Both the position numbers and the translations under genes were made by a program. From the sequence record PP886230: a stretch of 64,000 nt of DNA, one strand, 5' to 3'. The DNA comes from Escherichia phage vB_EcoM_E9.1. The notes under the pieces were generated by a model that searched no databases, had not been told where the DNA came from, and was given only the letters and a program-made list of their open reading frames with translations. This document shows, one piece after another, positions 1 to 64,000 of this stretch. Within the stretch, counting starts at the first letter, position 1, and each line of letters begins with the position of its first letter.

Positions 1-1
1 C

Positions 2-421
2 GACAACGGTCAGCTTGGTGAATTATTTGGTTTACGACAAAATATTTTTCAGGCTATTGGTGAAGACACAACCAACTTAGTAAAAGACCCAACCGATTTA
101 CAAAATCGTGGTCTATACGTTGATGCGATACCAAGTATCAGTGATGAAATGCTTGATACGGTTCCAAGATTTATGAATCACCCATACATTGAAGATGGTA
201 TACAGAAAAAATTCATGCCTATCATTCCAGTTGCATATTGTCAACCAGGGAAAGGTGAAGCATTTTTCAACACTTTACTTCAGAACAATGAACATGGTAC
301 AATGGTAGGTGTAGAGTTCGAAATCACATCGGTTGAATTCGGATACTTTTCGCATGAATCAGTGAATTATGTTTCAGATACATTTTTGATTACATTGCAA
401 AACAATAACATAGGAGGTTAA
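2..421 (+). CDS. hypothetical protein, 5' end cut by window edge
   Basis: Open frame from nt 2 with no upstream stop, continuous with track ORF 149..421. Confidence 0.5.
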   Translation, partial: DNGQLGELFGLRQNIFQAIGEDTTNLVKDPTDLQNRGLYVDAIPSISDEMLDTVPRFMNHPYIEDGIQKKFMPIIPVAYCQPGKGEAFFNTLLQNNEHGTMVGVEFEITSVEFGYFSHESVNYVSDTFLITLQNNNIGG

Positions 422-422
422 T

Positions 423-734
423 ATGTTTAATCCGTTTTTTGACCCGTCTGGAATGACGGAAAAAGAACTACAGTTAAAAATTAATGAACAGTCAATGCGT
501 TTGACTTCTGCTCGTGCTGCTGGCCTAAGCGACATGATTATTGGTAATATGCAAACTGTCTTAAATCAATGTTATGCTGAACTAGAACTTCGCCAAGGAC
601 AAAAAGAAAAAACTGTTTATGACGAAGAAGACCCATGTATCTTCGATATGGATTCATATCTAACTGACAACGAAGAGGCCCAGAAGAAGAAAAATGAAAG
701 TACAAGGAAACAGATTTATAAGTCCCAATGGTGA
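423..734 (+). CDS. hypothetical protein
   Basis: Track ORF; strong RBS AGGAGG upstream of ATG (aggaggttaatATG). Confidence 0.6.
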   Translation: MFNPFFDPSGMTEKELQLKINEQSMRLTSARAAGLSDMIIGNMQTVLNQCYAELELRQGQKEKTVYDEEDPCIFDMDSYLTDNEEAQKKKNESTRKQIYKSQW

Positions 735-1212
735 TGTGAAATGTAATCTTAACGCAGTTGTTTATGCAATCAATTGCGGTGCAGATATCCAGTACTTACA
801 ATTGCAGGAAATTGATGAACCTGAAAGGTTGAAATTCAATGATAACTGTAAAAAATTTGGCTTAGAACAACGTATGCTGGATTATACAATTGAGCATGAT
901 AAAAATCATGAACTGTGGCGATATGATCCAGTATACGACAATATAAATCTGCGTGACTTTTTCTTACAAAAATGCACATCCGATGAAGCACGAAAACGTG
1001 TTGAGTATGAACTTGATTTATATGAATATTATAATATGACAAAGCTACTAAGATGTATGATATGGCTTGTTGATTATATGGAAGAAAATGAGATCTTTTG
1101 GGGTCTAGGTCGTGGAAGCTCTGTTGCATCATACTGTTTGTTTTTGATTGGACTACATATGGTAGATTCATTGAAGTACGAACTTGATGTTAACGAATTT
1201 TTGAAATGGTAG
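694..1212 (+). CDS. hypothetical protein (start uncertain)
   Basis: Track ORF overlapping upstream gene by 41 nt; true start may be internal. Confidence 0.4.
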   Translation: MKVQGNRFISPNGDVKCNLNAVVYAINCGADIQYLQLQEIDEPERLKFNDNCKKFGLEQRMLDYTIEHDKNHELWRYDPVYDNINLRDFFLQKCTSDEARKRVEYELDLYEYYNMTKLLRCMIWLVDYMEENEIFWGLGRGSSVASYCLFLIGLHMVDSLKYELDVNEFLKW

Positions 1213-1230
1213 AAAAACATGTGATATAAT
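1201..1230 (+). promoter_or_regulatory. sigma70-like promoter, extended -10
   Basis: TTGAAA-N18-TGTGATATAAT upstream of CDS 1276. Confidence 0.5.
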
Positions 1231-1275
1231 GTTTATTGTAGGCTTATATCACACATACAATAAAAGGATTTTGAT

Positions 1276-1620
1276 ATGTCTAAACATACAACTTATCGTG
1301 GTACAACAATTGACATGGATATGCTCAAGTACCAAAATCAACATCAGGTAGCATTGGGTAATGCTAATCTAAACGCACGTGGTGATAAAATCGGTTCCGG
1401 TGGAACAATTATTAAAACTCGTGAAGAGTTGATTCAAGAAAAAGAACGAGAAATGCAAATTCCTGATTATATCCCTGAACATCAACTTCATAGTACTGAA
1501 CATGGTACGGATGAAGTATGGGATGATGAGAGTTTTGAAGTTAAGCCCGAAGAACAAGAAGCTGAGGTTTCTGAAGAGAAGAAAGCACCACGTCGAGCTA
1601 GAACCAAAGATCAGGAGTAA
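1276..1620 (+). CDS. hypothetical protein, acidic C-terminus
   Basis: Track ORF; RBS AAAGGA upstream. Confidence 0.55.
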   Translation: MSKHTTYRGTTIDMDMLKYQNQHQVALGNANLNARGDKIGSGGTIIKTREELIQEKEREMQIPDYIPEHQLHSTEHGTDEVWDDESFEVKPEEQEAEVSEEKKAPRRARTKDQE

Positions 1621-1628
1621 TATATTAA

Positions 1629-1955
1629 ATGACTAATAAAGTAATGACTGCATGTAAAGGTAAAGTACTGGTAACTGAACTGGAACATGGTGAACGCAAA
1701 ACAGCAGGTGGTATCGTTTTAACAAACGATGACGGTAAAATTAGAGGTATTCGTTCTCGCTGGGCAAAAGTTTATTCTGTAGGCGAAGACATTACTGATA
1801 TTAAAGAAGGTCAATGGATTTTAATTGATCATGGTCGATGGTCAAGAACTATTGAAGTTGATGGTATTGAATTAAACTTGGTTGATTATCCAGCCGCAGT
1901 TAGTTTAGTTTCAGATGAAGATCCACGAACTAAAATGCTAACCTTTGGTCGTTAA
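1629..1955 (+). CDS. GroES-like co-chaperonin (Cpn10 family)
   Basis: KVLV..ERKTAGGIVLT...VYSVGED...IEVDGIELNLV matches GroES mobile-loop and beta-barrel pattern; RBS CAGGAG. Confidence 0.65.
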   Translation: MTNKVMTACKGKVLVTELEHGERKTAGGIVLTNDDGKIRGIRSRWAKVYSVGEDITDIKEGQWILIDHGRWSRTIEVDGIELNLVDYPAAVSLVSDEDPRTKMLTFGR

Positions 1956-1970
1956 TAAAATATAATTAAA

Positions 1971-1995
1971 GCTCGGATGAATATCTGGGCTTTTT
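1971..1995 (+). terminator. putative intrinsic terminator
   Basis: GCTCGG-loop-CTGGGC hairpin (2 G-U pairs) followed by TTTTT, 16 nt after stop of 1629..1955. Confidence 0.4.
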
Positions 1996-2008
1996 ATTTG
2001 GACAGATT

Positions 2009-2281
2009 TTGATGATAACTGATGATGGAAAATTTAGTTTCAAGGATGTAACATTAGTATCTAAAAACGGAAGATTCATGTTTGAAGATAGAAAAAATAC
2101 CAAATATGTATATGAAGTTTCACATGATATGTTTAAAGTTTTATTAGTTGCATCAGCCCAAGCTGAAAGTACTGGGATTAAAAATAAGGCAAATTCTTTT
2201 AATTTTTTATTAAATCAATTGGAAATGACAGAAGAACTTTTCACGGCTTTATTATATAATTCAGCCGATTGGATTCTATAA
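2009..2281 (+). CDS. hypothetical protein
   Basis: Track ORF; weak RBS. Confidence 0.4.
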   Translation: MMITDDGKFSFKDVTLVSKNGRFMFEDRKNTKYVYEVSHDMFKVLLVASAQAESTGIKNKANSFNFLLNQLEMTEELFTALLYNSADWIL

Positions 2282-2304
2282 CACGTACACATAAGGAAAT
2301 ACAA

Positions 2305-3258
2305 ATGACCACACTATGGACTGAAAAATATCGCCCACAATCAATGGAAGATTATGTATCAAAAAACGATGCACTACGCCAGAAAATGGAAGAATGGATT
2401 AAGACTGGTGACATTCCACATATTGGGTTTTTTGGCCCAGCAGGAACTGGTAAAACATCTGCGATCAAAGTACTAATTAATGGACTAGTTCAAAATGGAC
2501 ACCTTGATCCAAGTGATGTGACCACGCTTAACATGTCCGATGAAGGCATTGATGCTGTTCGTGACAAAATCGATGCCGCAGCAAAGCTATCATGTTTTGG
2601 TAGATATCGTATTTTTGTTCTTGAAGAAATGGAGCAGATGAACCACAAAGCACAAGGTAGTTTGAAACGTGTAATGGAAGACTATCATGAAAATGCTCGC
2701 TTTATTTTAACAAGTAACGAACCACATAAAATTCAAAAACCTATCATTTCTCGTGTTCAAGTTATTACAATCGAAAAGCATGATATGGAACAATTCATGA
2801 CTCGAATTTATAATATTCTTCTAGCAGAAGGTGTTGATTTGAGTAGTGATGATAGTGTTGAACAAGTTCAAAAGTACATCAATGCTTCCTATCCTGATTT
2901 CCGTAAAACACTAAACGTATTGCAAAGTTCAGTTGTTGATGGTAAGCTAGTAAAACTTGAAGATAGTATTGAAAATTCAGCAGGGTATCGTACTGCAATT
3001 GTTGAAGCATTAAAGGCAGGCAACATTCGCCAAATGCGTGAACAAATTGTACAAAATATCCCTGATGATGAGATGGATGCATTTTTCTCTTACTTGTACA
3101 GAAATGCTGAAATGTTCAGTACTGATGAAATCACACTGATGAAGATTAAAGTTAAAATTCGTGATGCAGTTGTTAAGCAAGCAACAGTATCAGACCGTGA
3201 AATGAATCTTAGTGCTTTACTGTGTGAGATTGACCTAATTTGTTCGGGGAACATGTAA
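2305..3258 (+). CDS. clamp-loader ATPase, gp44 / RFC small-subunit type (AAA+)
   Basis: LWTEKYRP N-terminus, Walker A GPAGTGKTS, and ...NASYPDFRKTLNVLQ... resembling T4 gp44 ...KNFPDFRKT...; start moved to ATG 2305 behind RBS AAGGAAA. Confidence 0.75.
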   Translation: MTTLWTEKYRPQSMEDYVSKNDALRQKMEEWIKTGDIPHIGFFGPAGTGKTSAIKVLINGLVQNGHLDPSDVTTLNMSDEGIDAVRDKIDAAAKLSCFGRYRIFVLEEMEQMNHKAQGSLKRVMEDYHENARFILTSNEPHKIQKPIISRVQVITIEKHDMEQFMTRIYNILLAEGVDLSSDDSVEQVQKYINASYPDFRKTLNVLQSSVVDGKLVKLEDSIENSAGYRTAIVEALKAGNIRQMREQIVQNIPDDEMDAFFSYLYRNAEMFSTDEITLMKIKVKIRDAVVKQATVSDREMNLSALLCEIDLICSGNM

Positions 3259-3884
3259 TGAAACCACGTTGTATAGTTTTTGATTGTGATGAAGTTCTAT
3301 TGGACCATATGGGTATGCTTTCTGAGTTTGTAAAACAAACTTATAATATCACACCATCAACACCATACCCATTAGAATATGATTTATCAGACTGGTTGGG
3401 TGTTCCTCAACCTGAAGTTAAAAAGATTCTTGAACAGTTCAACCAACAATCATATTTGTTTGGGTTGTTAAAGCCAGTCGAACCAAATACAGTTGATATT
3501 GTACAAGAGCTACGTGATCGTTTTCATAAAGAAAAATTCGTAGTACTCACAAAATGTGGTAAAAAAGGCTATGGTGAAGTTTTACGAAATGTAAATCTAA
3601 TGCGTGAATTTGGTGAAAACTGCTTTGATGAGATTATTATCATAGAAATGAATGAATCAAAGAAAGAAGCATTAGAGGATTTACAAACACGATATGATGT
3701 AAAACTAATGATTGATGATTATATCAATAATATTGAAACTGCTATGGGTCTTGGTATTCCATCAGTTATGATGGGATGTTCTCATAATACTATGTATAAG
3801 AATCATAGTGGTTTTGAATATATCGAAAACTGGACAGAACTTAGACTGAAAATTTATTCAGTACTAGGTAAATATTACAAATAA
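3258..3884 (+). CDS. HAD-superfamily hydrolase, putative 5'(3')-deoxyribonucleotidase
   Basis: N-terminal CIVFDCDEVLLDH fits HAD motif I (DxDx[TV]); start ATG overlaps upstream stop (TAATG). Confidence 0.5.
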   Translation: MKPRCIVFDCDEVLLDHMGMLSEFVKQTYNITPSTPYPLEYDLSDWLGVPQPEVKKILEQFNQQSYLFGLLKPVEPNTVDIVQELRDRFHKEKFVVLTKCGKKGYGEVLRNVNLMREFGENCFDEIIIIEMNESKKEALEDLQTRYDVKLMIDDYINNIETAMGLGIPSVMMGCSHNTMYKNHSGFEYIENWTELRLKIYSVLGKYYK

Positions 3885-3896
3885 AACTTTTAAATT

Positions 3897-3920
3897 GGGG
3901 TTTGATTCAAACCCCTTTTG
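3897..3920 (+). terminator. intrinsic terminator
   Basis: GGGGTTTGA/TCAAACCCC hairpin followed by TTTTG. Confidence 0.7.
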
Positions 3921-3980
3921 TTGTATTTTAAAAGTAGTAAATAGTATTATATGTGCTAGTTTTTAAGGATAATATAAAAT

Positions 3981-4544
3981 ATGGACGATTTAGATTATAC
4001 AGATAATGCTATTCAGCAGTTGTATGATAACAGTGGTATGTTAGATATACTTCTTGCTGTAGAGAAATATTTCGATGATAATGATTTATATGCGTATAAA
4101 GGAATTATTGAGGGTGAGTTGGTAGAGGGGCCAATTGTAAGTAAGTATTGGTGTACTGTTACATTTAAATACTATCGTGAAAATTTTCCCGATCCTACCG
4201 CATTCTCTATTTTAGAGAAACATGGAACTAAAGTATATGTTAAAGCTGATTATGAAATAACTCCTATTAAAGAACCAAATCGTCAAGCTGACATGAAAAG
4301 TGTAGCGACACAATCTGGCTCTGTACGTATACCAAAAAATGAAAGAATCCCAGTACTATTGGTTAGAGTGCAGATTCCACGAAACTTGATTAATCCAGAA
4401 AGTTTTGATGAATATAAACTAATGGCAGCAGAATTCAATAGTAATCCAATGAATTCTCCTGAGAATATTGAAGAACCTGTAACTGGTGATGATGTGGATT
4501 TAGATGTAGAAGTAACGGATGAGACACAAGAAGGTGGAATGTAA
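3981..4544 (+). CDS. hypothetical protein
   Basis: Track ORF; RBS AAGGA. Confidence 0.55.
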   Translation: MDDLDYTDNAIQQLYDNSGMLDILLAVEKYFDDNDLYAYKGIIEGELVEGPIVSKYWCTVTFKYYRENFPDPTAFSILEKHGTKVYVKADYEITPIKEPNRQADMKSVATQSGSVRIPKNERIPVLLVRVQIPRNLINPESFDEYKLMAAEFNSNPMNSPENIEEPVTGDDVDLDVEVTDETQEGGM

Positions 4545-5224
4545 TGAAAAAGAAATTAAATGAACAAGGCTTACGTCCGCAAGTTCTCAAAGATTTGATT
4601 CATCCTATCATTAGTGTTGATGAATATACTCCTAAAATTGAAGATAGTAATATTGTTATTATGTTTCAGGTACTTAACAATTTTGATGCAGCATATGATT
4701 TATCTTCTTTTATTGAAAAATCACCTATTGATGTAGCTGATACAGAAGCAGCAGAAACACCAAATTTAGATGGTCGATATCAAGTTTATGTTGAAATGGA
4801 ACGAAATGCCGAATTCCCTGAAAAACTTTTACGTTTAATTAAAACTATTGAAAATATTTGTCCAGACCCAGGTTGGAAAATACAACTATATGGTGTTAAT
4901 GACCCAATCGATGTTGATTTTGAAGAAATACAGCAGAGAATTGATTTGGGTATTCCTAGTTCAATTAGTGAGTTCCTTGATTATGCTGGTGTTTCAGTAA
5001 TCAAAGAAGGAAACATGTTGACATTAAAAACAGCATATGGTAAATTACATTACAGTACTGGAAGCGGTTTTGTTTCAGAAACATATGTGAAAAAGTTATT
5101 AAAGAATGATACACAATTAGACACTTCGCGTCTTAGTTCCATACTAGGGGAAAGCTATACAGTACTACGAAGTGGTGATCAATATGTAATTGGAAGAAAC
5201 GGGAAATATTTGGTGTTGCGATGA
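4544..5224 (+). CDS. hypothetical protein
   Basis: Track ORF; start overlaps upstream stop (coupled). Confidence 0.55.
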   Translation: MKKKLNEQGLRPQVLKDLIHPIISVDEYTPKIEDSNIVIMFQVLNNFDAAYDLSSFIEKSPIDVADTEAAETPNLDGRYQVYVEMERNAEFPEKLLRLIKTIENICPDPGWKIQLYGVNDPIDVDFEEIQQRIDLGIPSSISEFLDYAGVSVIKEGNMLTLKTAYGKLHYSTGSGFVSETYVKKLLKNDTQLDTSRLSSILGESYTVLRSGDQYVIGRNGKYLVLR

Positions 5225-6039
5225 GAATTTTAAATATGCTTAAATCTCTTCACGAAACAACCAAATTACATCAGGATGAAAAGTATCGTCGCAGCCTTAC
5301 TAAAGATTTAGCATGTCGTATGTATATGCGTAGATTTGAAATTTCAAGAATTGGTAAAGGCTGGGATGATGTAAATCGTGAAGACATTGATCCAGATGCA
5401 ATTTTTAAAGCATACATGGCTAGAAAAGTTTTCATAAATGAAAAAACTTTTTATATTGATAGTGATAGAGAATTAGAAAATAAATTTACAAAAGGTTTAT
5501 GGAAGATATGGTGTGTTGAAGTATTCGGTGAAGTATTACCTGAGCCACCTGTTCCAGAAACTTATAAAGATTTAAAAAGTATTTTTGATAATGAACATAT
5601 ACATTCAAATTTCTCATTATATGATACTGTGTCAGAAGCTGTATTTTATGGTGAGTTACATGGTCATAACAAATACTTTGATAGTATGGTTAGTTTTGAT
5701 TTGTTTTGTCACTTGCCTGGTGTATCAAGTTGGACATGTGACCAACACAGAGCAAGTAAGATTGATAAGCGAAAATTCTCGGCCCAAAGATTTATGCAAG
5801 TTGCTATGAGTATGTATAAACTTGATTATCTTGGTTGTCCAGAACCATATAAACATTTTTGGAAAGAAAGAGCACAAAAATGTTTAAACTATTGTATAAT
5901 CCGTTTAATGGACACATACATTCTTAAGTTTAGAAATGCAACTGTATACGACATGCCTGAACCACCAAAGAATGAAAAATATCCACCTGTCAAGACATTT
6001 GTATGGTACAAGGATAAAAGTAACAAAAGGATGCACTAA
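5221..6039 (+). CDS. hypothetical protein
   Basis: Track ORF; ATGA overlap with upstream gene. Confidence 0.55.
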   Translation: MRILNMLKSLHETTKLHQDEKYRRSLTKDLACRMYMRRFEISRIGKGWDDVNREDIDPDAIFKAYMARKVFINEKTFYIDSDRELENKFTKGLWKIWCVEVFGEVLPEPPVPETYKDLKSIFDNEHIHSNFSLYDTVSEAVFYGELHGHNKYFDSMVSFDLFCHLPGVSSWTCDQHRASKIDKRKFSAQRFMQVAMSMYKLDYLGCPEPYKHFWKERAQKCLNYCIIRLMDTYILKFRNATVYDMPEPPKNEKYPPVKTFVWYKDKSNKRMH

Positions 6040-6054
6040 GGTGCGTCCTTTTTT
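6029..6054 (+). terminator. intrinsic terminator overlapping stop codon
   Basis: GGATGCAC-TAAG-GTGCGTCC hairpin followed by TTTTTT. Confidence 0.6.
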
Positions 6055-6065
6055 CTTTTCAGGTG

Positions 6066-6094
6066 TTGACATGTGTAGTCGAAGTATGTACAAT
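6066..6094 (+). promoter_or_regulatory. sigma70-like promoter
   Basis: TTGACA-N17-TACAAT upstream of CDS 6136. Confidence 0.55.
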
Positions 6095-6135
6095 ATCACC
6101 ATAGCGTAAATTTTAATTGATTATGAGGTTTTATA

Positions 6136-7263
6136 ATGAAAGGTAAATATTTTTTCATTGAAAATGGCAAAGAAGTTGAGATTCAAGAATTTAACTATAA
6201 TTATGTACTGAACTCTTTATTGAAACAATATGACCGTTCATCAAACAAAAAATACATTTACAATGTAATTGTACGTCGCACCTATGACTCGCTGGGTAAT
6301 CCGTTATTTGATGTAAAAACTCTGTCATTAGATGAAATCTATTTTGATAATAAACGTCTGAAAGTTCTTGATTTAATGAAGGATAAAATTCATTTTAGTA
6401 ATATTAGAATTGATCCTAACATGCCAGTACCGCCATTAGAGCGTGAATATCGTGAATGGAAAGAAGGTCGTGCCAAACCACGTTTAGACTTGGTACAAAC
6501 ATCACCAGATGTACCTGCACCTATTGTTCTTAAGAAAAAACCTATCAACCCAGACGATAGCAGAATTGATGACATTGAAAGATGGGTTGAATTCCCTAGT
6601 ACTATTGAAAAGAATTCAGTAAAAGTACTAGACTGGTTTGTAAACTTACCAGTTTGTGCACAAGAAATTGGAACTAAGATTCAACAAATTTCAGAACGTC
6701 AATTGGATCTTAACTCAGCATTACAACAGCATAGTGATTATATTAGAATGCTTATGAATAACCTTACTGTTGCGTTGGAGACGTTGTTCCCATTGAAGCC
6801 GACCTTTACACAGAAATTGTTTGGTAAAACTGATATCAAAGTGCAACCATCAGATTTGCCAAAAGTGATGAAAGCACTAAATGAAGCAGTTAAGTATGAC
6901 ACTAATAAGTTTAGTGGTCTTAGTACGATGTTTTCAGAACTTAGAAACGAAGTTAATGAAATCAAAAATGAACTTGAATATGGTAAGTTGGGTTGTGAAT
7001 ACGCACTACGTTGTGTGGATGATGCGTTTGAATATGAATTAACATTAGAACGTATTATGAAAATGGGAATCACCACCTCCATGACTGAAACGAGCATTAT
7101 TGCAACAAGTAAGCAATATCAAGTTGATATGAATCGTATGGTAGATATTCAAACTATTACTATTCCTTTGATTATCAATCGTTTACAATCACAGACAGGT
7201 AAAGCTGTGGATGAGAGTACTGTAGAAATTATTCGTAATCTGGCATATGGTAACAAAGAGTAA
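6136..7263 (+). CDS. hypothetical protein
   Basis: Track ORF 375 aa; RBS GAGG. Confidence 0.6.
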   Translation: MKGKYFFIENGKEVEIQEFNYNYVLNSLLKQYDRSSNKKYIYNVIVRRTYDSLGNPLFDVKTLSLDEIYFDNKRLKVLDLMKDKIHFSNIRIDPNMPVPPLEREYREWKEGRAKPRLDLVQTSPDVPAPIVLKKKPINPDDSRIDDIERWVEFPSTIEKNSVKVLDWFVNLPVCAQEIGTKIQQISERQLDLNSALQQHSDYIRMLMNNLTVALETLFPLKPTFTQKLFGKTDIKVQPSDLPKVMKALNEAVKYDTNKFSGLSTMFSELRNEVNEIKNELEYGKLGCEYALRCVDDAFEYELTLERIMKMGITTSMTETSIIATSKQYQVDMNRMVDIQTITIPLIINRLQSQTGKAVDESTVEIIRNLAYGNKE

Positions 7264-7271
7264 AAAAATAC

Positions 7272-7300
7272 TTGACTATCATACGTGCTGCCCGTATAAT
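7272..7300 (+). promoter_or_regulatory. sigma70-like promoter
   Basis: TTGACT-N17-TATAAT; inverted repeat GTGCTGC...GCAGCAC brackets the -10. Confidence 0.6.
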
Positions 7301-7348
7301 GTTTATCACAGAGCAGCACATCATATTAAATTAAACGAGGAATACTAA

Positions 7349-8485
7349 ATGTCCGAGAAAGAAATCAATCCTAAAAAAGCATCCACCGCAGCTAAATCAG
7401 CAAAACGCACTACTAAAACTGCGTCTAAAGGTCATACAATTGATGCAAGTGATATTTTTAACCAAACTACAAAATCACTACCAGTACTGAAAGATGTTAA
7501 GGGAAATACTATGTCTCTAACAGTTCAAAACATCAATACTGTTGGTACAACTGCTGGTGCTGCTGTTGGGCGTTTGGCTGATGAAATTATGTCTAAAGTT
7601 AATGTAACGGATGACAATACCGAGTTTGGTAAATCAATCACCACAATTCTTACGTTGACTCGTGCAGTTGATATTGACAGTCTTCAAGAAGATAAATCAA
7701 TTGTTGGTCGTATTAAGAAATTCTTTGTTAATGCTCAACAGAAAGTAGGTGATCAGTACAAAAACAGTAAAGAGCAAATTGACGAAATTATGAAAACTCT
7801 TCAAACTGGTATTAATCGCCAGCACGGAGAATGTGAATGGCTTGATAAAGCATATAATGAAAACAAAGAATATTTGTTTGAATTACGTGATACATTAGTT
7901 GGTTTAGAAGAAGTAACTAAAACACAAGATGCATTATTATTAGAAATGCAAGCAGACAAAAATGTAGACTCTTTTGCTATTCAAGAGCAAAAGATGATTT
8001 GTGAAGCACTTTCTAAACAAGAAGATAAGATTCGTCGTCTTATCATGATGTGCGAGCTAAGTGGTCCACGTTTGATGAGTATGAAAAAAGTAAACTTGAA
8101 CACTGTTTCTAAGTTTGAAGATTTAAAATCTGTTGTTATTCCAGCATGGAAGTCTCAATTGGCTGAACAGTTAATTTCCGAGCGTCAACGTAAGGATAAT
8201 GAACTAGGCAATCTAATTGATAATGAGACAAACCGTCTTTTGGAAACTAACTCTAAAATGGTTGCAGCAAATATGTTGGACGCAGCAAAGGCAAACAACC
8301 GTGGTATTGTGGATATTAAAACCTTGCGTAATGTACATAAAACGATGATTGACAGTATTGAAGCAGTTATTGAAGAAGAGAAAAAAGGTAAATTGGAACG
8401 TGAACGTGCTAAACAGGAAATTGCACAACTTTCCTATGAACTGGAAGACACTCTTCGTGAAATTGCCGAAAAAGCTAACAAGTAA
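7349..8485 (+). CDS. hypothetical coiled-coil protein (possibly TelA-like, not verifiable here)
   Basis: Track ORF 378 aa; RBS GAGGAA; family assignment is a guess. Confidence 0.55.
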   Translation: MSEKEINPKKASTAAKSAKRTTKTASKGHTIDASDIFNQTTKSLPVLKDVKGNTMSLTVQNINTVGTTAGAAVGRLADEIMSKVNVTDDNTEFGKSITTILTLTRAVDIDSLQEDKSIVGRIKKFFVNAQQKVGDQYKNSKEQIDEIMKTLQTGINRQHGECEWLDKAYNENKEYLFELRDTLVGLEEVTKTQDALLLEMQADKNVDSFAIQEQKMICEALSKQEDKIRRLIMMCELSGPRLMSMKKVNLNTVSKFEDLKSVVIPAWKSQLAEQLISERQRKDNELGNLIDNETNRLLETNSKMVAANMLDAAKANNRGIVDIKTLRNVHKTMIDSIEAVIEEEKKGKLERERAKQEIAQLSYELEDTLREIAEKANK

Positions 8486-8488
8486 TAG

Positions 8489-8517
8489 TTGACATATGAG
8501 TGCGTTTTTAATATAAT
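8489..8517 (+). promoter_or_regulatory. sigma70-like promoter
   Basis: TTGACA-N17-TATAAT upstream of CDS 8565. Confidence 0.55.
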
Positions 8518-8540
8518 CTTATTGAAAACGCACTCTTTTT
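8498..8540 (+). terminator. hairpin + T-run nested in the promoter
   Basis: GAGTGCGTTTT...AAAACGCACTC 11-bp stem, loop carries the -10, followed by TTTTT. Confidence 0.5.
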
Positions 8541-8564
8541 AATGTACAGATAAGGAACTAACTT

Positions 8565-9254
8565 ATGAAACGTCGTCATATTAGTGTTGATATTGAAGCT
8601 CTTGGAACACCTGAACTTTCCGGTTATGATATTATTATCCCAAATTACGCAGCAGTAGTAGTTCCAAGTAAACCTGAAAATGACATTCGTCAGTTCTTAT
8701 ATATTAAATTACCATACCAGGATCAAGTTGCTGCTGGTTTAAAATCAGACGCAGGTGCAATGGATTTTTGGATGAATACATGTCAGAAAGAATACCCTAA
8801 TGCATATTCTGAAGTTGCCAGTACTATGAAACTCAAAGCACCTGAACTGTATGGACCGAATGGTCAATCACGACGATTTTTTGCATACAGTAGTATTGTT
8901 GATTTCTGGAAAGAATTACGTTACAATGATTATGGTGAAGAAGTTCCTCATTCAGTCTGGGGCAACGGATGTAACTTCGATTGTAGTATTTTACAAGCAA
9001 ACCATTTAAAACTAATGAACGCTGGTGAGTTGTGGAAGTATGATGCACCTGAAAATGCACGCACATTGAAACGTTTATTGAATGAAGAAGCTCGTATTGA
9101 AATGGATGAAATCGTTTCGGTACAGTTGGATAAATTTATCACATATGCAAATACGTGTGGGATTAATGGGTTGGAGTTACATCACCCACTGTTTGATGCA
9201 GCACGTGAAGCAATCCAGATTTCATTCTGTCTAAACAAGCTTAAAATGGATTAA
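8565..9254 (+). CDS. DEDDh 3'-5' exonuclease (DnaQ-like; DexA-like)
   Basis: Exo motifs: SVDIEALGT (D-x-E), WGNGCNFDCSIL, HHPLFDAAREA (H-x4-D). Confidence 0.65.
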   Translation: MKRRHISVDIEALGTPELSGYDIIIPNYAAVVVPSKPENDIRQFLYIKLPYQDQVAAGLKSDAGAMDFWMNTCQKEYPNAYSEVASTMKLKAPELYGPNGQSRRFFAYSSIVDFWKELRYNDYGEEVPHSVWGNGCNFDCSILQANHLKLMNAGELWKYDAPENARTLKRLLNEEARIEMDEIVSVQLDKFITYANTCGINGLELHHPLFDAAREAIQISFCLNKLKMD

Positions 9255-9257
9255 TAC

Positions 9258-10352
9258 ATGAATTTCATTATTCTGTTAATACCTGCTCTTATCGTTGTAT
9301 TCGTTATGAAATACATGTACGATAAGCATATCAGTACTAAAGAACTATTGATTCATATTGGTTGTTGTCTGGTTGGTGCGGCTCTTGTTCTTGGTATTTC
9401 ATACGCAATCAACTATAGCCAGCTTTATGATGTTGAGATTCTGAATGGTCAAGTAACTTCAAAATACAGCCACAAAGAATATTGCACACAATCTAGTTCA
9501 TGTAAGCACTATACATGGCATGAGAAGTGCCATACGCGATATGATAGTAAAGGTAAATCACATCGTGAGTGTGAATCATATAAGGTTTTTGATTACTCAT
9601 ATGAAGTTGATTGGTATGTGAAAAGTACAGTAGGTGAGTTTGAGATTGAACGTGTGAACCGTCAAGGTACAATGACACCACCACGTTGGCAGCAAGTTAT
9701 GATTGGTGACTATGCCGCCGCAGAGAGTTCATATATCAACTATCTATTTGCTGATAAGAACTCATTGTTTAGTCCTGAAGAACTACACAACATGTATGAT
9801 GAAAAGTATCTTAGTACTATTCCAGAATACCCAAGTGTAGTTGATTATTACAAAACACATCACGTAATTAACACTACAAATTACAACGTTGATGGTTACG
9901 ATGAATACCTTCGTAATGAGCTAAAAACGATGGGTGCACGAAAGCAGGTAAACATCCAAGTACTAGTTTATGATTACAAAGATGTGGATTTTGTTGATGC
10001 TACCCTTGCATCGTGGCGTGGTGGTAAGAAGAATGATGTTATTATGTTCTTTGGTATTGACAATGATGGTAACGTTGTCAAATTTTACAGTACATCATTT
10101 GCACAAGGAATGAAGAATGAAGAGTTACATGCAAAGATGCGTATTGATGCATTAAATGAAAAATTAACTCTTGACTTACTAGTTAAAGAAGTACATAATA
10201 TTGACACACAGTTTGAGAGACTCTCTAATAAAGAGTTTGAGTACTTGTCAGTAAAAATGGAACCTAGAAAAGATGTTCTTATCGGTGCTTCCATTGTTTT
10301 GTTGATTCTGTCTATTTTCATTGGCCTTTATATGAGGGATAACGATTTATGA
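9258..10352 (+). CDS. membrane protein, Cys-rich ectodomain
   Basis: Track ORF; hydrophobic N- and C-terminal segments. Confidence 0.55.
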   Translation: MNFIILLIPALIVVFVMKYMYDKHISTKELLIHIGCCLVGAALVLGISYAINYSQLYDVEILNGQVTSKYSHKEYCTQSSSCKHYTWHEKCHTRYDSKGKSHRECESYKVFDYSYEVDWYVKSTVGEFEIERVNRQGTMTPPRWQQVMIGDYAAAESSYINYLFADKNSLFSPEELHNMYDEKYLSTIPEYPSVVDYYKTHHVINTTNYNVDGYDEYLRNELKTMGARKQVNIQVLVYDYKDVDFVDATLASWRGGKKNDVIMFFGIDNDGNVVKFYSTSFAQGMKNEELHAKMRIDALNEKLTLDLLVKEVHNIDTQFERLSNKEFEYLSVKMEPRKDVLIGASIVLLILSIFIGLYMRDNDL

Positions 10353-10903
10353 ATGGTAAACTCCTTGCGTTAATTGGTATTTTGGTAGTTATTGTACTAA
10401 TGGTGTTTGGTTCTATTAGTATGTATGTTGGTGCACATGATCGTGCAGTTGAGTTTGAAGGAAACATTAAAAAGTACTATGATGCATCTGAAAGTCAACT
10501 TAGCAATTATACTCTTACTATTCAAGATAAGGTTCAAGTAGCAGATAAGTACAAAAATGCGTTGAAAGAAACGATTGAGTCATACTTTAAAGGGCGTGAA
10601 GGTGTTGACCAGAAGTTTGTAATGTCACAGATTCAACAACAGGTTCCAAATCTTGATCCTAAAATTTATCAGGAATTGATGGTGACAATTGAAGCAGGAC
10701 GTACAAAGTTCAACAATCTTCAGAAAATGAAAATTGACCAGTGTACTGATTATGCTAAGTTCCGCAAAGGCTTCTGGAATTCCAAAATTCTTGATTCGAA
10801 TACGTTTCCAAGTGAAAATATTGAACACCTTTGTACAGTAGTATCTGATACACGTACCAAGAAAGCAATGGATACTGGTATTCAAGAATCAATTAAACTA
10901 TAA
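10349..10903 (+). CDS. membrane-anchored protein (LemA-like architecture, tentative)
   Basis: N-terminal TM helix then soluble domain; ATGA overlap with upstream gene. Confidence 0.5.
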   Translation: MNGKLLALIGILVVIVLMVFGSISMYVGAHDRAVEFEGNIKKYYDASESQLSNYTLTIQDKVQVADKYKNALKETIESYFKGREGVDQKFVMSQIQQQVPNLDPKIYQELMVTIEAGRTKFNNLQKMKIDQCTDYAKFRKGFWNSKILDSNTFPSENIEHLCTVVSDTRTKKAMDTGIQESIKL

Positions 10904-10912
10904 TTAAATGTT

Positions 10913-10937
10913 GGGAGTACTTTGTACTCCCCTTTTC
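10913..10937 (+). terminator. intrinsic terminator
   Basis: GGGAGTAC-TTT-GTACTCCC hairpin followed by CTTTTC. Confidence 0.7.
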
Positions 10938-10950
10938 TATGGGGTGTACT

Positions 10951-11538
10951 ATGTTTTTAAAAAATACTTATGAATTAATTAAAATGCTTCAAAATATGAA
11001 TTCCGGTGGCTTGTTTCCCTATTACTCTGAGGATGAAACTCATCGTTTAGTCCTTAAATTGGATGAAACTGGACGTATTATATCACTAAGAACAACAGTC
11101 CCCAGTGTAGAACCAGTAATTACCAAATCAACTCAAAATTCAGGAACTGCTGTTAAAACACCACAAACATACAACTCTAATTACCAACAACCACAAATGT
11201 ACACGATTAGCACTCCACCTATTAAACGAGTTGCTTGTATTGTGAATATAAAAGTATCTAAGGACTATCGCGACTTAATATCAGTTGAATGGTCAGAACT
11301 AACATCATCATTAGCAACAAATGGATTTGTAGTAACAAATACAGGTCTAGCACAAAATGTGAAAGAAGGACAACAGATCATGAGTGCATTGTATCTTAGT
11401 AATGGTTGTGTTATCATCAATGGTAAGTTGTATAGCGATGCCGACCCCACTGCATTCACTGAAGATTTGATTGGTGATAAAGAATACAGCATTCTTGAAA
11501 TTATGAATTTGAAAAAGGTATATGAAAACCATGACTAG
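10951..11538 (+). CDS. hypothetical protein
   Basis: Track ORF 10939..11538; start moved to ATG 10951 because 10939 abuts the terminator. Confidence 0.5.
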   Translation: MFLKNTYELIKMLQNMNSGGLFPYYSEDETHRLVLKLDETGRIISLRTTVPSVEPVITKSTQNSGTAVKTPQTYNSNYQQPQMYTISTPPIKRVACIVNIKVSKDYRDLISVEWSELTSSLATNGFVVTNTGLAQNVKEGQQIMSALYLSNGCVIINGKLYSDADPTAFTEDLIGDKEYSILEIMNLKKVYENHD

Positions 11539-12103
11539 ATTTCATCAAGATGATTTGCCATTTATACAAGAACTAGAAGAACTGGTGATAAGTATTATGG
11601 ATGAAATTAGTACTTGGGATATAACAGTTTTTCGAAATGTATATGATAAAGTGGTGAATTTTAAAAATGTTAATATTGAAGTAAAACATAATAATTTTTA
11701 CTTAACAAAACAATTCATTCTAACTCGACCAGGATCAAAGCCAGTTAAACGTAATTTATCATTCGGACACCTGATTGGTGCAGAAAATGTACATGATGAA
11801 TGGGTTGATTCAATCTATTCGTATACAAAAGAACTTATTCCTGATATTGAGAAAAAATATTATCTTAGTATCACATTAGATGAACAAGGAAAACTAAATG
11901 CGTATTCCATAAATTCATCAGCACACGTTCCATTACATTCAACGTCAATTGGTGATAAACAATTACTAATCGATTCATCAACATGGCACAATAGGGAAAG
12001 TTTCTCCGCTGAAACTTTTCAGTACTCGGTATCTGAACCAAAGTCTCCATTTGATTTTGTGTTTGTTAATAACATCCTTTTACGTTTTGGTGTAGGAGTC
12101 TAA
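11522..12103 (+). CDS. hypothetical protein
   Basis: Track ORF; weak ...AETFQYSVSE... resemblance to the EE-x-FFQ family. Confidence 0.5.
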   Translation: MKTMTRFHQDDLPFIQELEELVISIMDEISTWDITVFRNVYDKVVNFKNVNIEVKHNNFYLTKQFILTRPGSKPVKRNLSFGHLIGAENVHDEWVDSIYSYTKELIPDIEKKYYLSITLDEQGKLNAYSINSSAHVPLHSTSIGDKQLLIDSSTWHNRESFSAETFQYSVSEPKSPFDFVFVNNILLRFGVGV

Positions 12104-12105
12104 TT

Positions 12106-12459
12106 ATGCTAATTTATTTGAGTGTTCTTGTTATTTCATTACTGGTATCATTAGCAGTACTGAAAGCTGTTGCCATCGGTCGTAGTAAAATTGACAGTAC
12201 TGAAACGAGTTCCGTTCTAGATTTGATTATGGATCATCCTAAAGTCTGTGGTATTATTGTATTGTTTGTTATTCTGATTAATACGTATATTGTCAGGGAT
12301 CATTTATATAATATGTATGATTGTAGTGTTAGATCTATATCACAAGGTGTTGAAACTGACTATAGCTGGTACTATGAGAAATGTAGATTTAAAAATCAGC
12401 ATGGTATTTGGGTTGATTTTGACAAACTACGTGGAACTCCTTCAGGAGAAGAAGAATAA
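12106..12459 (+). CDS. membrane protein
   Basis: Track ORF; two hydrophobic segments. Confidence 0.5.
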   Translation: MLIYLSVLVISLLVSLAVLKAVAIGRSKIDSTETSSVLDLIMDHPKVCGIIVLFVILINTYIVRDHLYNMYDCSVRSISQGVETDYSWYYEKCRFKNQHGIWVDFDKLRGTPSGEEE

Positions 12460-12461
12460 TT

Positions 12462-12953
12462 ATGTTTGAGTTCCCAGAAGAGTCATTTGACTTTATTGAC
12501 CCTACTGATGATGGATACCGACACATTAACATTTATAGTAAAGCTAGAACTAAGTTAGGTAGAGATCTATCTAACTTTTCTTCACATAGCTTCACACTTG
12601 AACCATATGGTTGGTTCCCTTCAGTTGAAACATTTTACTTTTGGTTTTTAACTGGGCAAAAACATGATGACCTTAGAAAAGTATCTGGTGCAGCAGCAAA
12701 AGCAGCCGCTAACAAATATATGCATGATCGAATTGAAATGACGGATGATTGTATTTCTATTATTCAAGATGCTATTTGTGCTAAGATAATTCAAAATCCA
12801 GAGTTAGCCGAAAGATTAAGAAAAAGCAAGTTACCTTTTTACCATTACTATGTATATGGTGGTAAAGTTGTAGATGTATCCGACGAACATGATTGGTTTG
12901 TTAAAACATTCGAATATATAAGAACGGTGTTAAAGGAAAACTATAATGGGTAA
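12462..12953 (+). CDS. hypothetical protein, possible NADAR-like domain
   Basis: LSNFSSHSF...FPSVETFYFW resembles NADAR/YbiA core (FSNF...PTVEHYYQA); tentative. Confidence 0.45.
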   Translation: MFEFPEESFDFIDPTDDGYRHINIYSKARTKLGRDLSNFSSHSFTLEPYGWFPSVETFYFWFLTGQKHDDLRKVSGAAAKAAANKYMHDRIEMTDDCISIIQDAICAKIIQNPELAERLRKSKLPFYHYYVYGGKVVDVSDEHDWFVKTFEYIRTVLKENYNG

Positions 12954-13224
12954 ATGTTGGGTATGCTTCAAGGTGTTTGATGAAGAATATGAAATAATAT
13001 TAGATGTATTGCCACAGCAGTACATGGTGTGTAATGAAAAATACAAATTGGACACCTACCCGACCCCCAAGTACATGGGAATATGTCCTTTGTGTGATGC
13101 AAATGGCGTGTCCAATAGTGAGATTTCATTCACTAACCAAGCCACAACTAACTGTGTATCTGGGTATATAAGAGAGAATCGAGAATATTTTATTAGGAGA
13201 TTATATGAACGACAAAATCTTTGA
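12946..13224 (+). CDS. small Cys-rich (zinc-ribbon-like) protein
   Basis: CWVC...CPLCD cysteine pairs. Confidence 0.45.
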   Translation: MGKCWVCFKVFDEEYEIILDVLPQQYMVCNEKYKLDTYPTPKYMGICPLCDANGVSNSEISFTNQATTNCVSGYIRENREYFIRRLYERQNL

Positions 13225-13435
13225 TACATATGACATCGATACTTTACTAACACCATCTGATAACAGTACTGTTAAAATGGACATGTACTGGATTGTCGTT
13301 GATAAAAAAGTATTTAGACATAAAATTACTAAAGTTTGGCAATGTAATAAAAACAAATCTATTGTTGAAGGATTGGCACAATGCATTCCTAATGCAGAGG
13401 TTTTATTTTTACCATATGCATATACAAAGGAATAA
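13205..13435 (+). CDS. hypothetical protein
   Basis: Track ORF. Confidence 0.4.
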   Translation: MNDKIFDTYDIDTLLTPSDNSTVKMDMYWIVVDKKVFRHKITKVWQCNKNKSIVEGLAQCIPNAEVLFLPYAYTKE

Positions 13436-13436
13436 A

Positions 13437-13598
13437 ATGAAAAAAACTTGGAAAATATTCACAATACCTGCTATAATGTTGTTATTGGCACTTTTCACAC
13501 CGCAGAGTCATGTATTGTCTCTTAACATTGTGGAAATAATTCTTCTTGTAATTCACTGTGTCGTGTGTTATAATTATGTAAAAGGTGATAAAGAATGA
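13437..13598 (+). CDS. small membrane protein
   Basis: Internal ATG of track ORF 13293..13598 behind RBS AAGGAA; hydrophobic. Confidence 0.4.
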   Translation: MKKTWKIFTIPAIMLLLALFTPQSHVLSLNIVEIILLVIHCVVCYNYVKGDKE

Positions 13599-14017
13599 AG
13601 TTCTTTAAAATTCGAATTGGTGTAAGTTCTGGTTTATCTCATTGGGTATTTTATGATTTACCTGATAGTTATACTATTGATGATGTAATTGATTTATATA
13701 CCGAAGATCAACAATGGGTGTTAGATACCGAAACACATAGAATTGATTGTCAAGAGATTAGTGAAGAAGATTACAAACACGGAAAGCAAGCCATGAAGTA
13801 TTTTGAAACAAATATCAAAATGCTGACTGAAAACGTATTTCCAGTAAAAGAATGGGCGATTTTACTTGCTAATCCTAAAAAACCTGTTAGAATTGGTTAT
13901 CCAAATTTTCATATGGTGTATCGTATGAATGATAAGCGAGAGCTTAACTATCAATACGATTACGATTCATCTAAGTTTGGAGTTCTTAAACAATTTTTAA
14001 AGGCTTATCCAGTATGA
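13595..14017 (+). CDS. hypothetical protein
   Basis: Track ORF; ATGA overlap. Confidence 0.5.
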   Translation: MKFFKIRIGVSSGLSHWVFYDLPDSYTIDDVIDLYTEDQQWVLDTETHRIDCQEISEEDYKHGKQAMKYFETNIKMLTENVFPVKEWAILLANPKKPVRIGYPNFHMVYRMNDKRELNYQYDYDSSKFGVLKQFLKAYPV

Positions 14018-14349
14018 GTGAAGATAGTAAAGAGTATATTTTACGTTGTTCTTGTGGCGATAAAATGGAGCATTGCGTTCACATTGCACAATTTGACTTG
14101 ACAGAGGAATATGGAGATGATAAACTTGGTCAATGTCTGATAAGTATGCGTTTAAATCCTTTTTTAAAATGGTATAACCGTGTATGGGTTGCAGTAAAGT
14201 ATGTTTTTGGTGTAAACGACTATCAATATGTAGAAGCAACAATTGATGTTGACATTCTAAAAGAAGTTGTGTTACAATTAGAAGATACTAGAACTGATGA
14301 GGTTAAAAAAGAACAAAGAGAAAAACGTACTGATGTGAAGGTTTTATGA
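14014..14349 (+). CDS. hypothetical protein (Cys cluster)
   Basis: Track ORF; ATGA overlap. Confidence 0.5.
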   Translation: MSEDSKEYILRCSCGDKMEHCVHIAQFDLTEEYGDDKLGQCLISMRLNPFLKWYNRVWVAVKYVFGVNDYQYVEATIDVDILKEVVLQLEDTRTDEVKKEQREKRTDVKVL

Positions 14350-14540
14350 GTACTGAACTTTATGAAAAAAAGTACTGTACAAATTGCTCAACTGAGTATA
14401 CAATACAAGGTATGTTGATTTGTACAATATGTCAGTCAAAGAAATCAGCAACTTTCATCGTTGATGATAGATTTGGTGATTTGAAACAGTTTAAAGCAAA
14501 CCGCAATCTTCGTATTTTTAGCAATCTAAATAAGGAATAA
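14346..14540 (+). CDS. small zinc-ribbon-like protein
   Basis: CTNC...CTIC cysteine pairs. Confidence 0.45.
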   Translation: MSTELYEKKYCTNCSTEYTIQGMLICTICQSKKSATFIVDDRFGDLKQFKANRNLRIFSNLNKE

Positions 14541-14543
14541 TAT

Positions 14544-14972
14544 ATGAATATCGAACAAACTATCCGTGAACATTCTTTCTTCGCTCCAGAAACTGGTCGT
14601 GTTATTGAGAGCGTCAAAATCGAAGAACTAATGGTCAATGTTAAATACAAAGAACCAAATGATGAGATTAGCAGTACTTTTTGTGCTCTACGTGCACCAT
14701 TCCGTAATGAAAAAGCTAAGAAACCAGCATATGTTCTTGCCATTGCACTGGGTTGTGTTGTAAAACTTGCAGTTGATGAAAATCTTCTGAATATTAAAGT
14801 TGCACCAAGCAATGACGATGAAAACATTGATTTGAACTTTGATGGTTCTCTTGATGAAGATGTATTTTTCCAACAGTCACTTGTTTACGACTTCCGTACA
14901 GTGACACATTCTCACATCAAGTTCATTAATGAAATGGTTGAGATTGTTGCTGAATACGAAGAATCTCTCTAA
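14544..14972 (+). CDS. EE-x-FFQ family small protein
   Basis: C-terminal ...DEDVFFQQSLVYDF...; RBS AAGGAA. Confidence 0.6.
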   Translation: MNIEQTIREHSFFAPETGRVIESVKIEELMVNVKYKEPNDEISSTFCALRAPFRNEKAKKPAYVLAIALGCVVKLAVDENLLNIKVAPSNDDENIDLNFDGSLDEDVFFQQSLVYDFRTVTHSHIKFINEMVEIVAEYEESL

Positions 14973-14981
14973 GTAAATACA

Positions 14982-15006
14982 AAAGCCTCCATTATGGAGG
15001 CTTTTA
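14982..15006 (+). terminator. intrinsic terminator
   Basis: GCCTCCA-TTA-TGGAGGC hairpin followed by TTTT. Confidence 0.65.
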
Positions 15007-15025
15007 TCACATAAGGAAATGAAAT

Positions 15026-15577
15026 ATGATAGACCAAATTAAAATCCTTACAAAGCAAATCACTGATTTTCTTTCTGATAAAGATGGATTTAATACAGAA
15101 GTAAAAATGCACGGTGTTAGTGTTGATGTAATTGCACCAAATGGTAATGTAACAAGTTACGACATGTATGAATTACTTCTTTATACTCTAGCAGTACGTA
15201 AACTAGGTAGTGATATTGAACTCAATATCAATACTGATGAAAGTGGGAATAAAATTTTTGCAATCAACACCAGTGCTAAATTCGATATCAGTACTGAAAT
15301 TAAAAAAATAAATGAAAGTTTTATTGGCTTTAAGCATGAATCAATTCAAAGTGTTTTTATTGGAAAGCAAACTTCTAATAGTGAATGCCCATATTGTGTA
15401 ATGACTTTATATAAAGATGGAAACTGGATGCGTCAAGATTTAGTATTTGCTGAACTTCTGTATGCATTTACACATGAACTTAAAATCGAATTGGACGATA
15501 GTGTTTATTGCTTTAAGAAAATTCGAAATATAACTAAAGATATACAAACCCAACTTAAAGAATTAAATGATAAATAA
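15026..15577 (+). CDS. hypothetical protein
   Basis: Track ORF; RBS AAGGAAA. Confidence 0.55.
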   Translation: MIDQIKILTKQITDFLSDKDGFNTEVKMHGVSVDVIAPNGNVTSYDMYELLLYTLAVRKLGSDIELNINTDESGNKIFAINTSAKFDISTEIKKINESFIGFKHESIQSVFIGKQTSNSECPYCVMTLYKDGNWMRQDLVFAELLYAFTHELKIELDDSVYCFKKIRNITKDIQTQLKELNDK

Positions 15578-15693
15578 ATATACCAGAAATGGTTAACATA
15601 TCATGTTACTTTCCTCCCTTACATAATAATGATGCGTTATTATATTTTCATTTTGTTCTTATTCCCCTTTTGGTACAAAATCATTTTAGTACT

Positions 15694-15717
15694 GCCCCGA
15701 TCTTCGGGGCATTTTTC
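15694..15717 (+). terminator. intrinsic terminator
   Basis: GCCCCGA-TCT-TCGGGGC hairpin followed by ATTTTT. Confidence 0.7.
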
Positions 15718-15737
15718 TTATCTAAAATTGAGGATAT

Positions 15738-16133
15738 ATGAAGAACAATATTGGAACTTCAATAATTAAACCACTTTCTTATTACCTTGAAAAATTTAGA
15801 AGCACAAATGGTAATAAATTTAATAATATATTTCAGTTCTCTCATAAAGAATATATTACAATTGATCATTTTTCAAAGAAACTAATGTATGTAAATGATA
15901 ATAGTCATATTATTAAATTATCATTCGATATTGAGTTAGATAAATTAACATTTACTGAATACATTAATCAAAAAACTTCTTTTTTATGTCAATACAATAG
16001 GAAAGTATATAGTAATATTTCTATGTATCTAAATGATGAATATCACTTTCAACAATCTACAATAGAAGAAGTATTGTTCAGTACTGAAGAATTAAAAGAA
16101 CTATATTACTGGTATAATTATTTCACATCTTGA
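15738..16133 (+). CDS. EE-x-FFQ family small protein
   Basis: C-terminal ...NDEYHFQQSTIEEV...; RBS GAGGA. Confidence 0.55.
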   Translation: MKNNIGTSIIKPLSYYLEKFRSTNGNKFNNIFQFSHKEYITIDHFSKKLMYVNDNSHIIKLSFDIELDKLTFTEYINQKTSFLCQYNRKVYSNISMYLNDEYHFQQSTIEEVLFSTEELKELYYWYNYFTS

Positions 16134-16188
16134 CATTATTGTGGGTTTATCCTACAATACATGATGATGCTGCATTGAGGATAAATTT

Positions 16189-16599
16189 ATGAGTTTAGAT
16201 TTACACAATGAACTAAAATATTTTTTAGATTTGGACATATCAGAATTGAACCACCACGTCAATCATATGACTAGTACTGTATGGTGGTCTAATGAACAAG
16301 ACGACCCAATTATCCAACTAAGTGATGAATCGTCAATTATGCGATTTTATAAGATTAATTATAAAAAGAACATCAAGATCACATATGTACCATACAAAAA
16401 CATACTACTAGTCGAAACACTTAATCCAAGTTCTTTATTAAAAATCACCGATTTAGATACATTACAAACAAGTGAATCTTTATTCCAACGTTCATTAGTT
16501 GATGATCTTGGTGGTATTACTTTTGAAGATATATTACAATTGAAGAATATGTATAGTGAATTGTTGGAGATTAAAAACACTTTAGTAATGGGGAATTGA
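16189..16599 (+). CDS. EE-x-FFQ family small protein
   Basis: C-terminal ...SESLFQRSLVDDLGGITFEDILQL... Confidence 0.6.
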   Translation: MSLDLHNELKYFLDLDISELNHHVNHMTSTVWWSNEQDDPIIQLSDESSIMRFYKINYKKNIKITYVPYKNILLVETLNPSSLLKITDLDTLQTSESLFQRSLVDDLGGITFEDILQLKNMYSELLEIKNTLVMGN

Positions 16600-16600
16600 T

Positions 16601-17005
16601 ATGGTAAGTTTACTAGATATTGATAATACCAGTTTAGTGCTGGTGAAAAAAGGTTTAATTCCAAATTCTAAAAAAATTGATTATGCTGTTATTGAAACAA
16701 ATATTGGAAATATCTGGTACGACTCTGAAAGGGATATTGTGTTTAGCTGTGTAGACAGTGATCGTTCTGAATGTTGTAGAGTCGGTCATGACGGACAATT
16801 TGTTTTTGAATTTCGTTATTGGAAGGACGCAAAATTTCACCAAGAACTGGTTGCTTTGTCAAATGAACTATATACAGAAGAATCGTTCTTCATGGCTAGT
16901 ACTATTAATGATTTTGGTTCAGTTACATTTGAGTACTATAAAAAAATATACGCACTATCCAGAGAAGTTATGAAAATTATCAGAACTGCTGAAGGTAAAG
17001 AATAA
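16601..17005 (+). CDS. EE-x-FFQ family small protein
   Basis: C-terminal ...EESFFMASTINDFGSVTFEYY... Confidence 0.6.
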   Translation: MVSLLDIDNTSLVLVKKGLIPNSKKIDYAVIETNIGNIWYDSERDIVFSCVDSDRSECCRVGHDGQFVFEFRYWKDAKFHQELVALSNELYTEESFFMASTINDFGSVTFEYYKKIYALSREVMKIIRTAEGKE

Positions 17006-17006
17006 C

Positions 17007-17384
17007 ATGACTACTATATATGATATTTTGGGTGTTCTGAGTAGAAATATAGATGATGATTTTGTTATTGTTCAAGATACTAGAAATACATTTCAACTAC
17101 CAATAGGTTCACCAGATAGGTTAATTTTTAATAGATACTCAAATGAACTAACTTACATCCATGATGGGATTGCAATTGTATCAGTTTCTATAAACGACTA
17201 TACAATACGATATGTATATGACTTCAACGATTATTGTACAAGAATCCACAGTATTGATATTTCCGAAGAGGAACTATTCCAATTGTCATTGATTGAGAAA
17301 AATGTAATAGGAATTACAGAAATTGGTATTATTAAAAAAGCATTAAACTATACAAATATAAGAATTAATGGTGGGTGCGGATGA
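17007..17384 (+). CDS. EE-x-FFQ family small protein
   Basis: C-terminal ...EEELFQLSLIEKNVIGITEIGII... Confidence 0.6.
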   Translation: MTTIYDILGVLSRNIDDDFVIVQDTRNTFQLPIGSPDRLIFNRYSNELTYIHDGIAIVSVSINDYTIRYVYDFNDYCTRIHSIDISEEELFQLSLIEKNVIGITEIGIIKKALNYTNIRINGGCG

Positions 17385-17836
17385 ATGTTGACGAAATAAA
17401 AAATCATTTTGAAATTGCAATGTCATGTGAATTTGACACACAACGTGTTCATGACCCGAAAGAACATATACGCATTTGTTGTGAATTGTCAGATGATTGT
17501 AATATTTTTATTGGAAAAACCTATGACATGATCGATCTTTCATGTATAGATCCATTGGAAAGAAAAACAAAATATTTATATCTGTACAACACAACATCAG
17601 ATACGATTGCAATACAACTAATATCAACCACAACATCCCAAAGTTATTATAACATAACTGAGGTTAGTAGTTTAACGTTAACCGAAGAAGGATTCTTTCA
17701 ACAATCGCTTATTCGTGAAATTGGTGTTAGTTATGATGAGTTAAATGTATTAGTAGATTGTTTCGAAAAATTGAGTACTTTTGTATTATCCCTTTTTAAT
17801 ATACAGTCGCAAAATCCAATGGTGGTGAAATGCTAA
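17375..17836 (+). CDS. EE-x-FFQ family small protein
   Basis: C-terminal ...EEGFFQQSLIREIGVSYDELNVL... Confidence 0.6.
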   Translation: MRMNVDEIKNHFEIAMSCEFDTQRVHDPKEHIRICCELSDDCNIFIGKTYDMIDLSCIDPLERKTKYLYLYNTTSDTIAIQLISTTTSQSYYNITEVSSLTLTEEGFFQQSLIREIGVSYDELNVLVDCFEKLSTFVLSLFNIQSQNPMVVKC

Positions 17837-18270
17837 ATCCAAGTAAATTTCTCCACTTACTTTCGATAACATCAATACCGGATCTTACCAGTGAAACTAA
17901 TGAATATCGTGAAGCTGGGGTGGTGTCTATGGAACTCGATACATTTGACCACAAATGCTATGTGACATATGACCCACCGCGTTATGGTAAAGAACATTCT
18001 TCTTTTATTTTTGTATTCGTATACACTGTATATGATAATACAACACTTGATGATGTTTGTATTGACACTTACGAAATTTGTGATAATATCATAACTGATG
18101 ACAACAATAATTCATTTGATATGTCACTATATAACACAGAAGAATCGTTGTTTCAACTTAGTACTGTTATTGATGCACCATCATTAGAAGATATAAAACA
18201 ATTTCAAGAACATCTTGACGCAGTTCGTGAGATGTTCTATAATCATTATCCAGAAGTAGAGTTCAATTAA
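17830..18270 (+). CDS. EE-x-FFQ family small protein
   Basis: C-terminal ...EESLFQLSTVIDAPSLEDIKQF... Confidence 0.6.
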   Translation: MLNPSKFLHLLSITSIPDLTSETNEYREAGVVSMELDTFDHKCYVTYDPPRYGKEHSSFIFVFVYTVYDNTTLDDVCIDTYEICDNIITDDNNNSFDMSLYNTEESLFQLSTVIDAPSLEDIKQFQEHLDAVREMFYNHYPEVEFN

Positions 18271-18284
18271 CTAAAGGTAATAAG

Positions 18285-18545
18285 ATGACTAAAGTAGTTC
18301 GTAAACGCCACATGATGAACATGGATGAATTTCGCACATTTGACAAATATCGTACTATGTTTCGTATGCTTTCACAGGGCCGTCCAATCGTCATTGTAAC
18401 AGAGAATTACATGTCACCTGAGATTATGTTTGGTAATTATGAAAAGGTCTTCATGTTGTACGTGAAGCGTGGATTACTTACAATCAAGACATTAGCTGAA
18501 GCAACTGATGAAGATATGGATGGTGATAATACCTTTACCATGTGA
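18285..18545 (+). CDS. hypothetical protein
   Basis: Track ORF; RBS AAGG. Confidence 0.5.
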   Translation: MTKVVRKRHMMNMDEFRTFDKYRTMFRMLSQGRPIVIVTENYMSPEIMFGNYEKVFMLYVKRGLLTIKTLAEATDEDMDGDNTFTM

Positions 18546-18620
18546 GGAAATATATGTCTGAAAAGCCAAAAGAACCATTAGATCGTGATGATGATTTTTA
18601 TGACGAACGATATGGAGATG

Positions 18621-18875
18621 ATGATGAGTGAACATAGTGATGTGCTTAAAAAGATTTTAAAGGAACTTGATGGTGAGTTTAATGTCACAGAAGAAGAATA
18701 TGAGCATTGGAAGAAAGGTTTTGAACAACTAACCGAGTATGATAAAGTGTTCAATATGATTGGCGTAATTAGCCAGTACTTACTCGGTGGAGGACGTGCA
18801 AGTGCTTCAATTCTGGCATCTGCAATCATCTGTACATCACGATGGTGTGATGAAAAAAGTTTGGAAGATTTCTAA
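18621..18875 (+). CDS. hypothetical protein (start uncertain)
   Basis: Track ORF 18585..18875; run of ATG codons after GGAG at 18614-17. Confidence 0.4.
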   Translation: MMSEHSDVLKKILKELDGEFNVTEEEYEHWKKGFEQLTEYDKVFNMIGVISQYLLGGGRASASILASAIICTSRWCDEKSLEDF

Positions 18876-18890
18876 ATAAGATGCTATAAT
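18861..18890 (+). promoter_or_regulatory. sigma70-like promoter, extended -10
   Basis: TTGGAA-N18-TGcTATAAT upstream of the methyltransferase gene. Confidence 0.45.
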
Positions 18891-18927
18891 ATATTATAGT
18901 ACCTTAACAATATAAAAAGGATTTTAT

Positions 18928-19788
18928 ATGAAACCTATCCGAGTACTTTCTCTTTTTAATGGAATGAGTGTGGGATATATGGCATTGCAAGATGCTGGTA
19001 TCCCAGTTGAAAAATATTATTCATCCGAAATTGACAAGTACGCAATAGCTGAATCTCAAGCTAACTTTCCTGATATTATCCAATTGGGTGATGTAACTAA
19101 GTGGAGAGAATGGGATATTGAGTGGGATAAAATAGATTTATTAATGGGTGGTTTCCCATGTCAAGCCTGGTCAGTTGCAGGTAAACAGGGTGGTTTAAAT
19201 GATATACGTGGGCAGTTATTTTTAGTAATGGTTGAAATTTTTGATCATATCAAAAGTCTCAATCCTAACTTGAAATTTCTGTTTGAAAATGTTAAAATGA
19301 AGGAAGATTTCAAAGAATACATTAATAGTATTTTAGGAATCACGCCAGTACTGATAAACTCCCAGCATTATACGCCTCACTTCAGGCAGAGATATTACTG
19401 GTACAGTACTGATAAGCTTTTTATACCACCTGCATTATCCAATGCACCTAAACTTCAAGATATTATTGAAGATGGTTGGTACACTGACAGAACCGCTTCG
19501 TACTGTATAGATGCTAACTATTTTAAAGGTGGTGATTGTAACCAGTACTTTAATAAATCCAGACGACAATTGGTGTTTCGTGACCCAGTGATCAGTCGTC
19601 AATATCTATTAGAGAATGGCAAAAGAAATATTGACTATAGACACTTAAGTGTAGTAGAATGTTGTAAATTACAGGGTGTTCCTGAAGATTTCTTTAAAGT
19701 GTCTAGTAAGACACAAGCATACAAAATGCTTGGGAATGGATGGACTATGCCAGTTATATCACATTTACTAAGAGAGATATTCTTTTGA
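18928..19788 (+). CDS. DNA (cytosine-5)-methyltransferase
   Basis: Motif I LFNGMSVG, motif IV GGFPCQAWS (PCQ), motif VI ENV, motif VIII FRQRYYW, C-terminal GNGWTMP; RBS AAAGGA. Confidence 0.8.
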   Translation: MKPIRVLSLFNGMSVGYMALQDAGIPVEKYYSSEIDKYAIAESQANFPDIIQLGDVTKWREWDIEWDKIDLLMGGFPCQAWSVAGKQGGLNDIRGQLFLVMVEIFDHIKSLNPNLKFLFENVKMKEDFKEYINSILGITPVLINSQHYTPHFRQRYYWYSTDKLFIPPALSNAPKLQDIIEDGWYTDRTASYCIDANYFKGGDCNQYFNKSRRQLVFRDPVISRQYLLENGKRNIDYRHLSVVECCKLQGVPEDFFKVSSKTQAYKMLGNGWTMPVISHLLREIFF

Positions 19789-20270
19789 ACATAAACAAAT
19801 ACCAAACTTATATAAAACGTACAGAAAGTTTCAAACGGCTGGCTGTAAAATCTGAATTAGAATTTAATTTGTATTATCCTAATATTGGTGATGAGGTATT
19901 TTATTGCTCTCATTCAAAGAATGGAACTTTACTTAAATCGGGTAAAGGAACTATTGTTGATATGACCGCAAATTTCAGAGGTAAACTTAATGTAATGTAC
20001 AAAGTACAAGATTCAAGTACTGAGTGTATTCATGAAGTGATGCATAACATACCTGCATATCCAAAAGATTTTGTTCAGCTAATATCTCGAAGGGAGAAAC
20101 CTATGTTTTATTGTGGTTACGACAAATTAACCAAACAAATTATTCCTAATACTATGGGAAAATTTAAAAGTGATGTGAAATCTGAACTTGAAAAGAAATT
20201 TGGCACGTCATGGGAAACTGAAAACGAGTTTATCGAAATTCGTTTAATTGAAATTACTATACTTGAATAA
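19740..20270 (+). CDS. hypothetical protein (start uncertain)
   Basis: Track ORF overlapping the methyltransferase 3' end by 48 nt; alternative TTG start at 19785. Confidence 0.5.
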   Translation: MDYASYITFTKRDILLNINKYQTYIKRTESFKRLAVKSELEFNLYYPNIGDEVFYCSHSKNGTLLKSGKGTIVDMTANFRGKLNVMYKVQDSSTECIHEVMHNIPAYPKDFVQLISRREKPMFYCGYDKLTKQIIPNTMGKFKSDVKSELEKKFGTSWETENEFIEIRLIEITILE

Positions 20271-20274
20271 TTAC

Positions 20275-20299
20275 AAATCCACGCATTGCGTGGATTTTT
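20275..20299 (+). terminator. intrinsic terminator
   Basis: ATCCACGC-ATT-GCGTGGAT hairpin followed by TTTTT. Confidence 0.65.
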
Positions 20300-20312
20300 C
20301 ACAGGTGCATAT

Positions 20313-20828
20313 ATGCCAATTCCTTATGTTAAAATTATTAATAATATTCTCGATTCATGGGAAGATGTTATTACGGGTAAAAAGCAACCATCACCAGTAC
20401 ATGCTTTATCTGGGAAACTTCAATTCAGAATGTCAAACCAAACTGAAACATTTAATAATCATGATATTTGCATTACATTAAAAACACCTATTAGTATTGT
20501 AATTAAAAAAAATAAAGATGATGAATTGACATTATCTATTGGTCGTGATAAAATCATTTTAAGTAATTTGTCTGAAGAAGAATTCTTTCAAAGAAGTACT
20601 ATTATCGATATGAAAGATTTCACATATGAATCATTGGTTGAACTCAATACACGTTTTAACGATATTCAGGAACGATTGCGACCAATTCTTCGTATCGAAG
20701 AAGAAGCCTGGATTGAAAGTATTAGGAAGATGCAAGAAATGTTGAAAGAAAATATTAACAATCTGGGTAAAGCTACAATGGAATTTGGTAAAACTTTTAA
20801 ACTGAACTTTTCAAAGGATCGTAAATGA
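20313..20828 (+). CDS. EE-x-FFQ family small protein
   Basis: C-terminal ...EEEFFQRSTIIDMKDFTYESLVEL...; start moved to ATG 20313 downstream of terminator, RBS AGGTG. Confidence 0.6.
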   Translation: MPIPYVKIINNILDSWEDVITGKKQPSPVHALSGKLQFRMSNQTETFNNHDICITLKTPISIVIKKNKDDELTLSIGRDKIILSNLSEEEFFQRSTIIDMKDFTYESLVELNTRFNDIQERLRPILRIEEEAWIESIRKMQEMLKENINNLGKATMEFGKTFKLNFSKDRK

Positions 20829-21280
20829 AAATTGATAATTTGATTCATGTTTTAGGATCTTTACATAAAATATTATCACATCTACATGAGATAAAGAAAC
20901 TGGGATTTAACATCTCAAATTCAATTGAAACTACATTTAAATATCAATCAATTACTGGTGATGGTTATTACATAATCGAATATACTTATGAAACCGATCC
21001 AGACTTCTATCCTCTTACGTTGAGAATTTATCCAACAAATCCGAGAGGAATTCACGACATATCATCAATTTCACTTGATCCAGATGGTGAAACGAGTATT
21101 GAATACAATAATGATTCAAAACCAGAATTTTACATTGATGATATTAAAATGATGTTCAACGATGAATATGTGTTCCAGCAAAGTACAGTGCATGATGTTG
21201 GAAGTACTAATGGACAATTTTGGAATACATGTTATTATCATATGATTGAAATTTGTAAATTACTAAAAGGTGATGATTAA
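20825..21280 (+). CDS. EE-x-FFQ family small protein
   Basis: C-terminal ...NDEYVFQQSTVHDVGS...; ATGA overlap. Confidence 0.6.
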   Translation: MKIDNLIHVLGSLHKILSHLHEIKKLGFNISNSIETTFKYQSITGDGYYIIEYTYETDPDFYPLTLRIYPTNPRGIHDISSISLDPDGETSIEYNNDSKPEFYIDDIKMMFNDEYVFQQSTVHDVGSTNGQFWNTCYYHMIEICKLLKGDD

Positions 21281-21663
21281 TGAAATACAGCATTGAAGTA
21301 CATTACACTACAGGGGACACTGAAACTGAAGATTCAGTTACCAATACATTGGATGTTCAATGGGAATCAAAGGATGAGGCAGTTGTAGCATTACAGTCTT
21401 TGAAAGAGCATTGGGTATTCTTTAAGAAACTCGATGATGCATATAGTAACGAACGTGCGACAATAATCGATGAAGCCAAACATAAAGAATGGTTTGATCC
21501 AATGTCATGTGAATTCTCTTTCTTTGTAAAAATTGGAGATAAAAAAATTCCAGTACGAACACCGTGGAACGGCTACTTTGAAACTCTTCATAATGCACGA
21601 GTTGTCGCTGTTGATAATCCTGAGCAAATCGATTTCGATTCATTGGACTGGAAAAAACTATGA
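21280..21663 (+). CDS. hypothetical protein
   Basis: Track ORF; coupled start. Confidence 0.55.
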   Translation: MKYSIEVHYTTGDTETEDSVTNTLDVQWESKDEAVVALQSLKEHWVFFKKLDDAYSNERATIIDEAKHKEWFDPMSCEFSFFVKIGDKKIPVRTPWNGYFETLHNARVVAVDNPEQIDFDSLDWKKL

Positions 21664-22103
21664 CAGTACTGCACCAATTGAAGAAGGTTAAGCATCCAGT
21701 TGTATACGAGGATTGGAAACGACAGAAGTTGATGGGTGATTTTTATTTCCCAAAATCTAAAGTACTAGCAACGTCAAAAGCTATATACTTGAAATATAAG
21801 GATGAAGATTGTTTGTGTATTCAAATGGGATTCCATCCTAAAGTTGGTTTGTTTACAACAAATCAAACATTTTATAAATTTAGAATTCAAAAAGATACAT
21901 TTAGTATTCATATCGAAAAACATGATGTACAAGATACAATTTATCGTGTGGAAAGTGAGCCTTTGAATCTTGTTGAGATCCCGTACAATAATTTAGAAGA
22001 AATGTACTTTCAGCAGTTGACAATACAAGAAGACTTTGGTATGATAGGACTTCAAGAGTTAGAGATGATTAAACAAATTCGTGATATCTACTTTAAGGAG
22101 TAA
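21660..22103 (+). CDS. EE-x-FFQ family small protein
   Basis: C-terminal ...EEMYFQQLTIQEDFGMIGLQELEMI... Confidence 0.6.
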   Translation: MTVLHQLKKVKHPVVYEDWKRQKLMGDFYFPKSKVLATSKAIYLKYKDEDCLCIQMGFHPKVGLFTTNQTFYKFRIQKDTFSIHIEKHDVQDTIYRVESEPLNLVEIPYNNLEEMYFQQLTIQEDFGMIGLQELEMIKQIRDIYFKE

Positions 22104-22105
22104 CT

Positions 22106-22249
22106 ATGCCAGTACGTAACAGTACTTCACGCTTTACGCTTCAACAGAAAGCAGATCTTTTGAATATGGCAAACAAAGATTCTAATTTTCACTATCTAGT
22201 GCTCGGTGGGTCAGTAGAAAAGATTGACCTACGTGAGTGTATGAAATAA
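22106..22249 (+). CDS. small protein (47 aa)
   Basis: Below track cutoff; ATG 7 nt after strong RBS AAGGAG. Confidence 0.45.
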   Translation: MPVRNSTSRFTLQQKADLLNMANKDSNFHYLVLGGSVEKIDLRECMK

Positions 22250-22263
22250 CAAAAGGGGCTAAA

Positions 22264-22434
22264 ATGAGTTTACGTGAATCATGGGAACAATTTAAAGAAG
22301 AGATTGGTTATCGTGGTGTTAAGATTGAACCAATCAATCGTACTGAAAGCATCAAAGCTAGTACTAATGGTACTACCTATGATCGTTATGATGAAAAGTA
22401 TGGTTTACATTCTAAACCAAAGGATACTGAGTAA
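22264..22434 (+). CDS. small protein
   Basis: Internal ATG of track ORF 22237..22434 behind RBS AAGGGG. Confidence 0.4.
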   Translation: MSLRESWEQFKEEIGYRGVKIEPINRTESIKASTNGTTYDRYDEKYGLHSKPKDTE

Positions 22435-22577
22435 TGGTGTATACTAATATTTTTACTGGTATTATGCGTAAATTTATTAATGGTACTGGATACGTATCTA
22501 ATGACAACGGTAGTACATGGGTAAAAAATAATACGTCTGAATCTTTAGTAAAAAGTCTTCCGTATTATAAAGCTTGA
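22434..22577 (+). CDS. small protein (47 aa)
   Basis: Below track cutoff; TAATG coupling to upstream gene. Confidence 0.35.
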   Translation: MVYTNIFTGIMRKFINGTGYVSNDNGSTWVKNNTSESLVKSLPYYKA

Positions 22578-22634
22578 CACATGAAAATGGAGTATATATA
22601 ATACTCCTATATTAATTAAACGAGGATATACGAA

Positions 22635-23207
22635 ATGGCTGGTGTTGATAAAATTTGTGAATTCAGTTCAGATTATGAAGGTTACGAGATGTACAAGTCC
22701 AAGCGTAATCACATTCAAGTACTGTCAAAGTACCGTAAAGAATTCCGAGGACACAAAGCAACATTGTATGTTTTTGAGAATGGATATTCTGAAGTTTTCA
22801 CAAGTGGTGGGTACAGTACAGCTAACATGGCACATATCAACCCAAACCCAACTGAAGATGATTGGAATAGTGGTAACGCTTTTCGTATTTCAATTTTGAA
22901 TAAAATGAATCGTTACGACCGTTATTGTACATTCTTTGAAAATATTTCAGAATACAAGCAAGCATTAAAGAAATATAATCAACGCTTACTAATGAATTAT
23001 GATTACATTCTTCATGTGCCAACTGTTCCAGGTCAGGTTAATGGTCTGTATACGAATAGTACACATGATTTAACTGCGGTGAAGCGTCGCCTCAAACGTA
23101 TGTTGGGTTGTCGTAATTTAACAATCAAGGTTGTGCGTAATGAATCAATGTATAACTTTTTAGATGTACTACACTACACATTGAAGGATAATAATGGAAA
23201 CGATTAA
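22635..23207 (+). CDS. hypothetical protein
   Basis: Track ORF; RBS GAGGA. Confidence 0.55.
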   Translation: MAGVDKICEFSSDYEGYEMYKSKRNHIQVLSKYRKEFRGHKATLYVFENGYSEVFTSGGYSTANMAHINPNPTEDDWNSGNAFRISILNKMNRYDRYCTFFENISEYKQALKKYNQRLLMNYDYILHVPTVPGQVNGLYTNSTHDLTAVKRRLKRMLGCRNLTIKVVRNESMYNFLDVLHYTLKDNNGND

Positions 23208-23391
23208 GTTTATGTTTGAGGTGTTTGTTGCATTCATCTTATGTGCTGTGTCTATTACTATTGCTTTAATCCCAGTAATCGTTTACCAAGTTAATGGTGG
23301 GACAGATCCAACAATTGATATTTTACTTCGTTGTTTCGGGTTTTTTATATGGTTGGCGATGTTTATGTACTACATGCATCTTGAGGATTGA
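23194..23391 (+). CDS. small membrane protein
   Basis: Track ORF; two hydrophobic helices. Confidence 0.45.
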   Translation: METIKFMFEVFVAFILCAVSITIALIPVIVYQVNGGTDPTIDILLRCFGFFIWLAMFMYYMHLED

Positions 23392-24224
23392 TTATGTCAT
23401 TAGAAAAAATAATCATTTCTGAATTCCGAAAGTATATCATGGATTGTGATAGAGATGTACAGCGTAAGTTCAATGAGTACCTTGACAAATATCCGTATTT
23501 GATGTTTAATCCGTTTGAAACTGATGATGATTTATATCTTGGTTTTTACATAGGATTTACTCAACGAATTCTTCATAAAGATGAAATGAAACAATCTGAG
23601 ATTTGGGTAGAAACTGACTCATCAGAGTCTAATGTTTTTTATCTTTATACATATTATGCCGAAATTGTTAGAGATACGACACCTGATGGTTGTCTATTTG
23701 TACAATCTTCTGATATTGAAAGAATATATATCGAACCTGTATCTTTGGATATGGTGGCACAGCTTCCAACTATCCAAGAACTAGGTGCAGACGAATTAAC
23801 TTATTCTGTATTTGAATATCTAAATAGAGATGATTTGACTCAAGAAATTGATAAAATGGTTTCTAGATATACTTCATCACTTATTTCGAATGGTAAACTT
23901 AAATTAGAATTAATTTTTGAAGATACTAGTATTAATCCAGTAAGAGGGGTTACAATTGGAAAAGTTACCATACGTGTTGTTTACGATAATGAAGTACTAG
24001 GATATATTTCAAAACGTGGACATGATTTATGTATAATTAGTACATTCGTTATTTCTCGTAAAAAATGGAATGATTTAATGCAAAAAATCGTGGACGGCAG
24101 TAAAATTCGTGATATAATATGTAATGACATGGTAATTATGAATCCTGATGTTGACTGTGATGTATATTTTCCAGTTCCTGGATTTACACGAGAAAACTTT
24201 AGTAAATTGAAGGATACGAAATGA
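23388..24224 (+). CDS. hypothetical protein
   Basis: Track ORF; ATGA overlap. Confidence 0.55.
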   Translation: MIMSLEKIIISEFRKYIMDCDRDVQRKFNEYLDKYPYLMFNPFETDDDLYLGFYIGFTQRILHKDEMKQSEIWVETDSSESNVFYLYTYYAEIVRDTTPDGCLFVQSSDIERIYIEPVSLDMVAQLPTIQELGADELTYSVFEYLNRDDLTQEIDKMVSRYTSSLISNGKLKLELIFEDTSINPVRGVTIGKVTIRVVYDNEVLGYISKRGHDLCIISTFVISRKKWNDLMQKIVDGSKIRDIICNDMVIMNPDVDCDVYFPVPGFTRENFSKLKDTK

Positions 24225-24511
24225 AAATTTTAGAAGTCTTGCTAGAAAAAGATGCATCTGGTACTCTTTATGTTGGTAATGAGTTCAGTCCAGATCCAAT
24301 TGATATGTTACAGAGAATCCAAACACTGACTCAAAACATCTCGGTTAAAAAACCGTTTCAGAAAGAATTGGAAATCTTTTGTGATAAAGATATTGAACAG
24401 CATGATAATGTGATTTCAGATATTAAAAGTCTATTGACAAAAAATGGTTATGTAGAGTATAATCCTCCTATCGTAATCGTTATTCCAGACTTCATGAAAG
24501 GAACAATCTAA
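24221..24511 (+). CDS. hypothetical protein
   Basis: Track ORF; ATGA overlap. Confidence 0.5.
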   Translation: MKILEVLLEKDASGTLYVGNEFSPDPIDMLQRIQTLTQNISVKKPFQKELEIFCDKDIEQHDNVISDIKSLLTKNGYVEYNPPIVIVIPDFMKGTI

Positions 24512-24780
24512 TGACTAAAGACGAAATGAAATCTCGCTTAAGCGAACTGAAGAAAGAACGTAAACTAGTACGTTTAGACTGGGATATCCTTAACAGGAAA
24601 GATGAGCAATCATATGCTAACTGGAGTTCTGATAAAGTACGAAATGACCGTTCTAAAGAAGATGCAAAGCAATTCATGGCATTATCGAAGCGACTATCAT
24701 CTTTGAACAGTGAAATTACTGGCCTTCAGAAAGAGATCATTTCCATTCTTAAAGCGGAGATTGAATCACTCTATGAATAA
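24511..24780 (+). CDS. hypothetical coiled-coil protein
   Basis: Track ORF. Confidence 0.5.
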   Translation: MTKDEMKSRLSELKKERKLVRLDWDILNRKDEQSYANWSSDKVRNDRSKEDAKQFMALSKRLSSLNSEITGLQKEIISILKAEIESLYE

Positions 24781-25069
24781 ACATGAAGTAATTCATTTTG
24801 ATGATAAGATCTATATTCCAAATATTGATAGTACTGAAACATATTACCTAATCAATAAGATTATGGCTGAAACAAATACGTGTTGTCGTCAACAGCCAGG
24901 AAAATATGAGTTCAGTCAGACTATTGGTTATTACCGATATGATATGTTAGAATCATTTACAATTGATAAGTCTAAAGTTATTGACATTCTTGTACAGAAT
25001 GGATATAATGAACAACGTGTAAATGATACAGATTTACCAGTTTCAAAAATTGTTCTTTCTAATAATTAA
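24773..25069 (+). CDS. hypothetical protein
   Basis: Internal ATG of track ORF 24710..25069. Confidence 0.45.
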   Translation: MNKHEVIHFDDKIYIPNIDSTETYYLINKIMAETNTCCRQQPGKYEFSQTIGYYRYDMLESFTIDKSKVIDILVQNGYNEQRVNDTDLPVSKIVLSNN

Positions 25070-25072
25070 AAA

Positions 25073-25101
25073 TTGGACAAGAACAGATATTGTGATATAA
25101 T
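25073..25101 (+). promoter_or_regulatory. sigma70-like promoter, extended -10
   Basis: TTGGAC-N17-TGTGATATAAT. Confidence 0.5.
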
Positions 25102-25136
25102 GTTTGTTATCGGCAGATATTAAAATGCAAACCATT

Positions 25137-25156
25137 CCTCAATGATGAGGGTTTTT
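25137..25156 (+). promoter_or_regulatory. leader hairpin + T-run (possible attenuator)
   Basis: CCTCA-ATGA-TGAGG followed by GTTTTT, between promoter 25073 and CDS 25185. Confidence 0.3.
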
Positions 25157-25184
25157 CATAAAAAAGAAATAAAAGGGTATTAAA

Positions 25185-25394
25185 ATGGCTAAAGAAACTA
25201 ACGCACAAGTACTAGATATCACCGACTTCGACCGCACTGTGAACTACATTCAATTCCAGATTCATCAAGCAGAAGAAGCTCTAGCAGTATTCCACGGTAC
25301 TGGTGCAAGGCCAATCCGTTTTGCTCACTTGATTGCATGGAAGAAAAGTCTTCAAGAAGAACTATCTGAACTGCGTAAAGCAAATCGTAAGTAA
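25185..25394 (+). CDS. hypothetical protein
   Basis: Track ORF; RBS AAAGGG. Confidence 0.5.
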   Translation: MAKETNAQVLDITDFDRTVNYIQFQIHQAEEALAVFHGTGARPIRFAHLIAWKKSLQEELSELRKANRK

Positions 25395-25405
25395 TTTATC
25401 TTACC

Positions 25406-25432
25406 GCCTCATCATTTTTGATGGGGCATTTT
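25406..25432 (+). terminator. intrinsic terminator
   Basis: GCCTCATCA-TTTT-TGATGGGGC hairpin followed by ATTTT. Confidence 0.6.
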
Positions 25433-25459
25433 AATCATATAAAGTAAGAGGATTTATAA

Positions 25460-25966
25460 ATGAGTGTTGAATATTGGTTTTTGTTTGTGTGTATTGGTAC
25501 ACTTGCATTAATCACCATTGGATTGATTTTCAATACCATGATTAGTGGAAGTAAGTACTTTAAGACATTCCAACTTTTAATGTCTGCTATGCCATATAGT
25601 GCTGATGCCGAAAAAACAATTTCTCTAATTTTAGATAAGTTCGATGCAAATCTTTTGGTGGCTAAAATTTCAGCATGTGATACAAATATTTCATTCTACT
25701 CGGTAGACACGGATCTAGATGGAATTGATACACAATACTCAAATCCAGTAGTTGCTGAAATTTTCATTGGTTCAAAATATTATGCCTATGGATATGTAAG
25801 AAAATATTATTCAGAAGCAAAAGCTGAGTTGACGAAGAAGCGACCATCAATAAAAACTTTAAAACGCATCATTGCGTTGGAAAAATCACTTCGTGGTCAA
25901 ACAAGCGTTAATGAGCCACCATCAGTGATTAAATCCAAAAAAAGTAATGTTGTGGAGTTGGAGTAA
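25460..25966 (+). CDS. membrane-anchored protein
   Basis: Track ORF; N-terminal TM; RBS AAGAGGA. Confidence 0.5.
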   Translation: MSVEYWFLFVCIGTLALITIGLIFNTMISGSKYFKTFQLLMSAMPYSADAEKTISLILDKFDANLLVAKISACDTNISFYSVDTDLDGIDTQYSNPVVAEIFIGSKYYAYGYVRKYYSEAKAELTKKRPSIKTLKRIIALEKSLRGQTSVNEPPSVIKSKKSNVVELE

Positions 25967-26256
25967 TGGAACCAGAAAAATCAAGAAAAATTCTTATTGA
26001 TGTCCAAACTAAATTACTAGATATTATGGAAATCATCAATGAGTTACCACAGGGTTATCAGTACAAAGTTCGTGAAATGTTATCTTGTGCCGAAACCGTT
26101 GTTTCTATGTACGATGATATTCAACATGGTATTATCCCTGATATTCTCAAAGATGACGTAAATATTAACACTGAGGTAAAAGAAACTAAATTAGAATCAG
26201 AAACAGTATCTAATAAAAAAGTTCTAGACCTTAGTGGTATAAAAATTAATATCTAA
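25966..26256 (+). CDS. hypothetical protein
   Basis: Track ORF; coupled start. Confidence 0.5.
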   Translation: MEPEKSRKILIDVQTKLLDIMEIINELPQGYQYKVREMLSCAETVVSMYDDIQHGIIPDILKDDVNINTEVKETKLESETVSNKKVLDLSGIKINI

Positions 26257-26278
26257 AAAACATCCAATAGGAGAAGTA

Positions 26279-26428
26279 ATGAGTAATCAAAAAATCGACT
26301 TAGTAGTAAAACTTCAAGAGATTCAAGCACTAGCTAAAGACCTTGATAACACACGTGCATCAGTAGTTGATTCACTATGTGCAACAATCCTGACTGTTTT
26401 TACAGATTACGAAAAGAAATCTGATTAA
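26279..26428 (+). CDS. small protein (49 aa)
   Basis: Below track cutoff; RBS AGGAGAAG then ATG. Confidence 0.4.
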   Translation: MSNQKIDLVVKLQEIQALAKDLDNTRASVVDSLCATILTVFTDYEKKSD

Positions 26429-26440
26429 ACGTTACTTTGT

Positions 26441-26470
26441 AAATACCCAGTCAAGTACTGGGTATTTTTA
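26441..26470 (+). terminator. intrinsic terminator
   Basis: AAATACCCAGT-loop-ACTGGGTATTT hairpin followed by TTTAT. Confidence 0.65.
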
Positions 26471-26482
26471 TAAGGAAATAAA

Positions 26483-26875
26483 ATGACTGAATCAGAACTA
26501 CACGAAATGATAGATTTCATTTATGAAATGGTACAAGATAAAAATAACATCAATACAATTGCATCAGGCCCAAGACAAATTGGTAACCAAATAACATATT
26601 CTTTGTCCTTATGGTTACACCCGTGCATTAAGGTTGATTGTTTGTATTTCCGTCCTGATATTGATGCTTATTATTTTGTCAATCATGATGCATTAATGAA
26701 ACCACATAATCGTCCAGTTGATGATACCTTTGTGACACACCCATTTTACCTGGCTGATTCCGAAGAAGATGAGTTTCAAAAGAACACAACGTTAAGCCCA
26801 GGTGAAATTTGCATCCCTTACACACTAAAAGATAAAATGATTTACATCACAGAAGTTATGAAAACATGCTGGTAG
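26483..26875 (+). CDS. EE-x-FFQ family small protein (divergent)
   Basis: C-terminal ...SEEDEFQKNTTLSPGE... Confidence 0.5.
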   Translation: MTESELHEMIDFIYEMVQDKNNINTIASGPRQIGNQITYSLSLWLHPCIKVDCLYFRPDIDAYYFVNHDALMKPHNRPVDDTFVTHPFYLADSEEDEFQKNTTLSPGEICIPYTLKDKMIYITEVMKTCW

Positions 26876-26922
26876 ATGCAATGAAACTCTGATATAATAC
26901 TATGACTTACTAAGGAGAACAT

Positions 26923-27492
26923 ATGAACTTTATTAAATTCAACACATATGAGTCAGAAGCATACTTTAATACAAATAATAAATTTAATATTATTCTTAAA
27001 GACGGAACGGTTGTTATCGGAGTATCATTGCTTTCATTTGATGGCGAAAAACTCAAAACTGTTTATAAATTCACCAATCTTGATGGTGATTACTGGGATA
27101 CGTCAGATGTATCTAAAATTTGCACACATTATGTATTTGAATCTATTGAAGTTGGTGATGGCTGGGCATTGACCTGTAATGGTAATAAAGTATTTTCTGG
27201 TAACATATTTGGAGTAATTTCCAGTAAAGAAATCGTAGACCATCATCTTCATGTTCTCAATAATAACGCCAACACTTATACACCTGATAATATCAAAATT
27301 CACGATATTGTAACATATACTGATTATAATGGTTTCAGACATAAAGCAATCGTAACTGAAGTTAAAAAACCAAAAAATTATTTCGACCACGGTTTAATTG
27401 AAGTATATATGGTAGGTGGCGAAAAACAATACTTTGATCATTTCACTTATACTGGTTGGGATAGATTCCTAACCGTTATTGAGGAATACTAA
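26923..27492 (+). CDS. hypothetical protein
   Basis: Track ORF; RBS AAGGAG. Confidence 0.55.
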   Translation: MNFIKFNTYESEAYFNTNNKFNIILKDGTVVIGVSLLSFDGEKLKTVYKFTNLDGDYWDTSDVSKICTHYVFESIEVGDGWALTCNGNKVFSGNIFGVISSKEIVDHHLHVLNNNANTYTPDNIKIHDIVTYTDYNGFRHKAIVTEVKKPKNYFDHGLIEVYMVGGEKQYFDHFTYTGWDRFLTVIEEY

Positions 27493-27493
27493 C

Positions 27494-27982
27494 ATGCCGA
27501 TTCGTGGTGTCCCAGAACCATTAATGGAAGTTATTAAGCATGTTCGCATTGGAGATCGAGAAGTTAATCTTCGCCGTAATAACATTTATTACTTTAAAAC
27601 TTCAGAAATGAGTTCTGTGCAGATTGTCATTGGTACATCTATTAAGATTACTCGTGTACTTGATGGTAGTACTGACTTCGTTGAATATAATGTACTTACT
27701 AATAAAGTAACGCATATATATAAATGGAGTGGGTATAAAACTATTAAGTATGAATTTGACTTAGCTAGAACTGAAGAAGAACGATTTATGCTGAGTACTA
27801 TCAATCCGGCAAACTATCCCGATCTTGATGCATTTTTGCTAATTTTAAAATTGTATAATGAAGCAAATCAGAAAGCTAAAGAGTATGATAGAATCATGTA
27901 TGAACGCCGAAAAGAACGTGCACAAAAAAGTTATGATCTGTATGATAGCCCATACGTGAAATATAGTAAGGGGTCGAAATGA
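27494..27982 (+). CDS. EE-x-FFQ family small protein (divergent)
   Basis: ...RTEEERFMLSTINPANYPDLDAF...; start moved to ATG 27494 behind GAGGAA. Confidence 0.5.
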   Translation: MPIRGVPEPLMEVIKHVRIGDREVNLRRNNIYYFKTSEMSSVQIVIGTSIKITRVLDGSTDFVEYNVLTNKVTHIYKWSGYKTIKYEFDLARTEEERFMLSTINPANYPDLDAFLLILKLYNEANQKAKEYDRIMYERRKERAQKSYDLYDSPYVKYSKGSK

Positions 27983-28383
27983 ATAACGAAGTTCAAATTG
28001 TCATTACTCCACCTATACAAAGTCTGGATGTATCCATTAGTGATTTTTTGGAAAAATACTATGAATGGTTTAATGAAGATTCAGTAATTTATAACCATTC
28101 ATTACCTGATGGTTTCGTTGAGCTTATTGAATTAAATGCCAAATCACTATACTTCTGTGTTGAATATAATGATTATATGACAGATGAAGCATATCGTTTT
28201 CGTTGTACATTGTATCCTAACCATTTTTCCATTGGTTATAAAGACTATCAGTACTGTACCACTAACTATAGTGTTGAGGAAGAATTTCAGTACAATTTAC
28301 TTTATCCTGATTTAGATTATACGATTGCAGTACTGTTGACTAAAATCATGGATTTTTATAAAGATAAATATAATGCAGCCTAA
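27979..28383 (+). CDS. EE-x-FFQ family small protein (divergent)
   Basis: ...SVEEEFQYNLLYPDLDYTIAVL...; ATGA overlap. Confidence 0.5.
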   Translation: MNNEVQIVITPPIQSLDVSISDFLEKYYEWFNEDSVIYNHSLPDGFVELIELNAKSLYFCVEYNDYMTDEAYRFRCTLYPNHFSIGYKDYQYCTTNYSVEEEFQYNLLYPDLDYTIAVLLTKIMDFYKDKYNAA

Positions 28384-28558
28384 GACATTTGATGAGTGGT
28401 TTAATCTACACTATAATATAAATGCAGCAGATATATACTATTTTAAGCTTGAATTGTATATATCATTGCGTAACCCAATTGAGTACTATAACAACATTAT
28501 CAATTGTGATGATTTTGGTACATATTTTAGTATAGCCGTTATGGATATTAAGAGATGA
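28373..28558 (+). CDS. hypothetical small protein
   Basis: Track ORF. Confidence 0.35.
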   Translation: MQPKTFDEWFNLHYNINAADIYYFKLELYISLRNPIEYYNNIINCDDFGTYFSIAVMDIKR

Positions 28559-28734
28559 CACATGAAGAATGGATGGCAATGATGAAAAAACGTTATGACC
28601 AGTTTGGAAATGGATTTATTGATGGTCATTTCGATATTTTACGAGACAAATATAAGTTCGAATCATATGTACTAGATGAGAATGGAAATCGTTGGTTCAT
28701 CTATGAGCTTGCGGTTAGAGACAAAAAAATATAA
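28555..28734 (+). CDS. MTHEEWM-family small protein (59 aa)
   Basis: Below track cutoff; MTHEEWMAMMKKRYDQFGNGFIDGHFDILRDKYKFESYVLDENGNRWFIYELAVRDKKI. Confidence 0.5.
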   Translation: MTHEEWMAMMKKRYDQFGNGFIDGHFDILRDKYKFESYVLDENGNRWFIYELAVRDKKI

Positions 28735-28760
28735 TAACCTTTTCCATTGTCCATTGCAAT

Positions 28761-28989
28761 GCTTTCTTTACAGAAGAATAAATGAAACACTTAATTGAAC
28801 TGGATACATAAAATGACACACAAAGAATGGATAGATGAACTAAAATTCAAACATAATCCTTTTGGTTTTGGTATACGCCAAGGTCATTATGATGTGTTAA
28901 AAGATAAACAACTTTTCAAATCATTTGTACTTGATGCGGATAGCAACCACTGGTTCATCTATGAGCTTGCAATTAGAGACAAAAAATAG
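28761..28989 (+). repeat. duplicated segment, copy A (pairs with 29280..29514)
   Basis: gctttctttacaGaagaa...cttaattgAactggatacataaaATGacacac... near-identical to the copy at 29280; extends through the paralogous gene. Confidence 0.6.
28813..28989 (+). CDS. MTHEEWM-family small protein
   Basis: MTHKEWIDELKFKHNPFGFGIRQGHYDVLKDKQLFKSFVLDADSNHWFIYELAIRDKK; ATG 28813 inside track ORF 28795..28989. Confidence 0.5.
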   Translation: MTHKEWIDELKFKHNPFGFGIRQGHYDVLKDKQLFKSFVLDADSNHWFIYELAIRDKK

Positions 28990-28994
28990 TAAGA

Positions 28995-29330
<336 letters not shown>

Positions 29331-29331
29331 A

Positions 29332-29514
29332 ATGACACACGAAGAATGGATGTCCAAACAGCATAAAGAACATGACTGCTTTGGGAATGGCATTCGTCAG
29401 GTACATTATGATATATTAAGAGATGAAAATCTTTTCAGGTCATATGTTTTGGATACCAGAAAACCCTGGTTTATATGCGAACTGGCATTTAGAAAGTCAA
29501 ATAATCAAAACTAA
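29332..29514 (+). CDS. MTHEEWM-family small protein
   Basis: MTHEEWMSKQHKEHDCFGNGIRQVHYDILRDENLFRSYVLDTRKPWFICELAFRK...; ATG 29332 inside track ORF 29314..29514. Confidence 0.5.
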   Translation: MTHEEWMSKQHKEHDCFGNGIRQVHYDILRDENLFRSYVLDTRKPWFICELAFRKSNNQN

Positions 29515-29530
29515 ACAAGGAATACAAAAA

Positions 29531-29749
29531 ATGGAAACAACTTTATTTGAAGTTATTCAATCATTAAAACCTGAAGATGAGGTTCAAGTACTACTACATG
29601 GTTATCGTGTAAAAGGTACTGTGGTTTTAGTCAATGATACAACATTGGTTATTACAGAAACAAACCCATATGATAGTAATCAACTTGTCAATATCCATAT
29701 CGATATCACTGGAATTATTGGTGTCGGTGTATCTAAAACACTTGCATAA
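29531..29749 (+). CDS. hypothetical protein
   Basis: Internal ATG of track ORF 29423..29749 behind RBS AAGGAA. Confidence 0.45.
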   Translation: METTLFEVIQSLKPEDEVQVLLHGYRVKGTVVLVNDTTLVITETNPYDSNQLVNIHIDITGIIGVGVSKTLA

Positions 29750-29802
29750 ATCATTAATTCATTATATAATGATTATCACTGGTTCTAGATGAGGATAATA
29801 TT

Positions 29803-30075
29803 ATGCATTTTGAAAAATTCAACGTAAATCGTAACACACGCATTGAAGTTCTTTATGAAACTCAAGACACCATTAGTATTCGTACAAGTAGTGGGGATGT
29901 ATATCATGACTGTACGATTGGCTGGGAACAGGGAAGAACGCGTAGTGCAGTATTTGATAATTATCGCTTTTATCAAGGAGACACTACGATTTGGCCTGAA
30001 TACGTAGAAGATATTGCGTTTGAAGATGAACATAAAGATGAATTTATCAAATTTAATCCTCAAACTGAATCATAA
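29803..30075 (+). CDS. hypothetical protein
   Basis: Track ORF; RBS GAGGA. Confidence 0.5.
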   Translation: MHFEKFNVNRNTRIEVLYETQDTISIRTSSGDVYHDCTIGWEQGRTRSAVFDNYRFYQGDTTIWPEYVEDIAFEDEHKDEFIKFNPQTES

Positions 30076-30079
30076 ATAA

Positions 30080-30208
<129 letters not shown>

Positions 30209-30212
30209 AAAT

Positions 30213-30314
<102 letters not shown>

Positions 30315-30318
30315 AACC

Positions 30319-30479
30319 ATGACGCATGAAGAATGGATGAATGACATTAATTTTAGATATGCAGGTTTCGGTAACTGGAGAAAGTATCATTGGGAAATCA
30401 TGTCAGACCCAGCAGAATACGATAAACTTATAAACCATGAAGCGTATCCGTGGTTCTTTATTGAAATAATGGTACGAAC

Positions 30480-30483
<4 letters not shown>
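30319..30483 (+). CDS. MTHEEWM-family small protein (54 aa)
   Basis: Below track cutoff; MTHEEWMNDINFRYAGFGNWRKYHWEIMSDPAEYDKLINHEAYPWFFIEIMVRT. Confidence 0.5.
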
Positions 30484-30645
<162 letters not shown>

Positions 30646-30653
30646 AAAAAAAG

Positions 30654-31067
<414 letters not shown>

Positions 31068-31124
31068 CTAAATAATTCAGTACTGAGGATATTAATATGT
31101 TTAAAGATGAACGTCCAGATTTGT

Positions 31125-31162
<38 letters not shown>

Positions 31163-31168
31163 GAATTC

Positions 31169-31510
31169 CACAATCAGACGTATATGGTGTAAGTTACGTC
31201 GATGCAATCCAGAACAAGATCTCTGGTACTCTAGGAAGTGGTGAATGTTAACCTAGACGGGTTTGATAATTGGACGATAGGCAATTATTACTTGACTAGC
31301 AGGTTTAAACTAGAGGTGACTATCCTTCACCAAACTGGAAAACCGGATGGACTTTTATTTAAAAGGGTAAGGCGTGGAAATATGTTTACAGTAGTTGCTT
31401 TTAGTATCCTGTACGCCCCACGTCAAGGTAGCCGAAAGGCAAGTTAAAACGGGTGGTTATAAAGCTGAATTAACAGCGACGTTTAAAAGCGTCACCATCC
31501 ATTTTTTTTT
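31169..31510 (+). ncRNA. candidate structured RNA or leader
   Basis: ~340 nt GC-richer stretch between promoter 31134 and a 9-T run at 31502-31510; only a doubtful 69-aa ORF (31238..31447). Confidence 0.25.
31478..31510 (+). terminator. putative terminator (weak stem, long T-run)
   Basis: GACG-loop-CGTC then ACCATCCA + TTTTTTTTT. Confidence 0.4.
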
Positions 31511-31526
31511 AATTAAAGTTGGTGAT

Positions 31527-32164
<638 letters not shown>

Positions 32165-32165
32165 T

Positions 32166-32335
<170 letters not shown>

Positions 32336-32358
32336 CGAAATTACAATAGGAAATTAAA

Positions 32359-32544
32359 ATGCAACTTTTAATTCTTTCAATATTGTATATTATTATAATG
32401 GTTCCGATATCAATACGTTTAATTACAGTTGAACGATTTTTATCGAAACATGGAAATAGATCTATGATCTTTGTACCAATTGGGCTTATATTGTTTGGTA
32501 TTTTTGCATTTATAATGGGAATTAACGCTACATTCATTTCATAG
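32359..32544 (+). CDS. small membrane protein
   Basis: Track ORF; two hydrophobic helices; RBS TAGGAAA. Confidence 0.4.
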   Translation: MQLLILSILYIIIMVPISIRLITVERFLSKHGNRSMIFVPIGLILFGIFAFIMGINATFIS

Positions 32545-32553
32545 GAAACAAAT

Positions 32554-32811
<258 letters not shown>

Positions 32812-32814
32812 CTA

Positions 32815-33015
32815 ATGTCAAAATTTATTAACCGTAAGAAAAGAAAAAAACGTTCTAAAGAAGAAATTCTTCAGTTAATTAAACAAAACAAGAAAGAATT
32901 GATACTTGATGAATATGTTTTCCAATACGGAATGAAAAGTGGTTTAGTGAAAGAATGTAATAATAAGTACAGTACTGAGCATTTTGATCTTATTAAAAAT
33001 ATTCTTTTAAAATAA
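32815..33015 (+). CDS. small basic protein
   Basis: Track ORF; K/R-rich N-terminus. Confidence 0.45.
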   Translation: MSKFINRKKRKKRSKEEILQLIKQNKKELILDEYVFQYGMKSGLVKECNNKYSTEHFDLIKNILLK

Positions 33016-33183
33016 AAGTATTTTTTGGATTAATTATGAGATTAACACTTGAAGAAAAAGAAGCTATTCGAGTACTGGTACGGTAAAAAGAAATTGACAA
33101 AATATGTCATTTCACCTAAACTACGTGGTAAGACTTCACTTGGTGTATTCAACGCCGCAGACTTAAACTACTAGCGGGTATTA

Positions 33184-33525
<342 letters not shown>

Positions 33526-33550
33526 GGACGTAGGATGTAAGTATTCAGTT

Positions 33551-33734
<184 letters not shown>

Positions 33735-33736
33735 TA

Positions 33737-33793
<57 letters not shown>

Positions 33794-33794
33794 A

Positions 33795-33826
<32 letters not shown>

Positions 33827-33878
33827 TACCAAGCAGCTTGAAGAACTTTGTAGTGCTGCACCTATGCCGACTCTTGGC

Positions 33879-33979
<101 letters not shown>

Positions 33980-33991
33980 TATCTTACTTCT

Positions 33992-34081
<90 letters not shown>

Positions 34082-34087
34082 TACACT

Positions 34088-34513
34088 ATGACATACAACA
34101 TTGTTAAAATGGTGAACTATGTATTAAAAAACAACGCATGGTCACTGCATGATGTACAATTAGAAGATATTGGTGAAGTTAGAGTATTTTGCTATGATCC
34201 AGATTTGAATCAAACCACAGATTTGAGTAAATGTTTTAATATTTTTCTTGGTTATGAATTCAATAATCATTTTTATTCATTTGATGTGTATTTTGAAAAA
34301 GTTATATTCAGAAGTTATGAATGTGATAATGAAGATTATGATTATGATGATGAATCAATTGAATTGAATGTTAACGATATTGATACTGAAGAAAAATTCT
34401 TCCAGTACTGCCTCCTTAACGACATATTAGGATTAACATTTGAGGACATTAAAGCTATACTTAAAGTTCAAAAGTTGATTCCAGAAGAGGTTCTAAATCC
34501 ATTAAATGACTAG
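34088..34513 (+). CDS. EE-x-FFQ family small protein
   Basis: C-terminal ...TEEKFFQYCLLNDILGLTFEDIKAIL... Confidence 0.6.
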   Translation: MTYNIVKMVNYVLKNNAWSLHDVQLEDIGEVRVFCYDPDLNQTTDLSKCFNIFLGYEFNNHFYSFDVYFEKVIFRSYECDNEDYDYDDESIELNVNDIDTEEKFFQYCLLNDILGLTFEDIKAILKVQKLIPEEVLNPLND

Positions 34514-34871
34514 TCTAATAGTACGTATAATGCAAGATGTTTGTAATAACCTTTATACAGGCAATTTTGACGATCCGAACATAAAAATATTATGTTATGA
34601 TGGTTTTACAATGGTACATCCATCCTATTCAAATAATATCTACGTAGCATATACAGGTGAAAATCTATTATATCAATTTGATATATATAGTACAATGACA
34701 AAGATAATTTTGGATGCCTCTAAACCAGCAATCTTTATTGCTTCTCATGATTACCATTACACTGAAGAATCACTATTTCAGTACTCAATGATTAATGACA
34801 TTGGTGGGTTGACATTGGATGAGGTTAATGCTATACTAGCTGTCTCACGTTTAGTTAAAACCCACAATTAG
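34506..34871 (+). CDS. EE-x-FFQ family small protein
   Basis: C-terminal ...TEESLFQYSMINDIGGLTLDEVNAIL... Confidence 0.6.
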   Translation: MTSLIVRIMQDVCNNLYTGNFDDPNIKILCYDGFTMVHPSYSNNIYVAYTGENLLYQFDIYSTMTKIILDASKPAIFIASHDYHYTEESLFQYSMINDIGGLTLDEVNAILAVSRLVKTHN

Positions 34872-34880
34872 GAGATTCAT

Positions 34881-35072
34881 ATGTTCTGGAATTTATTATG
34901 CTTGTTTGGTCGTACATTGGTTCTTGCTATTATTCATACACCTGGTATTCGTAATTATGTTTCTTATGAATTTAAGAAAAATTATCACAACAATACTGAA
35001 GTTCGTACAACTAAGATGTGCAAAGACTTCAAGGTAGATGTTCCACCATTCAAGAAGTACGAGGATGAATAA
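34881..35072 (+). CDS. small protein
   Basis: Track ORF; RBS AGGAG. Confidence 0.4.
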   Translation: MFWNLLCLFGRTLVLAIIHTPGIRNYVSYEFKKNYHNNTEVRTTKMCKDFKVDVPPFKKYEDE

Positions 35073-35356
35073 TGGAATTCATTGTTGCACCTGATGAACT
35101 TAAAACATTCACGTTCAGAGATAATAACAATTATCCTTATACAAATCATTCATTGAATTCATTACATGTTATTTCAATCATTGCATCTGAATACAGGGAT
35201 AATCCATGTATTGATTTTAAAACCACTGATGGTGAATATACATGGGTGATCCCAAAAGATAAATATAGTTATCAAGGGGCAGTAGAAATTCGTGACTCGA
35301 TTCTAAAACAAATCGAAGATGGAAATACTCATCCTAAACTAAACACTCAGTACTGA
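35072..35356 (+). CDS. hypothetical protein
   Basis: Track ORF; TAATG coupling. Confidence 0.5.
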   Translation: MEFIVAPDELKTFTFRDNNNYPYTNHSLNSLHVISIIASEYRDNPCIDFKTTDGEYTWVIPKDKYSYQGAVEIRDSILKQIEDGNTHPKLNTQY

Positions 35357-35369
35357 AATCGTTTAACCC

Positions 35370-35424
35370 GATAGCTTCTAGTCAGTACTGATTCCTCCTT
35401 ATGTATAGAAGCTATCACTTTTTT
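35370..35424 (+). terminator. long-loop hairpin + T-run
   Basis: GATAGCTTCTA...TAGAAGCTATC 11-bp stem, 25-nt loop, then ACTTTTTT. Confidence 0.5.
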
Positions 35425-35544
35425 ACGTATAATGATATTACCCTCAAATTCATTATATTCGTTACCCTCTAACAGTATCTTTTTATTCCTCTTGGATGCT
35501 GTAATTTAGAAGTTGACTTTTTAACTTCTACTGTGTTATACTTA

Positions 35545-35573
35545 AGGCTGATTCGATGAATCGGCCTTTTTTC
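35545..35573 (+). terminator. intrinsic terminator
   Basis: GGCTGATTC-GAT-GAATCGGCC hairpin followed by TTTTTT. Confidence 0.6.
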
Positions 35574-35590
35574 TTATATAGGTGAATGCA

Positions 35591-36010
35591 ATGAGTTATT
35601 TGTTTACTTTAATTGATAAGTATGTTGACATTGTATACTGTCAAGTTTGTAGTGATACGTTTGAAACAAAAAACCCAATTAGAGATGGCTTTTTTGATGT
35701 TGTCGTTGGATCATTTTTGAATGGATACACCGAGACATTATACAACAGTAATAATATTTTTATTTCAGTTCAATCCAGACATACATCAGACTATGCTGTT
35801 AGCATTGATATTTGGGAAAATAATATAGAAATAGATATAACGGAACATACTAACATTCATGTTGATGATACATTTAATCAATTAACTGAAGAAATGTACT
35901 TGCAGTTGAATTTTGTACATGATCTTACAAATATCAGTTATGATACATTAAGGAAAATATGTTTTCTTAGTGGGGTGATCCGTAGTAATATGAGTAAGGA
36001 TGGGAAGTGA
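35591..36010 (+). CDS. EE-x-FFQ family small protein
   Basis: ...TEEMYLQLNFVHDLTNISYDTLRKI...; start moved to ATG 35591 behind AGGTGA. Confidence 0.55.
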   Translation: MSYLFTLIDKYVDIVYCQVCSDTFETKNPIRDGFFDVVVGSFLNGYTETLYNSNNIFISVQSRHTSDYAVSIDIWENNIEIDITEHTNIHVDDTFNQLTEEMYLQLNFVHDLTNISYDTLRKICFLSGVIRSNMSKDGK

Positions 36011-36011
36011 A

Positions 36012-36428
36012 ATGTTAAAAATTCCACCTAAGTCGTTAACACATCTTATTGAATGTGGTGTAATATTTTCCGAAGGTGATACCTCATCATACACATTGGT
36101 CGATGAACCTTATAATTTTTCATACCAATCTTATAAAAATAATTCTAAAATTTCTTGTAGATATGCTGAAAACATATTAATAGATGTTTCGTTACATAAT
36201 GTTCCGAAATTTTACATTGATATCTTTGGTGATTCTTTGACAATTCGAACATATGATTATTTTATTAATAAAGACCTCTTGAGTCTTCCAATTGAACATG
36301 ATACTATAGATTCAGAGATGTTCTTTCAACTATCAACAGTTTACGATTTACAGGGTTTAACTGTTGAGCAGTTGAATGGAATATTTGAGATTTCACGAAA
36401 CATACGAAGCAGGAATAAAAATGTCTAA
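36012..36428 (+). CDS. EE-x-FFQ family small protein
   Basis: ...DSEMFFQLSTVYDLQGLTVEQLNGIF...; ATG 36012. Confidence 0.6.
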   Translation: MLKIPPKSLTHLIECGVIFSEGDTSSYTLVDEPYNFSYQSYKNNSKISCRYAENILIDVSLHNVPKFYIDIFGDSLTIRTYDYFINKDLLSLPIEHDTIDSEMFFQLSTVYDLQGLTVEQLNGIFEISRNIRSRNKNV

Positions 36429-36831
36429 TATTTTAAATGAAAAAACAGTTGATGTTGTTATTGGTGTTCTTAACACCGCAACTTCATTTCAGAAGAAACA
36501 CAGTGTTGTATACTTTGGTGAAGATTGTTGGCTGAACTATACTAATAATTCGTTTATAATTCGTGTAGAGGCTGATGATATTGGATTAACCGTTCAGGTA
36601 GGATGTACCAAAACTGACAAACAAATCACTGTCATTGTTGATAAACTTACGTCTTCTTTTTATGATAGTATAGATGATTGTGAACACTGTAGTTCAACAT
36701 TTTATGATACAGAAGAAGAACATTTTATGGAAAGTACTGTTCAAGAGTTAGCTATTCCATATAAGCTAATGAAAGCAGTGAGTGATTTAATTTTAAAATA
36801 TAAAAAAATAGGAGTTACTAATGCAATTTAA
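36421..36831 (+). CDS. EE-x-FFQ family small protein
   Basis: ...TEEEHFMESTVQELAIPYKLMKAV...; internal ATG 36421 behind AGGAATAAAA. Confidence 0.55.
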   Translation: MSNILNEKTVDVVIGVLNTATSFQKKHSVVYFGEDCWLNYTNNSFIIRVEADDIGLTVQVGCTKTDKQITVIVDKLTSSFYDSIDDCEHCSSTFYDTEEEHFMESTVQELAIPYKLMKAVSDLILKYKKIGVTNAI

Positions 36832-37267
36832 TGGTAAAGTTTCCAAAGTAGGTTTGGTTTTTGAAAACTGTGAATTTGTTGATATTGATGTAAAGAATGT
36901 TTTATGGATGCATATTGCTGATGAGAAGACTCTTTGTAGCCGTTTTTCAAACGGTCTGACAATTAGTACTGTTATCGGTGAGTTCGGTATTGCATTACGC
37001 AGCAATACACCATCGGATTTCATGGACAACTCTACACTGTTAGACCGTTTAAAAATGCGTGACGTTACACACGTTTATCTATATGATACTAACGGTGTTG
37101 AACAGCGTTATGTAGTTGAATGGGCTAATTATAACCTTAGTGATCAATATTCAGTAAACCAGCGTGTTCAAATCACCCCTGGTGGTAATATTGTGTTTGT
37201 TAGTTCAACTGGTAAATTAATCAGTGTAGATGATAAAAACATTGACCTATTCACAGCATATAACTAA
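36821..37267 (+). CDS. hypothetical protein
   Basis: Track ORF. Confidence 0.55.
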   Translation: MQFNGKVSKVGLVFENCEFVDIDVKNVLWMHIADEKTLCSRFSNGLTISTVIGEFGIALRSNTPSDFMDNSTLLDRLKMRDVTHVYLYDTNGVEQRYVVEWANYNLSDQYSVNQRVQITPGGNIVFVSSTGKLISVDDKNIDLFTAYN

Positions 37268-37278
37268 TACGAGCTTCC

Positions 37279-37698
37279 ATGAAAACAATCAAAATTCATT
37301 TCAAAGACACTTGGACAGAAGTAAGTACTGGTAATATTCAGGATATTTTATATAGTACTGAAACTATTCATGTTTATGATGAAGAGACTGCTACCGAGCA
37401 GTTAAAAGTTTTGCATCGTAGTGTTGGTGTGCACACCGAATATGGCATTAAACATACTCGTGAATTACTTAATACTAATCACATTGAAACCCGTAAAGCA
37501 AACTTATCAAAAGAAGAAATGTTCGATTTCATCCTGAACCATAAAGTTCATATTGAGCCTGATGGGTCTATATGGGAGAACACTGCTGGACAAAAAGTGC
37601 TGAAAAAATATCATGTTTCAATTGATAATGTAAAAATGTCAGGGTATGATTTGGAAGATGCAATTAATGAATATGTATCTAGGCAGAGGGCAAATTGA
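37279..37698 (+). CDS. hypothetical protein
   Basis: Track ORF. Confidence 0.55.
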   Translation: MKTIKIHFKDTWTEVSTGNIQDILYSTETIHVYDEETATEQLKVLHRSVGVHTEYGIKHTRELLNTNHIETRKANLSKEEMFDFILNHKVHIEPDGSIWENTAGQKVLKKYHVSIDNVKMSGYDLEDAINEYVSRQRAN

Positions 37699-38069
37699 TG
37701 AGCTTGATAACATTTACAATTATTTGTTGCATTACTATTGTACTTTGTCGCCTGATTCATGTATACTCATATCATAAAGCGTTGCGAATCGAACAAGAGA
37801 TTTACAACGAAAACCGAGAACCAGAACCAGTCAAGAAGCCACCATCACCTTATGGGTTGAAACGTGAGATGCATTCTCAAAGTAAAAAGTGGGGTTATGC
37901 AATTACTAAAAATGGCTACATCTATACTGCAAGTAATGGTTATTTTCAAATTCACCACGAATTAGAAGTGGCAGTTCAAATTTTGTGGGAGATGGAGGAC
38001 ATTGGTGGTTATGAGCGTACTAAGTTTGAATTCATATCAAATGATCCAGGAACTTCACGAGAAACATGA
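37695..38069 (+). CDS. membrane-anchored protein
   Basis: Track ORF; N-terminal TM; ATGA overlap. Confidence 0.5.
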   Translation: MMSLITFTIICCITIVLCRLIHVYSYHKALRIEQEIYNENREPEPVKKPPSPYGLKREMHSQSKKWGYAITKNGYIYTASNGYFQIHHELEVAVQILWEMEDIGGYERTKFEFISNDPGTSRET

Positions 38070-38214
38070 TATAATTGTTGATGTGAAGAAGAAGGAAGTC
38101 GTTATGAAAAAGCAAGCATATAGAATTTTAGAAGACTTCCATCTAAAAGCATTTATAATGAAGTTCTGTACAGATGAACATCTTACCGGACGAGTAATAC
38201 GTAAGGAGTTGTAA

Positions 38215-38556
38215 ATGAACTTAAGTTCAACAATTCAGTACTTGAGCAGTAACTTCGAGAAAATTATTTCTCGCGGTGGGATGATTGTACACCCAGAAAC
38301 AGAGGAAATGTACATCATTGGATTTGATAAAAATTCTTATGATCAAGTACTTGTAATTTCCAAGTTAGAAAGTTATAATGAAGTTGTTCAGTTTTGCTGT
38401 ACCGAATTTGGTATCTATATTAAAGACGCTGAAACTAATACAATTTCGCATTATTTTTACCACACACTGATGGGTACTAAAGACTTCGGCTTGAAGTTCG
38501 ATGATTTAGTACAATGTCACTATATGTTTAAAACCTTCCCAGCTAGTGGGCATTAA
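38215..38556 (+). CDS. hypothetical protein
   Basis: Track ORF; RBS AAGGAG. Confidence 0.5.
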   Translation: MNLSSTIQYLSSNFEKIISRGGMIVHPETEEMYIIGFDKNSYDQVLVISKLESYNEVVQFCCTEFGIYIKDAETNTISHYFYHTLMGTKDFGLKFDDLVQCHYMFKTFPASGH

Positions 38557-38569
38557 GGAGTATATCAAT

Positions 38570-39358
38570 ATGAGCAACATTTTCTTCAAAACTATTTCTT
38601 TCAAAAAAGCATCTTACTCCTACGCCTACGTTGATGGTAAAGTGCTTAATATTGTACTGGATGGTGTTGACGTACCAGTTGAATTTAAAACACATGAAGA
38701 AGCAGTTGAAGGTGCTAAAGAATTGAATTCAATTCTTAATGGTGAAGTAAGTCAAAAACAACATGTAAAATCTGATTTAGATGTACTTTTGGAAAAAATC
38801 AAAACTGGTGAAGTATTAGAAATTTTAGACAACTGTAATGAAAAACTTCGTAATGTAGTTAATAATGTTCGTGACCAGATTCAAGAAAAAGCACTAGAGC
38901 AAGCATTCAAACATGTATCCAAGAATGCTGAATCTCGTATTGACGGTATGGTTAAAAATCTTGATGATGTACTATCTCATCTCTTTACTAAAGAATACGA
39001 ACAAGAAGTTGAAGAAGAACCAGTAAAAGAAACTAAAAAAGAAAAACGTAGCTTTGGCTCAGGTGATGATGTGTTTGGTTTTACGAATGTCCGAACAAGT
39101 GCAGATGAACCAAAAGAAATTAGTGAGATGCTCATTGGTGACATGACAACTAAGCAGCTTCGTAATGAAATTGACAAGTTTGTAACTAGTTGTATCAAAT
39201 CAGAACGTGCACAAAGTATGTTTAAAAGCATTAGTGAGAACTTTGGTCCAGAAGCAACTGAGCAGGCACTAACTGCATTTAAAGAATTGATTTATAATGT
39301 AGCCATTAGCAATCCAGATAAAACACTTGAAGAAGTTCTACGTGACAATTTCAAATAA
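38570..39358 (+). CDS. hypothetical protein
   Basis: Track ORF 38546..39358 (GTG); start moved to ATG 38570 behind AAGGAG. Confidence 0.55.
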   Translation: MSNIFFKTISFKKASYSYAYVDGKVLNIVLDGVDVPVEFKTHEEAVEGAKELNSILNGEVSQKQHVKSDLDVLLEKIKTGEVLEILDNCNEKLRNVVNNVRDQIQEKALEQAFKHVSKNAESRIDGMVKNLDDVLSHLFTKEYEQEVEEEPVKETKKEKRSFGSGDDVFGFTNVRTSADEPKEISEMLIGDMTTKQLRNEIDKFVTSCIKSERAQSMFKSISENFGPEATEQALTAFKELIYNVAISNPDKTLEEVLRDNFK

Positions 39359-39370
39359 TTAGATAAAATT

Positions 39371-39398
39371 AAAGCCACTACAATGTAGTGGCTTTTTT
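39371..39398. terminator. bidirectional terminator between convergent genes
   Basis: AAAGCCACTAC-loop-GTAGTGGCTTT hairpin with A-run on one side and T-run on the other. Confidence 0.65.
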
Positions 39399-39400
39399 TA

Positions 39401-40555
39401 TTATGCGTTGTAACCAACTATTACGACTGAGCAGTCAAGCGGTTCTACTACTTTAAGAATTACATTATCATCTTCATCCACTTGTATTTCACTATGAACT
39501 ACATGATTGTCTGAAGAATATAATTGAACTTGTGGTAGTGCTTTACCATGTTCAGTTACTGGAACTGAGATAGAGTACATAGAGTCTTCACCGAGAACCC
39601 ACTCACTTAAAGTATATTCTTTATGGAAAGGAGTAGTATGCAGTGTTTTTCCGATTATACTCAAAGAAACAGGTAAATTATCAGTTTGATACACAGTAAT
39701 ATTACCTTCTGCGTCTACAGAAAGATCTACACCAACTTGATATAAGTCACCACTGTATGCTTGAAGTGCTAAGTACTGTCCACGATCATGAACATCAAAT
39801 GGAACAACCGCAGAAAATACACCTTCCGAAACAGGTTCAAATTGGGATAGAAGAACTGATGTAACAAAATCAATATCCTCACCACTTTCAAGAACATCAA
39901 ATTCCACCACTTTAGTGTTATAATATGGAGAAGTGAGCGTAGCAGTACCTTTCCCTGATTGTGTGATAACATCAACTGGAATTGTAAATGCATCATTAAC
40001 AAATTGGGTAGTAAAGTATTCTGTCCCGTCTGGTAATACGATTGTTATTACCATACCGTTAGTATCAATTTCTGAACCAGTGTTGAATAATTTACCACTA
40101 ATTGAGTCATTACCAACAAATACTGGTGAAATGAGAATATTATCTATATCACGATCTATAATACCACATTCAGGTGTATACATATGATACAAGGTTTGTG
40201 AACTACCTAAAATTGTTTTATGTAGCATAAATTTATATACAAATCCAGTATCAGTTTCTTGTGGCTCTTCAGAATATCCACGAACAAAGAAACAATTTTT
40301 ATTAATTTCACTTAATAGTTGGTCATTAGTTTTATTGTAATTTAATAGATAACCTTTATTATCTTTAGTTGTTATTTGTACTTTACGATATATTATATTA
40401 GTTCTTGGATCAACTAAATCATATAATCTATGGCTTCTTTGGCGATAGATTCTAATATTTTTTAGTCTAGTTCCATCGTTGAGGATTGCACCATCAACAA
40501 CATAACCACATTCACCAAACTTATAGCGTCCAGCCGCAGCAATTGACCTTGACAT
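39401..40555 (-). CDS. hypothetical protein (384 aa), the only substantial minus-strand gene
   Basis: Track ORF on minus strand; GGAGG 5 nt upstream of its ATG, TATAAT-like -10 further upstream on minus strand; no recognisable motif. Confidence 0.6.
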   Translation of the reverse strand: MSRSIAAAGRYKFGECGYVVDGAILNDGTRLKNIRIYRQRSHRLYDLVDPRTNIIYRKVQITTKDNKGYLLNYNKTNDQLLSEINKNCFFVRGYSEEPQETDTGFVYKFMLHKTILGSSQTLYHMYTPECGIIDRDIDNILISPVFVGNDSISGKLFNTGSEIDTNGMVITIVLPDGTEYFTTQFVNDAFTIPVDVITQSGKGTATLTSPYYNTKVVEFDVLESGEDIDFVTSVLLSQFEPVSEGVFSAVVPFDVHDRGQYLALQAYSGDLYQVGVDLSVDAEGNITVYQTDNLPVSLSIIGKTLHTTPFHKEYTLSEWVLGEDSMYSISVPVTEHGKALPQVQLYSSDNHVVHSEIQVDEDDNVILKVVEPLDCSVVIVGYNA

Positions 40556-40615
40556 TTATCCCTCCATTGGTATAATTATTATAACGTATTTATTATGCAT
40601 ATCCAAAAAATGAGC

Positions 40616-40644
40616 TTGACTGGTGTATGATTTGGTGTTATCAT
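40616..40644 (+). promoter_or_regulatory. sigma70-like promoter
   Basis: TTGACT-N17-TATCAT with TG just upstream; divergent from the minus-strand gene. Confidence 0.45.
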
Positions 40645-40671
40645 GTAGTGAATGAATAATGAGGTGTTTTT

Positions 40672-41256
40672 ATGAATGTTATTGATAATAGATTAGTACT
40701 GAAAAATGGAAAAATGACTGTTAAGTTATATAAAGATGAAGCTGATTCTTTTATGGCAAAAGCGATTGAAAAATCAGAACGATATAAACTTTTGGCTCCA
40801 GCAAGTAAATCGCCATATGGTTTTAATCATGCACATAGTCATTTTGTTGGTATGGTGTGTGAGCACGCATCTTTAGTACTTTTTAATGAAATTGAAAACA
40901 ATACTGGTATTAAACTTAATATCGATCCAGCATTCCAAAATGAAGCACGTGACGGTGAATGTGATATTAAGGTAAACAACCTTCGTATTGAAGTAAAAGG
41001 TATCAAGTATAAATCATGGACTGACTTTGGACCATGTGTTAGTACTCGACAGTTAAAAAATATCCAGAAAAAAGCTGACGTAATACTATGGGTATTGTAT
41101 AATGAGAAAAAACAAGAGTTCACGTTTGAGGGATTCAACTATGTAAAAGATATTAGTTCTATCCCAGTTATCCTCACTGGTGTACCAGGGCGACCAATGA
41201 TTGAAAATCACCCAGTACTCGGTATTATGAAACCACTACAGGAGTTACCATTGTGA
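40672..41256 (+). CDS. hypothetical protein
   Basis: Track ORF; RBS TGAGGTG. Confidence 0.55.
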   Translation: MNVIDNRLVLKNGKMTVKLYKDEADSFMAKAIEKSERYKLLAPASKSPYGFNHAHSHFVGMVCEHASLVLFNEIENNTGIKLNIDPAFQNEARDGECDIKVNNLRIEVKGIKYKSWTDFGPCVSTRQLKNIQKKADVILWVLYNEKKQEFTFEGFNYVKDISSIPVILTGVPGRPMIENHPVLGIMKPLQELPL

Positions 41257-41480
41257 TTACTGCAACTGTATATCAAGATATCAATGAAGAATTTCATTCT
41301 AAAATTGCGTTCTTATCATTTCCTGTACTCCCAGTAGTTGGGTCAACGTTGAATCTTACCATTTGTGGGTTTGAGAAATATTATAAAGTTCTAGATATTG
41401 AGTACTGTGCTGATGTATATTCATGTAATAGTGAAATTGCAATTCCAGTATCAATCGATATTATTGTAAAAGAGGTTTGA
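41253..41480 (+). CDS. hypothetical protein
   Basis: Track ORF; GTGA overlap. Confidence 0.45.
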   Translation: MITATVYQDINEEFHSKIAFLSFPVLPVVGSTLNLTICGFEKYYKVLDIEYCADVYSCNSEIAIPVSIDIIVKEV

Positions 41481-41938
41481 TTATGTTTAAGAATTTTATG
41501 GTTATCGTAGCAGTACTGTTTGGTACATCATGTTTTATTTCCCCAGTACACGCAGAAGAACAACGTCAAACTATTAAAACTATTGGGACTGGTAAAACTC
41601 CCCCTAAACGTACTGCTGACGAATACATGCCTGAAATGCGTGAACGTTATCGTCAGACATACAGGGAAAAACATGCTAATGATAAACCCATCAAGAAGCA
41701 TAAATGGGAAGTTGTTAAATCTCCTTCATTTTGTGCTGGATATGCTAAAGTAAAGATTGAGCAGCACAAAAACCAGTACTATAAAGATATGTATTCCTTC
41801 TATGACTCCAGAATTTCTGACACAGATATGATGGCAGGGAAGGTTGATAAAGAAGAATTTCTACAAGGCTATGATATGATGGACGATGACAAAATCATGG
41901 AATGCGTTGAAGTGTATGAAAAATACAGAGGCTTCTGA
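41477..41938 (+). CDS. secreted protein (signal peptide)
   Basis: N-terminal MIMFKNFMVIVAVLFGTSCFISPVHA. Confidence 0.5.
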   Translation: MIMFKNFMVIVAVLFGTSCFISPVHAEEQRQTIKTIGTGKTPPKRTADEYMPEMRERYRQTYREKHANDKPIKKHKWEVVKSPSFCAGYAKVKIEQHKNQYYKDMYSFYDSRISDTDMMAGKVDKEEFLQGYDMMDDDKIMECVEVYEKYRGF

Positions 41939-42414
41939 TGTTAACAATAGTGTTGTTGGTAAGTCCATTTGTGTATTTTGTGCTGTATAATATTTTTAGT
42001 AATGCTAATCATTTTAAATATGCACAAACAATTGCAAAGTATGAAGGTTTTTGGAATTTTTTCCCAGCATTACTATGCTCATATCTATACCATGAACGCT
42101 ATTTCATTTTTCCTGAATATAAAAATTATGGTTATGATTCTAAAGTAAATGGTATAATTGAGTACTGTATAAGAAATTATCTTAATAATAATGATAACGT
42201 CCAAGTAAGAATAGGAAATGGTAATATATCAAGAATAGTTTTCATACCTGATATACAAGATCCAATATACTTATATCCATATGATTATAGTATTAGTGTA
42301 GGTTGTTCGATACATGGTAGTAAATCTATGTACGATTACTTTATCTTACCACCAACACAAATTAGATTAATAGAAAAATATTTGAGGGAAAAGTTTGACA
42401 ACAAAGATTCTTAG
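41938..42414 (+). CDS. membrane-anchored protein
   Basis: Track ORF; N-terminal TM. Confidence 0.5.
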   Translation: MLTIVLLVSPFVYFVLYNIFSNANHFKYAQTIAKYEGFWNFFPALLCSYLYHERYFIFPEYKNYGYDSKVNGIIEYCIRNYLNNNDNVQVRIGNGNISRIVFIPDIQDPIYLYPYDYSISVGCSIHGSKSMYDYFILPPTQIRLIEKYLREKFDNKDS

Positions 42415-42455
42415 TATTATAATTAACACACCAAGTAACCCAAGGGGGATGGAAA

Positions 42456-42914
42456 ATGGATGTATTAGCTACAAATTTCAAACGTAATGTTGAAGAGCGT
42501 GAAGGTTATTTTAGTATTAGTGAAGTTGTCGATGACAATTTTAAACAATACATTTTTAATAGTGCAATTAAATTAAAATGCACAAAAGATTCACCTGATC
42601 GTAGCTTTACTAAATGGATTGCGTATTGGGAAGATTCACCAGTTGCAATTGAAATGACTGTGATTACAACAGTACTTGAAACTGGTTACATCAAAGCCAT
42701 TATAGTTGATAAGAAAGTCCGTACTCTTGATGAAATTAATCCATATCCAGCCCGAAATTCTAAAGTTTTTGGTGTGTTGGTTGATGGTAAATTTATGATA
42801 GAAAAAGATGCAAAGGAATATGTAATTAATAAACTTCAAACTACATCAGAAAAAAAGGAAGTAGTGGACCAAAACTCTGTTGATGCAATCAAAAAAGCAT
42901 GGGGATTAAAGTAA
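42456..42914 (+). CDS. hypothetical protein
   Basis: Track ORF; RBS AGGGGGA. Confidence 0.55.
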   Translation: MDVLATNFKRNVEEREGYFSISEVVDDNFKQYIFNSAIKLKCTKDSPDRSFTKWIAYWEDSPVAIEMTVITTVLETGYIKAIIVDKKVRTLDEINPYPARNSKVFGVLVDGKFMIEKDAKEYVINKLQTTSEKKEVVDQNSVDAIKKAWGLK

Positions 42915-42915
42915 T

Positions 42916-43338
42916 ATGTTCACACTAAGTAATGCAAAATATCTTTTTCTTATTAGTATTATTGGTTGGGTTATGGCTCCAGTGCTAAATGCACTGGGGT
43001 TTTCCGATGAACATAAACTTTTAAATGTTTCAGGTTTAATTCAGGGTATTTCATGGTATACATTAATTACATTTTCAGTGTGCATCAATACATTTGCCCG
43101 TGATTATCGACGTTTGTTATATCTGAAAGTATTTGGAACTACACGATATAGTTTTGTTTACACTTTCATTTTAGTACCGTGTATGTTATATGCATTTGTA
43201 TTTGATTACTATACATATCTATGGGTATGTGGAACTATGTTTGTTATGTTGGAATACATCAGAACTGTTCAAAACTCATATGCCGATGAGTTTCATGATC
43301 TAGAAGTTAAACGAAAATTAACGGAGCTAAACAAATGA
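42916..43338 (+). CDS. integral membrane protein
   Basis: Track ORF; about four hydrophobic segments. Confidence 0.5.
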   Translation: MFTLSNAKYLFLISIIGWVMAPVLNALGFSDEHKLLNVSGLIQGISWYTLITFSVCINTFARDYRRLLYLKVFGTTRYSFVYTFILVPCMLYAFVFDYYTYLWVCGTMFVMLEYIRTVQNSYADEFHDLEVKRKLTELNK

Positions 43339-43760
43339 GAGGCTATAATAAGATTTGTATTTTTGTATTTTTAGTTTGTGCATTCAATTCGTTTGGTTAC
43401 TACTGTACAGAAAATAATATTTCATATGGTTTAAATCCTTTGTGGTTTACAATTTCCAATGTAGCACAAATTGGTATTGCTCTTATGTCTGCACTTATGT
43501 TCTGTCCAATTGTCACTATGGATACTGATCATGAAAGGCTTGGATTTCTCCGTGATACTGGAGACGAACCTTACAGTAGATTGATTGTGTTGTATCCATT
43601 TATTGTTATTTTAGGTACTAACATCCAACTTGGGTCATTATCTAATAGTGTTACATCAGCAGCTATTGCTATATTTGCATTCACATTTTTTATGGTACAC
43701 AAATCAGTACTTAATTGGTATATCACAAAAATGGCAGAAGAAGGTACTAAAAATACTTGA
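43335..43760 (+). CDS. integral membrane protein
   Basis: Track ORF; ATGA overlap. Confidence 0.5.
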   Translation: MRGYNKICIFVFLVCAFNSFGYYCTENNISYGLNPLWFTISNVAQIGIALMSALMFCPIVTMDTDHERLGFLRDTGDEPYSRLIVLYPFIVILGTNIQLGSLSNSVTSAAIAIFAFTFFMVHKSVLNWYITKMAEEGTKNT

Positions 43761-43785
43761 CATAATTTAGTATGTTATATATAAT
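43757..43785 (+). promoter_or_regulatory. sigma70-like promoter
   Basis: TTGACA-N17-TATAAT; -35 overlaps upstream stop codon. Confidence 0.6.
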
Positions 43786-43819
43786 TATTTTGTTAAAAAC
43801 AAATTAGAGTAAGGAACTT

Positions 43820-44071
43820 ATGAACATCGATAAGGTCAAAGAACTTAGTGCTGCACTAATTAAGAATGAAGAAGTTTGTGAAGAACTTCGCAGTACTATC
43901 AAAGTTGAGTACGCACGACTCCAAGGTATGCTTCAAGAATCAGAATGGGTAGTAACTAAATCTATCGAAGCAATCTATAAGGATATCGAATCCCTTTTCA
44001 ACAAGAAAAGTAAGATTGAATCTGATTCATATAACAAACGTAAAGAGTTATCTACTGCACTTGGTATCTAA
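43820..44071 (+). CDS. hypothetical protein
   Basis: Track ORF; RBS AAGGAA. Confidence 0.5.
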   Translation: MNIDKVKELSAALIKNEEVCEELRSTIKVEYARLQGMLQESEWVVTKSIEAIYKDIESLFNKKSKIESDSYNKRKELSTALGI

Positions 44072-44077
44072 AAGTAT

Positions 44078-44106
44078 TTGACATAACAAATAATATGGAG
44101 TACAAT
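44078..44106 (+). promoter_or_regulatory. sigma70-like promoter
   Basis: TTGACA-N17-TACAAT. Confidence 0.55.
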
Positions 44107-44145
44107 GTGCTCCTAATTTAATTATCAGCTAAAAAGGAAAACATT

Positions 44146-44406
44146 ATGAAATCTATTCTCGTTGCAGTTAACCTGGTTGCTTCCCCATCTTTCAACTTCA
44201 AACAAGTTGTTGCTGATAATCTGAAGAAGATCTGTCCAAACGCTGAATTAACTTTCTGTGTGTTTGATTCAGAAAAAGTAACTAAAGTTGATCTAAACTA
44301 TCTTTTGAACGAAGTAAAAAGCGTTTCTGGTGAAAGTAACTTAAAAGTTCTTCATGATATTGCAGAAGATTATGATGACACTCTAGTAATTTCGGAGAAA
44401 TTCTAA
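44146..44406 (+). CDS. hypothetical protein
   Basis: Track ORF; RBS AAAGGAAA. Confidence 0.5.
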   Translation: MKSILVAVNLVASPSFNFKQVVADNLKKICPNAELTFCVFDSEKVTKVDLNYLLNEVKSVSGESNLKVLHDIAEDYDDTLVISEKF

Positions 44407-44411
44407 ATCAA

Positions 44412-44831
44412 ATGATTACATTCATTCAGTACTTAATCATTAAATTTTTTGGCTATTATACGATTGAAGGCAAAGCTACACTCGCACATAAAATCTTTGT
44501 AGCATTATGTACGGGTGATTATGACGTATTGAATAAGTACTGTAAATCGCAAGCATGTATTGATATAATGGCACTTCGTATCTATGAGTGCCAGTTCAAT
44601 AGATATAATTTTTACCAGTACAGATTTGATAAAGAAGAATTTGATAGCATCAAAATGCTAAAGAATTTATGTAACAATAAAAAGAATATGCATATATCAG
44701 AATTTGTTGCTTTGTATTTTTATTTAAAAAGTTCATTGTATATGAACACGATGCAAAGATTCGATACTAGAATTAATGTATTCACCGATAAAGAATTTTA
44801 TATATACGATAAATTCTTAGATAAGGTTTAA
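44412..44831 (+). CDS. hypothetical protein
   Basis: Track ORF. Confidence 0.5.
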   Translation: MITFIQYLIIKFFGYYTIEGKATLAHKIFVALCTGDYDVLNKYCKSQACIDIMALRIYECQFNRYNFYQYRFDKEEFDSIKMLKNLCNNKKNMHISEFVALYFYLKSSLYMNTMQRFDTRINVFTDKEFYIYDKFLDKV

Positions 44832-44832
44832 T

Positions 44833-45330
44833 ATGACAACTGTTTATATTGATAAACGATTAAATTTATTGATTACCGATTCTAGAGTTACGTCAACTAT
44901 ACCACGAAACTTATTTGGTTTTTTCCCACTAAGACCAAAATATCAATATGGAGTTGTTAATCAAAAAACTTTATATGTACATGACCGTTTATTCAGTGCT
45001 AGTGGGGTAGTAAGTGAAATTGATAAAGTACTGGATTGGTTAATTAATAAAGTACCAGTTATACCTGACAGAAAGTTAAGTTGCCATTGTGTGCTTCTTT
45101 CTAAAGATTATGTTATTCATATGATTTTAACTAAAGGAAAGTTTATTAAAAAACTTGAATATCTACATGAAGACTACACTTTCTTTATGGGAAGTGGTGG
45201 TGAATACATGCTAGATGCTGCTATTCATGAAGAACATACAACTTTATATGATAAAGTGTTTAGTACTTTCATGGATGTGCACAACCATGATTGCTTCACA
45301 GATGATAATATTAATGTATATCGATTTTGA
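44833..45330 (+). CDS. hypothetical protein
   Basis: Track ORF. Confidence 0.5.
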   Translation: MTTVYIDKRLNLLITDSRVTSTIPRNLFGFFPLRPKYQYGVVNQKTLYVHDRLFSASGVVSEIDKVLDWLINKVPVIPDRKLSCHCVLLSKDYVIHMILTKGKFIKKLEYLHEDYTFFMGSGGEYMLDAAIHEEHTTLYDKVFSTFMDVHNHDCFTDDNINVYRF

Positions 45331-45351
45331 TTTCGTCATTAGGAGATGTAA

Positions 45352-46317
45352 GTGAAAAAGCTTGATTTAAATACAATTGCCGAAGAAGTTCTGGATGAAT
45401 GTTTTGCTAATGAAGAAGTCAACACACTAGAAGCCTTAGATTTCGTTGAAGATAAAGATGATAATGAAGGTAAAGTACAAAGCAGTTTCAAATATAATAT
45501 TACACTTAAGCGACCACCAAATGTTTCCAATGAAGATCTAATTCGTGATATTCAAGCTGGTATCAATGTAAAGAAAAACACTGAACTGTTAGTTCGTTAC
45601 AATTATGGACTGATTATTGATGTAGCAAGTAAATGTACTTGTTATATCCCATTTGAAGATAAGATTTCATATGGTGTTGAGGGGTTCATGAGAGCACTAA
45701 AAACCTTTGATCTTAATAAGAATGTTAAGTTCATTACCTATGCTTCTTCTAGTATTTACATGACAGTCTATAACGAAAGTTCTGACGCTAACTATATGGT
45801 ACACTTCCCACGTTATATGAGTGTTCATAAGATCAAAGTAAAAAGATTCTGCCAGGAATATATGCGTAAACATGGTGTTCGCCCAACACCTGAAATAATC
45901 TCAGAGGGTACTGGGATTGAGATTCAGCATGTTAATAATTGTTTGTTATTTCAAAGCGAATACACTTCGCTGGATGCACCATTAGACGGTGTTACAGATG
46001 GTACATTAGGTGACATTATTCATTCACCTGCTTCTGATTTTAACCTCAATGTTGATAGTATCCGTGCACCTTTGCGTTATGCTATCAATGAACTGACCAA
46101 CGAATTGAGTACTAAAGAACGTGAGATTATCCAGCGTGTTCATGGTCTAGGTGAATATGAACCTGAAACGCTTCGTGAGATTGCTGATAATGGTTTTGTT
46201 GATGATAATGGAAAATATGTTAAATCCCGTTCATCAATACATCGAAAGTACAGTGAAGCTATGCAAAAGCTTAAGAAGTTAGTACTTGCAAAAGGGTACG
46301 AATACGAAGATTTCTAA
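45352..46317 (+). CDS. sigma-70-family RNA polymerase sigma factor
   Basis: Region 2-like ELLVRYNYGLIIDVASKC...VEGFMRALKTFD...FITYASSSIY...HFPRYM; region 4-like KEREIIQRVHGLGEYEPETLREIADN; GTG start 6 nt after AGGAG. Confidence 0.65.
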   Translation: MKKLDLNTIAEEVLDECFANEEVNTLEALDFVEDKDDNEGKVQSSFKYNITLKRPPNVSNEDLIRDIQAGINVKKNTELLVRYNYGLIIDVASKCTCYIPFEDKISYGVEGFMRALKTFDLNKNVKFITYASSSIYMTVYNESSDANYMVHFPRYMSVHKIKVKRFCQEYMRKHGVRPTPEIISEGTGIEIQHVNNCLLFQSEYTSLDAPLDGVTDGTLGDIIHSPASDFNLNVDSIRAPLRYAINELTNELSTKEREIIQRVHGLGEYEPETLREIADNGFVDDNGKYVKSRSSIHRKYSEAMQKLKKLVLAKGYEYEDF

Positions 46318-46324
46318 AGAACAA

Positions 46325-46350
46325 GGGTTGGCTTATGCCAACCTTTTTTT
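46325..46350 (+). terminator. intrinsic terminator
   Basis: AAGGGTTGGC-TTAT-GCCAACCTT hairpin followed by TTTTTTT. Confidence 0.7.
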
Positions 46351-46351
46351 A

Positions 46352-46380
46352 TGGGATGAAGTAAAAGTTTGTGATATAAT
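46352..46380 (+). promoter_or_regulatory. promoter, extended -10 with TGGGAT -35-like element
   Basis: TGGGAT-N17-TGTGATATAAT; same architecture as the tRNA-Ser promoter at 30080. Confidence 0.45.
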
Positions 46381-46874
46381 TATCTTGTACAATTCTGTTG
46401 GCATGATATTCATGTACCTGATCCACTCGAAAACGTAGAGGGCAGTTGAGCAGTCCGACAGTGCGAACAGCAAAAGAAACCCGTTAGATGTGGGCATAGT
46501 TTGAACCCCTCACGGCAATGCGGCTGTATAAAGAACCACGTTAGGATAGCTGGTGGTTCCTTGATAGACATATAAGGATAACACCTTACGAATTATCTAA
46601 GGGAGAGTTATCGAATTTTGTACAGGAAAGTTGCGTCCAAAATTTGAGTACTCACATTAAGTATTTGATTGCATAGATACTTAATGAAGATACACTATGT
46701 TTAAAAGTGTAGACCGTCATATGAAACTGAAGTAGAGAGAAACAGGATGACCCGCTTTCGCACTCTTTATGAGTAATCTTCAATGCAATAGCTCTGATAC
46801 CATCAGCGTCAAATTTCCCTCCTTGTGGGGGGAAGAAAAATCCCTTCCTCAAATCCCGTCAATATTAAAAGTCC
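46381..46874 (+). ncRNA. candidate large structured ncRNA (identity unknown)
   Basis: ~490 nt with stops in all three + frames, visibly GC-richer than flanks, local hairpins (e.g. GAACCAC...GTGGTTC), bounded by promoters at 46352 and 46875. Confidence 0.3.
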
Positions 46875-46903
46875 TTGACAGTTATTAATCATTCGCGTAG
46901 AAT
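46875..46903 (+). promoter_or_regulatory. sigma70-like promoter
   Basis: TTGACA-N17-TAGAAT upstream of CDS 46968. Confidence 0.5.
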
Positions 46904-46967
46904 ACGTAGTATTAGAAGCGAACAGACATCTCGAAGAGATGGATGATTAACCATTAAGGAATATCAA

Positions 46968-47177
46968 ATGAATTCAGTAATCTTTTTAGTAGTCGCTTTC
47001 TCTGTTAATTCCGGTGTACAAATAACCCCAATGAATTCCATGAATCAATGCATAGCAGTACGTGATAGTACATACGAACAAGTAAACAAAGATATTTGGA
47101 TTACAGTTAGTAAAGAACAAATGTGGTGTTACAATAGTAATACTAACACAAAGCTTATTGTAGGACAAACTCAATGA
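46968..47177 (+). CDS. small protein with N-terminal hydrophobic segment
   Basis: Track ORF; RBS AAGGAA. Confidence 0.4.
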   Translation: MNSVIFLVVAFSVNSGVQITPMNSMNQCIAVRDSTYEQVNKDIWITVSKEQMWCYNSNTNTKLIVGQTQ

Positions 47178-47404
47178 GTTATGGCGTTCGTTTTGAGATT
47201 CGTTCTATTGTCATCAATGCAGAGAAACAAGTATCGTTGGATGGTGATATACGTGAAATTTATCTATCATGTATCCGTGCGAAATCTGAAGCAGATGCCT
47301 TAGTACAAATGTATAGTTTTAACTTTTCAAATGGATTCTATTTGGTACGAGTTATTGAAGTGAAAAAAGTACTTATTGGTTGTAGCATAGAAGGATTAAT
47401 GTAA
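47174..47404 (+). CDS. hypothetical protein
   Basis: Track ORF; ATGA overlap. Confidence 0.45.
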   Translation: MSYGVRFEIRSIVINAEKQVSLDGDIREIYLSCIRAKSEADALVQMYSFNFSNGFYLVRVIEVKKVLIGCSIEGLM

Positions 47405-47405
47405 A

Positions 47406-48194
47406 ATGAGCACTATAGATGAACTGATTCGACGGAATTCAAAATATTACCAACCATCAGAAATTGTAGGTAACATTACCAAATCAGAGTTTGGTCCAAA
47501 TACTCGAAAACTCATTCATGTAATGTCACGTGATGGCTTTAAATGTGATTGTTGCGGTGAATCTAATGTAGTATTCACTTTACACAAGCACAGTACTAAA
47601 GATCGTTATAAATTCAGACCTTATGTACTTAAAGGGAAACGCCTTGTACGCATGACGTTAGACCATAATGTACTGGACTGTCTTCAGGGCGGTAATGATA
47701 AAGAGAACATGACTGCACTGTGTGAAGATTGTAACGCATTACGCCAGCATAAGTTTGCTGAATACAGTGAGTTTAAACACTGGTATCATAACGCGGATCG
47801 TTCAATCGAGCCTGACGTTAACTACTGCTTCATTGAGTACATTAAGAATGCCAAAGATACATACATTCTTAAATCAATGTCACCTATTACCGTGTTTCCT
47901 GAGAACCTATTCACTACATTAAAGAATAGTTTTATTGTGGGTGATATTGATGCATTCAAGTATTTTGACAAAGGTGCAAAACATTTTGAAATTCAATGTC
48001 TTAGTACTGCACTATGTGAACTCATTAAAATTTACATAAAAGAGTATTTGGGTATTGACAATGTACGTGTACCAGAGTATACTTTTTCTATTGAATTCGA
48101 TTGTGAATCAATCAAAGAGTTTGGAATTCTTTTCAATAAACAAATAGAACTTGCAATTCAAAACGAAATCAAGTACTATACTACTAACATTTAA
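47406..48194 (+). CDS. HNH endonuclease (homing-endonuclease-like)
   Basis: FKCDCCGE...TLDHNVLDCLQGGNDKENMTALCEDCNALRQH fits the HNH Cys/His/Asn pattern. Confidence 0.7.
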   Translation: MSTIDELIRRNSKYYQPSEIVGNITKSEFGPNTRKLIHVMSRDGFKCDCCGESNVVFTLHKHSTKDRYKFRPYVLKGKRLVRMTLDHNVLDCLQGGNDKENMTALCEDCNALRQHKFAEYSEFKHWYHNADRSIEPDVNYCFIEYIKNAKDTYILKSMSPITVFPENLFTTLKNSFIVGDIDAFKYFDKGAKHFEIQCLSTALCELIKIYIKEYLGIDNVRVPEYTFSIEFDCESIKEFGILFNKQIELAIQNEIKYYTTNI

Positions 48195-48209
48195 TCAGAG
48201 GAAATTATC

Positions 48210-48392
48210 ATGCAAATTATCATTCTTATCGTTGGCATCATGCTGGGTGTTTACGGTCACTCCTGGATGAACGAGAAGTTTCCTAATACGCGTCCTGAGT
48301 ATTGCAGTACTAATGTATTCCAGAATGGTGAGAAACCAAAGGAAAGCATTGGTAAAAAGCTGGATAAAGTACTTGATGTGATCAATGAATAA
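48210..48392 (+). CDS. small membrane-anchored protein
   Basis: Track ORF; RBS GAGGAAA. Confidence 0.4.
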   Translation: MQIIILIVGIMLGVYGHSWMNEKFPNTRPEYCSTNVFQNGEKPKESIGKKLDKVLDVINE

Positions 48393-48402
48393 GGGCCATA
48401 AA

Positions 48403-48603
48403 ATGTTTAAACCGAATTCCAATGTTGGTAAGAAAGTTCAATTACTTGAAGATGTATCCACCATGAGTGGAATTTTCCCAAGAGGTCACATCATGACTAT
48501 TATTGCCGAAACATCCCGTGGGTGGGATTTGGAAGATGCTGATGGTAATCGCATCCTTGAGGCTGGATTCTATGGTCATCGTGAATATAAAATCGTTGAT
48601 TAA
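48403..48603 (+). CDS. hypothetical protein
   Basis: Internal ATG of track ORF 48385..48603 behind AAGGG. Confidence 0.45.
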   Translation: MFKPNSNVGKKVQLLEDVSTMSGIFPRGHIMTIIAETSRGWDLEDADGNRILEAGFYGHREYKIVD

Positions 48604-48612
48604 GGATACAAC

Positions 48613-48696
48613 ATGACTTTAGAGATTGTCTTTGGTATTGTTAGCTTAGTCGTCTGTGTGGGTTGGTTTGGGTATCTGATGATTTTTGGTGATTAA
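48613..48696 (+). CDS. small hydrophobic peptide (27 aa)
   Basis: Below track cutoff; RBS AAGGA; MTLEIVFGIVSLVVCVGWFGYLMIFGD. Confidence 0.35.
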   Translation: MTLEIVFGIVSLVVCVGWFGYLMIFGD

Positions 48697-48699
48697 TAC

Positions 48700-48727
48700 T
48701 TGACATAAGATATCAGTACTGTATAAT
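48700..48727 (+). promoter_or_regulatory. sigma70-like promoter
   Basis: TTGACA-N16-TGTATAAT. Confidence 0.6.
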
Positions 48728-48772
48728 GTTTATATCAAACGAAATCCACTTTAACAAATGATAGGAAATATT

Positions 48773-49051
48773 ATGTCTTTTTCTAAAGAAGAACGTGACC
48801 TTATTAAAAAAGCAATTTGGTTTTATGCTAATGAAGGGAAGTGCGATGAAGAAAAAGCACGTGAACTGTGTAATATTCTTGAGAAGAAACAAGAACTGAA
48901 AGTGTATCGTATCCGTGATTTGGATGAAGGAGATCGTATTGTCCTAGCTGAAACAAAAGAAGAAGCAGAACAAATCTTCACTGATAAAAACGAAAATCCA
49001 CATTGGATGGAAGAAGTCTGTGATGTTAAAAAAGGTACTTATATCGATTGA
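48773..49051 (+). CDS. hypothetical protein
   Basis: Track ORF 48758..49051; ATG 48773 behind TAGGAAA. Confidence 0.5.
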   Translation: MSFSKEERDLIKKAIWFYANEGKCDEEKARELCNILEKKQELKVYRIRDLDEGDRIVLAETKEEAEQIFTDKNENPHWMEEVCDVKKGTYID

Positions 49052-49170
49052 CAGTACTGAATAATAGCAGTATTATGTTTTATATAAAAGGGAATGCAGT
49101 GAAAGGAAAGACAGCATAATCGTACTCGTCACTGCGTTCCCGCCCTTTTAAATTAAATGAGGAATTAACT

Positions 49171-49479
49171 ATGTTTCAAACTAACACTCAAGGTTTTGTA
49201 ATCATCGATTTGAATCAAAACAGCGGTCATTGGATGAAACCTACTGACGCATGTATGCAGTTTGATTTCTTAGGTTACAAAATTAGTGTAAGTACTGGTG
49301 CTTCTGTACTGAGAGGTGGTTGTATCGTTGAACATCTGGTAACTGATCCAGAAGGTCGTGAGTATGAAATCGCAGGTTCAGTACAAGATGCCATTATGTT
49401 TGTATGTCAGCGTGAAATGAATGGTTCGAATTCAAATGCACTGACTCATGCTCTTTCTCAAGAAGTGGAGGTTCGTTAA
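49171..49479 (+). CDS. hypothetical protein
   Basis: Track ORF; RBS TGAGGAA. Confidence 0.5.
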   Translation: MFQTNTQGFVIIDLNQNSGHWMKPTDACMQFDFLGYKISVSTGASVLRGGCIVEHLVTDPEGREYEIAGSVQDAIMFVCQREMNGSNSNALTHALSQEVEVR

Positions 49480-49724
49480 TGAAATACATTGTAGCAGTAC
49501 TCGTCGCATTTCTACTCACTGCATGTGATGCTTCTACCAAAGAACGTACAAGTGATTTTGTTCTACCTGCTGAATTAAAAGAAGCAGGGTGTAAGATTTA
49601 TCGTATGCAACAAGATGGTGCTGGTGCGACTTTATACACTGTGTACTGTCCTAATGCAAATACAAGTACTGGATACACTAGCGGTAAAACACGAATCAAC
49701 ACTTCCGTAATTCATGGAGAATAA
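49479..49724 (+). CDS. putative lipoprotein
   Basis: Signal peptide + lipobox MKYIVAVLVAFLLTAC. Confidence 0.5.
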   Translation: MKYIVAVLVAFLLTACDASTKERTSDFVLPAELKEAGCKIYRMQQDGAGATLYTVYCPNANTSTGYTSGKTRINTSVIHGE

Positions 49725-49726
49725 CA

Positions 49727-50095
49727 ATGAGCCTTGATACAACACGTGCAGCAGATTTATTAACTCGTCTGAATGATGAAGAATATCTTGCTGAGATAAA
49801 GTACAAGCTTGACAAACTTGTTCGAAGTGCTGAAGTAATTGAAGTTGAAGGTCACTTACCGATGGATCAATACCATAGGTTCAAGGAAGATATGGTTTAT
49901 TATCCTAATGAAATTTGGATTGAGTGGCAACATTGGACTAACAAAACTCTTCGCATTGAAGGGTATTGTGTGAAGTATGAAAGTTCACCTGGTGATGTTA
50001 CAAAAACTCTATCAATTTGGTGTACAAAAACAAATGAACTCGTTGAGGTGAATTTGAATTATATGAATGGATTCCGTTGGGGTGATGTTAAATGA
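49727..50095 (+). CDS. hypothetical protein
   Basis: Track ORF. Confidence 0.5.
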   Translation: MSLDTTRAADLLTRLNDEEYLAEIKYKLDKLVRSAEVIEVEGHLPMDQYHRFKEDMVYYPNEIWIEWQHWTNKTLRIEGYCVKYESSPGDVTKTLSIWCTKTNELVEVNLNYMNGFRWGDVK

Positions 50096-50367
50096 TTAAA
50101 AAACTCTTGACTGGAATCATTGTGTGCAGTACAATGTTTCTTACAGCATGTAATGATGACGGCAGGTTTAGTGCAAAAGACTTAGTTCGTCAGGATTGTA
50201 CATTCACAGGTAAGTCTTTTATTAACGAGTATGAAATATGTACACAATCAGGTCGTATCTGTGGTGGTTGGGAAAAACGACAGGAGCGATTGTATGTATA
50301 TGAATGCCCTGGACATCACAACAAAGTACTAAGCACACACAAACTTGTTTATGATAAGGTTGAATAA
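50092..50367 (+). CDS. putative lipoprotein
   Basis: Signal peptide + lipobox ...VCSTMFLTAC. Confidence 0.5.
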   Translation: MIKKLLTGIIVCSTMFLTACNDDGRFSAKDLVRQDCTFTGKSFINEYEICTQSGRICGGWEKRQERLYVYECPGHHNKVLSTHKLVYDKVE

Positions 50368-50582
50368 TGACTACCAATGAAATGATGCAGGTTATTTGGG
50401 ATAAAGGTTGTGATATTAAAATCACTAGTACTGATGTTCGTGTATTCAAAACTGAATATATGGAGTACTTGGACCTTGATACTTATAATAATATTGTATC
50501 AATTGAACACAAAGGTGCAGTACTGGAAACCATTGACGTAGTACTCAAGAAAGCTACCGACCTATTAGGAGTGGCAGTGTGA
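50367..50582 (+). CDS. hypothetical protein
   Basis: Track ORF; TAATG coupling. Confidence 0.45.
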   Translation: MTTNEMMQVIWDKGCDIKITSTDVRVFKTEYMEYLDLDTYNNIVSIEHKGAVLETIDVVLKKATDLLGVAV

Positions 50583-50735
50583 ATAACAAAGAGTGGGAAG
50601 ATTACCGCAAGAAGTGCAGGGAGTTTGATAAAGAACTTACTGGTACAGTGAATGCAGTAATGTGGGTATCTGTAATTATTGCAGTTCTTGCGTTGGGTGC
50701 TATTATTATTAATAAATTATTCTAAGGCGAATATC

Positions 50736-50936
50736 ATGTTTACTTTATATCTCGCAGTAGTTCTCACCAATGGTGAAATCACTCGTACTATTGGTGAAGG
50801 TGTATATAAAACACCAGACCAGTGCTACTCTGCCACTCATTGGCCTCGCGATAGTGGGGATGAAACTCGCACTGAATTCAAATGCATGAAAGTAAAAGGT
50901 GATTTTGTTAACCTTAAGGTTATCGAGGCGAAATAA
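50736..50936 (+). CDS. small protein with N-terminal hydrophobic segment
   Basis: Internal ATG of track ORF 50679..50936 behind AAGGCGA. Confidence 0.45.
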   Translation: MFTLYLAVVLTNGEITRTIGEGVYKTPDQCYSATHWPRDSGDETRTEFKCMKVKGDFVNLKVIEAK

Positions 50937-51454
50937 TGGATATTAATGAGTTGTTGAAATTAGTGTTTAATCGTGAACGCCGCGATACAAGACCAATTGA
51001 ATATCAAGATGTGATACGCATTGAAACTGATTTCTGTTATGGTAAAACAACTCATGACCTTTTGAATCTCTCTGGAAAACGCTATGCTGATGTTTGTTTT
51101 TCAGAGAGAAGTGATGGTTCAGAAATAACGAGTACTGATATTGTTTGTTACGCACGCAGTGCTGATAAATCTTATGAAATAGAACTTATATATTCCCCTA
51201 GTTCTAAAACAAATCATCACCGCCATATTTTATATGATGTTTATACACCACCTGGTATTGCTGAATATTTTGTTATTGATTATAGTACTGAAGAAAATGT
51301 GTTTCAACAAAGTTTGATTCATAACTTTGAGGTGAATGATCCATTAGTACCAAAGTTGTTCAAACTACTTGACACCATAGATGTTGATTTTGAATTTGTT
51401 ATGTGCATTAGAACTTCTTTATTCAATGAATTCATGGAACTTTTTAATATATGA
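50936..51454 (+). CDS. EE-x-FFQ family protein
   Basis: ...TEENVFQQSLIHNFEVNDPLVPKLFKLL... Confidence 0.55.
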   Translation: MDINELLKLVFNRERRDTRPIEYQDVIRIETDFCYGKTTHDLLNLSGKRYADVCFSERSDGSEITSTDIVCYARSADKSYEIELIYSPSSKTNHHRHILYDVYTPPGIAEYFVIDYSTEENVFQQSLIHNFEVNDPLVPKLFKLLDTIDVDFEFVMCIRTSLFNEFMELFNI

Positions 51455-51672
51455 ATAGATACTATGTTGTGTATGAACACGTCTCTGAATTTAATAACAT
51501 ACGCGGGTTTTCCAGAGTAGTCACCAAGATGGATGTATTCATTCGTGCTCTTAGTGAAGTAGATGCACTGTTTAAATTGTTTGATGAAATTACAAAGTAT
51601 AACACACCTAAAACACACCGCTATGTGGAAACTGTACATAGCATTATGCTAACTGAAAGTGATGAGGAATGA
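51451..51672 (+). CDS. hypothetical protein
   Basis: Track ORF; ATGA overlap. Confidence 0.45.
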   Translation: MNRYYVVYEHVSEFNNIRGFSRVVTKMDVFIRALSEVDALFKLFDEITKYNTPKTHRYVETVHSIMLTESDEE

Positions 51673-51675
51673 TAA

Positions 51676-51894
51676 ATGAATTTATATCTAGTTGAAGGTT
51701 TAGTACAAGTCTATAAACCAGAAGGTGAAGGTCAACGTTTTTCACACGTAGAAGAATTTAAGTACGTTGTACAGGCTGATGGTCAGTACGATGCGGAAAT
51801 TCAAGTAGATGAATCATTCCGTAAGAAAAATGAAATTGGTAAATTTCAATACCAGAACTTACAATATAAAGTATGGCCTAGTATAAATGACTAA
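51676..51894 (+). CDS. hypothetical protein
   Basis: Track ORF. Confidence 0.45.
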   Translation: MNLYLVEGLVQVYKPEGEGQRFSHVEEFKYVVQADGQYDAEIQVDESFRKKNEIGKFQYQNLQYKVWPSIND

Positions 51895-52102
51895 GATGTG
51901 GTGGTGTCATGGTGTATATAACGTGTATGTAAATGGTAGATATAAAATGTCTAGTACCTATGCAAGACGTGTTAATGCGAACAACCAAGTTGATGCTGCT
52001 TGTGAGATCATTGAGTGGTATGCTGAGTTCAATGCACCTGACTATATGTACGAAATAGTTACAATAAATGTTGTACAAATCGATACATCTTTGATACAAT
52101 AA
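51887..52102 (+). CDS. hypothetical protein
   Basis: Track ORF. Confidence 0.45.
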   Translation: MTKMWWCHGVYNVYVNGRYKMSSTYARRVNANNQVDAACEIIEWYAEFNAPDYMYEIVTINVVQIDTSLIQ

Positions 52103-52134
52103 CCACATCAAAAAAATTGCATCTGAGGATACTT

Positions 52135-52797
52135 ATGTTAGTTAATCTTAATTTCATCACTTCACCTGACTGGGCATTACGTGGAGTTTCTTTAAACTTC
52201 AAGGAAACTATGTTTGACTACATTGGTGAGTGTACATTGGTAAATGCAACTTTTGATCCAAATCATCCGTTTTGGGCTGAAATTCATGATCCAAATGTAA
52301 ACAACAATACATCTGTTATGACTATTGTCCAGACTAAACATGCAGGTATCCTTGCAGGTTATCGACCTGCACATGCAATTGAACACTTCACTGATTACGA
52401 TGTCGTGGATGAATACCCAATGATCCATGAAGATGGAAGTCTATACACATCTGAAGACTTCCGTGCTATCTTTAATAGTACTGATGATATTCTACCAAGT
52501 GGACGTCCACGTCCTGAGTCTTATCTTATGCATCCATCTTATGGTGTAGCAGATACGCTTGAACAGATTATGAATAAGTACAAGAACCTAATTGAAGGTC
52601 CAGAAGAAATTGTCCTGTGCTATCACCCAGTACTGAAGTCTGAACAACCAAAGGATGGTGGATGGCGTTGGCATAAGAATGGTGAGTATATCGGTACTAA
52701 ACGAAGTAAAGAACGTTTTGAGTACTTGTATGATGAGCCAGATGTTGATGTGGTTTTGTGTTATAATTTTATTAAGGTGAAAAAGAAATGTATCTAG
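52135..52797 (+). CDS. hypothetical protein
   Basis: Track ORF 52117..52797 (TTG); ATG 52135 behind GAGGA. Confidence 0.55.
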   Translation: MLVNLNFITSPDWALRGVSLNFKETMFDYIGECTLVNATFDPNHPFWAEIHDPNVNNNTSVMTIVQTKHAGILAGYRPAHAIEHFTDYDVVDEYPMIHEDGSLYTSEDFRAIFNSTDDILPSGRPRPESYLMHPSYGVADTLEQIMNKYKNLIEGPEEIVLCYHPVLKSEQPKDGGWRWHKNGEYIGTKRSKERFEYLYDEPDVDVVLCYNFIKVKKKCI

Positions 52798-53030
52798 TAC
52801 TAAGTTTTGTTGTTGCACTATTGTTTATGTTCTATCCTACACTAGTGGCATTAGCCACTAGGCGAACGATGGTAGATCTCACTACTGTATTCTTGCTAAA
52901 CGTGGCATTAGTACTGGTGTCTATTATCATTCCAGTGAGCTTTACAGTTATTGATATTATTTCGGTATTACTCTTCGTGTTAAGTTATCTTATGCTTATT
53001 GAAGAAACAAATGTTGACAAACGTTCGTAG
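52788..53030 (+). CDS. small membrane protein
   Basis: Track ORF; hydrophobic. Confidence 0.45.
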   Translation: MYLVLSFVVALLFMFYPTLVALATRRTMVDLTTVFLLNVALVLVSIIIPVSFTVIDIISVLLFVLSYLMLIEETNVDKRS

Positions 53031-53041
53031 TACTGTATAAT
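53014..53041 (+). promoter_or_regulatory. sigma70-like promoter
   Basis: TTGACA-N16-TGTATAAT overlapping the end of CDS 52788..53030. Confidence 0.55.
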
Positions 53042-53088
53042 GGTTCCTGTAGTCTGAAACTTAACACTTAAACTTGAGGTAAAAAAAT

Positions 53089-53415
53089 ATGCTATCAGTA
53101 CTAATTTCAATTCCGTCTTTAATTCTGATTTGGCTTCTGGTTTACGAATGCTTTATTACTGATGATAATGATAAAAAAGAGTTCTCTGAGTTGTTTATGC
53201 TTGATTCACCGATTGTGCGTATTTTCTATACAGTCGTTGTGGTTTCAGTAATTGTATGGATTTTGAGTTTTATCTTCCCACTCGGTGCAGTAGTTAAAAC
53301 TTTGGATTTAGTTGAGAACTTTGTTGCAATTATGTGGCTAATCAAAGCACTATTTGCAGGAAATGTTAAAATTTGGATTGATATTATCAAATTCAAGTTC
53401 ACGAATAAGATGTAA
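53089..53415 (+). CDS. membrane protein
   Basis: Track ORF; RBS TGAGGTAAA. Confidence 0.5.
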   Translation: MLSVLISIPSLILIWLLVYECFITDDNDKKEFSELFMLDSPIVRIFYTVVVVSVIVWILSFIFPLGAVVKTLDLVENFVAIMWLIKALFAGNVKIWIDIIKFKFTNKM

Positions 53416-53493
53416 CAGTGAAAATATCTCTATAGTATTAAATACTTCTGTACATATATATAGTACAGAAGTATTTCTCGTTAGAGGTTTGTT

Positions 53494-53853
53494 ATGAAGA
53501 GTTATATAAAATTAATAGCACTTGTGTGTGCATTATTTTCATGTTTTAGTTATGGTGCAGCAGCAGAAACATATTGTCGTAGTACTAAGGGAACGTGGCA
53601 TGTATTGACTAACGACCCTAGAAATGGTAAAAATATAGTTGTTGATGGTGTGATTTATCGTTTTAAAGTAGAAAGTATTATCGGTAATAAAAAAATCTCG
53701 ACTTATAGAGATGATTCTGGTACATTAGCAAACGTAATATTAATTGTAGACCCAAGAACTGGTAATGGTGATATCTATATAGTAATTTACTTGGACTCAT
53801 CGGTACGCCGTGACCTAGATATAGATAAATTGAACTTACACTGTGAAATATAG
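53494..53853 (+). CDS. secreted protein (signal peptide)
   Basis: N-terminal MKSYIKLIALVCALFSCFSYGAAA. Confidence 0.5.
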   Translation: MKSYIKLIALVCALFSCFSYGAAAETYCRSTKGTWHVLTNDPRNGKNIVVDGVIYRFKVESIIGNKKISTYRDDSGTLANVILIVDPRTGNGDIYIVIYLDSSVRRDLDIDKLNLHCEI

Positions 53854-53864
53854 GACTTAAAAAA

Positions 53865-54242
53865 ATGGTAAACACTATTTTACTTTTGTTGTTGAATATT
53901 CCAATTATTCTGTCTTTTTTAATTTCTATTTTTATGGCAGGATATTGTTTAGTTGCAGTAATTCATTTCATTTTAACAAACAAATATGTCCTAATTTCTA
54001 AGCTTGATTCTATTTTTGCTTGCGATTCGATTGCTTATAACTTGTGGTTAATTTGTTCTTGCATTATGGGAGTAACTTTCCTTCTGTATGTATTTGATGT
54101 CCTTGACCAAAAGTTCGTATACATCAGTACTGGATTGGCTCTTTATCCTGCTACGTGGTACTTGATTTACGTTGGTGATATATGGTATAGTACTTATAAA
54201 GAATATCAGTACAAGAAATCACTTAACGTTGGAGGAAAATAA
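53865..54242 (+). CDS. integral membrane protein
   Basis: Track ORF; multiple hydrophobic segments. Confidence 0.5.
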   Translation: MVNTILLLLLNIPIILSFLISIFMAGYCLVAVIHFILTNKYVLISKLDSIFACDSIAYNLWLICSCIMGVTFLLYVFDVLDQKFVYISTGLALYPATWYLIYVGDIWYSTYKEYQYKKSLNVGGK

Positions 54243-54244
54243 TC

Positions 54245-54595
54245 ATGAAAATTATTTTATTTTTTGTATGTATGTTAATGTGTGGATTGTCATATGCTGA
54301 ACCATTGGAAGGTTTAGTTTGTACAGATGGTAATATTAAACATATCTATCAAGGTGATAGTGACGATCGAGATATTGTATATATTGATGGACAATCATAT
54401 ACGTTTGTTAAAGAGCATACAGTAGGCGACATTAGCTTCACTGAGTTTTCTAACGACACAGACCCTAACTTCTTAGCGTTTATTGAAGTAGATGTATATG
54501 AAGATAGTAATGGCACACAATATGCTAAATTAGTTATGATGCGTCGTGGTGCTAAAGAAACTAGTTTTGGTGGCTTGTGTAAATATAAGGATTGA
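54245..54595 (+). CDS. secreted protein (signal peptide)
   Basis: N-terminal MKIILFFVCMLMCGLSYA. Confidence 0.5.
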   Translation: MKIILFFVCMLMCGLSYAEPLEGLVCTDGNIKHIYQGDSDDRDIVYIDGQSYTFVKEHTVGDISFTEFSNDTDPNFLAFIEVDVYEDSNGTQYAKLVMMRRGAKETSFGGLCKYKD

Positions 54596-54599
54596 TATT

Positions 54600-54791
54600 A
54601 TGTTGATTTATCAAAGTGATAATATTCGTGTTATGCAGCATCCCTACTTACAAATCTTTGATGTGCAGCAGTATATGGAAGGTGATGACCCAAGAACCTA
54701 TGGTCGTAAGTATGATTACTTCACTGTAAAGCAGTGTAAAAATATTAACGAAGTACGACAATTAGTTCAAGAACTTCAAAACAAAGGTTGA
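54600..54791 (+). CDS. hypothetical small protein
   Basis: Internal ATG of track ORF 54546..54791 behind AAGGA. Confidence 0.4.
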   Translation: MLIYQSDNIRVMQHPYLQIFDVQQYMEGDDPRTYGRKYDYFTVKQCKNINEVRQLVQELQNKG

Positions 54792-54817
54792 CTTCGGTCA
54801 GCCTTTTTTGTTATAAT
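54784..54817 (+). terminator. terminator-promoter cassette, copy 1 of 5
   Basis: AAGGTTGAC-TTCG-GTCAGCCTT hairpin + TTTTTT overlapping stop codon; TTGACT in the stem and TATAAT 18 nt downstream. Confidence 0.6.
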
Positions 54818-54845
54818 TCTCTTAATAAATTAGAGGATTTTAATT

Positions 54846-55286
54846 ATGTATGTATATCGTTTTGAACTTAAATTTAGTTACATTGAACCTAACTTAGATC
54901 CTGCACGAACTGTAGGTCCGTTTGCACGGTATTCAACTAGATACAGTACTAAAAATGGATTTGACCGTTTGCTTATGACTACACCTTCTCAATTCCAACC
55001 TGAACCAACTGAGGATGGGATCTATTCAATCAAAAGTGGATGGGTATTTGGCTGTCAAAGTTTGAAAGATTTGTTCAGATTCTTCACTATGGACTTGGGT
55101 AAATTGCATCGTGCTGGGTTTGCTATATCTGTATATGAAGTTCCAGACCACCATGTAGACATTGGTCGTAATCAGGTTCAGTACTATTGCGGTAGTGCTA
55201 AATTAGTTCGTATCATGTCAGTTAAGGAAGCAAAGGATGAGTTCCGACAAAGTAAAAGAGAAACACATGAGGTAATATATGGATAA
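54846..55286 (+). CDS. hypothetical protein
   Basis: Track ORF; RBS AGAGGA. Confidence 0.5.
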   Translation: MYVYRFELKFSYIEPNLDPARTVGPFARYSTRYSTKNGFDRLLMTTPSQFQPEPTEDGIYSIKSGWVFGCQSLKDLFRFFTMDLGKLHRAGFAISVYEVPDHHVDIGRNQVQYYCGSAKLVRIMSVKEAKDEFRQSKRETHEVIYG

Positions 55287-55623
55287 AACTCAAATAGAAT
55301 TAAAGAAATTTGTTTCATTCTATTTTCCTGATGACCCACGTAATTCACAAAAAGATATTGAATATTATAATATCCTATCTAAACAGTTAATGAGAAAGTT
55401 TCAACAGTGTTTAACTATATTCAATACAGATGGAAGACGTAGATACCGAATCGTTTCAATGAATGATGAAAACGCAAATTTCTTTGATTACGATGTAGTT
55501 TTTAGAGCATATAATGATGATCGTATAAAATTAAATTATGATCAAATTATACTTGACCTGAATGTTATATGTGTTATAATCACTCACGTAGCCGAACTTA
55601 ATGGTTTTAAAGAATGGTATTGA
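55279..55623 (+). CDS. hypothetical protein
   Basis: Track ORF. Confidence 0.5.
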   Translation: MDKTQIELKKFVSFYFPDDPRNSQKDIEYYNILSKQLMRKFQQCLTIFNTDGRRRYRIVSMNDENANFFDYDVVFRAYNDDRIKLNYDQIILDLNVICVIITHVAELNGFKEWY

Positions 55624-55637
55624 ATAGAGGATAACAT

Positions 55638-55904
55638 ATGAAGCTTAAATTACAATATAATGGATTTACTTTACGTAATGATACTGAATTTATTAATCGT
55701 TCTCCTGGTGCTGAACTGTTTTTACGAGAGATGAACATTCCTTTCATCATTACTACAGTGGGCGACCGTGAAGTTCTACAATATGCAGAGCATCCGATTA
55801 TTGATGTTCCTTGGTACTCTGAGCATATGTACATGGATATGGCACGTCGCTACAACTGTAAGTTCGTAGTTGAAGGTGATAAAATTACAGTCGAATTTAA
55901 ATAA
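55638..55904 (+). CDS. hypothetical protein
   Basis: Track ORF; RBS AGAGGA. Confidence 0.5.
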   Translation: MKLKLQYNGFTLRNDTEFINRSPGAELFLREMNIPFIITTVGDREVLQYAEHPIIDVPWYSEHMYMDMARRYNCKFVVEGDKITVEFK

Positions 55905-55916
55905 GGTAAATTAAAA

Positions 55917-56210
55917 ATGATCAGTACTTCAGTTAATGAAAGCATCGTCGCTGACGTAGAAATGGTTAAAGAATGTGCAGATGAAACTCTTCGTGATATG
56001 TACATTAATGATTTAATTACTGAATACGGTAGTCGTGGTGTACACGAATTTATTCGTTTAAGTGGAGAGTTGATGAAAAATCGAATTCGTATGAAGCTTA
56101 ACGTACATCCAAAAGCATGGGCATTTACATTAAAATACGCAGAAGATATTGTGAATTTGCGTCGAACTGAAGTATATGAACGTTTGCACAATGGTATGTT
56201 AGATAAATGA
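55917..56210 (+). CDS. hypothetical protein
   Basis: Track ORF. Confidence 0.5.
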   Translation: MISTSVNESIVADVEMVKECADETLRDMYINDLITEYGSRGVHEFIRLSGELMKNRIRMKLNVHPKAWAFTLKYAEDIVNLRRTEVYERLHNGMLDK

Positions 56211-56262
56211 TTGTAAAAAAGGAATTCTTAAATGAATTCCTTTTTGTTTATAAGGTATAGTA

Positions 56263-56484
56263 ATGAAATATATAGTACTTGTACTGATATTATTCAGTAC
56301 TGTTGTAAGTGCTAAACAAAAAGAATATGTTAAATGTATAAATTATGAAGAGAAATATGTTGAAACATATAAAAAAAGTATAATTAAAAACGTTTCGATT
56401 ACTAACAGAGCAACAATCATTGTACTTAAAAATGGGTTAATTATGCTATATAAACCACACGTTAAATGTGAAATTATTAATTGA
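56263..56484 (+). CDS. small secreted protein
   Basis: N-terminal MKYIVLVLILFSTVVSA. Confidence 0.45.
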   Translation: MKYIVLVLILFSTVVSAKQKEYVKCINYEEKYVETYKKSIIKNVSITNRATIIVLKNGLIMLYKPHVKCEIIN

Positions 56485-56491
56485 GGAAATT

Positions 56492-57064
56492 ATGAATCGT
56501 AAAGGTCGTTTTAAAGTATCAAAAAAGAACAAAAGTTCTAGGTTTAAACCTATTGTTTTAACAGTTAAATCTAACAAAGAATTAACTGCACTTAGTAAAA
56601 AGATAATTTCATCTAAGATTGAAGTATCATACGTAAATTCATTAAAATATATGAATGTCAAACCACTGGACCAACTCATTTCACTTATATTTGAACGTAA
56701 TGATTTTGAGATATCAGTAGATGATTATAGAGCCTATAATGCTGGTTTCATTAATGTTACTTGTAATAAAAAACTAACTGAGTTGGAAAATTTGTCATGT
56801 ATAATAAATCTAGATAAAGGTGTTGTGAAGTACCATTTTGTACATTTCACTAATATCAATAATGGAATGGGTGTACAATCCAGACCTATAGTGCCTACGT
56901 GTGATGTTACTAAATTAGCAAAGCTCAATGATGAAGAATATTTTCAAGAAAGCATTGTAACTGAGCATTTAGATGATATAATAGCTACTTACAAAGAATG
57001 CATATGGGTGTTGAATGCTATAAAACCTAAATTGTGTTTAATGAATATTGTTCGTGATTTATGA
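56492..57064 (+). CDS. EE-x-FFQ family protein
   Basis: ...NDEEYFQESIVTEHLDDIIATYKE...; ATG 56492 behind GAGGAAA. Confidence 0.55.
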   Translation: MNRKGRFKVSKKNKSSRFKPIVLTVKSNKELTALSKKIISSKIEVSYVNSLKYMNVKPLDQLISLIFERNDFEISVDDYRAYNAGFINVTCNKKLTELENLSCIINLDKGVVKYHFVHFTNINNGMGVQSRPIVPTCDVTKLAKLNDEEYFQESIVTEHLDDIIATYKECIWVLNAIKPKLCLMNIVRDL

Positions 57065-57077
57065 ATGGGGAATCGTA

Positions 57078-57521
57078 ATGAGTTGGGTAAATGTTAATAG
57101 TATTGAACTTAACGAACAAGATATTTTTGCATTTGTAAATTTAACTAATAACACAGTACTAAAAGGGCGTTTGTTCAGTGCTAGTGATGGGTACAAATGG
57201 ATCTCTTTGATGGATGATAGTGGTGTGATTTATAATGTAATGCAATTACCCCAATGGGTATATAGTAACACTGCTGACGATGTTCTTACCGCAGTTATGC
57301 GTGAGTTTGAAAAACTCCCAGGTGGTGATATCAAAAACAAAGTTTTTAATGCAGAACGTAAAAATTATACAGCACAGCAGTTGGAATCCCTTGCCATTGC
57401 TGCTTATCAAGCTGCTATTAAGAAGCCAGAGTGCGTTATTCTTAAGTATGTACCAGACTTAAAACTTACGTTGGAAGACATGGATGCATTCATTTTTACA
57501 TCTGAACTTGATCAGTACTAA
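57078..57521 (+). CDS. hypothetical protein
   Basis: Track ORF 57048..57521 (TTG); ATG 57078 behind GGGGAA. Confidence 0.5.
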   Translation: MSWVNVNSIELNEQDIFAFVNLTNNTVLKGRLFSASDGYKWISLMDDSGVIYNVMQLPQWVYSNTADDVLTAVMREFEKLPGGDIKNKVFNAERKNYTAQQLESLAIAAYQAAIKKPECVILKYVPDLKLTLEDMDAFIFTSELDQY

Positions 57522-57528
57522 TTTAACT

Positions 57529-57558
57529 TTGGGACAACCATTCTTATTATGATATAAT
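57529..57558 (+). promoter_or_regulatory. promoter, extended -10 with TTGGGA -35-like element
   Basis: TTGGGAC-N17/18-TATGATATAAT; ~80-nt leader with hairpin TGTCATT...AATGACA. Confidence 0.45.
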
Positions 57559-57636
57559 GTTTTATGTCATTCGATATAAATGACAACGGAACTATAAATA
57601 TTATAGTAAAATTTATCTCTTATAGGAGTTATAAAA

Positions 57637-58020
57637 ATGGTTGATAAATGGAATAAGAAAGATCCATCACATGATGTTGATATTTCTGGTCTAGACAATG
57701 CACATAAGCACAAGTATCTAGATTCACTAGGTCTTCTAAAACCAGACCAAAGTCTTGCACATGATCGTCCATCCCGTGAAAAAGCATTTAGCCTAGAATC
57801 ACTAGGTCATGAGCTTAATCGTGTGTTTGAGGATCACCCAATCTATGTACGTGATATTATCGAGAAACTTAAAGTAACTCCTAAAGAGCACTTTAAAGCA
57901 ACTGTACACTCTGCATTCCGTGCATTACATGAATCTCTAAAGAAAACTCACAATCTTCGTAAAATTCATGATGAAATCGTGAATGCAATCGAAAGTGAAA
58001 AACATAAGTTCAAGAAGTAA
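57637..58020 (+). CDS. hypothetical protein (shares SLGLL motif with 58266..59543)
   Basis: Track ORF; RBS TAGGAG; ...HKHKYLDSLGLLKPDQ... Confidence 0.5.
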   Translation: MVDKWNKKDPSHDVDISGLDNAHKHKYLDSLGLLKPDQSLAHDRPSREKAFSLESLGHELNRVFEDHPIYVRDIIEKLKVTPKEHFKATVHSAFRALHESLKKTHNLRKIHDEIVNAIESEKHKFKK

Positions 58021-58025
58021 TAAAA

Positions 58026-58060
58026 AGGGGTTGACTAAGGTCAGCCCTTTGTTGTATCAT
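58026..58060 (+). terminator. terminator-promoter cassette, copy 2 of 5 (variant loop TAAG)
   Basis: GGGTTGAC-TAAG-GTCAGCCC hairpin + TTTGTTG; TTGACT in the stem, TATCAT downstream. Confidence 0.5.
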
Positions 58061-58089
58061 AAATTCTCAATATAACTGAGGTATCATAT

Positions 58090-58203
58090 ATGCAAGGTTT
58101 GAAATTTGTAGTTGCTGCACTCATCGCCGCAGTACTGGTTGGTGGTGTATTCTATGTAGTGGATCAAAAAGTAAATCCACCTGCACAAGAACAATCTAAG
58201 TAA
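58090..58203 (+). CDS. small membrane peptide (37 aa)
   Basis: Below track cutoff; RBS TGAGG; MQGLKFVVAALIAAVLVGGVFYVV... Confidence 0.4.
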   Translation: MQGLKFVVAALIAAVLVGGVFYVVDQKVNPPAQEQSK

Positions 58204-58209
58204 CAAAAT

Positions 58210-58242
58210 AAGGTTGACTTCGGTCAGCCTTTTCTTTATACT
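58210..58242 (+). terminator. terminator-promoter cassette, copy 3 of 5
   Basis: AAGGTTGAC-TTCG-GTCAGCCTT hairpin + TTTCTTT; TTGACT-N17-TATACT. Confidence 0.55.
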
Positions 58243-58265
58243 ATAAATATAGACATAGAGAAAAA

Positions 58266-59543
58266 ATGAAATCTATGGAGAGAAATCAAATGCCAAGTAA
58301 TTTTACTGATAAAAATGGTGGTAACATGGCTGGTCACTCTGATAAATGGAGTGAACGCAACCGCCGTCCAAATAGTTATCAAGCAGGTCAAGGTTCACGT
58401 GGATCACGTAACCAAGGAACTGGTCTAGCTGGTAAAGCAAACGCAGAAGCAGGTGAAGTTAAGAGTACTGAGAACATGACTGAGCTAGAAAAGCTACGTT
58501 ATGTTAATTCATTGGGACTTCTTAATGCTACACAAAAACAACGCCTAGCTGATATGGAACGTGAAGAAAAAGAAAAATCTGCTCCTGCTAAAGAAGAACC
58601 AAAACAAGAAGCACCAAAGGCGGTTAACCCTGTCAAAGAACTGTCGGATAAGTTAGGTAAGATTTTTGCTAATAAACCACAACTTATCCAAGGTATTGTG
58701 AAAGAATTGCAATCTGTACCTAAAGAAGAATTAAAAGTCAAAGCACAAGCTGTGCTTGATGCAATGAGTGGAAATACCAGTACTGAACCAACTGAAGTAT
58801 TCAGTACTATAATGCGTGCACTTGAAGGTACGCAACAAGGTGATGTGCCTGCACAAGAGGAAGTAAGTCTTGAAAGCGTACTTAAAACATTTGATAGTAT
58901 TGGTAAAGAAGACCGTGCTAATGCTCAACAAGTTAAGAATGTACTAGCTAAGTTAGAAAACCGTCTGGAAGGTAAAGACGATAAGATTAAATTAGTATCT
59001 GATGCAGTTAACGATGCACTTAAATCTTATGTACAAGGTGAAAAGAGTCGTTTTGTAACTGCAATGGATGCTGCATTCAATACTATGAAAAAGTATGAAG
59101 CTGATCATGGTGAGAAGGTTACACGAGATGGTTATCTGATGCGTGATGATGAAGAAGGTGCAGTAGAACAGAACGATGTTCATTCAGACGAAGAAATTGA
59201 TGACATGGAAGCTGAACTGTCACAAGACCGCCAAATGACTGAAAAATCCCATAACGAACTACAGAAATTAATGCAATGGGTTGCAGATGTTGGTGAAAAA
59301 GCTGGTGCTGATAAGAAGAGTATAAACCGAAATCTTAGTTGGATTAAAGATAAAGTTGGTAACAACGCTCGTAAACTACAAAAAGCGTGGACTGATGTAG
59401 TGAATGGTGCTGTTGACATTGATGTTGAATCCGGTGAGGCATATGATTATGCATTGACTACACTTGATGACTCTTTCCGTGATTACGAAAATGGAAATGT
59501 AACTCCTTGGGAAAAGGACATCATGAGCAAATACGGTAAATGA
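58266..59543 (+). CDS. hypothetical protein (425 aa), Gly/Ser-rich N-terminus, acidic coiled-coil rest
   Basis: Track ORF; ...LEKLRYVNSLGLLNATQ... paralogous to 57637 motif. Confidence 0.55.
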   Translation: MKSMERNQMPSNFTDKNGGNMAGHSDKWSERNRRPNSYQAGQGSRGSRNQGTGLAGKANAEAGEVKSTENMTELEKLRYVNSLGLLNATQKQRLADMEREEKEKSAPAKEEPKQEAPKAVNPVKELSDKLGKIFANKPQLIQGIVKELQSVPKEELKVKAQAVLDAMSGNTSTEPTEVFSTIMRALEGTQQGDVPAQEEVSLESVLKTFDSIGKEDRANAQQVKNVLAKLENRLEGKDDKIKLVSDAVNDALKSYVQGEKSRFVTAMDAAFNTMKKYEADHGEKVTRDGYLMRDDEEGAVEQNDVHSDEEIDDMEAELSQDRQMTEKSHNELQKLMQWVADVGEKAGADKKSINRNLSWIKDKVGNNARKLQKAWTDVVNGAVDIDVESGEAYDYALTTLDDSFRDYENGNVTPWEKDIMSKYGK

Positions 59544-59551
59544 TAAAACAA

Positions 59552-59584
59552 AAGGTTGACTTCGGTCAGCCTTTTTTTGTAAAT
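59552..59584 (+). terminator. terminator-promoter cassette, copy 4 of 5
   Basis: AAGGTTGAC-TTCG-GTCAGCCTT hairpin + TTTTTTT overlapping stop; TTGACT in stem. Confidence 0.6.
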
Positions 59585-59614
59585 ACAAAAGAGGAATTAA
59601 GAAGAGGGATTACA

Positions 59615-59866
59615 ATGAAAAAATATATTATATTTGGAATTGTATTATTTTCCAGTACTGCTTATGGTGCAGATTATCATTGCTCCGTAGCAAGGCAGGA
59701 TTTCAGAAATGGGGAGTTCTATACTACCTCATACACAAAAGGAATAATACACGACACCGACAGAACTATTGGATTTAATGCGTTTGACAACAAAGATTCA
59801 TATACTTCAGGTATACTATCTGAGCGTAAGACTGATGTAATGGGAATAGAAAAAGAGTTCCGGTGA
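59615..59866 (+). CDS. secreted protein (signal peptide)
   Basis: Internal ATG of track ORF 59540..59866 behind AGAGGGA; MKKYIIFGIVLFSSTAYGA. Confidence 0.5.
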   Translation: MKKYIIFGIVLFSSTAYGADYHCSVARQDFRNGEFYTTSYTKGIIHDTDRTIGFNAFDNKDSYTSGILSERKTDVMGIEKEFR

Positions 59867-59876
59867 TTCAGTAGCA

Positions 59877-60176
59877 ATGTGCAATGGCATTGAAAGTACT
59901 AAAACAATTTATTATAATAATGAACGTAACTATCGTTTTCATAATTTAACCACAAATAAAAGTTTACTATTTTACAATTGTAAAGAAGTAATACTCCCAT
60001 CAGACAATAGCTGTACTCCAACTAATCAACCCCCAGCACAATGTAATACTCCCTCTGAACCTGATAAAAATAAAAAAGACAAAAAACCTTTAAAAGATAA
60101 AAAGAAAGATAAAAAACCTAATCCGTTTAAAAATAATAAACAAGCACAACCCGATATGACGTGTAAAATAAAATAA
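59877..60176 (+). CDS. hypothetical protein with Lys-rich low-complexity tail
   Basis: Track ORF; ...DKNKKDKKPLKDKKKDKKPNPF... Confidence 0.35.
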   Translation: MCNGIESTKTIYYNNERNYRFHNLTTNKSLLFYNCKEVILPSDNSCTPTNQPPAQCNTPSEPDKNKKDKKPLKDKKKDKKPNPFKNNKQAQPDMTCKIK

Positions 60177-60185
60177 GGATATATA

Positions 60186-60605
60186 ATGAAAAAGATTTTT
60201 TTAAGTATTATTTTAGTACTTTTTAGTTTTAATGTATATGCAGCAGATGCTAAACAGGTTGCAAATACAGTAAAAGATGTTATAGTAGATAATGCTCCTA
60301 CATTAGAGGAAATTGGGGTAAAAACTTGTGATATAGTAATATATAATTTAGTTAATGATGAACGAGTTATGTTGAATACGTATGAACAAGTAGTCCCATT
60401 GGTTGAATCTGGTGATGCTTTTAGCTTTACATATAAAGTTAAATTAACAGGAGGGGTTGAAGTTAATCTTGACATTGATACCGCTTCAGTACTAAAAGAT
60501 AAACTAGGATATGTGTTCAATCGTATTCGTGAAGAAGGTCATCTTAAGTATGTTTATGAAAGTAAAATACTAAAACGTGCAATAGTTATAGAAAACTGTA
60601 AATGA
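60186..60605 (+). CDS. secreted protein (signal peptide)
   Basis: N-terminal MKKIFLSIILVLFSFNVYAADA. Confidence 0.5.
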   Translation: MKKIFLSIILVLFSFNVYAADAKQVANTVKDVIVDNAPTLEEIGVKTCDIVIYNLVNDERVMLNTYEQVVPLVESGDAFSFTYKVKLTGGVEVNLDIDTASVLKDKLGYVFNRIREEGHLKYVYESKILKRAIVIENCK

Positions 60606-60611
60606 TAATAA

Positions 60612-60646
60612 AAGGGTTGACTTCGGTCAGCCTTTTTTGTTATGAT
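60612..60646 (+). terminator. terminator-promoter cassette, copy 5 of 5
   Basis: AAGGGTTGAC-TTCG-GTCAGCCTT hairpin + TTTTTT; TTGACT-N18-TATGAT. Confidence 0.6.
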
Positions 60647-60674
60647 GTTGGTATTAACTACAGAGGATAAAGTA

Positions 60675-61316
60675 ATGACTAAGCAAGACATATTCAAAAC
60701 TTTAATTGACATTTTGCGTCCATCAAAAACTCGTTGTGCGATGGAGTTTGATATTCCTTATGCTGAACGCGTAATCTTTCCACAAGTTAAAGCTGCTGGA
60801 CTTACTTTGCTTGGAATGGGGATGTACTCTGTAGTAGTTGAACATAAAAACTATCCTGGGCGTGCATTTAAAGTAACCACTTCACGCTGGGATGGTTTTC
60901 GTGCTTATGCAAAGTACTGCATTGAAAACGCAGGAACCAAGTTTCTTCCAGTGATCTACAGTGCAAACGAACAAGGAAACTTTGGATGGTATGAGATGGA
61001 CAAGTACTATCCTATAATTAAACAAAAAAATAATTATGATGACTTTGTTAGTACTAAAATTGGAGATTTATATTCTTATGCACATGCTGGTCAGTACGCT
61101 ACTTCAGTGAATGATATGCGTGGAAATTCTGAAGAGATTGCTATTGCGACGGTCGCTGCTAACATCATGAAAGAGTTTCACGGGCGTTTTGTACCAGACA
61201 TTCATTCCAGTAATGTCATGATGGATAAAGATGGCAATGTATTCATTACTGATCCTCTTTCGTGTGATGTACGTAGAGAAATACCAGTTACTGAAGAAGA
61301 TCCAGTTTTTTATTGA
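60675..61316 (+). CDS. hypothetical protein, possible protein-kinase-like fold
   Basis: ...FVPDIHSSNVMMDKDGNVFITDPLS... resembles kinase catalytic loop (D-x-H-x2-N) plus metal-binding Asp; ATG 60675 behind AGAGGA. Confidence 0.45.
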   Translation: MTKQDIFKTLIDILRPSKTRCAMEFDIPYAERVIFPQVKAAGLTLLGMGMYSVVVEHKNYPGRAFKVTTSRWDGFRAYAKYCIENAGTKFLPVIYSANEQGNFGWYEMDKYYPIIKQKNNYDDFVSTKIGDLYSYAHAGQYATSVNDMRGNSEEIAIATVAANIMKEFHGRFVPDIHSSNVMMDKDGNVFITDPLSCDVRREIPVTEEDPVFY

Positions 61317-61377
61317 CAGAACTGATGTTCTGGTGTATTCTTAATAAACCATAAAAATTGCGGTAAAGGATAAAATC

Positions 61378-61659
61378 ATGCGTTCATTTGAAAACTTAAT
61401 AGGTAAGCATCTTTTATCTGAAATTGATGCAGACGTTAAAGAATTATCCAAATCAAAAAGTTACATTCATTTGGATGAACTGTTTATTAAGTACGGTGAG
61501 ATTGGTTTTAAGTCATTATTTGTTTTTACTATGAAAGTACATAGTTTAAAGTACTTCGATTTGAGTGCTAAAGATGGTGAACCGAATCTATATTACATGT
61601 ATTACCTTAAGAACAAAGATGAAGCTAATACATTACTCTCTGAATATATATTGGGGTAA
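61378..61659 (+). CDS. hypothetical protein
   Basis: Track ORF; RBS AAAGGA. Confidence 0.5.
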   Translation: MRSFENLIGKHLLSEIDADVKELSKSKSYIHLDELFIKYGEIGFKSLFVFTMKVHSLKYFDLSAKDGEPNLYYMYYLKNKDEANTLLSEYILG

Positions 61660-61661
61660 AA

Positions 61662-62000
61662 ATGGAACAATATTTTGAATTAATAAACAAAGTATCATTT
61701 TATGTAGTATCTTTGGTTTGGGTGTATTATATGTTTTGCTACATTATTGCATTCTTCCGATACACTACTTTATATGAACGTATCTATTATGATGCCCCAA
61801 TTTCATTCTTGATGTTTTGTGCATGTACGTGGGGAATATTAGAAGTACTGATATGTGGGTATAGTACTGATGAATTAAATCTGGTATCGGTCTTGACTGG
61901 GTTTTCATTTGTTGTTATGATAGCTGCCGTTCCAGTATGGTTGTTCTTTGGACTAGTTCATCGCATTGATATATGGCGTTCTAATATCCCTGAAAAGTAA
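61662..62000 (+). CDS. membrane protein, tandem paralog 1 of 3
   Basis: Hydrophobic; C-terminal ...RSNIPEK. Confidence 0.5.
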   Translation: MEQYFELINKVSFYVVSLVWVYYMFCYIIAFFRYTTLYERIYYDAPISFLMFCACTWGILEVLICGYSTDELNLVSVLTGFSFVVMIAAVPVWLFFGLVHRIDIWRSNIPEK

Positions 62001-62009
62001 GGATTGGTA

Positions 62010-62351
62010 ATGATTTATTACACTAACATGTTTGCCTATGCTGTTGCTTGCATTTACATTGTGTACTTCTTATTCGGTGGAGTACTGTGCTTCTTTAAGT
62101 ACAAAACGTTGTTCAACCGAATGTACCCAAATCATCCAATTGTGGTTGTACTTTTGATTCTTTCAGTTTCTCAAATAATAGTTGAAACTACAATGGGTAT
62201 CAGTAGTGTACATTATAGTTTTGGTACTATAGTAATTATTACTATGCTTATTGCATACATTTTAGTACTTGGATATGGTATCTTTGGTAATATTGGTATG
62301 AAAATGTATCATCGAATTAAAACATTACGTGATAATCTACCGGAGCGTTGA
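62010..62351 (+). CDS. membrane protein, tandem paralog 2 of 3
   Basis: ATG 62010 inside track ORF 62004..62351; C-terminal ...RDNLPER. Confidence 0.5.
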   Translation: MIYYTNMFAYAVACIYIVYFLFGGVLCFFKYKTLFNRMYPNHPIVVVLLILSVSQIIVETTMGISSVHYSFGTIVIITMLIAYILVLGYGIFGNIGMKMYHRIKTLRDNLPER

Positions 62352-62352
62352 T

Positions 62353-62697
62353 ATGTATAATTTGAACCTAATCTCATATATTATAACAACACTGTTTACA
62401 TTCTATGCCTTTGTTGGTATAATCCTACTGTACTTTAAATTTTATAAAGTGTTTAACCGTTTCTATCCTTCAATGGAGAATGAGTTTTTCTTTGTGTTGT
62501 ACGTAGGTTACACATTAATGGCTACATGTTTCACTGTAGCCGATGGTGTCATCGGCATTAAAACTGATTCCCCAAATGGTAGTACGCTGGTTGCATTTAT
62601 TCTTACTGGATTCCTTGCAACTTATATTGCCTTCATTACAACATGGTCAGTGGTTGAATTTCTCTTGCGACTACGAAAGAATATGCCGAATCGATAG
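62353..62697 (+). CDS. membrane protein, tandem paralog 3 of 3
   Basis: ATG 62353 inside track ORF 62329..62697; C-terminal ...RKNMPNR. Confidence 0.5.
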   Translation: MYNLNLISYIITTLFTFYAFVGIILLYFKFYKVFNRFYPSMENEFFFVLYVGYTLMATCFTVADGVIGIKTDSPNGSTLVAFILTGFLATYIAFITTWSVVEFLLRLRKNMPNR

Positions 62698-62706
62698 GAG
62701 ACATAT

Positions 62707-62961
62707 ATGTTTGCGTTGCGTAATAAAAACACTAAAGAATTATTATGTATTGATACCGTATGGGATTGTGCGGGGTCAACTACAGTTCTTGAAGAAGGAA
62801 CTGGATATTGCGTGTTTGTTGTACATGATAGGAATGAACTCGAATTATTACTTGCTGAGTTCAATGCTGGTGGTAATCCTAACAGTACTGAATACCCTGA
62901 GATTATCAATCCAGCACCACCAGGCTCTTATGAAATTCTACAACTGTGGGAGTTGAAGTAA
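62707..62961 (+). CDS. hypothetical protein
   Basis: Track ORF; RBS TAGGAGA. Confidence 0.5.
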   Translation: MFALRNKNTKELLCIDTVWDCAGSTTVLEEGTGYCVFVVHDRNELELLLAEFNAGGNPNSTEYPEIINPAPPGSYEILQLWELK

Positions 62962-63341
62962 TGCGTCAAATGCACAAAGTAACCGAGCTAAACAAGCGTC
63001 TGGTTAAACAATCAATGTTCGAGGATAAAGAGTCTTATTATAACTTTAAACGTGCTGTAGAGGCTGCTATCCACATTCAGAAGCTTAAAGAACGTGGTTG
63101 TATTATTCTGGAAAATGGGTCGGAAGTTGTAACGGATGACTTTAGTGTAGCGTTTGATGTTTCACCTGACGGGACGCTATCAATGCCCCGCTTAGGAACT
63201 GGAAACATGACTGTTTGGGTTGGCTTCACTATGGGGAATGTACCTGGTACTGTGTACGTAGATGATGCGGAATTGAAAGACAGTTTCAAAAACTTATCTT
63301 ATCTTGAACCACAATACGCACATGAAATGAATTTATTTTGA
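62961..63341 (+). CDS. hypothetical protein
   Basis: ATG 62961 inside track ORF 62946..63341; TAATG coupling. Confidence 0.5.
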   Translation: MRQMHKVTELNKRLVKQSMFEDKESYYNFKRAVEAAIHIQKLKERGCIILENGSEVVTDDFSVAFDVSPDGTLSMPRLGTGNMTVWVGFTMGNVPGTVYVDDAELKDSFKNLSYLEPQYAHEMNLF

Positions 63342-63342
63342 G

Positions 63343-63370
63343 TTGACAAACACATTCAGTACTGTATAAT
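63343..63370 (+). promoter_or_regulatory. sigma70-like promoter
   Basis: TTGACA-N16-TGTATAAT upstream of CDS 63418. Confidence 0.6.
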
Positions 63371-63417
63371 GCTTATCAAGGGGATGAACTTCTCATCCCT
63401 ACAATCGAGGAACTACC

Positions 63418-63972
63418 ATGATTACTTTTAAGAAAACTGCTAACCACATCCATGAAATCTACATTAACGGTCACAAAGCTGGCCTTCTTCGTTTACTCGC
63501 CCATCATCCTGATGTTACCGTATCTGATAATGAACCTAAAGATTGGCGTGTATTTTTCTTTGGAAAGTACAGTGATTTTCAAGTATCAAACCTGAAGAAC
63601 ATTCGTTCAGTATGCACGTTAACTGAAATTAAAGAAAAGTTAGAAAAAGCATTGAAAACTAATCCAGATGGTGTTCTTCCACCTGATAACTTTGTAGAGA
63701 AAGGTTATGCATTAGCTCATTTCAAAGATGGTACTATTCAATCTATCAGTACTGAATATGAATATCAATGGACTGAGTACTTCACTTATGGATCGCGTAA
63801 TACATTGATGGCTTCACGTAGTAAATTGGAAGAAGTACTGACTCGTATGAATGAACGCGAGCGTCAATTTTATGACAAACCAGAAATGTGGAGTTCAACT
63901 TACATTGACCGTATTGACTATGTTATTATGACTCCAATCTTTGACACTGCTTACTATGATTCTTTGAAATAA
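63418..63972 (+). CDS. hypothetical protein
   Basis: Track ORF; RBS GAGGAA. Confidence 0.55.
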   Translation: MITFKKTANHIHEIYINGHKAGLLRLLAHHPDVTVSDNEPKDWRVFFFGKYSDFQVSNLKNIRSVCTLTEIKEKLEKALKTNPDGVLPPDNFVEKGYALAHFKDGTIQSISTEYEYQWTEYFTYGSRNTLMASRSKLEEVLTRMNERERQFYDKPEMWSSTYIDRIDYVIMTPIFDTAYYDSLK

Positions 63973-63983
63973 GGATAACTTAT

Positions 63984-64000
63984 ATGAAACTACGTACTCG
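63984..64000 (+). CDS. start of next gene (3' end beyond window)
   Basis: ATG behind RBS AAGGA; only 5 codons visible. Confidence 0.3.

Follow-up and report, generated by a model that had tools for sequence, protein, structure and literature searches.

The window analysed here, 64,000 nt of Escherichia phage vB_EcoM_E9.1 (PP886230), is DNA of an Asteriusvirus-like jumbo coliphage. Positions 31169-31510, lying between a promoter and a run of Ts, raise the question of what is specified by a stretch that an earlier note, made from the sequence alone, described as a single unit with little coding potential, offering a structured RNA, a decayed gene or a regulatory leader as options. Our comparative analysis makes it likely that the region yields non-coding RNA and not protein, with module 1 (31166-31352) as an autonomous RNA gene and module 2 (31367-31500) as a second element.

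Promoter, reading frames and T-run

The features that delimit the stretch, all on the + strand, are as follows.

31134..31162, + strand: sigma-70-type promoter, TTGACT, 17-nt spacer, TG-extended TATAAT
31238..31447, + strand: spurious 69-aa ORF across both RNA modules, not conserved, no family
31502..31510, + strand: T9 run, TTTTTTTTT, directly 3′ of the module 2 closing stem
31527..31898, + strand: downstream protein gene, 123 aa, PHROG 38341, SD GGTGAT at 31521-31526

The promoter is near-consensus, matching 11 of the 12 sigma-70 consensus positions plus the TG, with the palindrome CAGTACTG inside its spacer. Its 22-mer TTGACTAAATAGTTCAGTACTG occurs four times in the window (0 copies expected by chance), which bears out the earlier description of a strong, conserved promoter, and the same promoter lies directly 5′ of module 2 in phage JNE01 and of module 1 in locus L108. 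Transcription is predicted to start at about 31168-31171, and host RNA polymerase would transcribe the stretch rightwards from this early-type promoter. The stretch is GC-richer, as had been observed, with a G+C content of 40.4% vs 33.4% on average over the window, which places it at the 98th percentile among segments of 342 nt, and the 9-T run that had been reported at its end is present and the only one in the 64-kb window. E. coli and Salmonella relatives have 7-9 T here, and Klebsiella phages have AAATTTTAATTT. A simple terminator scan at the T-run called no canonical hairpin-plus-U terminator; between 31451 and 31510 a three-way junction is closed by a 7-bp stem that runs directly into A+U9, and the U-run is not kept in Klebsiella phages. 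Judged from its sequence, the T9 run is a possible leaky terminator tail.

The 69-aa ORF is open in the E. coli and Salmonella Asteriusvirus genomes and is annotated by some pipelines, and it could in principle be a real small protein gene to which any RNA structure is incidental. We regard the chance of this as close to negligible. The ORF has a GTG start without a good ribosome-binding site, and its frame meets a stop after 15 codons in Klebsiella phages and at codon 3 in PM2 and Sdy006, and is shifted in TH47 and Mm5. Among intact copies, every difference from the window inside the ORF alters the amino acid in the translations, so that neither a frame kept in relatives nor mainly synonymous change is seen. 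Searches of the product against PHROGs and Pfam found no family, and the ORF extends over two modules, each of which also occurs without the other. The earlier note had named clear conservation and translation of this ORF as the observation that would count against its view; in relatives the frame is not conserved, the judgement of little coding potential holds, and the stretch is non-coding.

The track ORF 31395-31898 runs through the T-run, and its true start had been judged most likely to be 31527. Support for this comes from PHROG 38341, whose profile positions 1-123 align end to end with residues 1-123 of the product starting at 31527, and from the annotations of PBECO4 and SP27, which place the start at the equivalent position. 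Several GenBank records need ncRNA features in place of the 69-aa and 167-aa ORF calls, and a downstream gene that starts at the position equivalent to 31527.

The promoter and T9 run stand as the ends of the stretch. The idea of one unit between them holds only in part, because the two modules differ in distribution: module 1 occurs alone in EJP2 and L108, module 2 occurs alone in JNE01, and a promoter is inserted between both modules in RaK2 and L109.

Folds of the two modules

Module 1, a structured RNA of ~185 nt, is supported by covariance model R1 and by covariation, and comprises seven hairpins and two to three pseudoknots.

31166..31352, + strand: module 1
31177-31182/31195-31200, + strand: P1
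31209-31213/31222-31226, + strand: P2
31230-31235/31252-31257, + strand: P3
31264-31272/31282-31289, + strand: P4, with conserved loop GACGAUA at 31273-31279
31290-31294/31300-31304, + strand: P5
31315-31319/31327-31331, + strand: P6
31335-31338/31343-31346, + strand: P7
31296..31313, + strand: PK5, H-type pseudoknot, P5 loop CUAG 31296-31299 with CUAG 31310-31313
31322..31352, + strand: PK2 pseudoknot, P6 loop AUCC 31322-31325 with 3′ tail GGAC 31349-31352
31168..31241, + strand: PK1, probable pseudoknot, 5′ leader CCAC 31168-31171 with GUGG 31238-31241 in the P3 loop

In the window, R1 scores 217.7 bits. Across the 53 pairs of alignment A3, 90.5% of cells are paired vs 30-44% in slid controls, and compensatory double changes are found in 34 pairs vs 6-17 in these controls. 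The covariation score of 0.414, vs at most 0.109 in controls, was reached by 0 of 500 shuffles, and the picture is unchanged with a MAFFT alignment made blind to structure. Compensatory events are seen even among close relatives (L108 in P4 and P5, Pp1 in P6, Mm5 in P1), and the G-U pairs in P4, P5 and P7 are compatible with the + strand only. The single-sequence folding energy is unremarkable (z = -0.85), and the case for module 1 therefore rests on comparative evidence from about six lineages. Of the earlier options, the structured RNA has strong support at 31166-31352 and moderate support at 31367-31500. The decayed gene loses its footing, since helix substitutions are compensatory and the 69-aa ORF is broken in relatives.

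The compact fold would be locked by PK5, PK2 and probably PK1. In PK5, whose paired segments are separated by an A-rich UUAAA linker, all cells are paired, with the variants CUGG/CCAG in KP13-16, L111 and L035 and CUAG/UUAG in RaK2. PK2, in which hairpin P7 lies between the P6 loop and the 3′ tail, shows four compensatory variants among close relatives, and its covarying pairs comprise five A-U, four G-C and one G-U at one position and eight U-A and five C-G at another. The window copy of PK2 carries an A.C mismatch, while other Asteriusvirus copies have GUCC/GGAC. PK1, a probable pseudoknot, is the weakest of the three: it varies as CCAC/GUGG, GCAC/GUGC, CCUCA/UGAGG, CUACA/UGUAG and AACUCAU/AUGAGUU, and its complementarity, taken sequence by sequence, reaches significance in L035 alone (P=0.009). 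In this phage the predicted transcription start, at about 31169-31170, may clip part of it. Invariant unpaired residues are found at GACGAUA, CGGG, UUGAC..GCAG, AGAGGU, CAAAC and AUGG, and their presentation on a pseudoknotted scaffold suggests that module 1 acts in trans by binding a protein or small ligand; it might serve as a decoy that occupies a host factor involved in tRNA, RNA or defence. Antisense pairing would be a less favoured mode of action.

Downstream of a short linker lies module 2, which is confined to the RaK2/121Q clade. The elements of this part, from an alignment of relatives, RNAalifold and pair counts (5′ domain) and closing-stem variants (3′ cassette), are the following.

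31353..31366, + strand: AU-rich linker between the modules
31367..31440, + strand: module 2 5′ domain
31371-31377/31418-31424, + strand: outer helix GGCGUGG/CCACGUC, enclosing nested hairpins
31387-31391/31409-31413, + strand: inner hairpin UACAG/CUGUA
31431-31440, + strand: GCC-GAAA-GGC hairpin
31451..31500, + strand: module 2 3′ three-way-junction cassette
31451-31457/31494-31500, + strand: cassette closing stem GGGUGGU/ACCAUCC
31464-31477 and 31478-31493, + strand: cassette hairpins

At the linker, RaK2, K64-1, KP13-7 and L109 carry a ~40-50-nt segment with its own promoter (TTGAACAAAATGTTCAATAATGATATAAT in RaK2). The outer helix shows the compensatory variants GGCAUGG/CCAUGUC (KP13-7) and GGUGUGG/CCACAUC (L108), and for the 5′ domain the single-sequence MFE structure equals the consensus (z = -2.26). 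Covariation in module 2 is modest, with six compensatory pairs in a structure derived from the same alignment; pairs are kept by compensatory change beyond controls in module 1, and more weakly in module 2. In the window copy the inner hairpin has a U.U mismatch, and given this and the A.C in PK2 the copy is possibly slightly impaired. The closing stem of the 3′ cassette varies as GGGUGGU/ACCAUCC, GGAUGGU/ACCAUCC, GGAUAGU/ACUAUCC and GGAUGAU/AUUAUCC. A promoter-like and terminator-like cassette of ~60 nt occurs repeatedly, and the module 2 cassette is one of its diverged copies; further copies follow tRNAs, and a RaK2 copy lies 5′ of module 1 in promoter position, with TTGACA-17-TATTAT. The corresponding hexamers of the window cassette are degenerate (TTAACA and CACCAT), and the 3′ part of module 2 could be mainly a decayed promoter cassette.

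The position of module 2 bears on the regulatory leader among the earlier options. On this view the stretch as a whole, or at minimum module 2 together with the T-run, would act in cis on read-through into the 31527 gene as an attenuator, a riboswitch-like or a put-like antitermination element. The region lies directly behind an early promoter, an SD-bearing gene start follows module 2 by ~20-30 nt in each genome examined, and the closing stem abuts the U-run in E. coli and Salmonella phages, which together give this proposal some appeal. However, the genes 3′ of module 2 are unrelated (the 123-aa PHROG 38341 protein vs a 47-52-aa protein), the U-run is not conserved in Klebsiella phages, EJP2 has a partial module 2 copy between two tRNAs, and Rfam 15 yields no riboswitch match. 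Module 1 in turn is followed by tRNA-Asp, tRNA-Ser, tRNA-Glu, tRNA-Thr, promoters or module 2, and with such neighbours it cannot be the leader of a specific gene. Neither module is followed by one constant gene family, and we consider cis control of the 31527 gene unlikely: for module 1 the varying neighbour speaks against it, and what chance it keeps lies with module 2. As part of a non-coding RNA region, the 3′ three-way junction and T-run would probably end part of the transcripts before the 31527 gene.

Distribution, tRNA-island context and spread of module 1

Module 1 matches were found in 56 of 50,697 phage records. The hosts of the element are Asteriusvirus, Alcyoneusvirus, Bragavirus, Novosibvirus, Ishigurovirus and one Stephanstirmvirinae phage, and it also occurs in the uncultured phages L011, L035/L106 and L111; all are virulent-type phages of gamma-proteobacterial hosts or uncultured phage contigs. 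Identity is 85-93% in T4-like Bragavirus and T5-like Novosibvirus, where the flanks do not align, and the Aeromonas Ishigurovirus, the Stephanstirmvirinae phage and the uncultured phages carry more diverged copies. The sequences provide clear evidence of recent horizontal transfer of module 1 between jumbo, T4-like and T5-like phages. The only proteins common to its neighbourhoods across lineages are homing endonucleases.

Outside phages, 185,579 bacterial and archaeal species genomes gave 0 true matches (42 loci checked, the best at 14 bits), and there was no match in 5,426 E. coli genomes and 72,556 plasmids. It follows from the latter that module 1 is neither a host-RNA mimic at sequence level nor prophage-borne. 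Looser DNA patterns retrieved 87 loci from IMG/VR, of which only L035 was a new member, and two further sets of 11 and 16 loci with none; BLAST with diverged members as queries added no further phage lineages. The 396-nt tRNA-flanked spacer of Erwinia phage Cronus was rejected as a member, since the covariance model match covers only 15 nt at 6 bits. That spacer has a 20-mer in common with module 2, and a P5-like hairpin as in module 1. The 17-mer GGTAGCCGAAAGGCAAG occurs at seven loci in IMG/VR, in contexts that are unrelated except for Cronus and RaK2.

In most other phages module 1 sits within a tRNA island and starts 0-3 nt past the CCA of the upstream tRNA, and its 3′ end stops ~10-15 nt short of the next tRNA in several of them. 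It is flush with tRNAs in PM2, Pm5461, Sdy006, Pp1, avDM6, ZPAH1, KP13-16, L111 and L035. In the window the region is flanked by tRNAs at 30119 and 31930, and module 1, within the tRNA island, has its own promoter; copies with their own promoter or standing alone are also found in L108 and RaK2. In tRNA polycistrons, module 1 would most likely be released by the ordinary tRNA-maturation enzymes, RNase P cutting at the downstream tRNA and RNase E with 3′ trimming acting at the upstream one. Jumbo phages would have acquired a promoter for module 1 in place of expression from a tRNA polycistron. The released RNA may then accumulate as a stable species, by analogy with T4 RNA C and D.

The same borders invite a different reading, in which module 1 is a new self-cleaving or catalytic RNA that cuts tRNA-island transcripts at its own ends. 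These ends coincide with the processing sites of the adjoining tRNAs, multiple pseudoknots and many invariant unpaired nucleotides are typical of ribozyme cores, and small ribozymes are common in phages. However, module 1 matches none of the known ribozyme classes, its copies yielded no definable conserved signature of a cleavage site, such junctions are already processed by host RNase P and RNase E, and jumbo-phage copies with their own promoter and without a flanking tRNA keep the full fold. Catalysis is accordingly a very unlikely explanation, and release by tRNA-maturation enzymes is the one we prefer.

Gain and loss are frequent. All that phAPEC6 retains is a remnant, of the two modules JNE01 carries just module 2 and EJP2 just module 1, and the element is dispensable, being often deleted in close relatives. 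This, together with the degenerate hexamers of a module 2 cassette that resembles the repeated promoter cassette, and the two weakening mismatches in the window copy, would fit a decaying remnant or passive spacer made of promoter, terminator and mobile-element debris. Neutral debris would not, however, show pairing kept by compensatory change across about six lineages, nor does decay sit well with 85-93% identity across unrelated phage families whose flanks are not alignable; we find this account highly improbable for the region.

A broader and more speculative proposal, to which we give low credence, is that module 1 represents an undescribed class of mobile functional RNA traded between phage tRNA islands, probably by way of the adjoining homing endonucleases. 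During infection it would either be a new ribozyme or, as a decoy or sponge, soak up a host factor, for instance an immune signalling molecule, an RNase or a defence nuclease that targets tRNA.

Comparison with known RNA families

The Rfam scan that had been proposed as a check finds no catalogued family for the stretch. With Rfam 15 at gathering threshold, the whole window yields six tRNAs only; within 31100-31560 at E<=10 there are three noise matches of 12-14 bits and nothing else, and ten homologous loci yield tRNAs only. The Rfam 15 models of tmRNA, RNase P RNA, 6S, group I/II introns, riboswitches, small ribozymes and raiA all stay below gathering threshold, and ARAGORN reports no tmRNA in the window or related loci. 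Resemblances to the group I intron, RNase P, T-box, preQ1-I and HDV-like folds were considered, but none agrees in helix order or has Rfam support. Literature searches found no description of the module 1 RNA, a catalogue of 10,006 viral candidate RNAs (PMC10690425) lying outside this comparison.

Classical H-type pseudoknots, such as the preQ1-I aptamer and frameshift elements, have the topology of PK5, with its 5-bp stem and A-rich linker. PK5 differs from the preQ1 type in lacking a second loop or ligand pocket and any Rfam match at E<=10, and it is only a sub-element of a 185-nt fold. A parallel in genomic setting is PA5oct, a related jumbo phage that uses host RNAP and expresses abundant ncRNAs (PMC7318152). 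Its ncRNA001-004 are 236-619 nt long and without known homologues, ncRNA001 and ncRNA002 making up ~1-5% of phage reads and ncRNA003 and ncRNA004 <=0.08% (PMC7318152). The likeness lies in ORF-free transcribed regions of a RaK2-related, host-RNAP-dependent jumbo phage; the PA5oct ncRNAs were identified through expression rather than through fold conservation, and homology was rejected, as neither module's model matches ncRNA001 or ncRNA002.

The early T4 literature already described extra stable RNAs in phage tRNA islands, namely RNA C and D (species 1 and 2, rnaC, rnaD). Both come from the tRNA region, and their roles are unknown (PMC3014915). Like module 1 they are non-tRNA RNAs in a phage tRNA cluster, co-transcribed with tRNAs, and they begin directly 3′ of tRNA-Arg, a context that recurs for module 1 in PM2, Pp1, KP13-16 and others; a position in a tRNA cluster directly 3′ of a tRNA applies to module 1 homologues, and the window copy lies within the tRNA island behind its own promoter. 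The T4 RNAs measure 119 and 139 nt, less than module 1, and the T-arm/acceptor-like minihelix at the end of RNA C has no counterpart in module 1. Homology was rejected, as R1 yields no match in the T4 tRNA region (L010) and no resemblance is visible in the sequences themselves.

ROOL and GOLLD often adjoin phage tRNA islands and have no known protein partner or function (PMC12286853). They resemble module 1 in being phage- or prophage-encoded, pseudoknot-rich and near tRNA islands, but they are 3-5 times larger (about 580 to >800 nt), form homo-oligomeric cages and, unlike module 1, occur mostly in Gram-positive, rumen or marine phages and prophages. Module 1 (~185 nt) and both modules together (~335 nt) stay below the >500 nt of this group, whose Rfam models have no match in the window or the ten homologous loci.

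Module 1 is best read as a new family of putatively stable phage RNAs, a contextual analogue of T4 RNA C/D and of ROOL/GOLLD. It is present in culturable, well-studied phage-host pairs (E. coli, Klebsiella, Proteus, Salmonella and Aeromonas hosts), and these hosts, the natural variants phAPEC6, JNE01 and EJP2, and its recent transfer make the role of non-tRNA RNAs in tRNA islands directly testable. ROOL and GOLLD illustrate how spectacular such RNAs can be in structure, and if the proposal of a mobile functional class is true, module 1 would be their small counterpart in gamma-proteobacterial phages, of a size tractable for structure and genetics. To the RNAs of phage tRNA islands, module 1 adds a compact ~185-nt family with multiple pseudoknots and support from covariation.

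A non-coding locus of two RNA modules

Between 30600 and 32100 the window aligns at 95-99% identity with Asteriusvirus jumbo coliphages (CMSTMSU, PBECO4, 121Q and others), and the locus lies inside a phage tRNA island with tRNA genes at 29017, 30119, 31930, 32174, 32257 and 33998. An earlier note had described a single unit here, running from a promoter through a GC-richer stretch to a T-run. All of these features are present. The promoter at 31134-31162, TTGACT-17-TATAAT plus an extended -10, agrees with the consensus at 11 of 12 positions, and the window holds four copies of its 22-nt core where none would be expected; 31169-31510 has 40.4% G+C against a background of 33.4% (98th percentile); and the T9 run at 31502-31510 is the window's only one. 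The downstream gene indeed starts at 31527, from where PHROG 38341 (123 positions) aligns end to end, and curated relatives place the start at the equivalent position. The unity of the stretch held only in part, as it comprises two modules that are found independently in relatives:

31166-31352 (+), module 1, an RNA of about 185 nt
31367-31500 (+), module 2

When a 356-nt query was compared by BLAST with 50,697 phage records, full-length matches were confined to Asteriusvirus, at 96-99%, and to the Alcyoneusvirus phages RaK2 and K64-1, at ~81% and with 40 nt inserted. The first half alone (~31164-31350) is present at 85-93% identity in T4-like Bragavirus phages of Proteus, Morganella and Shigella and at 84.5% in T5-like Novosibvirus phages of Proteus, and is partly kept in Aeromonas Ishigurovirus and Klebsiella phage KP13-16 (Stephanstirmvirinae); the flanks of all these copies are unalignable by BLAST. 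JNE01 carries only module 2, behind the window's promoter and with module 1 absent, and EJP2 carries only module 1 at the corresponding site. Matches in phAPEC6, G17 and Sharanji are limited to the first 40 nt of the query. At ~795-860 of the phAPEC6 locus, the promoter and first ~37 nt of module 1 join directly to the downstream gene, a junction that the alignment shows to be a deletion scar. A separate promoter lies between the modules in RaK2, K64-1, KP13-7 and the metagenomic locus L109, and a third, different structured region separates them in L108 (contig JACCDR011713278.1, minus strand). This L108 region of ~190 nt, situated between module 1 (804-1002) and module 2 (294-423), carries a promoter of its own, and a helix of ~20 bp (AUCAACGGUGAGUAACAUUG / CAAUGUUACUCACCAUUGAU) closes it. 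The window lacks this region, which is probably a further structured RNA belonging to the tRNA island.

The 69-aa ORF at 31238-31447, whose conservation the earlier note had proposed to check, is open only in the closest relatives, phages of E. coli and Salmonella, where all differences from the window within it change amino acids (I>V, F>L, T>K, V>E, I>S, A>V). Its frame is broken by a frameshift in TH47, stops after 15 codons in Klebsiella phages and at codon 3 in PM2 and Sdy006, and is shifted by a 1-nt insertion in Morganella phage vB_Mm5 (Mm5). The product belongs to no PHROG or Pfam family, and the ORF straddles both modules, which occur independently of each other. The region is an RNA locus with two modules and codes for no protein.

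Other features were observed in the island. An extra degenerate promoter copy (TTGACT..GATATT, 31064-31093) lies in a ~70-nt segment that phAPEC6 and JNE01 lack at this place. Directly 3' of tRNA-Ser (30119-30208), an odd tRNA-like gene (30213-30291), uncalled by ARAGORN, scores 29.3 bits with the Rfam tRNA model, exactly the threshold, and resembles a degenerate tRNA-Arg(UCU) whose D-arm is aberrant. Paralogous tandem small ORFs of ~54 aa, each with MTHEEWM, occupy 30319-30483 and 30480-30644 (and 29314-29514); at the corresponding position, JNE01 and phAPEC6 both carry three ORFs in tandem that are equally long (165 bp).

Fold and distribution of module 1

The module 1 model was first drawn up manually on 11 MAFFT-aligned sequences, and a covariance model extended the set to 14. 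The modelled architecture comprises seven hairpins, P1-P7; PK5, an H-type pseudoknot formed across an A-rich linker between CUAG in the P5 loop and a second CUAG further 3'; a pairing of the P6 loop with the 3' tail (PK2); and a probable pairing of the 5' leader with the P3 loop (PK1). In the model-based alignment, pairing across the 53 pairs is 90.5%, and sliding the partner by 1-3 columns lowers it to 30-44%; 34 pairs show compensatory double changes (6-17 in slid controls), the covariation score is 0.414 (at most 0.109 in controls), and none of 500 shuffles reached the observed values. The structure-blind MAFFT alignment gives 89.9% paired, 26 compensatory pairs and a score of 0.356. The pseudoknots were left out of the covariance model, so the evidence for them does not depend on it.

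Compensatory events recur among close relatives too. Changes of this kind occur in P4 (GAUGAUUG/CAAUCAUU) and P5 (AGUUG/CAGCU) of L108, P6 of Proteus phage 1 (GGUAA/UUACC) and P1 of Mm5 (AGCGUA/UACGCU), and PK2 appears as AUCC/GGAU, ACCC/GGGU, GCCC/GGGC and GUCC/GGAC. Unlike other Asteriusvirus copies, that of the window has an A.C mismatch in PK2. PK1 is based mainly on one covarying pair and a 7-bp version in the metagenomic L035, per-sequence complementarity being otherwise not significant, and the predicted transcription start in the window phage would clip it. Its frequent G-U pairs fix the plus strand as the transcribed one. Single-sequence folding energy is unremarkable (z = -0.85), and the fold is therefore visible by comparison only.

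The pattern GACGATA..TGACTRGCAG..AAYYAGAG matched six metagenomic contigs, all phage-like, and none of 185,579 bacterial and archaeal species genomes. A looser pattern hit 42 genome loci, none confirmed by the covariance model, and no match was found in 5,426 E. coli genomes or 72,556 plasmids. ARAGORN detected no tmRNA. The proposed Rfam scan gave no match for module 1 at gathering or E<=10 thresholds, either in the window or in ten homologous loci; family and fold are absent from Rfam 15, and no description of them was found in the searchable literature outside the large viral-candidate-RNA catalogue PMC10690425. Module 1 is a new pseudoknot-rich, covariation-supported RNA family, horizontally mobile, at home in the tRNA island and found only in phages; we consider this identification of the locus highly probable.

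The PA5oct ncRNAs are non-homologous, and a spacer of Erwinia phage Cronus was rejected as a module 1 member by the covariance model. This spacer (L099 1384-1779; 396 nt, between two tRNA-Met genes, no Rfam family) has CAAGGUAGCCGAAAGGCAAG in common with module 2 and also contains ACUUGCCUAGCAGGU, a hairpin like P5, as well as a long-range helix of 14 bp and a 3' end resembling a T-arm and acceptor.

Module 2 and the transcript end

Of the readings offered earlier, structured RNA is borne out by the covariation-backed fold of module 1, with modest support in module 2, where sequence divergence is low. For module 2, the consensus fold has 39 pairs at -40 kcal/mol and is the same as the MFE structure of the single sequence (z = -2.26); pairing is 98%, and 6 pairs are compensatory, compared with 0-1 in slid controls. 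An outer helix GGCGUGG/CCACGUC, varying to GGCAUGG/CCAUGUC in KP13-7 and GGUGUGG/CCACAUC in L108, encloses nested hairpins. The fold also has a GCC-GAAA-GGC hairpin and, immediately 5' of the T-run, a three-way junction with closing stem GGGUGGU/ACCAUCC. A gene-specific regulatory leader, another of those readings, is argued against, because the genes 3' of module 2 are unrelated between phages.

The three-way junction is one copy of a repeated ~60-nt cassette (GGNUNGU-UAUAAAKCUGAAUUGACAG-hairpin-ANNAUCC), found also at these loci:

RaK2 (L008), 2455-2495 and 4098-4159
L109, 381-440 and 1753-1822
EJP2 (L100), 1530-1590

In RaK2, L109 and EJP2 copies lie 3' of tRNAs, and one RaK2 copy sits in the module 1 promoter position (TTGACA-17-TATTAT). 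The cassette has the appearance of a sigma-70 promoter, although its two ends covary to form a stem of 7 bp (GGAUGAU/AUUAUCC, GGAUAGU/ACUAUCC), and from its sequence it may be promoter, terminator or both. Because the window copy has degenerate promoter hexamers, its best interpretation is a structured end of the transcript, which may be a leaky terminator. No canonical terminator was called at the T-run, and the U-run is unconserved in Klebsiella phages.

Genomic setting and proposed role

Module 1 has its own promoter in jumbo phages and L108, and lies within tRNA polycistrons in non-jumbo phages, starting 0-3 nt past the CCA end of the preceding tRNA and ending ~10-15 nt 5' of the next in Bragavirus phages (PM2, Pm5461, Sdy006, Mm5) and Proteus phage 1.

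Neighbours of module 1
PM2, Pm5461, Sdy006: 5' tRNA-Gly, 3' tRNA-Asp
Proteus phage 1: 5' tRNA-Leu(UAG), 3' tRNA-Ser
avDM6, ZPAH1: directly after tRNA-Pro; in avDM6, tRNA-Thr ~80 nt further 3'
KP13-16, metagenomic L111 and L035/L106: directly after tRNA-Leu(UAG); in KP13-16, tRNA-Ser ~55 nt further 3'
Mm5: 5' CDS, 3' tRNA-Glu

Homing-endonuclease genes (HNH or segD-like GIY-YIG) lie immediately 5' of the tRNA and module 1 unit in four lineages, L035, L111, Sdy006 and ZPAH1 (L035 3639-4127; L111 536-1141, minus strand; L003 1835-2440; L009 1139-1498), and are a plausible vehicle for the evident horizontal transfer. Recurrence of tRNA-Leu(UAG) as the immediate 5' gene in four separate lineages (L004 2423-2499; L007 2356-2433; L111 468-545, minus strand; L035 4290-4374) hints at an ancestral tRNA-Leu and module 1 unit. 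The Aeromonas phages share an extra ~80-nt two-hairpin segment between module 1 and tRNA-Thr (phage 65, L005 2590-2669; L006 2590-2667). In the Mm5 GenBank record every tRNA gene is annotated opposite to the ARAGORN strand, which is the CDS strand, probably in error.

Expression would be early here, from the sigma-70 promoter, and from tRNA operons in other phages, where RNase P and RNase E would release the RNA. By analogy with T4 RNA C and D, it would then accumulate as a stable RNA, and might act in trans on a protein or ligand via conserved unpaired residues. An accessory, host-interaction function would be expected to show just such frequent loss among close relatives and such spread over several phage families. 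The RNA might be a defence decoy, might target an RNase, a translation factor or a second messenger, or might be catalytic; to each specific mechanism, taken singly, we give a low probability.

Extra structured RNAs in phage tRNA islands are of a known kind, with T4 RNA C and D, ROOL and GOLLD as examples (PMC3014915, PMC12286853). In KP13-16 (L007 ~2626-2680) and L111 (minus strand, ~160-277), a T-arm-like hairpin with a GUUCGAnUC loop comes after module 1, together with an acceptor-like strand ending in ACCA, a segment resembling the 3' end of T4 RNA C; the L111 strand, CUGAAGC, duplicates the P3 5' strand. Module 1 is like T4 RNA C and D in context, but unlike them in sequence and structure.

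Follow-up and report, generated by a model that had tools for sequence, protein, structure and literature searches.

A lone minus-strand virion protein gene with a late-type promoter motif in an early-type region of a 121Q-type jumbo coliphage

The minus-strand gene and its neighbours

The analysed window is a stretch of 64,000 nucleotides from a jumbo coliphage of the 121Q/PBECO4 type (Asteriusvirus). It contains one substantial gene on the minus strand, which ends with a stop codon at 39401-39403; this gene and the features around it are listed in Table 1. The isolation of the gene, pointed out in an earlier note on this DNA, is confirmed by ORF counts: 16 ORFs of at least 200 aa lie on the plus strand versus one on the minus strand, and for ORFs of at least 100 aa the numbers are 89 and eight. 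The second-largest minus-strand ORF, 60026..60520 (164 aa), overlaps plus-strand genes and is without annotation in 121Q. The number of plus-strand genes, earlier put at about 145, is approximately right; a crude count of non-overlapping plus-strand ORFs of at least 50 aa gives 132.

The gene product corresponds to gp155 of 121Q, gp077 of phAPEC6 and JP4_CDS0131, and a 100% identical protein is present in 17 phage records. It is already catalogued as a particle protein, with matches to PHROG 10468 (E 7.6e-184, residues 1-383) and PHROG 33171 (E 1.4e-10, residues 3-126), and the 121Q annotation of gp155 reads 'virion structural protein, Ig-domain'. Its presence in virions was established in two independent mass spectrometry studies. 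In the published phAPEC6 data, gp077 was detected in purified virions by 10 peptides covering 37.8% of the protein. We searched the published mass spectrometry supplement for JP4 virions by sequence and found an identical protein there, represented by five peptides and 10 PSMs.

The convergent plus-strand neighbour also encodes an annotated virion protein, detected by four peptides in phAPEC6 virions and not found in the JP4 virion data; no TAAATA occurs within 160 nt upstream of this gene. The two convergent genes are separated by a hairpin at 39371-39395, located 12 nt past the stop of the plus-strand gene and 5 nt past that of the minus-strand gene. It was predicted as a terminator on either strand, which bears out the bidirectional terminator proposed earlier, with folding energies of -18.2 kcal/mol on the plus strand (z -5.0) and -16.6 kcal/mol on the minus strand (z -6.5). 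The minus-strand U-tract is interrupted (TTTAATTTTAT).

On the other side of the gene, both the 384-aa ORF with its GGAGG-type ribosome-binding site and the divergent promoter region are as previously described. The GGAG-type site is kept in most orthologs, with GGGGG in Munch and GAGGGG in A4. Two sigma70-type plus-strand promoters, P1 and P2, face the divergent gene. The -35 box of P1 coincides with the codons ATG-TCA-AGG of the minus-strand gene, read backwards, and its -10 box is kept only in 121Q, UE-S1, BF17 and Turkey5. The -35 box of P2, which reads GTCAAG on the strand of the minus-strand gene, is recognisable in most of 13 orthologous spacers; Munch and Hallingskeid have GTCAAT instead, XbC2 has TTCAAG, and no such box is apparent in XaC1.

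Table 1. Genes, regulatory elements and protein domains at the locus of the minus-strand gene
Feature	Coordinates	Strand	Remarks
Coding sequence of the minus-strand gene	39401..40555	-	384 aa, ATG start, 42.88 kDa, pI 4.6 (computed); virion structural protein
Convergent neighbour	38570..39358	+	Annotated virion protein (121Q gp154, phAPEC6 gp078c)
Divergent neighbour	40672..41256	+	121Q gp156, without assigned function; syntenic in all relatives fetched
Two-sided intrinsic terminator	39371..39399	both	11-bp stem (5 G-C pairs), 3-nt loop, A-run before, T-run after
Ribosome-binding site GGAGGG	40560..40565	-	4 nt before ATG
Late-promoter-like motif AATAAATAC	40586..40594	-	T4 late type, TATAAATA; TAAATA core ends 31 nt before ATG
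Weak sigma70-like site TGGATA-16-TATAAT	40578..40605	-	10/12 match; includes the -10 of the earlier note
Sigma70 promoter P1, TTGACA-16-TG-TATAAT	40549..40576	+	Perfect, 12/12 and extended TG; faces the 40672 gene
Early sigma70 promoter P2, TTGACT-17-TG-TATCAT	40616..40644	+	Conserved; faces the 40672 gene
N-terminal module, codons 1-135	40151..40555	-	Conserved, basic, pI 9.3; proposed virion anchor
Ig-like beta-sandwich domain 1, codons 136-225	39881..40150	-	pI 4.05; AF2, Foldseek
Ig-like domain 2, codons 226-304	39644..39880	-	pI 4.05; AF2, Foldseek
Ig-like domain 3, codons 305-384	39404..39643	-	pI 4.47; least conserved domain; AF2

Conservation and composition of the gene

Full-length orthologs of the gene were found in 60 jumbo-phage records. 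In 12 of the 12 relatives fetched the ortholog occupies the same syntenic slot and has the same lone inverted orientation. The window and these relatives form a set of 13 genomes, with host genera ranging from Escherichia to Xanthomonas and protein identity down to 31%. All 13 retain the gene, its lone opposite-strand orientation, the hairpin terminator after its stop codon and an upstream TAAATA motif. The stem sequences of the equivalent hairpins differ while the pairing is kept, and a terminator is annotated at this position in G17, UE-S1 and Munch. By this genome comparison, the gene and its layout are shown to be ancestral to a whole clade of jumbo phages.

The earlier note had considered a different origin of the gene. 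A foreign or recently acquired gene, such as a moron-type insertion, would explain both the odd strand and the motif density, and it would agree with a lone opposite-strand gene having its own promoter and terminator, with a single AGTACT, and with a GC3 of 0.171, the lowest among the 41 window genes of at least 150 aa (mean 0.245 ± 0.041). However, the GC content (0.336 versus 0.333 ± 0.028 in other genes), the tetranucleotide distance (56th percentile) and the synonymous codon likelihood (24th percentile) are all ordinary. The low GC3, which does set the gene apart from its neighbours, is common to core virion genes, and the value is nearer to the virion-gene class (0.204 ± 0.023) than to the early genes of the window (0.245 ± 0.041). 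The AGTACT shortage is real as a count, with one copy in the gene (at 39772) where the window averages 2.6 per kb, but it is not a significant depletion: of 55 tiles cut to the length of the gene, 8 contain at most one copy, as do 12.7% of sliding windows. The idea that a gene poor in AGTACT is foreign was rejected on these statistics, since the count is inside the normal spread. A literature search on the AGTACT excess returned only an unrelated paper on giant-virus methylation.

A horizontally acquired island or moron would be expected to have an atypical composition and to occur patchily among relatives; neither trait was found, and orthologs occupy the same slot and orientation down to 31% identity. 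We therefore regard a foreign origin as refuted and leave it only a very small probability: because the gene and its lone inverted layout are kept in 13 of 13 genomes and its composition is native, this is an ordinary conserved phage gene. Homologs of just this kind had been named in the earlier note as grounds for giving up its reading. What stands out by its strand is an ordinary late gene of a phage already known, rather than an island or a defence or anti-defence gene.

Late-type promoter motif and orientation of the gene

The window has the character of an early region: 32 sigma70 promoters close to consensus lie on its plus strand and one on its minus strand. The spacer upstream of the minus-strand gene contains a motif of the T4 late type; it reads AATAAATA, one mismatch from TATAAATA, and its ATAAATAC is the sole copy on either strand of the 64-kb window. 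The heptamer ATAAATA is depleted 3.7-fold in the window (12 observed versus 44 ± 8 expected). All 13 orthologous spacers have TAAATA on the sense strand, ending 24-35 nt before the ATG, and none has it on the antisense strand; the chance rate is about 4% per spacer. These data supply a comparative check of the late-promoter motif of the clade across 13 genomes.

The TAAATA-type motif is associated with virion genes elsewhere in these phages. In phAPEC6 it precedes virion genes at distances of 25-66 nt, among them those for the major capsid protein, the scaffold and the baseplate; the genes concerned include gp225c (major capsid protein), gp226c, gp227c, gp228c, gp231c, gp238, gp244 and gp245. 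The two other late virion genes of the window, homologs of gp199 and gp201, have the motif 36 and 16 nt before their ORF starts. By annotation only, phAPEC6 gp237c is a gp55-like 'sigma factor for late transcription'. Late promoters with the TAAATA-type motif have been proposed for two relatives, CBB and GAP32, and CBB_244 was described as gp55-like (PMC5259590).

The putative unit resembles the gp55-dependent late units of T4 in several respects. It has an AT-rich octamer of the -10 type without a -35 box, 24-35 nt before the start codon, a gp55-like sigma factor is encoded, and the motif precedes structural genes. In contrast to T4, the first base of the motif is A and not T, and most late genes are on the same strand as the early genes. 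According to the paper on CBB, that phage yielded no homologs of the T4 co-factors gp33 and gp45 (PMC5259590).

The earlier note had assigned the gene its own -10 box, and a minus-strand TATAAT is indeed present at 40583..40578. This box is unlikely to be the key element, since it is the neighbouring AATAAATAC that is conserved. An alternative in which the gene is driven mainly by TGGATA-16-TATAAT (40605..40578), with early or constitutive expression and an incidental late motif, draws on the 10/12 consensus match and on UE-S1, which has the better version TTGATA-16-TATAAT. In T4, moreover, some genes have both early and late promoters. Yet the minus-strand TATAAT is confined to the 121Q, UE-S1, BF17, Turkey5 and CBB lineages, and neither it nor the -35 box is conserved past close relatives, whereas TAAATA is present in 13 of 13. 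Such sites occur on the minus strand at about the background rate (10 in total versus 75 on the plus strand), and the product is a virion protein. This alternative seems improbable to us, though some early expression could take place, since the weak sigma70-like site overlaps the late motif.

The proposal of a different regulatory class is thus supported by the early-type surroundings, the late motif in 13 of 13 genomes and the presence of the product in virions. Taken together, the motifs support a late gene inside an early region, and the gene is very probably a native, late-class virion protein gene. A literature search for transcriptome or transcription-start data on the clade found none in the Sharanji and JP4 papers and otherwise only unrelated jumbo phages; we infer the late timing and the transcription start from motifs.

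We propose the following model of expression. Early in infection, rightward sigma70 transcription would stop at the hairpin and restart at the promoters at 40549 and 40616, and owing to this stop and restart around the gene no sense mRNA of it would be made. Late in infection, the host polymerase with the phage gp55-like sigma factor would start at about 40580 on the minus strand and produce a monocistronic transcript of about 1.2 kb that ends at the two-sided hairpin. The gene would then form a self-contained late transcription unit, reversed within a long early block that is read by the host sigma70 RNA polymerase.

The reverse orientation could itself be adaptive, by insulating a protein that is harmful if made early from strong early-promoter read-through. 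It is kept in 13 of 13 genomes, and inversion is also seen in other family members, namely in the 121Q group (second locus), EJP2 and three metagenomic contigs. On the other hand, single-gene inversions are rare, and inheritance alone may explain the conservation. For the late virion genes at 57637 and 58266, which are co-oriented with the early genes, an upstream terminator suffices, and the majority strand carries the major capsid protein gene together with most of the other structural genes. An adaptive role is therefore rather unlikely in our opinion: the inversion may help to exclude early read-through or may simply be inherited, and it is not needed for late control, because two late virion genes of the window are co-oriented with early genes.

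Protein architecture and place on the particle

The observation that the product has no recognisable motif holds for Pfam, where the whole protein gave nothing above threshold and a weak sub-threshold match to Ig_NUP210 at residues 318-358, but not for structure prediction, where Ig-like domains are seen. The AF2 model contains three beta-sandwich domains (pLDDT mostly >90), arranged as a linear Ig-like string; over the first of them, block means are 85-96. Foldseek matched the model to tandem Ig arrays (E ~1e-5), and its search against PDB yielded only generic arrays of this kind. PDB sequence searches with profiles of the full-length protein and of the N-terminal module (N-module) gave nothing below E 0.04.

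The N-module, predicted to be mostly beta with an SH3/Tudor-like core, defines a family fused to a variable number of Ig-like domains, from none to many. Alone it matches PHROG 33171 with E 1e-11. The family members in PHROG 10468 and PHROG 33171 include gp155 and gp471 of 121Q, gp077 and gp347 of phAPEC6, gp483 of CBB, GAP32_475 and g482c of fHe-Yen9-04; CBB_483 was looked for in the main text of the paper on CBB (PMC5259590) without success. No paralog of the minus-strand gene product was found within the window or in the structural module of phAPEC6; a paralog, gp347 in phAPEC6, was identified elsewhere in the genome through a relative. This protein of 125 aa is a bare N-module, detected by mass spectrometry in phAPEC6 (75.2% coverage) and JP4 (12 PSMs). 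The nearest TATAAATA is about 190 nt upstream of gp347, so the cassette design is not uniform.

The design of the protein resembles that of T4 Hoc or T5 pb10, and the searches described here revealed no homology to either. In pb10, the T5 capsid decoration protein, an N-terminal attachment domain is followed by a C-terminal Ig-like domain, the same order as proposed here. Similarity to Hoc extends to size (384 versus 376 aa), to the combination of one conserved globular attachment domain with three Ig-like domains of which the Ig part is acidic, and to the status of a late virion protein. The number of Ig-like domains varies among relatives in both cases, from none to many in the N-module family and from 1 to 10 among Hoc relatives (PMC10385173). 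In contrast to Hoc, the proposed anchor is N-terminal rather than C-terminal, and the predicted fold of the N-module differs from the alpha/beta binding domain of Hoc (PMC10385173). Homology to Hoc was rejected, as hhalign probabilities were about 0.1% with the whole protein as well as with the N-module alone, and no PDB sequence match was obtained.

The N-module probably anchors the product on the virion, because a paralog consisting of the bare module is an abundant virion protein. In the mechanism that we propose, the basic N-module of about 125 aa would fasten the protein to the particle, and the three acidic, faster-evolving Ig-like domains would project outward as a short fibre. The fibre would bind weakly to glycans on the cell surface or in the environment, a role that has also been proposed for T4 Hoc. 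We give this surface-fibre mechanism an even chance. For the overall explanation, in which a native late virion gene encodes an anchor-plus-Ig surface fibre, we estimate a probability of roughly 0.65.

The late virion protein could instead be placed on the tail, as a sheath decoration or at the base of the 'hairy' tail fibres, and not on the capsid. The phAPEC6 tail has decoration proteins and fibre rings without an assigned gene, but on its capsid, too, a protein at the hexamer centres and fibres are unassigned. A crude mass spectrometry estimate of 60-150 copies per virion comes near the number of sheath subunits (150, in 25 hexameric rings), though it fits partial occupancy of the 270 capsid hexamers equally well, and the estimate for the paralog gp347, 220-560 copies, is nearer to 270. 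The Ig-like parts of many relatives match PHROGs named 'major tail protein', and a BFVD match from CBB bears that name, but these names reflect common Big_2 domains and not the N-module. A search for a high-resolution Asteriusvirus structure found none. None of these points is decisive, and a tail location is possible but the less probable placement.

We tentatively speculate, while holding it doubtful as a whole, that the N-module of about 125 aa could be an uncharacterised virion-lattice anchor unrelated to Hoc and pb10, that Rak2-like phages could use two conserved loci of opposite-strand late genes, and that gp347 and gp077 might explain two features seen by cryo-EM of 121Q and phAPEC6, the unassigned density at hexamer centres and the fibres on the capsid. 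The two phAPEC6 proteins are testable candidates for 121Q-type surface features left without a protein in the 10-Å cryo-EM map. If the anchor reading is true, the N-module could find use as a display handle on very large capsids.

The family is modular, combining an anchor with Ig-like domains, and its second locus is hypervariable; it may aid the understanding of giant-phage surface adherence or serve as a display scaffold. The orthologs of the gene described here always have three Ig-like domains. At the second conserved locus the paralogs, inverted too, range from 125 aa without Ig-like domains (gp347) to 820 aa with many in the loci examined. This locus adjoins dCMP-deaminase and ClpP genes, and outside the 121Q group NAMPT and NadR-like genes.

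Identity and virion association of the minus-strand gene

The focal gene encodes a virion protein, is ancestral to its clade and is accompanied by a late-type motif and a two-sided terminator. About 20 Asteriusvirus jumbo coliphages, among them 121Q, PBECO4, G17, phAPEC6, JP4 and CRJP21, match the region 38500-41300 at 99-100% identity; the gene itself is 121Q gp155 (annotated as 'virion structural protein, Ig-domain'), phAPEC6 gp077 and JP4_CDS0131. The earlier note described a minus-strand gene with a GGAGG ribosome-binding site, the only substantial one on that strand. Both points hold: the 384-aa ORF is real and has an ATG start with GGAGGG at 4 nt, and no other minus-strand ORF of at least 200 aa occurs within the window. 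The second-largest one (60026..60520, 164 aa) overlaps plus-strand genes and has no 121Q annotation.

The protein falls in PHROGs 10468 and 33171, a family that bears the name 'virion structural protein' and is uncharacterised. In CsCl-purified phAPEC6 virions gp077 was detected by 10 unique peptides with 37.8% coverage (PMC7247149, Table 1), and its mass of 42.88 kDa is the computed mass of the focal protein. An identical protein was found in JP4 virions (5 unique peptides, 10 PSMs; PMC12648861, supplement 2). The gene is real but ordinary: it had been annotated as a virion gene before, and mass spectrometry confirms this. JP4 label-free abundances, calibrated on the major capsid protein (1620 copies, 6.55e8) and the portal (12 copies, 1.9e6), give a very rough 60-150 copies per virion, which fits capsid or tail alike. 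Several densities of the 10-Å phAPEC6 map are unassigned: a fibre-bearing protein at each hexamer centre, a network on the outer capsid, and decorations and fibre rings of the tail. The focal protein is a candidate for such surface densities, a new if modest assignment.

Coordinates of the focal gene, its flanking signals and other late units of the window
Feature	Position	Strand	Remark
Convergent neighbour (121Q gp154, phAPEC6 gp078c)	38570-39358	+	annotated virion protein
Hairpin terminator	39371-39395	both	scored as intrinsic terminator each way
Focal CDS	39401..40555	-	384 aa, ATG start
Ribosome-binding site	4 nt 5' of ATG	-	GGAGGG
Sigma70 promoter	40549-40576	+	perfect consensus, extended -10; -35 overlaps focal start codon
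Late-type motif ATAAATAC	40593..40586	-	just 5' of focal gene; sole copy on either strand of the window
Late unit, gp199 homolog	57593-58020	+
Motif TATAAATA	57593-57600	+	precedes gp199 homolog (127 aa, ATG 57637)
Late unit, gp201 homolog	58212-59866	+
Motif TATAAATA	58242-58249	+	precedes gp201 homolog
Terminator hairpins of these late units	58022-58050; 58212-58238		each just 5' of late motif

A conserved N-terminal module with variable Ig-like extensions

In the AlphaFold2 model (14 homologs, pLDDT 80), three confidently predicted beta-sandwich domains come after an N-terminal region. Foldseek matched generic tandem Ig-like arrays, such as Bap, filamin, antigen I/II and S-layer domains, and among viral models it matched proteins of other jumbo phages. 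Homology searches and structure prediction, advised by the earlier note for a product in which it recognised no motif, thus yielded a virion family and Ig-like domains; the profile comparison with T4 Hoc and the PDB sequence searches were negative, and T5 pb10 was absent from the matches of every search. Membership in the Hoc family was rejected, homology to the Hoc anchor being absent. By analogy, the protein would resemble T4 Hoc and T5 pb10 in design, as an anchor with Ig-like display.

Identity to the focal protein declines from the N- to the C-terminus (55%, 41%, 41%, 36% and 28% over five segments in the six most distant homologs). The pI is 9.3 for the N-terminal module (N-module), which is basic, and 4.0-4.5 for the acidic Ig-like domains. 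Every one of 14 aligned orthologs has cysteines C16 and C130, which could form a disulfide or a metal site in the N-module. With residues 1-135 as query, an exhaustive profile search retrieved 87 representative proteins, 74 of them at E <1e-10. The module occupies the extreme N-terminus in 87/87, and total lengths range from 102 to 1859 aa. Among the C-terminal parts of a sample of 30, Big_2 was found in 15, alongside Big-like, Invasin_D3, Big_1 and similar Ig-like domains.

Genomes of the 121Q type each carry a second family member (121Q gp471, slurp01_00371, phAPEC6 gp347). The gp347 paralog (125 aa, 14.108 kDa) consists of the N-module only, with 33% identity to focal residues 3-124 (E 1e-15). 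Its coverage of 75.2% is the highest of the 62 phAPEC6 virion proteins, and its JP4 counterpart (12 PSMs) is about 3.7 times as abundant as the focal protein. The presence of this bare module in virions implies that the N-module is sufficient for incorporation into the particle, hence our term anchor. We propose that the focal gene is expressed late, as a monocistronic mRNA, that its product would attach to the particle through the N-module, and that the three Ig-like domains would be displayed outward for weak adhesion. Such adhesion has been proposed for Hoc and other Ig-bearing phage proteins (PMC10385173), and via Ig domains by Fraser et al. 2006, as cited in PMC5259590.

Like the focal gene, the gp347 paralog stands alone on the opposite strand, and a terminator made of an A-run, hairpin and T-run comes after it. 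In EJP2 and three metagenomic contigs, opposite-strand members of 218, 224, 653 and 820 aa occupy one slot between NAMPT and NadR-like genes and dCMP-deaminase and ClpP genes. Since the 121Q-group paralog adjoins deaminase-like and ClpP genes, it probably occupies this slot too. A copy of ATAAATAC precedes the 653-aa member by about 40 nt, and the stop codon of that member is directly followed by a terminator. N-module proteins of this second locus range from 125 to 820 aa, often beside a further Big_2 protein, and the locus appears to be a hotspot at which Ig-like domains are gained and lost. The definition of this anchor family, with two conserved inverted loci, is a modest novelty.

A late-type motif in an early-type region

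The window is an early-type region in which strong early promoters are unusually dense. Sigma70 sites at 11 or more of 12 consensus positions number 32 on the plus strand and one on the minus strand, and all 11 perfect TTGACA-N16-18-TATAAT sites are on the plus strand. Depletion is 3.7-fold for the T4-late-like heptamer ATAAATA (12 copies on both strands vs 44 +/- 8 expected) and 2.3-fold for TAAATAC, as would be expected if stray late promoters were selected against in an early region.

A sense TAAATA ends 24-35 nt 5' of the ATG in 13/13 orthologous spacers (the window and 12 relatives), the rest of the spacer having diverged. Antisense TAAATA occurs in 0/13, and the chance by shuffling is about 4% per spacer. 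In the structural module of phAPEC6, [T/A/C]ATAAATA is located 25-66 nt upstream of virion genes, including those for the major capsid protein, scaffold, gp227c, gp228c, gp231c, baseplate wedge and gp245, and the same locus encodes an annotated gp55-like 'sigma factor for late transcription'. ATAAATA was proposed as the late promoter of CBB and GAP32 (PMC5259590). The position and conservation of the motif, its counterparts at structural genes and the low GC3 (see below) support a late promoter of gp55 type for the focal gene. The different regulatory class suspected in the earlier note is therefore upheld, as a prediction from sequence. The TATAAT noticed there, 3 nt 3' of the late motif, is conserved in close relatives and CBB only. 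The regulatory layout would be a standard example of a T4-type late unit; a literature search found no transcript data for this phage clade.

On the plus strand, TATAAATA has only two sites in the window, 36 and 16 nt before ORFs homologous to the annotated virion proteins 121Q gp199 and gp201; the gp199 homolog is present in the JP4 virion table. The gp201 homolog comprises two ORFs (58266..59543 and 59540..59866) vs one 495-aa gene in 121Q, which may reflect a frameshift or indel. The convergent neighbour is represented by 4 peptides in phAPEC6 virions (gp078c); its homolog was not detected in JP4 virions, and no late motif occurs within 160 nt 5' of the gene.

The two-sided terminator between the convergent genes was confirmed by scores on both strands and by folding against shuffled sequence (z -5.0 and -6.5). 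In 13/13 genomes a hairpin lies no more than about 12 nt behind the stop codon, with an A-run before and a T-run after. Its stem sequences vary by lineage with pairing kept, which argues for a terminator functional in both directions. The divergent promoter region is likewise borne out, two sigma70-type plus-strand promoters facing the next gene. The perfect-consensus promoter reads focal codons ATG TCA AGG on the opposite strand as its -35, has its -10 within the focal 5' leader, and is conserved only in the 121Q, UE-S1, BF17 and Turkey5 lineages. As this promoter and the presumed late start site overlap, polymerase bound at either could block the other.

Composition, ancestry and orientation

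The scarcity of AGTACT in the focal gene (1 copy vs 166 in the window, 2.6 per kb) does not mark it as odd: such low counts (one copy or none) occur in 8 of 55 tiles of its length and in 12.7% of sliding windows. In the composition comparison suggested by the earlier note, GC, tetranucleotide profile and synonymous codon likelihood were ordinary. Only GC3 was out of line (0.171 vs 0.245 +/- 0.041), nearer to virion genes (0.204 +/- 0.023) than to the early genes of the window.

Window-wide, the AGTACT palindrome is 7.7 times above composition expectation, CAGTAC and GTACTG are the top two over-represented hexamers, and CGTACG and GGTACC are absent. Its proportionate spread over all three codon positions and non-coding DNA points to a DNA-level signal, for which a literature search found no explanation. 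The excess is 5- to 13-fold in CBB, GAP32, fHe-Yen9-04, XaC1, XbC2, Hallingskeid, the phAPEC6 structural region and one metagenomic relative, and about 3-fold in Munch; a 7-kb T4 segment has 0 copies.

Full-length orthologs were found in 60 phage records, at identities down to 31%, from phages of Escherichia, Salmonella, Erwinia, Yersinia, Pectobacterium, Cronobacter, Serratia, Klebsiella and Xanthomonas. In 12/12 relatives chosen to cover this range, the ortholog is a single opposite-strand gene within a co-directional block, beside the same divergent neighbour of about 192 aa. This shared layout is ancestral to the clade and, with the orthologs, excludes the different origin that the earlier note had considered.

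The strand and flanking signals of the focal gene are accounted for by the proposed late-gene regulation. The inverted orientation itself is possibly not meaningful: the gp199- and gp201-type late genes run with the early genes behind a terminator hairpin and late motif, the majority strand carries most structural genes of this phage, and the conserved orientation may be inheritance alone. Other family members are inverted at the second locus, alone or with one or two more opposite-strand genes beside them, so the inversion may yet have a functional reason.

The ortholog of Salmonella phage SD-6_S16 (OR699182.1 176021-177114) is broken into two annotated ORFs (P0009, 242 aa; tblastn match in 2 pieces), probably by a frameshift or assembly error in that record. 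In CBB, GAP32, fHe-Yen9-04 and XbC2, a tRNA/SAM-dependent methyltransferase gene lies between the focal ortholog and the gp154-like gene, and in the first three it is followed by tRNA genes.

Follow-up and report, generated by a model that had tools for sequence, protein, structure and literature searches.

A jumbo-coliphage sigma-70-family factor and a candidate class of middle promoters with a non-canonical −35 box

Introduction

Which promoters would a bacteriophage-encoded sigma factor read, if the phage encodes no RNA polymerase? The question is raised by an open reading frame (ORF) at positions 45352-46317 of the 64,000-nt window, the whole stretch of DNA analysed here, which derives from an Asteriusvirus (PBECO4/121Q) jumbo coliphage. 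[quoted passage not shown] 2021). Consistently, none of the 551 annotated PBECO4 genes is listed as an RNA polymerase.

Orthologues of the ORF have been annotated in the RaK2-like (group 2) phages as PBECO4 gp356, 121Q gp167, RaK2 ORF244, GAP32_490 and CBB_513, and many GenBank/RefSeq records label them 'RNA polymerase sigma factor', several using the name 'RpoD'. We regard the gene as already known, since the ORF in the window does not differ from these orthologues: it is the same gene in the same early small-gene region. Our literature search found no experimental work on this sigma factor or its annotated RaK2-like orthologues. What is new here is the early-operon setting of the gene, a GRGACA promoter class, and the co-variation between the promoter box and a helix of the protein, whereas the gene itself has been annotated and discussed before.

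Results

The sigma factor gene and its operon

The first-pass annotation described a 321-codon ORF with a GTG start behind a strong AGGAG, and the coordinates, the start and the Shine-Dalgarno sequence were all confirmed (Table 1). The GTG start is supported by the conservation of the N-terminus MKKLDLN... in orthologues from four phage genera. Judging from the nucleotide sequence, the gene is the final one of a predicted early operon under consensus host-sigma70 promoters. The window holds dozens of consensus TTGACA-N16-18-TATAAT sites, including those at 43757 and 44078 close upstream of the gene. The three ORFs sharing the operon all fall into PHROGs of unknown function; the third (165 aa) bears a weak HslV-like match, and the Pfam search returned no match for any of them.

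Table 1. Features of the sigma factor locus and promoters of the middle type within the window
Feature	Position	Strand	Basis or remark
Middle-type promoter TGGACA-N16-TATAAT	25074..25101	+	PWM 27.8 bits
Middle-type promoter GGGACA-N16-TATAAT	30081..30108	+	PWM 37.2 bits; 11 nt upstream of tRNA-Ser (30119-30208)
Predicted early promoter, distal, can read into the sigma operon	43757..43785	+	Perfect host-sigma70 consensus TTGACA-N17-TATAAT with A-rich upstream stretch
Predicted early promoter, proximal, of the four-gene operon ending with the sigma gene	44078..44106	+	TTGACA-N17-TACAAT
Three tightly packed co-directional ORFs (86, 139 and 165 aa) preceding the sigma gene	44146..45330	+	
Shine-Dalgarno sequence AGGAG	45341..45345	+	6 nt before the GTG of the sigma CDS
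Sigma factor CDS	45352..46317	+	321 aa, GTG start, TAA stop; orthologue of PBECO4 gp356 / 121Q gp167
Sigma N-terminal ~55 residues	45352..45516	+	Acidic: 14 D/E against 7 K/R, pI 4.3
Sigma2 domain, aa 60-150	45529..45801	+	AlphaFold2 model and alignment
Sigma3 domain, aa 154-200	45811..45951	+	Pfam Sigma70_r3 and AlphaFold2 model
Sigma4 domain, aa 234-314	46051..46293	+	Profiles, alignment and AlphaFold2 model
Insertion GFVDDNGKYV in the turn of the region 4.2 helix-turn-helix	46192..46221	+	Subfamily-specific; modelled as a beta-hairpin
Predicted −35 recognition helix SRSSIHRKY	46225..46251	+	Alignment A1; opposite E. coli T583-E591 (TRERIRQIE)
Intrinsic terminator, 10-bp stem then T-run	46323..46350	+	6 nt past the sigma stop codon
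Middle-type promoter variant GGGATG-N16-(TGA)TATAAT	46353..46380	+	PWM 20.9 bits; immediately follows the sigma terminator
Candidate ~480-nt structured non-coding RNA	46387..46870	+	Conserved, ORF-poor, GC 40% against 33%
Middle-type promoter GGGACA-N16-TATAAT	57531..57558	+	PWM 31.3 bits; upstream of the PBECO4 gp325 orthologue

Besides the operon, we noted the candidate structured RNA listed in Table 1. The element occurs as four paralogous copies in this genome and as roughly 250 copies in 61 phage genomes; the present copy adjoins the sigma gene, being no part of the finding on the sigma factor. Rfam searches of the region around the sigma gene and of the copy of the element in Munch gave nothing near a gathering score. 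The element may merit a separate evaluation.

Domain architecture

The product of the gene is a genuine sigma-70-family sigma factor with sigma2, sigma3 and sigma4 domains. The Pfam model Sigma70_r3 matched clearly (E = 2e-9; 37.8 bits, over the gathering score of 25.3), while Sigma70_r2 (E = 7e-5; 23.0 bits) came just below its gathering score of 24.0, and Sigma70_r4 (E = 3e-5; residues 251-279) scored 23.8 bits against a cut-off of 24.1. The latter match stops at an insertion in region 4.2 and leaves the second half of the model unaligned. Among the NCBIfam models, RpoD_Cterm aligned to residues 79-283 (E = 6e-25) and rpoS_proteo reached residue 319, the rpoS and sigma70-ECF models aligning through residues 309-319. 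The protein scored above the curated cut-off of TIGR02937 (sigma-70 family), and far below every cut-off of the equivalog models (e.g., 88 bits against 354 for RpoD_Cterm). Further matches were obtained with PHROG 351, 'RNA polymerase sigma factor' (E = 2e-60), and with RpoD, SigA and RpoS chains in the PDB (E = 1e-17 to 1e-10). The AlphaFold2 model had a mean pLDDT of 70.9, with about 85-90 inside the domains and 79-90 in the sigma2 helices, and a Foldseek search with this model retrieved sigmaS and sigmaA chains of holoenzyme structures as the top matches. Core RNA polymerase binding and promoter-specific initiation are the functions predicted from these results.

The region 2-like and helix-turn-helix (HTH) region 4-like segments pointed out in the first-pass annotation were thus recovered both by profiles and in the structural model, together with region 3; the profile search with region 2, 3 and 4 models that had been suggested as a check detected all three, rather than missing regions 2 and 4. 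The protein had also been distinguished from the short late sigma factors of T4-type phages, which holds in view of its sigma3 and sigma4 domains and of a separate gene for a gp55-like 'sigma factor for late transcription' in the same genome (PBECO4 gp530). The description 'full-length' is appropriate for regions 2, 3 and 4 and did not extend to region 1: neither Sigma70_r1_1 (region 1.1) nor Sigma70_r1_2 (region 1.2) of Pfam matched the protein at E ≤ 1. Residues 1-49 are acidic and predicted to be disordered, and the N-terminus begins with a conserved motif, KKL(D/N)L..I..EVLDECF.

A jumbo-phage subfamily of sigma factors

The protein belongs to a RaK2-like jumbo-phage subfamily of sigma factors within PHROG 351. 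Only fifteen cluster representatives matched at E ≤ 1e-30, and the next ones came no better than about 1e-20. All full-length members examined carry the hallmarks of the subfamily, namely the insertion in region 4.2, the lack of W433/W434 (E. coli numbering, as hereafter) and the N-terminal motif. Nucleotide identity between orthologues is 98-99.8% within Asteriusvirus, and protein identity is 31-46% in other genera; the word-indexed protein search found only relatives that are at least 47% identical, and the remoter orthologues were taken from tblastn matches.

The Pfam scores of regions 2 and 4, just short of their gathering thresholds, might be taken as signs of a decaying, non-functional gene acquired from a bacterium (a 'moron'). 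Against such an origin, identity to any cellular sigma factor is about 25-31% at best, the gene is intact and keeps its synteny in four or more genera of jumbo phages (31-99% identity), its products make up a distinct subfamily whose hallmarks are conserved, and a strong ribosome-binding site, a promoter and a terminator are all present. We consider this scenario extremely improbable and effectively refuted.

Diverged residues and an insertion in region 4.2

Region 2 of the phage protein keeps the equivalents of D403, G408, G411, M413, F419, F427, T429, Y430 and A431. Compared with E. coli sigma70, substitutions were found in sigma2 (W433S, W434S, Q437M, T440Y and R441N), in sigma3 (H455Y and E458V) and in region 2.2 (Q406S, E407Y and N409V), the last at residues implicated in beta' binding. 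In region 4.2, E585, R586 and R588 are replaced (E585S, R586S and R588H), leaving R584 as the only specificity residue retained.

The most distinctive feature of the subfamily is an insertion of eight residues in the HTH of region 4.2, with the pattern G(F/Y)xDxxGKxv, which occurs in none of the generic sigma factors examined. According to both the alignment adopted here (A1) and the AlphaFold2 model, the two helices of the HTH are present and the eight-residue hairpin separates them. The assignment of the recognition helix hinges on where the insertion is placed, and one MAFFT run misplaced it: local-pair MAFFT set the E. coli recognition helix against the insertion. This arrangement was rejected, and A1 preferred, because the secondary structure of the AlphaFold2 model and the A-x-x-K-L-K/R motif agree with the latter. 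Both the 4.2 helix and region 2.4 have strongly diverged from sigma70, and the insertion in the HTH speaks for a promoter specificity that has changed rather than been retained.

Promoter classes in the phage genome

A genome search for promoters with a different −35 element, which the first-pass annotation had proposed, was successful: we found a second genome-wide class, G(A/G)GACA-N16-TGnTATAAT, that is strand-specific. A position weight matrix (PWM) for this class gave 34 sense and 0 antisense matches, where simulated genomes give about 1; half of the sense matches (17) lay outside the PWM training set. The looser pattern GRGACA-N15-19-TAnnAT occurs at 22 sites, all on the sense strand, whereas control spacings give 2-8. 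Sites of this class precede the gene for SSB, where there are two (at 279401 and 279477 in PBECO4), those for primase (269371), topoisomerase II, exonuclease and RNase H, the gene for the late sigma gp530 (310149), and the DNA-polymerase operon; they are also located before nucleotide-metabolism genes, a tRNA and the four copies of the RNA-like element. In the RefSeq annotation, the sites upstream of e.g. ssb and gp530 are intergenic.

In none of the four lineages compared does the 43-kb replication module contain a canonical TTGAC[AT]-N16-17 promoter. The TTGACA and GRGACA promoters are sharply partitioned between genome regions, which argues for two distinct readers. Discovery by k-mers and PWMs yielded only four promoter classes, namely early TTGACA, early TTGCAA, GRGACA and late TATAAATA.

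Two other motifs were discarded as targets of the phage sigma factor. TGAAACG-type promoters have been reported independently before DNA-synthesis genes in the CBB and GAP32 papers. None of the nine occurrences of TGAAACG in the window has a promoter-like context, in keeping with GRGACA being the Asteriusvirus box instead. The motif TACTTGCA turned out to represent some 20 immediate-early promoters arrayed in the small-gene region at 133-152 kb, each composed of an A-rich UP-like stretch, TTGCAA and TATAAT, with a conserved leader hairpin; these are most simply explained as host-sigma70 promoters.

The phage protein could alternatively serve as a replacement or back-up housekeeping sigma factor after host sigma70 has been inactivated or titrated, or as a competitor that shuts off host genes, with no temporal class of its own. 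Such a role would fit the RpoD/RpoS-type sigma factors being its best profile matches, the TATAAT −10 element common to every phage promoter class save the late one, and a kinase annotated as 'inhibitor of host transcription' that is encoded nearby (PBECO4 gp319). Nevertheless, a housekeeping role sits poorly with a 4.2 helix and region 2.4 strongly diverged from sigma70, with the subfamily-specific insertion in the HTH, and with the regional split between TTGACA and GRGACA promoters, and we deem it improbable.

Co-variation of the −35-like box and the recognition helix

If the sigma factor reads the −35-like box, the two should change together among phage lineages. The predicted recognition helix SRSSIHRKY is paired with the box GRGACA in Asteriusvirus, SRTSLHRCY with GGGACA in Munch-type phages (whose sigma factor is only 37% identical), VRGTLHYKF with TGAAC(G/A) in Alcyoneusvirus, and SKATLSRRY with GAAACG in Mimasvirus. 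Each box has 5-7 sense matches in its own locus and none, or now and then one stray, in those of lineages that carry another box. DNA polymerase identity to PBECO4 is higher for K64-1 (81%) than for Munch (78%), yet it is K64-1 that differs in both box and helix. These data, although covering only three distinct box types, fit the view that the box follows the 4.2 recognition helix of the sigma factor across genera rather than genome relatedness. Region 2.4 of the sigma factor varies between genera while the −10 element stays constant, which counts against this sigma factor as the reader of the class.

The hosts of these phages are enterobacteria with nearly identical sigma70 proteins. A lineage-specific box must therefore be read by a phage factor. 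Nevertheless, any other lineage-specific phage protein would likewise co-vary with the box.

A putative three-tier cascade

The best reading of the above results, to which we assign a probability of roughly 60%, is that the protein is a middle-gene sigma factor in a cascade running from host sigma70 through the phage sigma to the gp55-like sigma. Its gene would be transcribed early from the consensus host-sigma70 promoters, as the upstream sequence suggests. The protein, by homology, would then take the place of sigma70 on the host core RNA polymerase and steer the enzyme to the G(A/G)GACA-N16-TGnTATAAT class, the non-canonical −35 box being read by the modified region 4.2 with its hairpin insertion and the helix SRSSIHRKY. 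Host sigma70 would thus serve the early genes, the RpoD-like phage sigma the middle genes, and the gp55-like sigma the late genes from TATAAATA promoters. The first-pass suggestion that the protein could redirect host RNA polymerase to a distinct promoter class gains from the existence of such a class upstream of replication and late-sigma genes and from the box/helix co-variation; the link between this sigma factor and these promoters is what we infer.

Some observations speak against the cascade. The GRGACA class has a perfect extended −10 element (TGnTATAAT), and the sigma70 holoenzyme of the host should recognise such an element in the absence of any −35. The sigma70 residues that read those −10 positions are lost in the phage protein (Q437M, T440Y, H455Y, E458V, W433S and W434S), and changes also affect residues of region 2.2 to which a part in beta' binding has been ascribed (Q406S, E407Y and N409V). 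Accordingly, the GRGACA promoters might be read by host sigma70 through the extended −10, with a separate phage activator or appropriator of the MotA/AsiA kind acting on the box, and the phage sigma might serve another set of promoters. T4-like relatives use this strategy according to the T4 annotation, and a small HTH protein is encoded two genes upstream of the sigma gene in Mimasvirus genomes. On the other hand, the box follows the 4.2 helix of the sigma factor across lineages, and k-mer and PWM discovery offered no further conserved class as an alternative target for the phage sigma. Homologues of AsiA and MotA were absent from the whole PBECO4 genome (tblastn best E = 0.83; phmmer none), a weak negative given that small, fast-evolving proteins can evade detection. 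Since no such homologue is detectable, the middle switch probably operates by sigma replacement rather than by appropriation. Taken together, we find the arrangement with host sigma70 and a separate activator rather unlikely, though somewhat less so than a housekeeping role.

A broader proposal builds on the middle-sigma cascade. The subfamily may read genus-specific −35 boxes (GRGACA, TGAACR and GAAACG) through the hairpin-bearing HTH of region 4.2, a mode that is structurally undescribed, and may hold the central position in a three-tier cascade that comprises the gp55-like late sigma and an undescribed family of ~450-nt structured RNAs with 3-5 copies per genome throughout these phages. We advance this combined picture tentatively, at slightly worse than even odds.

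Discussion

RaK2-like jumbo phages (PBECO4, 121Q, phAPEC6, RaK2, K64-1, GAP32, CBB and others) are under development for therapy and biocontrol. For these phages, the present analysis supplies a testable model consisting of a promoter consensus, about 30 target sites, a predicted cascade that passes through the gene for the late sigma, and particular residues to mutate, namely the helix SRSSIHRKY and the hairpin. If the model is correct, the subfamily would be a natural series of variants in sigma4/−35 specificity working on the same E. coli-type core polymerase, and such a series would be useful for studies of −35 recognition and as a source of orthogonal parts for synthetic biology.

The order sigma2-sigma3-sigma4 is common to the phage protein and to bacterial RpoD/RpoS and FliA/SigF, the best matches being RpoD, SigA and RpoS, and the KF(S/I)TYA motif of bacterial sigma factors is kept with the equivalent of Y430. 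Unlike group 1 and group 2 sigma factors, the phage protein has no recognisable region 1.2 (nor the region 1.1 of group 1), and among the specificity residues of these groups (W433, W434, Q437, T440, R584, E585 and R588) it shares R584 alone. The W433/W434 pair is missing in many group 3 sigma factors as well.

Functional parallels exist in gp36 of phiEco32 and gp47 of Salmonella phage 7-11, phage proteins of the sigma-70 family that displace sigma70 on the host core, as we propose here. Redirection of the enterobacterial core RNA polymerase to phage-specific promoters of later genes has been shown in vitro for both, and the bipartite promoter of 7-11 gp47 has a 16-nt spacer, equivalent to the N16 spacer of the GRGACA class. 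However, these proteins come from small podophages, belong neither to the jumbo-phage subfamily nor to the tblastn matches of our sigma factor, and recognise different promoters (GTAAtg-N16-aCTA, or a single element). Their target genes are late or middle-plus-late ones, whereas the jumbo phage has a separate gp55-like late sigma.

T4 is a distant relative, with which the jumbo phage shares a gp55-like late sigma and late motifs of the TATAAATA type. The middle promoters of T4 resemble the GRGACA class in that a sigma70-like −10 is retained and the −35 is replaced by a phage-specific box. T4 gp55, a short protein that acts together with gp33 and the sliding clamp, possesses a region-2-like domain only, in contrast to the sigma2, sigma3 and sigma4 domains of the protein described here.

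In Bacillus phage SPO1, the cascade runs from sigmaA to gp28 (the middle sigma) and then to gp33/34, such that a phage sigma factor made early turns the host RNA polymerase to the middle genes. SPO1 differs in its Gram-positive host and in the sequence family of its sigma factors, and the late step of the jumbo phage would depend on a minimal sigma of the T4 gp55 type, not on a second sigma-70-like pair. The cascade proposed here would follow the same three-tier sigma logic.

Gene integrity and family membership

The 321-codon ORF with a GTG start and an AGGAG located 6 nt upstream was recovered exactly as the first-pass annotation had it, and the sigma-70 regions 2 and 4 claimed for its product were both detected by profile searches, together with region 3. 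Pfam Sigma70_r3 scored above threshold (E = 2e-9), and Sigma70_r2 (E = 7e-5) and Sigma70_r4 (E = 3e-5) each lay a fraction of a bit under their gathering scores. The matches to full-length NCBIfam models (RpoD_Cterm, E = 6e-25; TIGR02937 for the sigma-70 family, exceeding its cut-off) are unambiguous. PHROG 351 'RNA polymerase sigma factor' matched with E = 2e-60, and the top matches of a PDB sequence search were RpoD, SigA, SigB and RpoS (E down to 7e-17). In the AlphaFold2 model (mean pLDDT 70.9), sigma2 (residues 60-150), sigma3 (154-200) and sigma4 (234-314) were confident, a 3.2-like linker was of low confidence and residues 1-49 were disordered; the leading Foldseek matches of this model were sigmaS and sigmaA chains in holoenzyme structures. 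Profile searches detected neither region 1.1 nor region 1.2, and residues 1-55 form an acidic stretch (pI 4.3). That the gene is non-functional can essentially be dismissed.

The gene itself is no new finding: sequence records annotate it and papers discuss it. Its DNA is 98.4-99.8% identical to that in 20 records of PBECO4/121Q-type jumbo phages of Escherichia/Salmonella (Asteriusvirus, roughly 350 kb), the majority of which label it 'RNA polymerase sigma factor'. Three papers, Iyer et al. among them, already treat such jumbo-phage sigmas: the CBB paper assigned CBB_513, with regions 2, 3 and 4, to the early region, and the Sharanji paper and a 2026 review go no further than stating that the sigma 'likely associates with host RNAP'. 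We found no experimental work on any subfamily member in the literature.

Orthologues with 31-60% identity were found by tblastn in RaK2/K64-1 (Alcyoneusvirus), GAP32/CBB/XbC2 (Mimasvirus), Munch/7t3-type Salmonella phages and others. The subfamily was discrete in an exhaustive HMMER scan over 1.84 billion representatives, in which 15 clusters matched at E <= 1e-30 and three more at ~1e-29, followed by a gap and then by generic sigmas from ~1e-20. Its marks are an insertion in region 4.2, which generic sigmas lack, the absence of the Trp pair and the motif KKL(N/D)L..I..EVLDECF at the N-terminus. Judged by its sequence, the protein is a sigma-70 family member outside the RpoD/RpoS equivalogs named in some records, because region 1.2 is missing, the specificity residues differ and equivalog scores are far under the cut-offs. 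The orthologue in Salmonella phage PHA46, which also starts with GTG and is 99.7% identical to the annotated Munch sigma, is wholly unannotated, and several further records name the orthologue 'hypothetical protein'.

Predicted early expression and gene neighbourhood

The 64-kb window carries nearly exclusively small plus-strand genes, plus six tRNAs, and is rich in consensus sigma70 promoters, many of which are perfect TTGACA-N17-TATAAT with an A-rich stretch upstream. Since two such promoters lie upstream of the sigma gene, which is the last of four close-packed genes and is followed by an intrinsic terminator, the gene should be early and transcribed by the host sigma70 holoenzyme. Profile searches recognised no function for its operon partners. 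The product of the gene directly upstream matched PHROG 1040 'peptidase HslV family' weakly (E = 9e-6), which could make it an N-terminal-Thr hydrolase-like protein expressed together with the sigma. An HNH endonuclease gene lies shortly downstream, and in GAP32 such a gene likewise directly follows the sigma gene.

Elsewhere in the window we noticed a recurring module with TTGACT as its -35 hexamer. This hexamer doubles as the 5' arm of a hairpin that resembles a terminator (GGTTGACTTCGGTCAGCC, with a T-run after it), and a -10 (TATAAT, TATCAT, TATACT or TATGAT) follows directly. Terminator and promoter thus appear to be merged within about 30 nt.

Features of the sigma locus and related elements
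Feature	Record	Position	Strand	Remarks
tRNA cluster	window	29017-34071	+	Gly-tcc, Ser-tga, Ser-gct, Met-cat, Asn-gtt, Thr-tgt
Promoter cassette, three identical copies	window	30655, 31134, 31895		TTGACTaaatagttcagtactg(a)TA(T/A)AAT; tRNA cluster region
Consensus sigma70 promoters of sigma operon	window	43757, 44078	+	
Gene directly 5' of sigma	window	44833-45330	+	165 aa, MTTVYID..., translationally close-packed with sigma
Sigma gene	window	45352-46317	+	
Intrinsic terminator	window	46323-46350	+	10-bp stem, T-run; 3' of sigma stop codon
RNA-like element	window	46353-46870	+	directly 3' of sigma gene
HNH endonuclease	window	47406-48194	+	PHROG 35175, E = 7e-188; PBECO4 gp353; shortly 3' of RNA-like element
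Terminator-promoter module	window	54788-54817, 58031-58060, 58214-58242, 60617-60646	+	
GRGACA-class matches of at least 20 bits	window	25074, 30081, 46353, 57531		PWM
RNA-like element, paralogues	PBECO4 NC_027364.1	~38091-38553, ~93655-94202, ~305011-305459	-	
Immediate-early promoter array	PBECO4 NC_027364.1	~133-152 kb	-	outside window
RNA-like element	Munch, stretch L017	5403-6108		
Sigma orthologue	PHA46 PP191103.1	25245-26204		

A new class of promoters

The first-pass annotation had proposed a search of the rest of the genome for promoters with a different -35, and such a class was found in the relative PBECO4. K-mer enrichment in the upstream regions of its entire genome recovered four classes: sigma70 -10/-35 elements, a T4-like late motif ((T)ATAAATA), an immediate-early TACTTGCA array, and G(A/G)GACA-N16-TGnTATAAT, a new class (GRGACA) spotted on inspection. 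A regular expression for the last matched 22 times, always on the gene-sense strand (22/22) and with a spacer of exactly 16 in 19/22, and control spacings gave 2-8 matches. A PWM trained on 17 sites matching GRGACA-N16-TA[TC]AAT detected, at a threshold of at least 14 bits, 34 sense and 0 antisense sites, 17/34 outside the training set; Markov-simulated genomes gave about one.

According to the RefSeq annotation, GRGACA sites precede the genes for SSB (two promoters), primase, topoisomerase II large subunit, exonuclease gp475 and RNase H, and likewise the gene before DNA polymerase, a Dda-like helicase, a thymidylate-synthase/DprA block and nudix/glutaredoxin. The gene for gp530, the gp55-like late sigma, has a site 63 nt upstream. 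No canonical TTGAC[AT]-N16-17 promoter was found in the 43-kb replication/morphogenesis module. Within the window, the strong site at 30081 stands 11 nt before tRNA-Ser(tga).

The immediate-early array comprises ~20 near-identical promoters, AAAAAGTACTTGCAa-N16-TATAATGTTTTACATC, with TTGCAA, not TTGACA, as the -35. A conserved 5' leader hairpin (GGGGGAA..GGTTCTCCC) and then very small ORFs come after each promoter.

A structured RNA-like element

After the sigma terminator comes an ORF-poor 650-bp stretch, unannotated in PBECO4, which opens with a middle-type promoter (GRGACA class) and contains an RNA-like element. Each Asteriusvirus genome has four paralogues behind GRGACA/GGGATG-N16-TATAAT promoters. 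The other three PBECO4 copies each follow an otherwise 'orphan' GRGACA promoter, and the Munch copy too has a promoter, TTGGGACA-N17-TATAAT. The four copies have invariant blocks in common and stems with compensatory changes between them, compensatory double changes occurring in 30/68 predicted pairs among just four sequences. Of the cells, 96.7% were paired versus 34-43% in slid controls, and 0/500 shuffles reached the observed values. The element occurs at 254 places in 61 phage records (Asteriusvirus, Mimasvirus and Munch-type), mostly 3-5 per genome, and is almost never annotated there; we found neither an Rfam match nor a description in the literature. It looks like a candidate for an undescribed family of structured non-coding RNAs ~450-500 nt long, and its novelty may exceed that of the sigma.

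Co-variation of the box and the recognition helix

We compared orthologous promoters (late sigma, the gene before polymerase, the gp509 orthologue, ssb twice and RNase H) in GAP32, K64-1 and Munch, using the syntenic 43-kb locus of each. The -10 was TATAAT in 4/4 lineages, and the -35-like hexamer (box) varied by lineage.

Box and region 4.2 helix by lineage (Munch-type helix taken from the PHA46 sigma)
Lineage	Box	4.2 helix
Asteriusvirus (PBECO4)	GRGACA	SRSSIHRKY
Munch-type	GGGACA	SRTSLHRCY
Alcyoneusvirus (K64-1/RaK2)	TGAAC(G/A)	VRGTLHYKF
Mimasvirus (GAP32)	GAAACG	SKATLSRRY

The Mimasvirus box is the 'TGAAACG' previously reported for CBB/GAP32. Own-lineage boxes gave 5-7 sense matches, and boxes of lineages with a different helix gave none or occasionally one stray. 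Munch and Asteriusvirus have a common box and an R-x-S-x-H-R helix pattern, although their sigmas are only 37% identical; DNA polymerase identity to PBECO4 is 81% for K64-1 versus 78% for Munch, and in K64-1 both box and helix differ. The hosts are all enterobacteria, among which sigma70 is essentially identical. Because the box is lineage-specific and host sigma70 essentially the same, some phage-encoded factor must read the box, and region 4.2 of the sigma would be the obvious candidate.

The differences were located with a residue map and by aligning the protein from the window to E. coli RpoD and to orthologues of four phage genera (E. coli numbering; residue roles as known for sigma70). 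Region 2 retains F419/F427 and a KF(S/I)TYA motif that includes the Y430 equivalent. All orthologues aligned have Ser/Thr/Ala in place of the Trp433/Trp434 pair. Asteriusvirus sigmas carry Q437M, T440Y and R441N in region 2.4, the Q437 equivalent being retained in Mimasvirus and Munch-type sigmas; further substitutions are H455Y and E458V in region 3.0, and Q406S, E407Y and N409V in region 2.2. The turn of the 4.2 helix-turn-helix has an 8-residue insertion in all phage orthologues (G-F/Y-x-D-x-x-G-K-x-v; GFVDDNGKYV in the window protein), which AlphaFold2 models as a small beta-hairpin separating helix 274-279 from the recognition helix (293-314). In the latter, SRSSIHRKY versus E. coli TRERIRQIE, R584 is retained and E585, R586, R588 and Q589 are altered.

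Since the GRGACA class has a perfect extended -10 and the canonical residues for reading -12 and the TG motif are gone from the phage sigma, a MotA-like mechanism, in which host sigma70 and a separate activator read these promoters, or dual recognition, is possible; the sigma70 holoenzyme should use an extended -10 even without a -35. No AsiA or MotA homologue was detectable by homology search. We regard the MotA-like mechanism as unlikely. It seems improbable that the phage sigma is a back-up or competitor sigma.

Proposed role and characterised relatives

We favour, at a probability of roughly 60%, a model in which the phage sigma replaces sigma70 and acts as a middle-gene sigma. The first-pass observation is confirmed and its interpretation, redirection of the polymerase to a distinct promoter class, is supported insofar as the GRGACA class exists and its box tracks the 4.2 helix; the link between sigma and class is correlative, as only three distinct box types enter the comparison and any other lineage-specific protein might co-vary likewise. 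What is added here is a specific regulon and a specificity model that can be tested. The cascade would pair a middle sigma of the SPO1 kind with a late sigma of the T4 gp55 kind. The functionally closest characterised cases are SPO1 gp28 as well as phiEco32 gp36 and 7-11 gp47, phage proteins of the sigma-70 family that redirect enterobacterial core RNAP in vitro.
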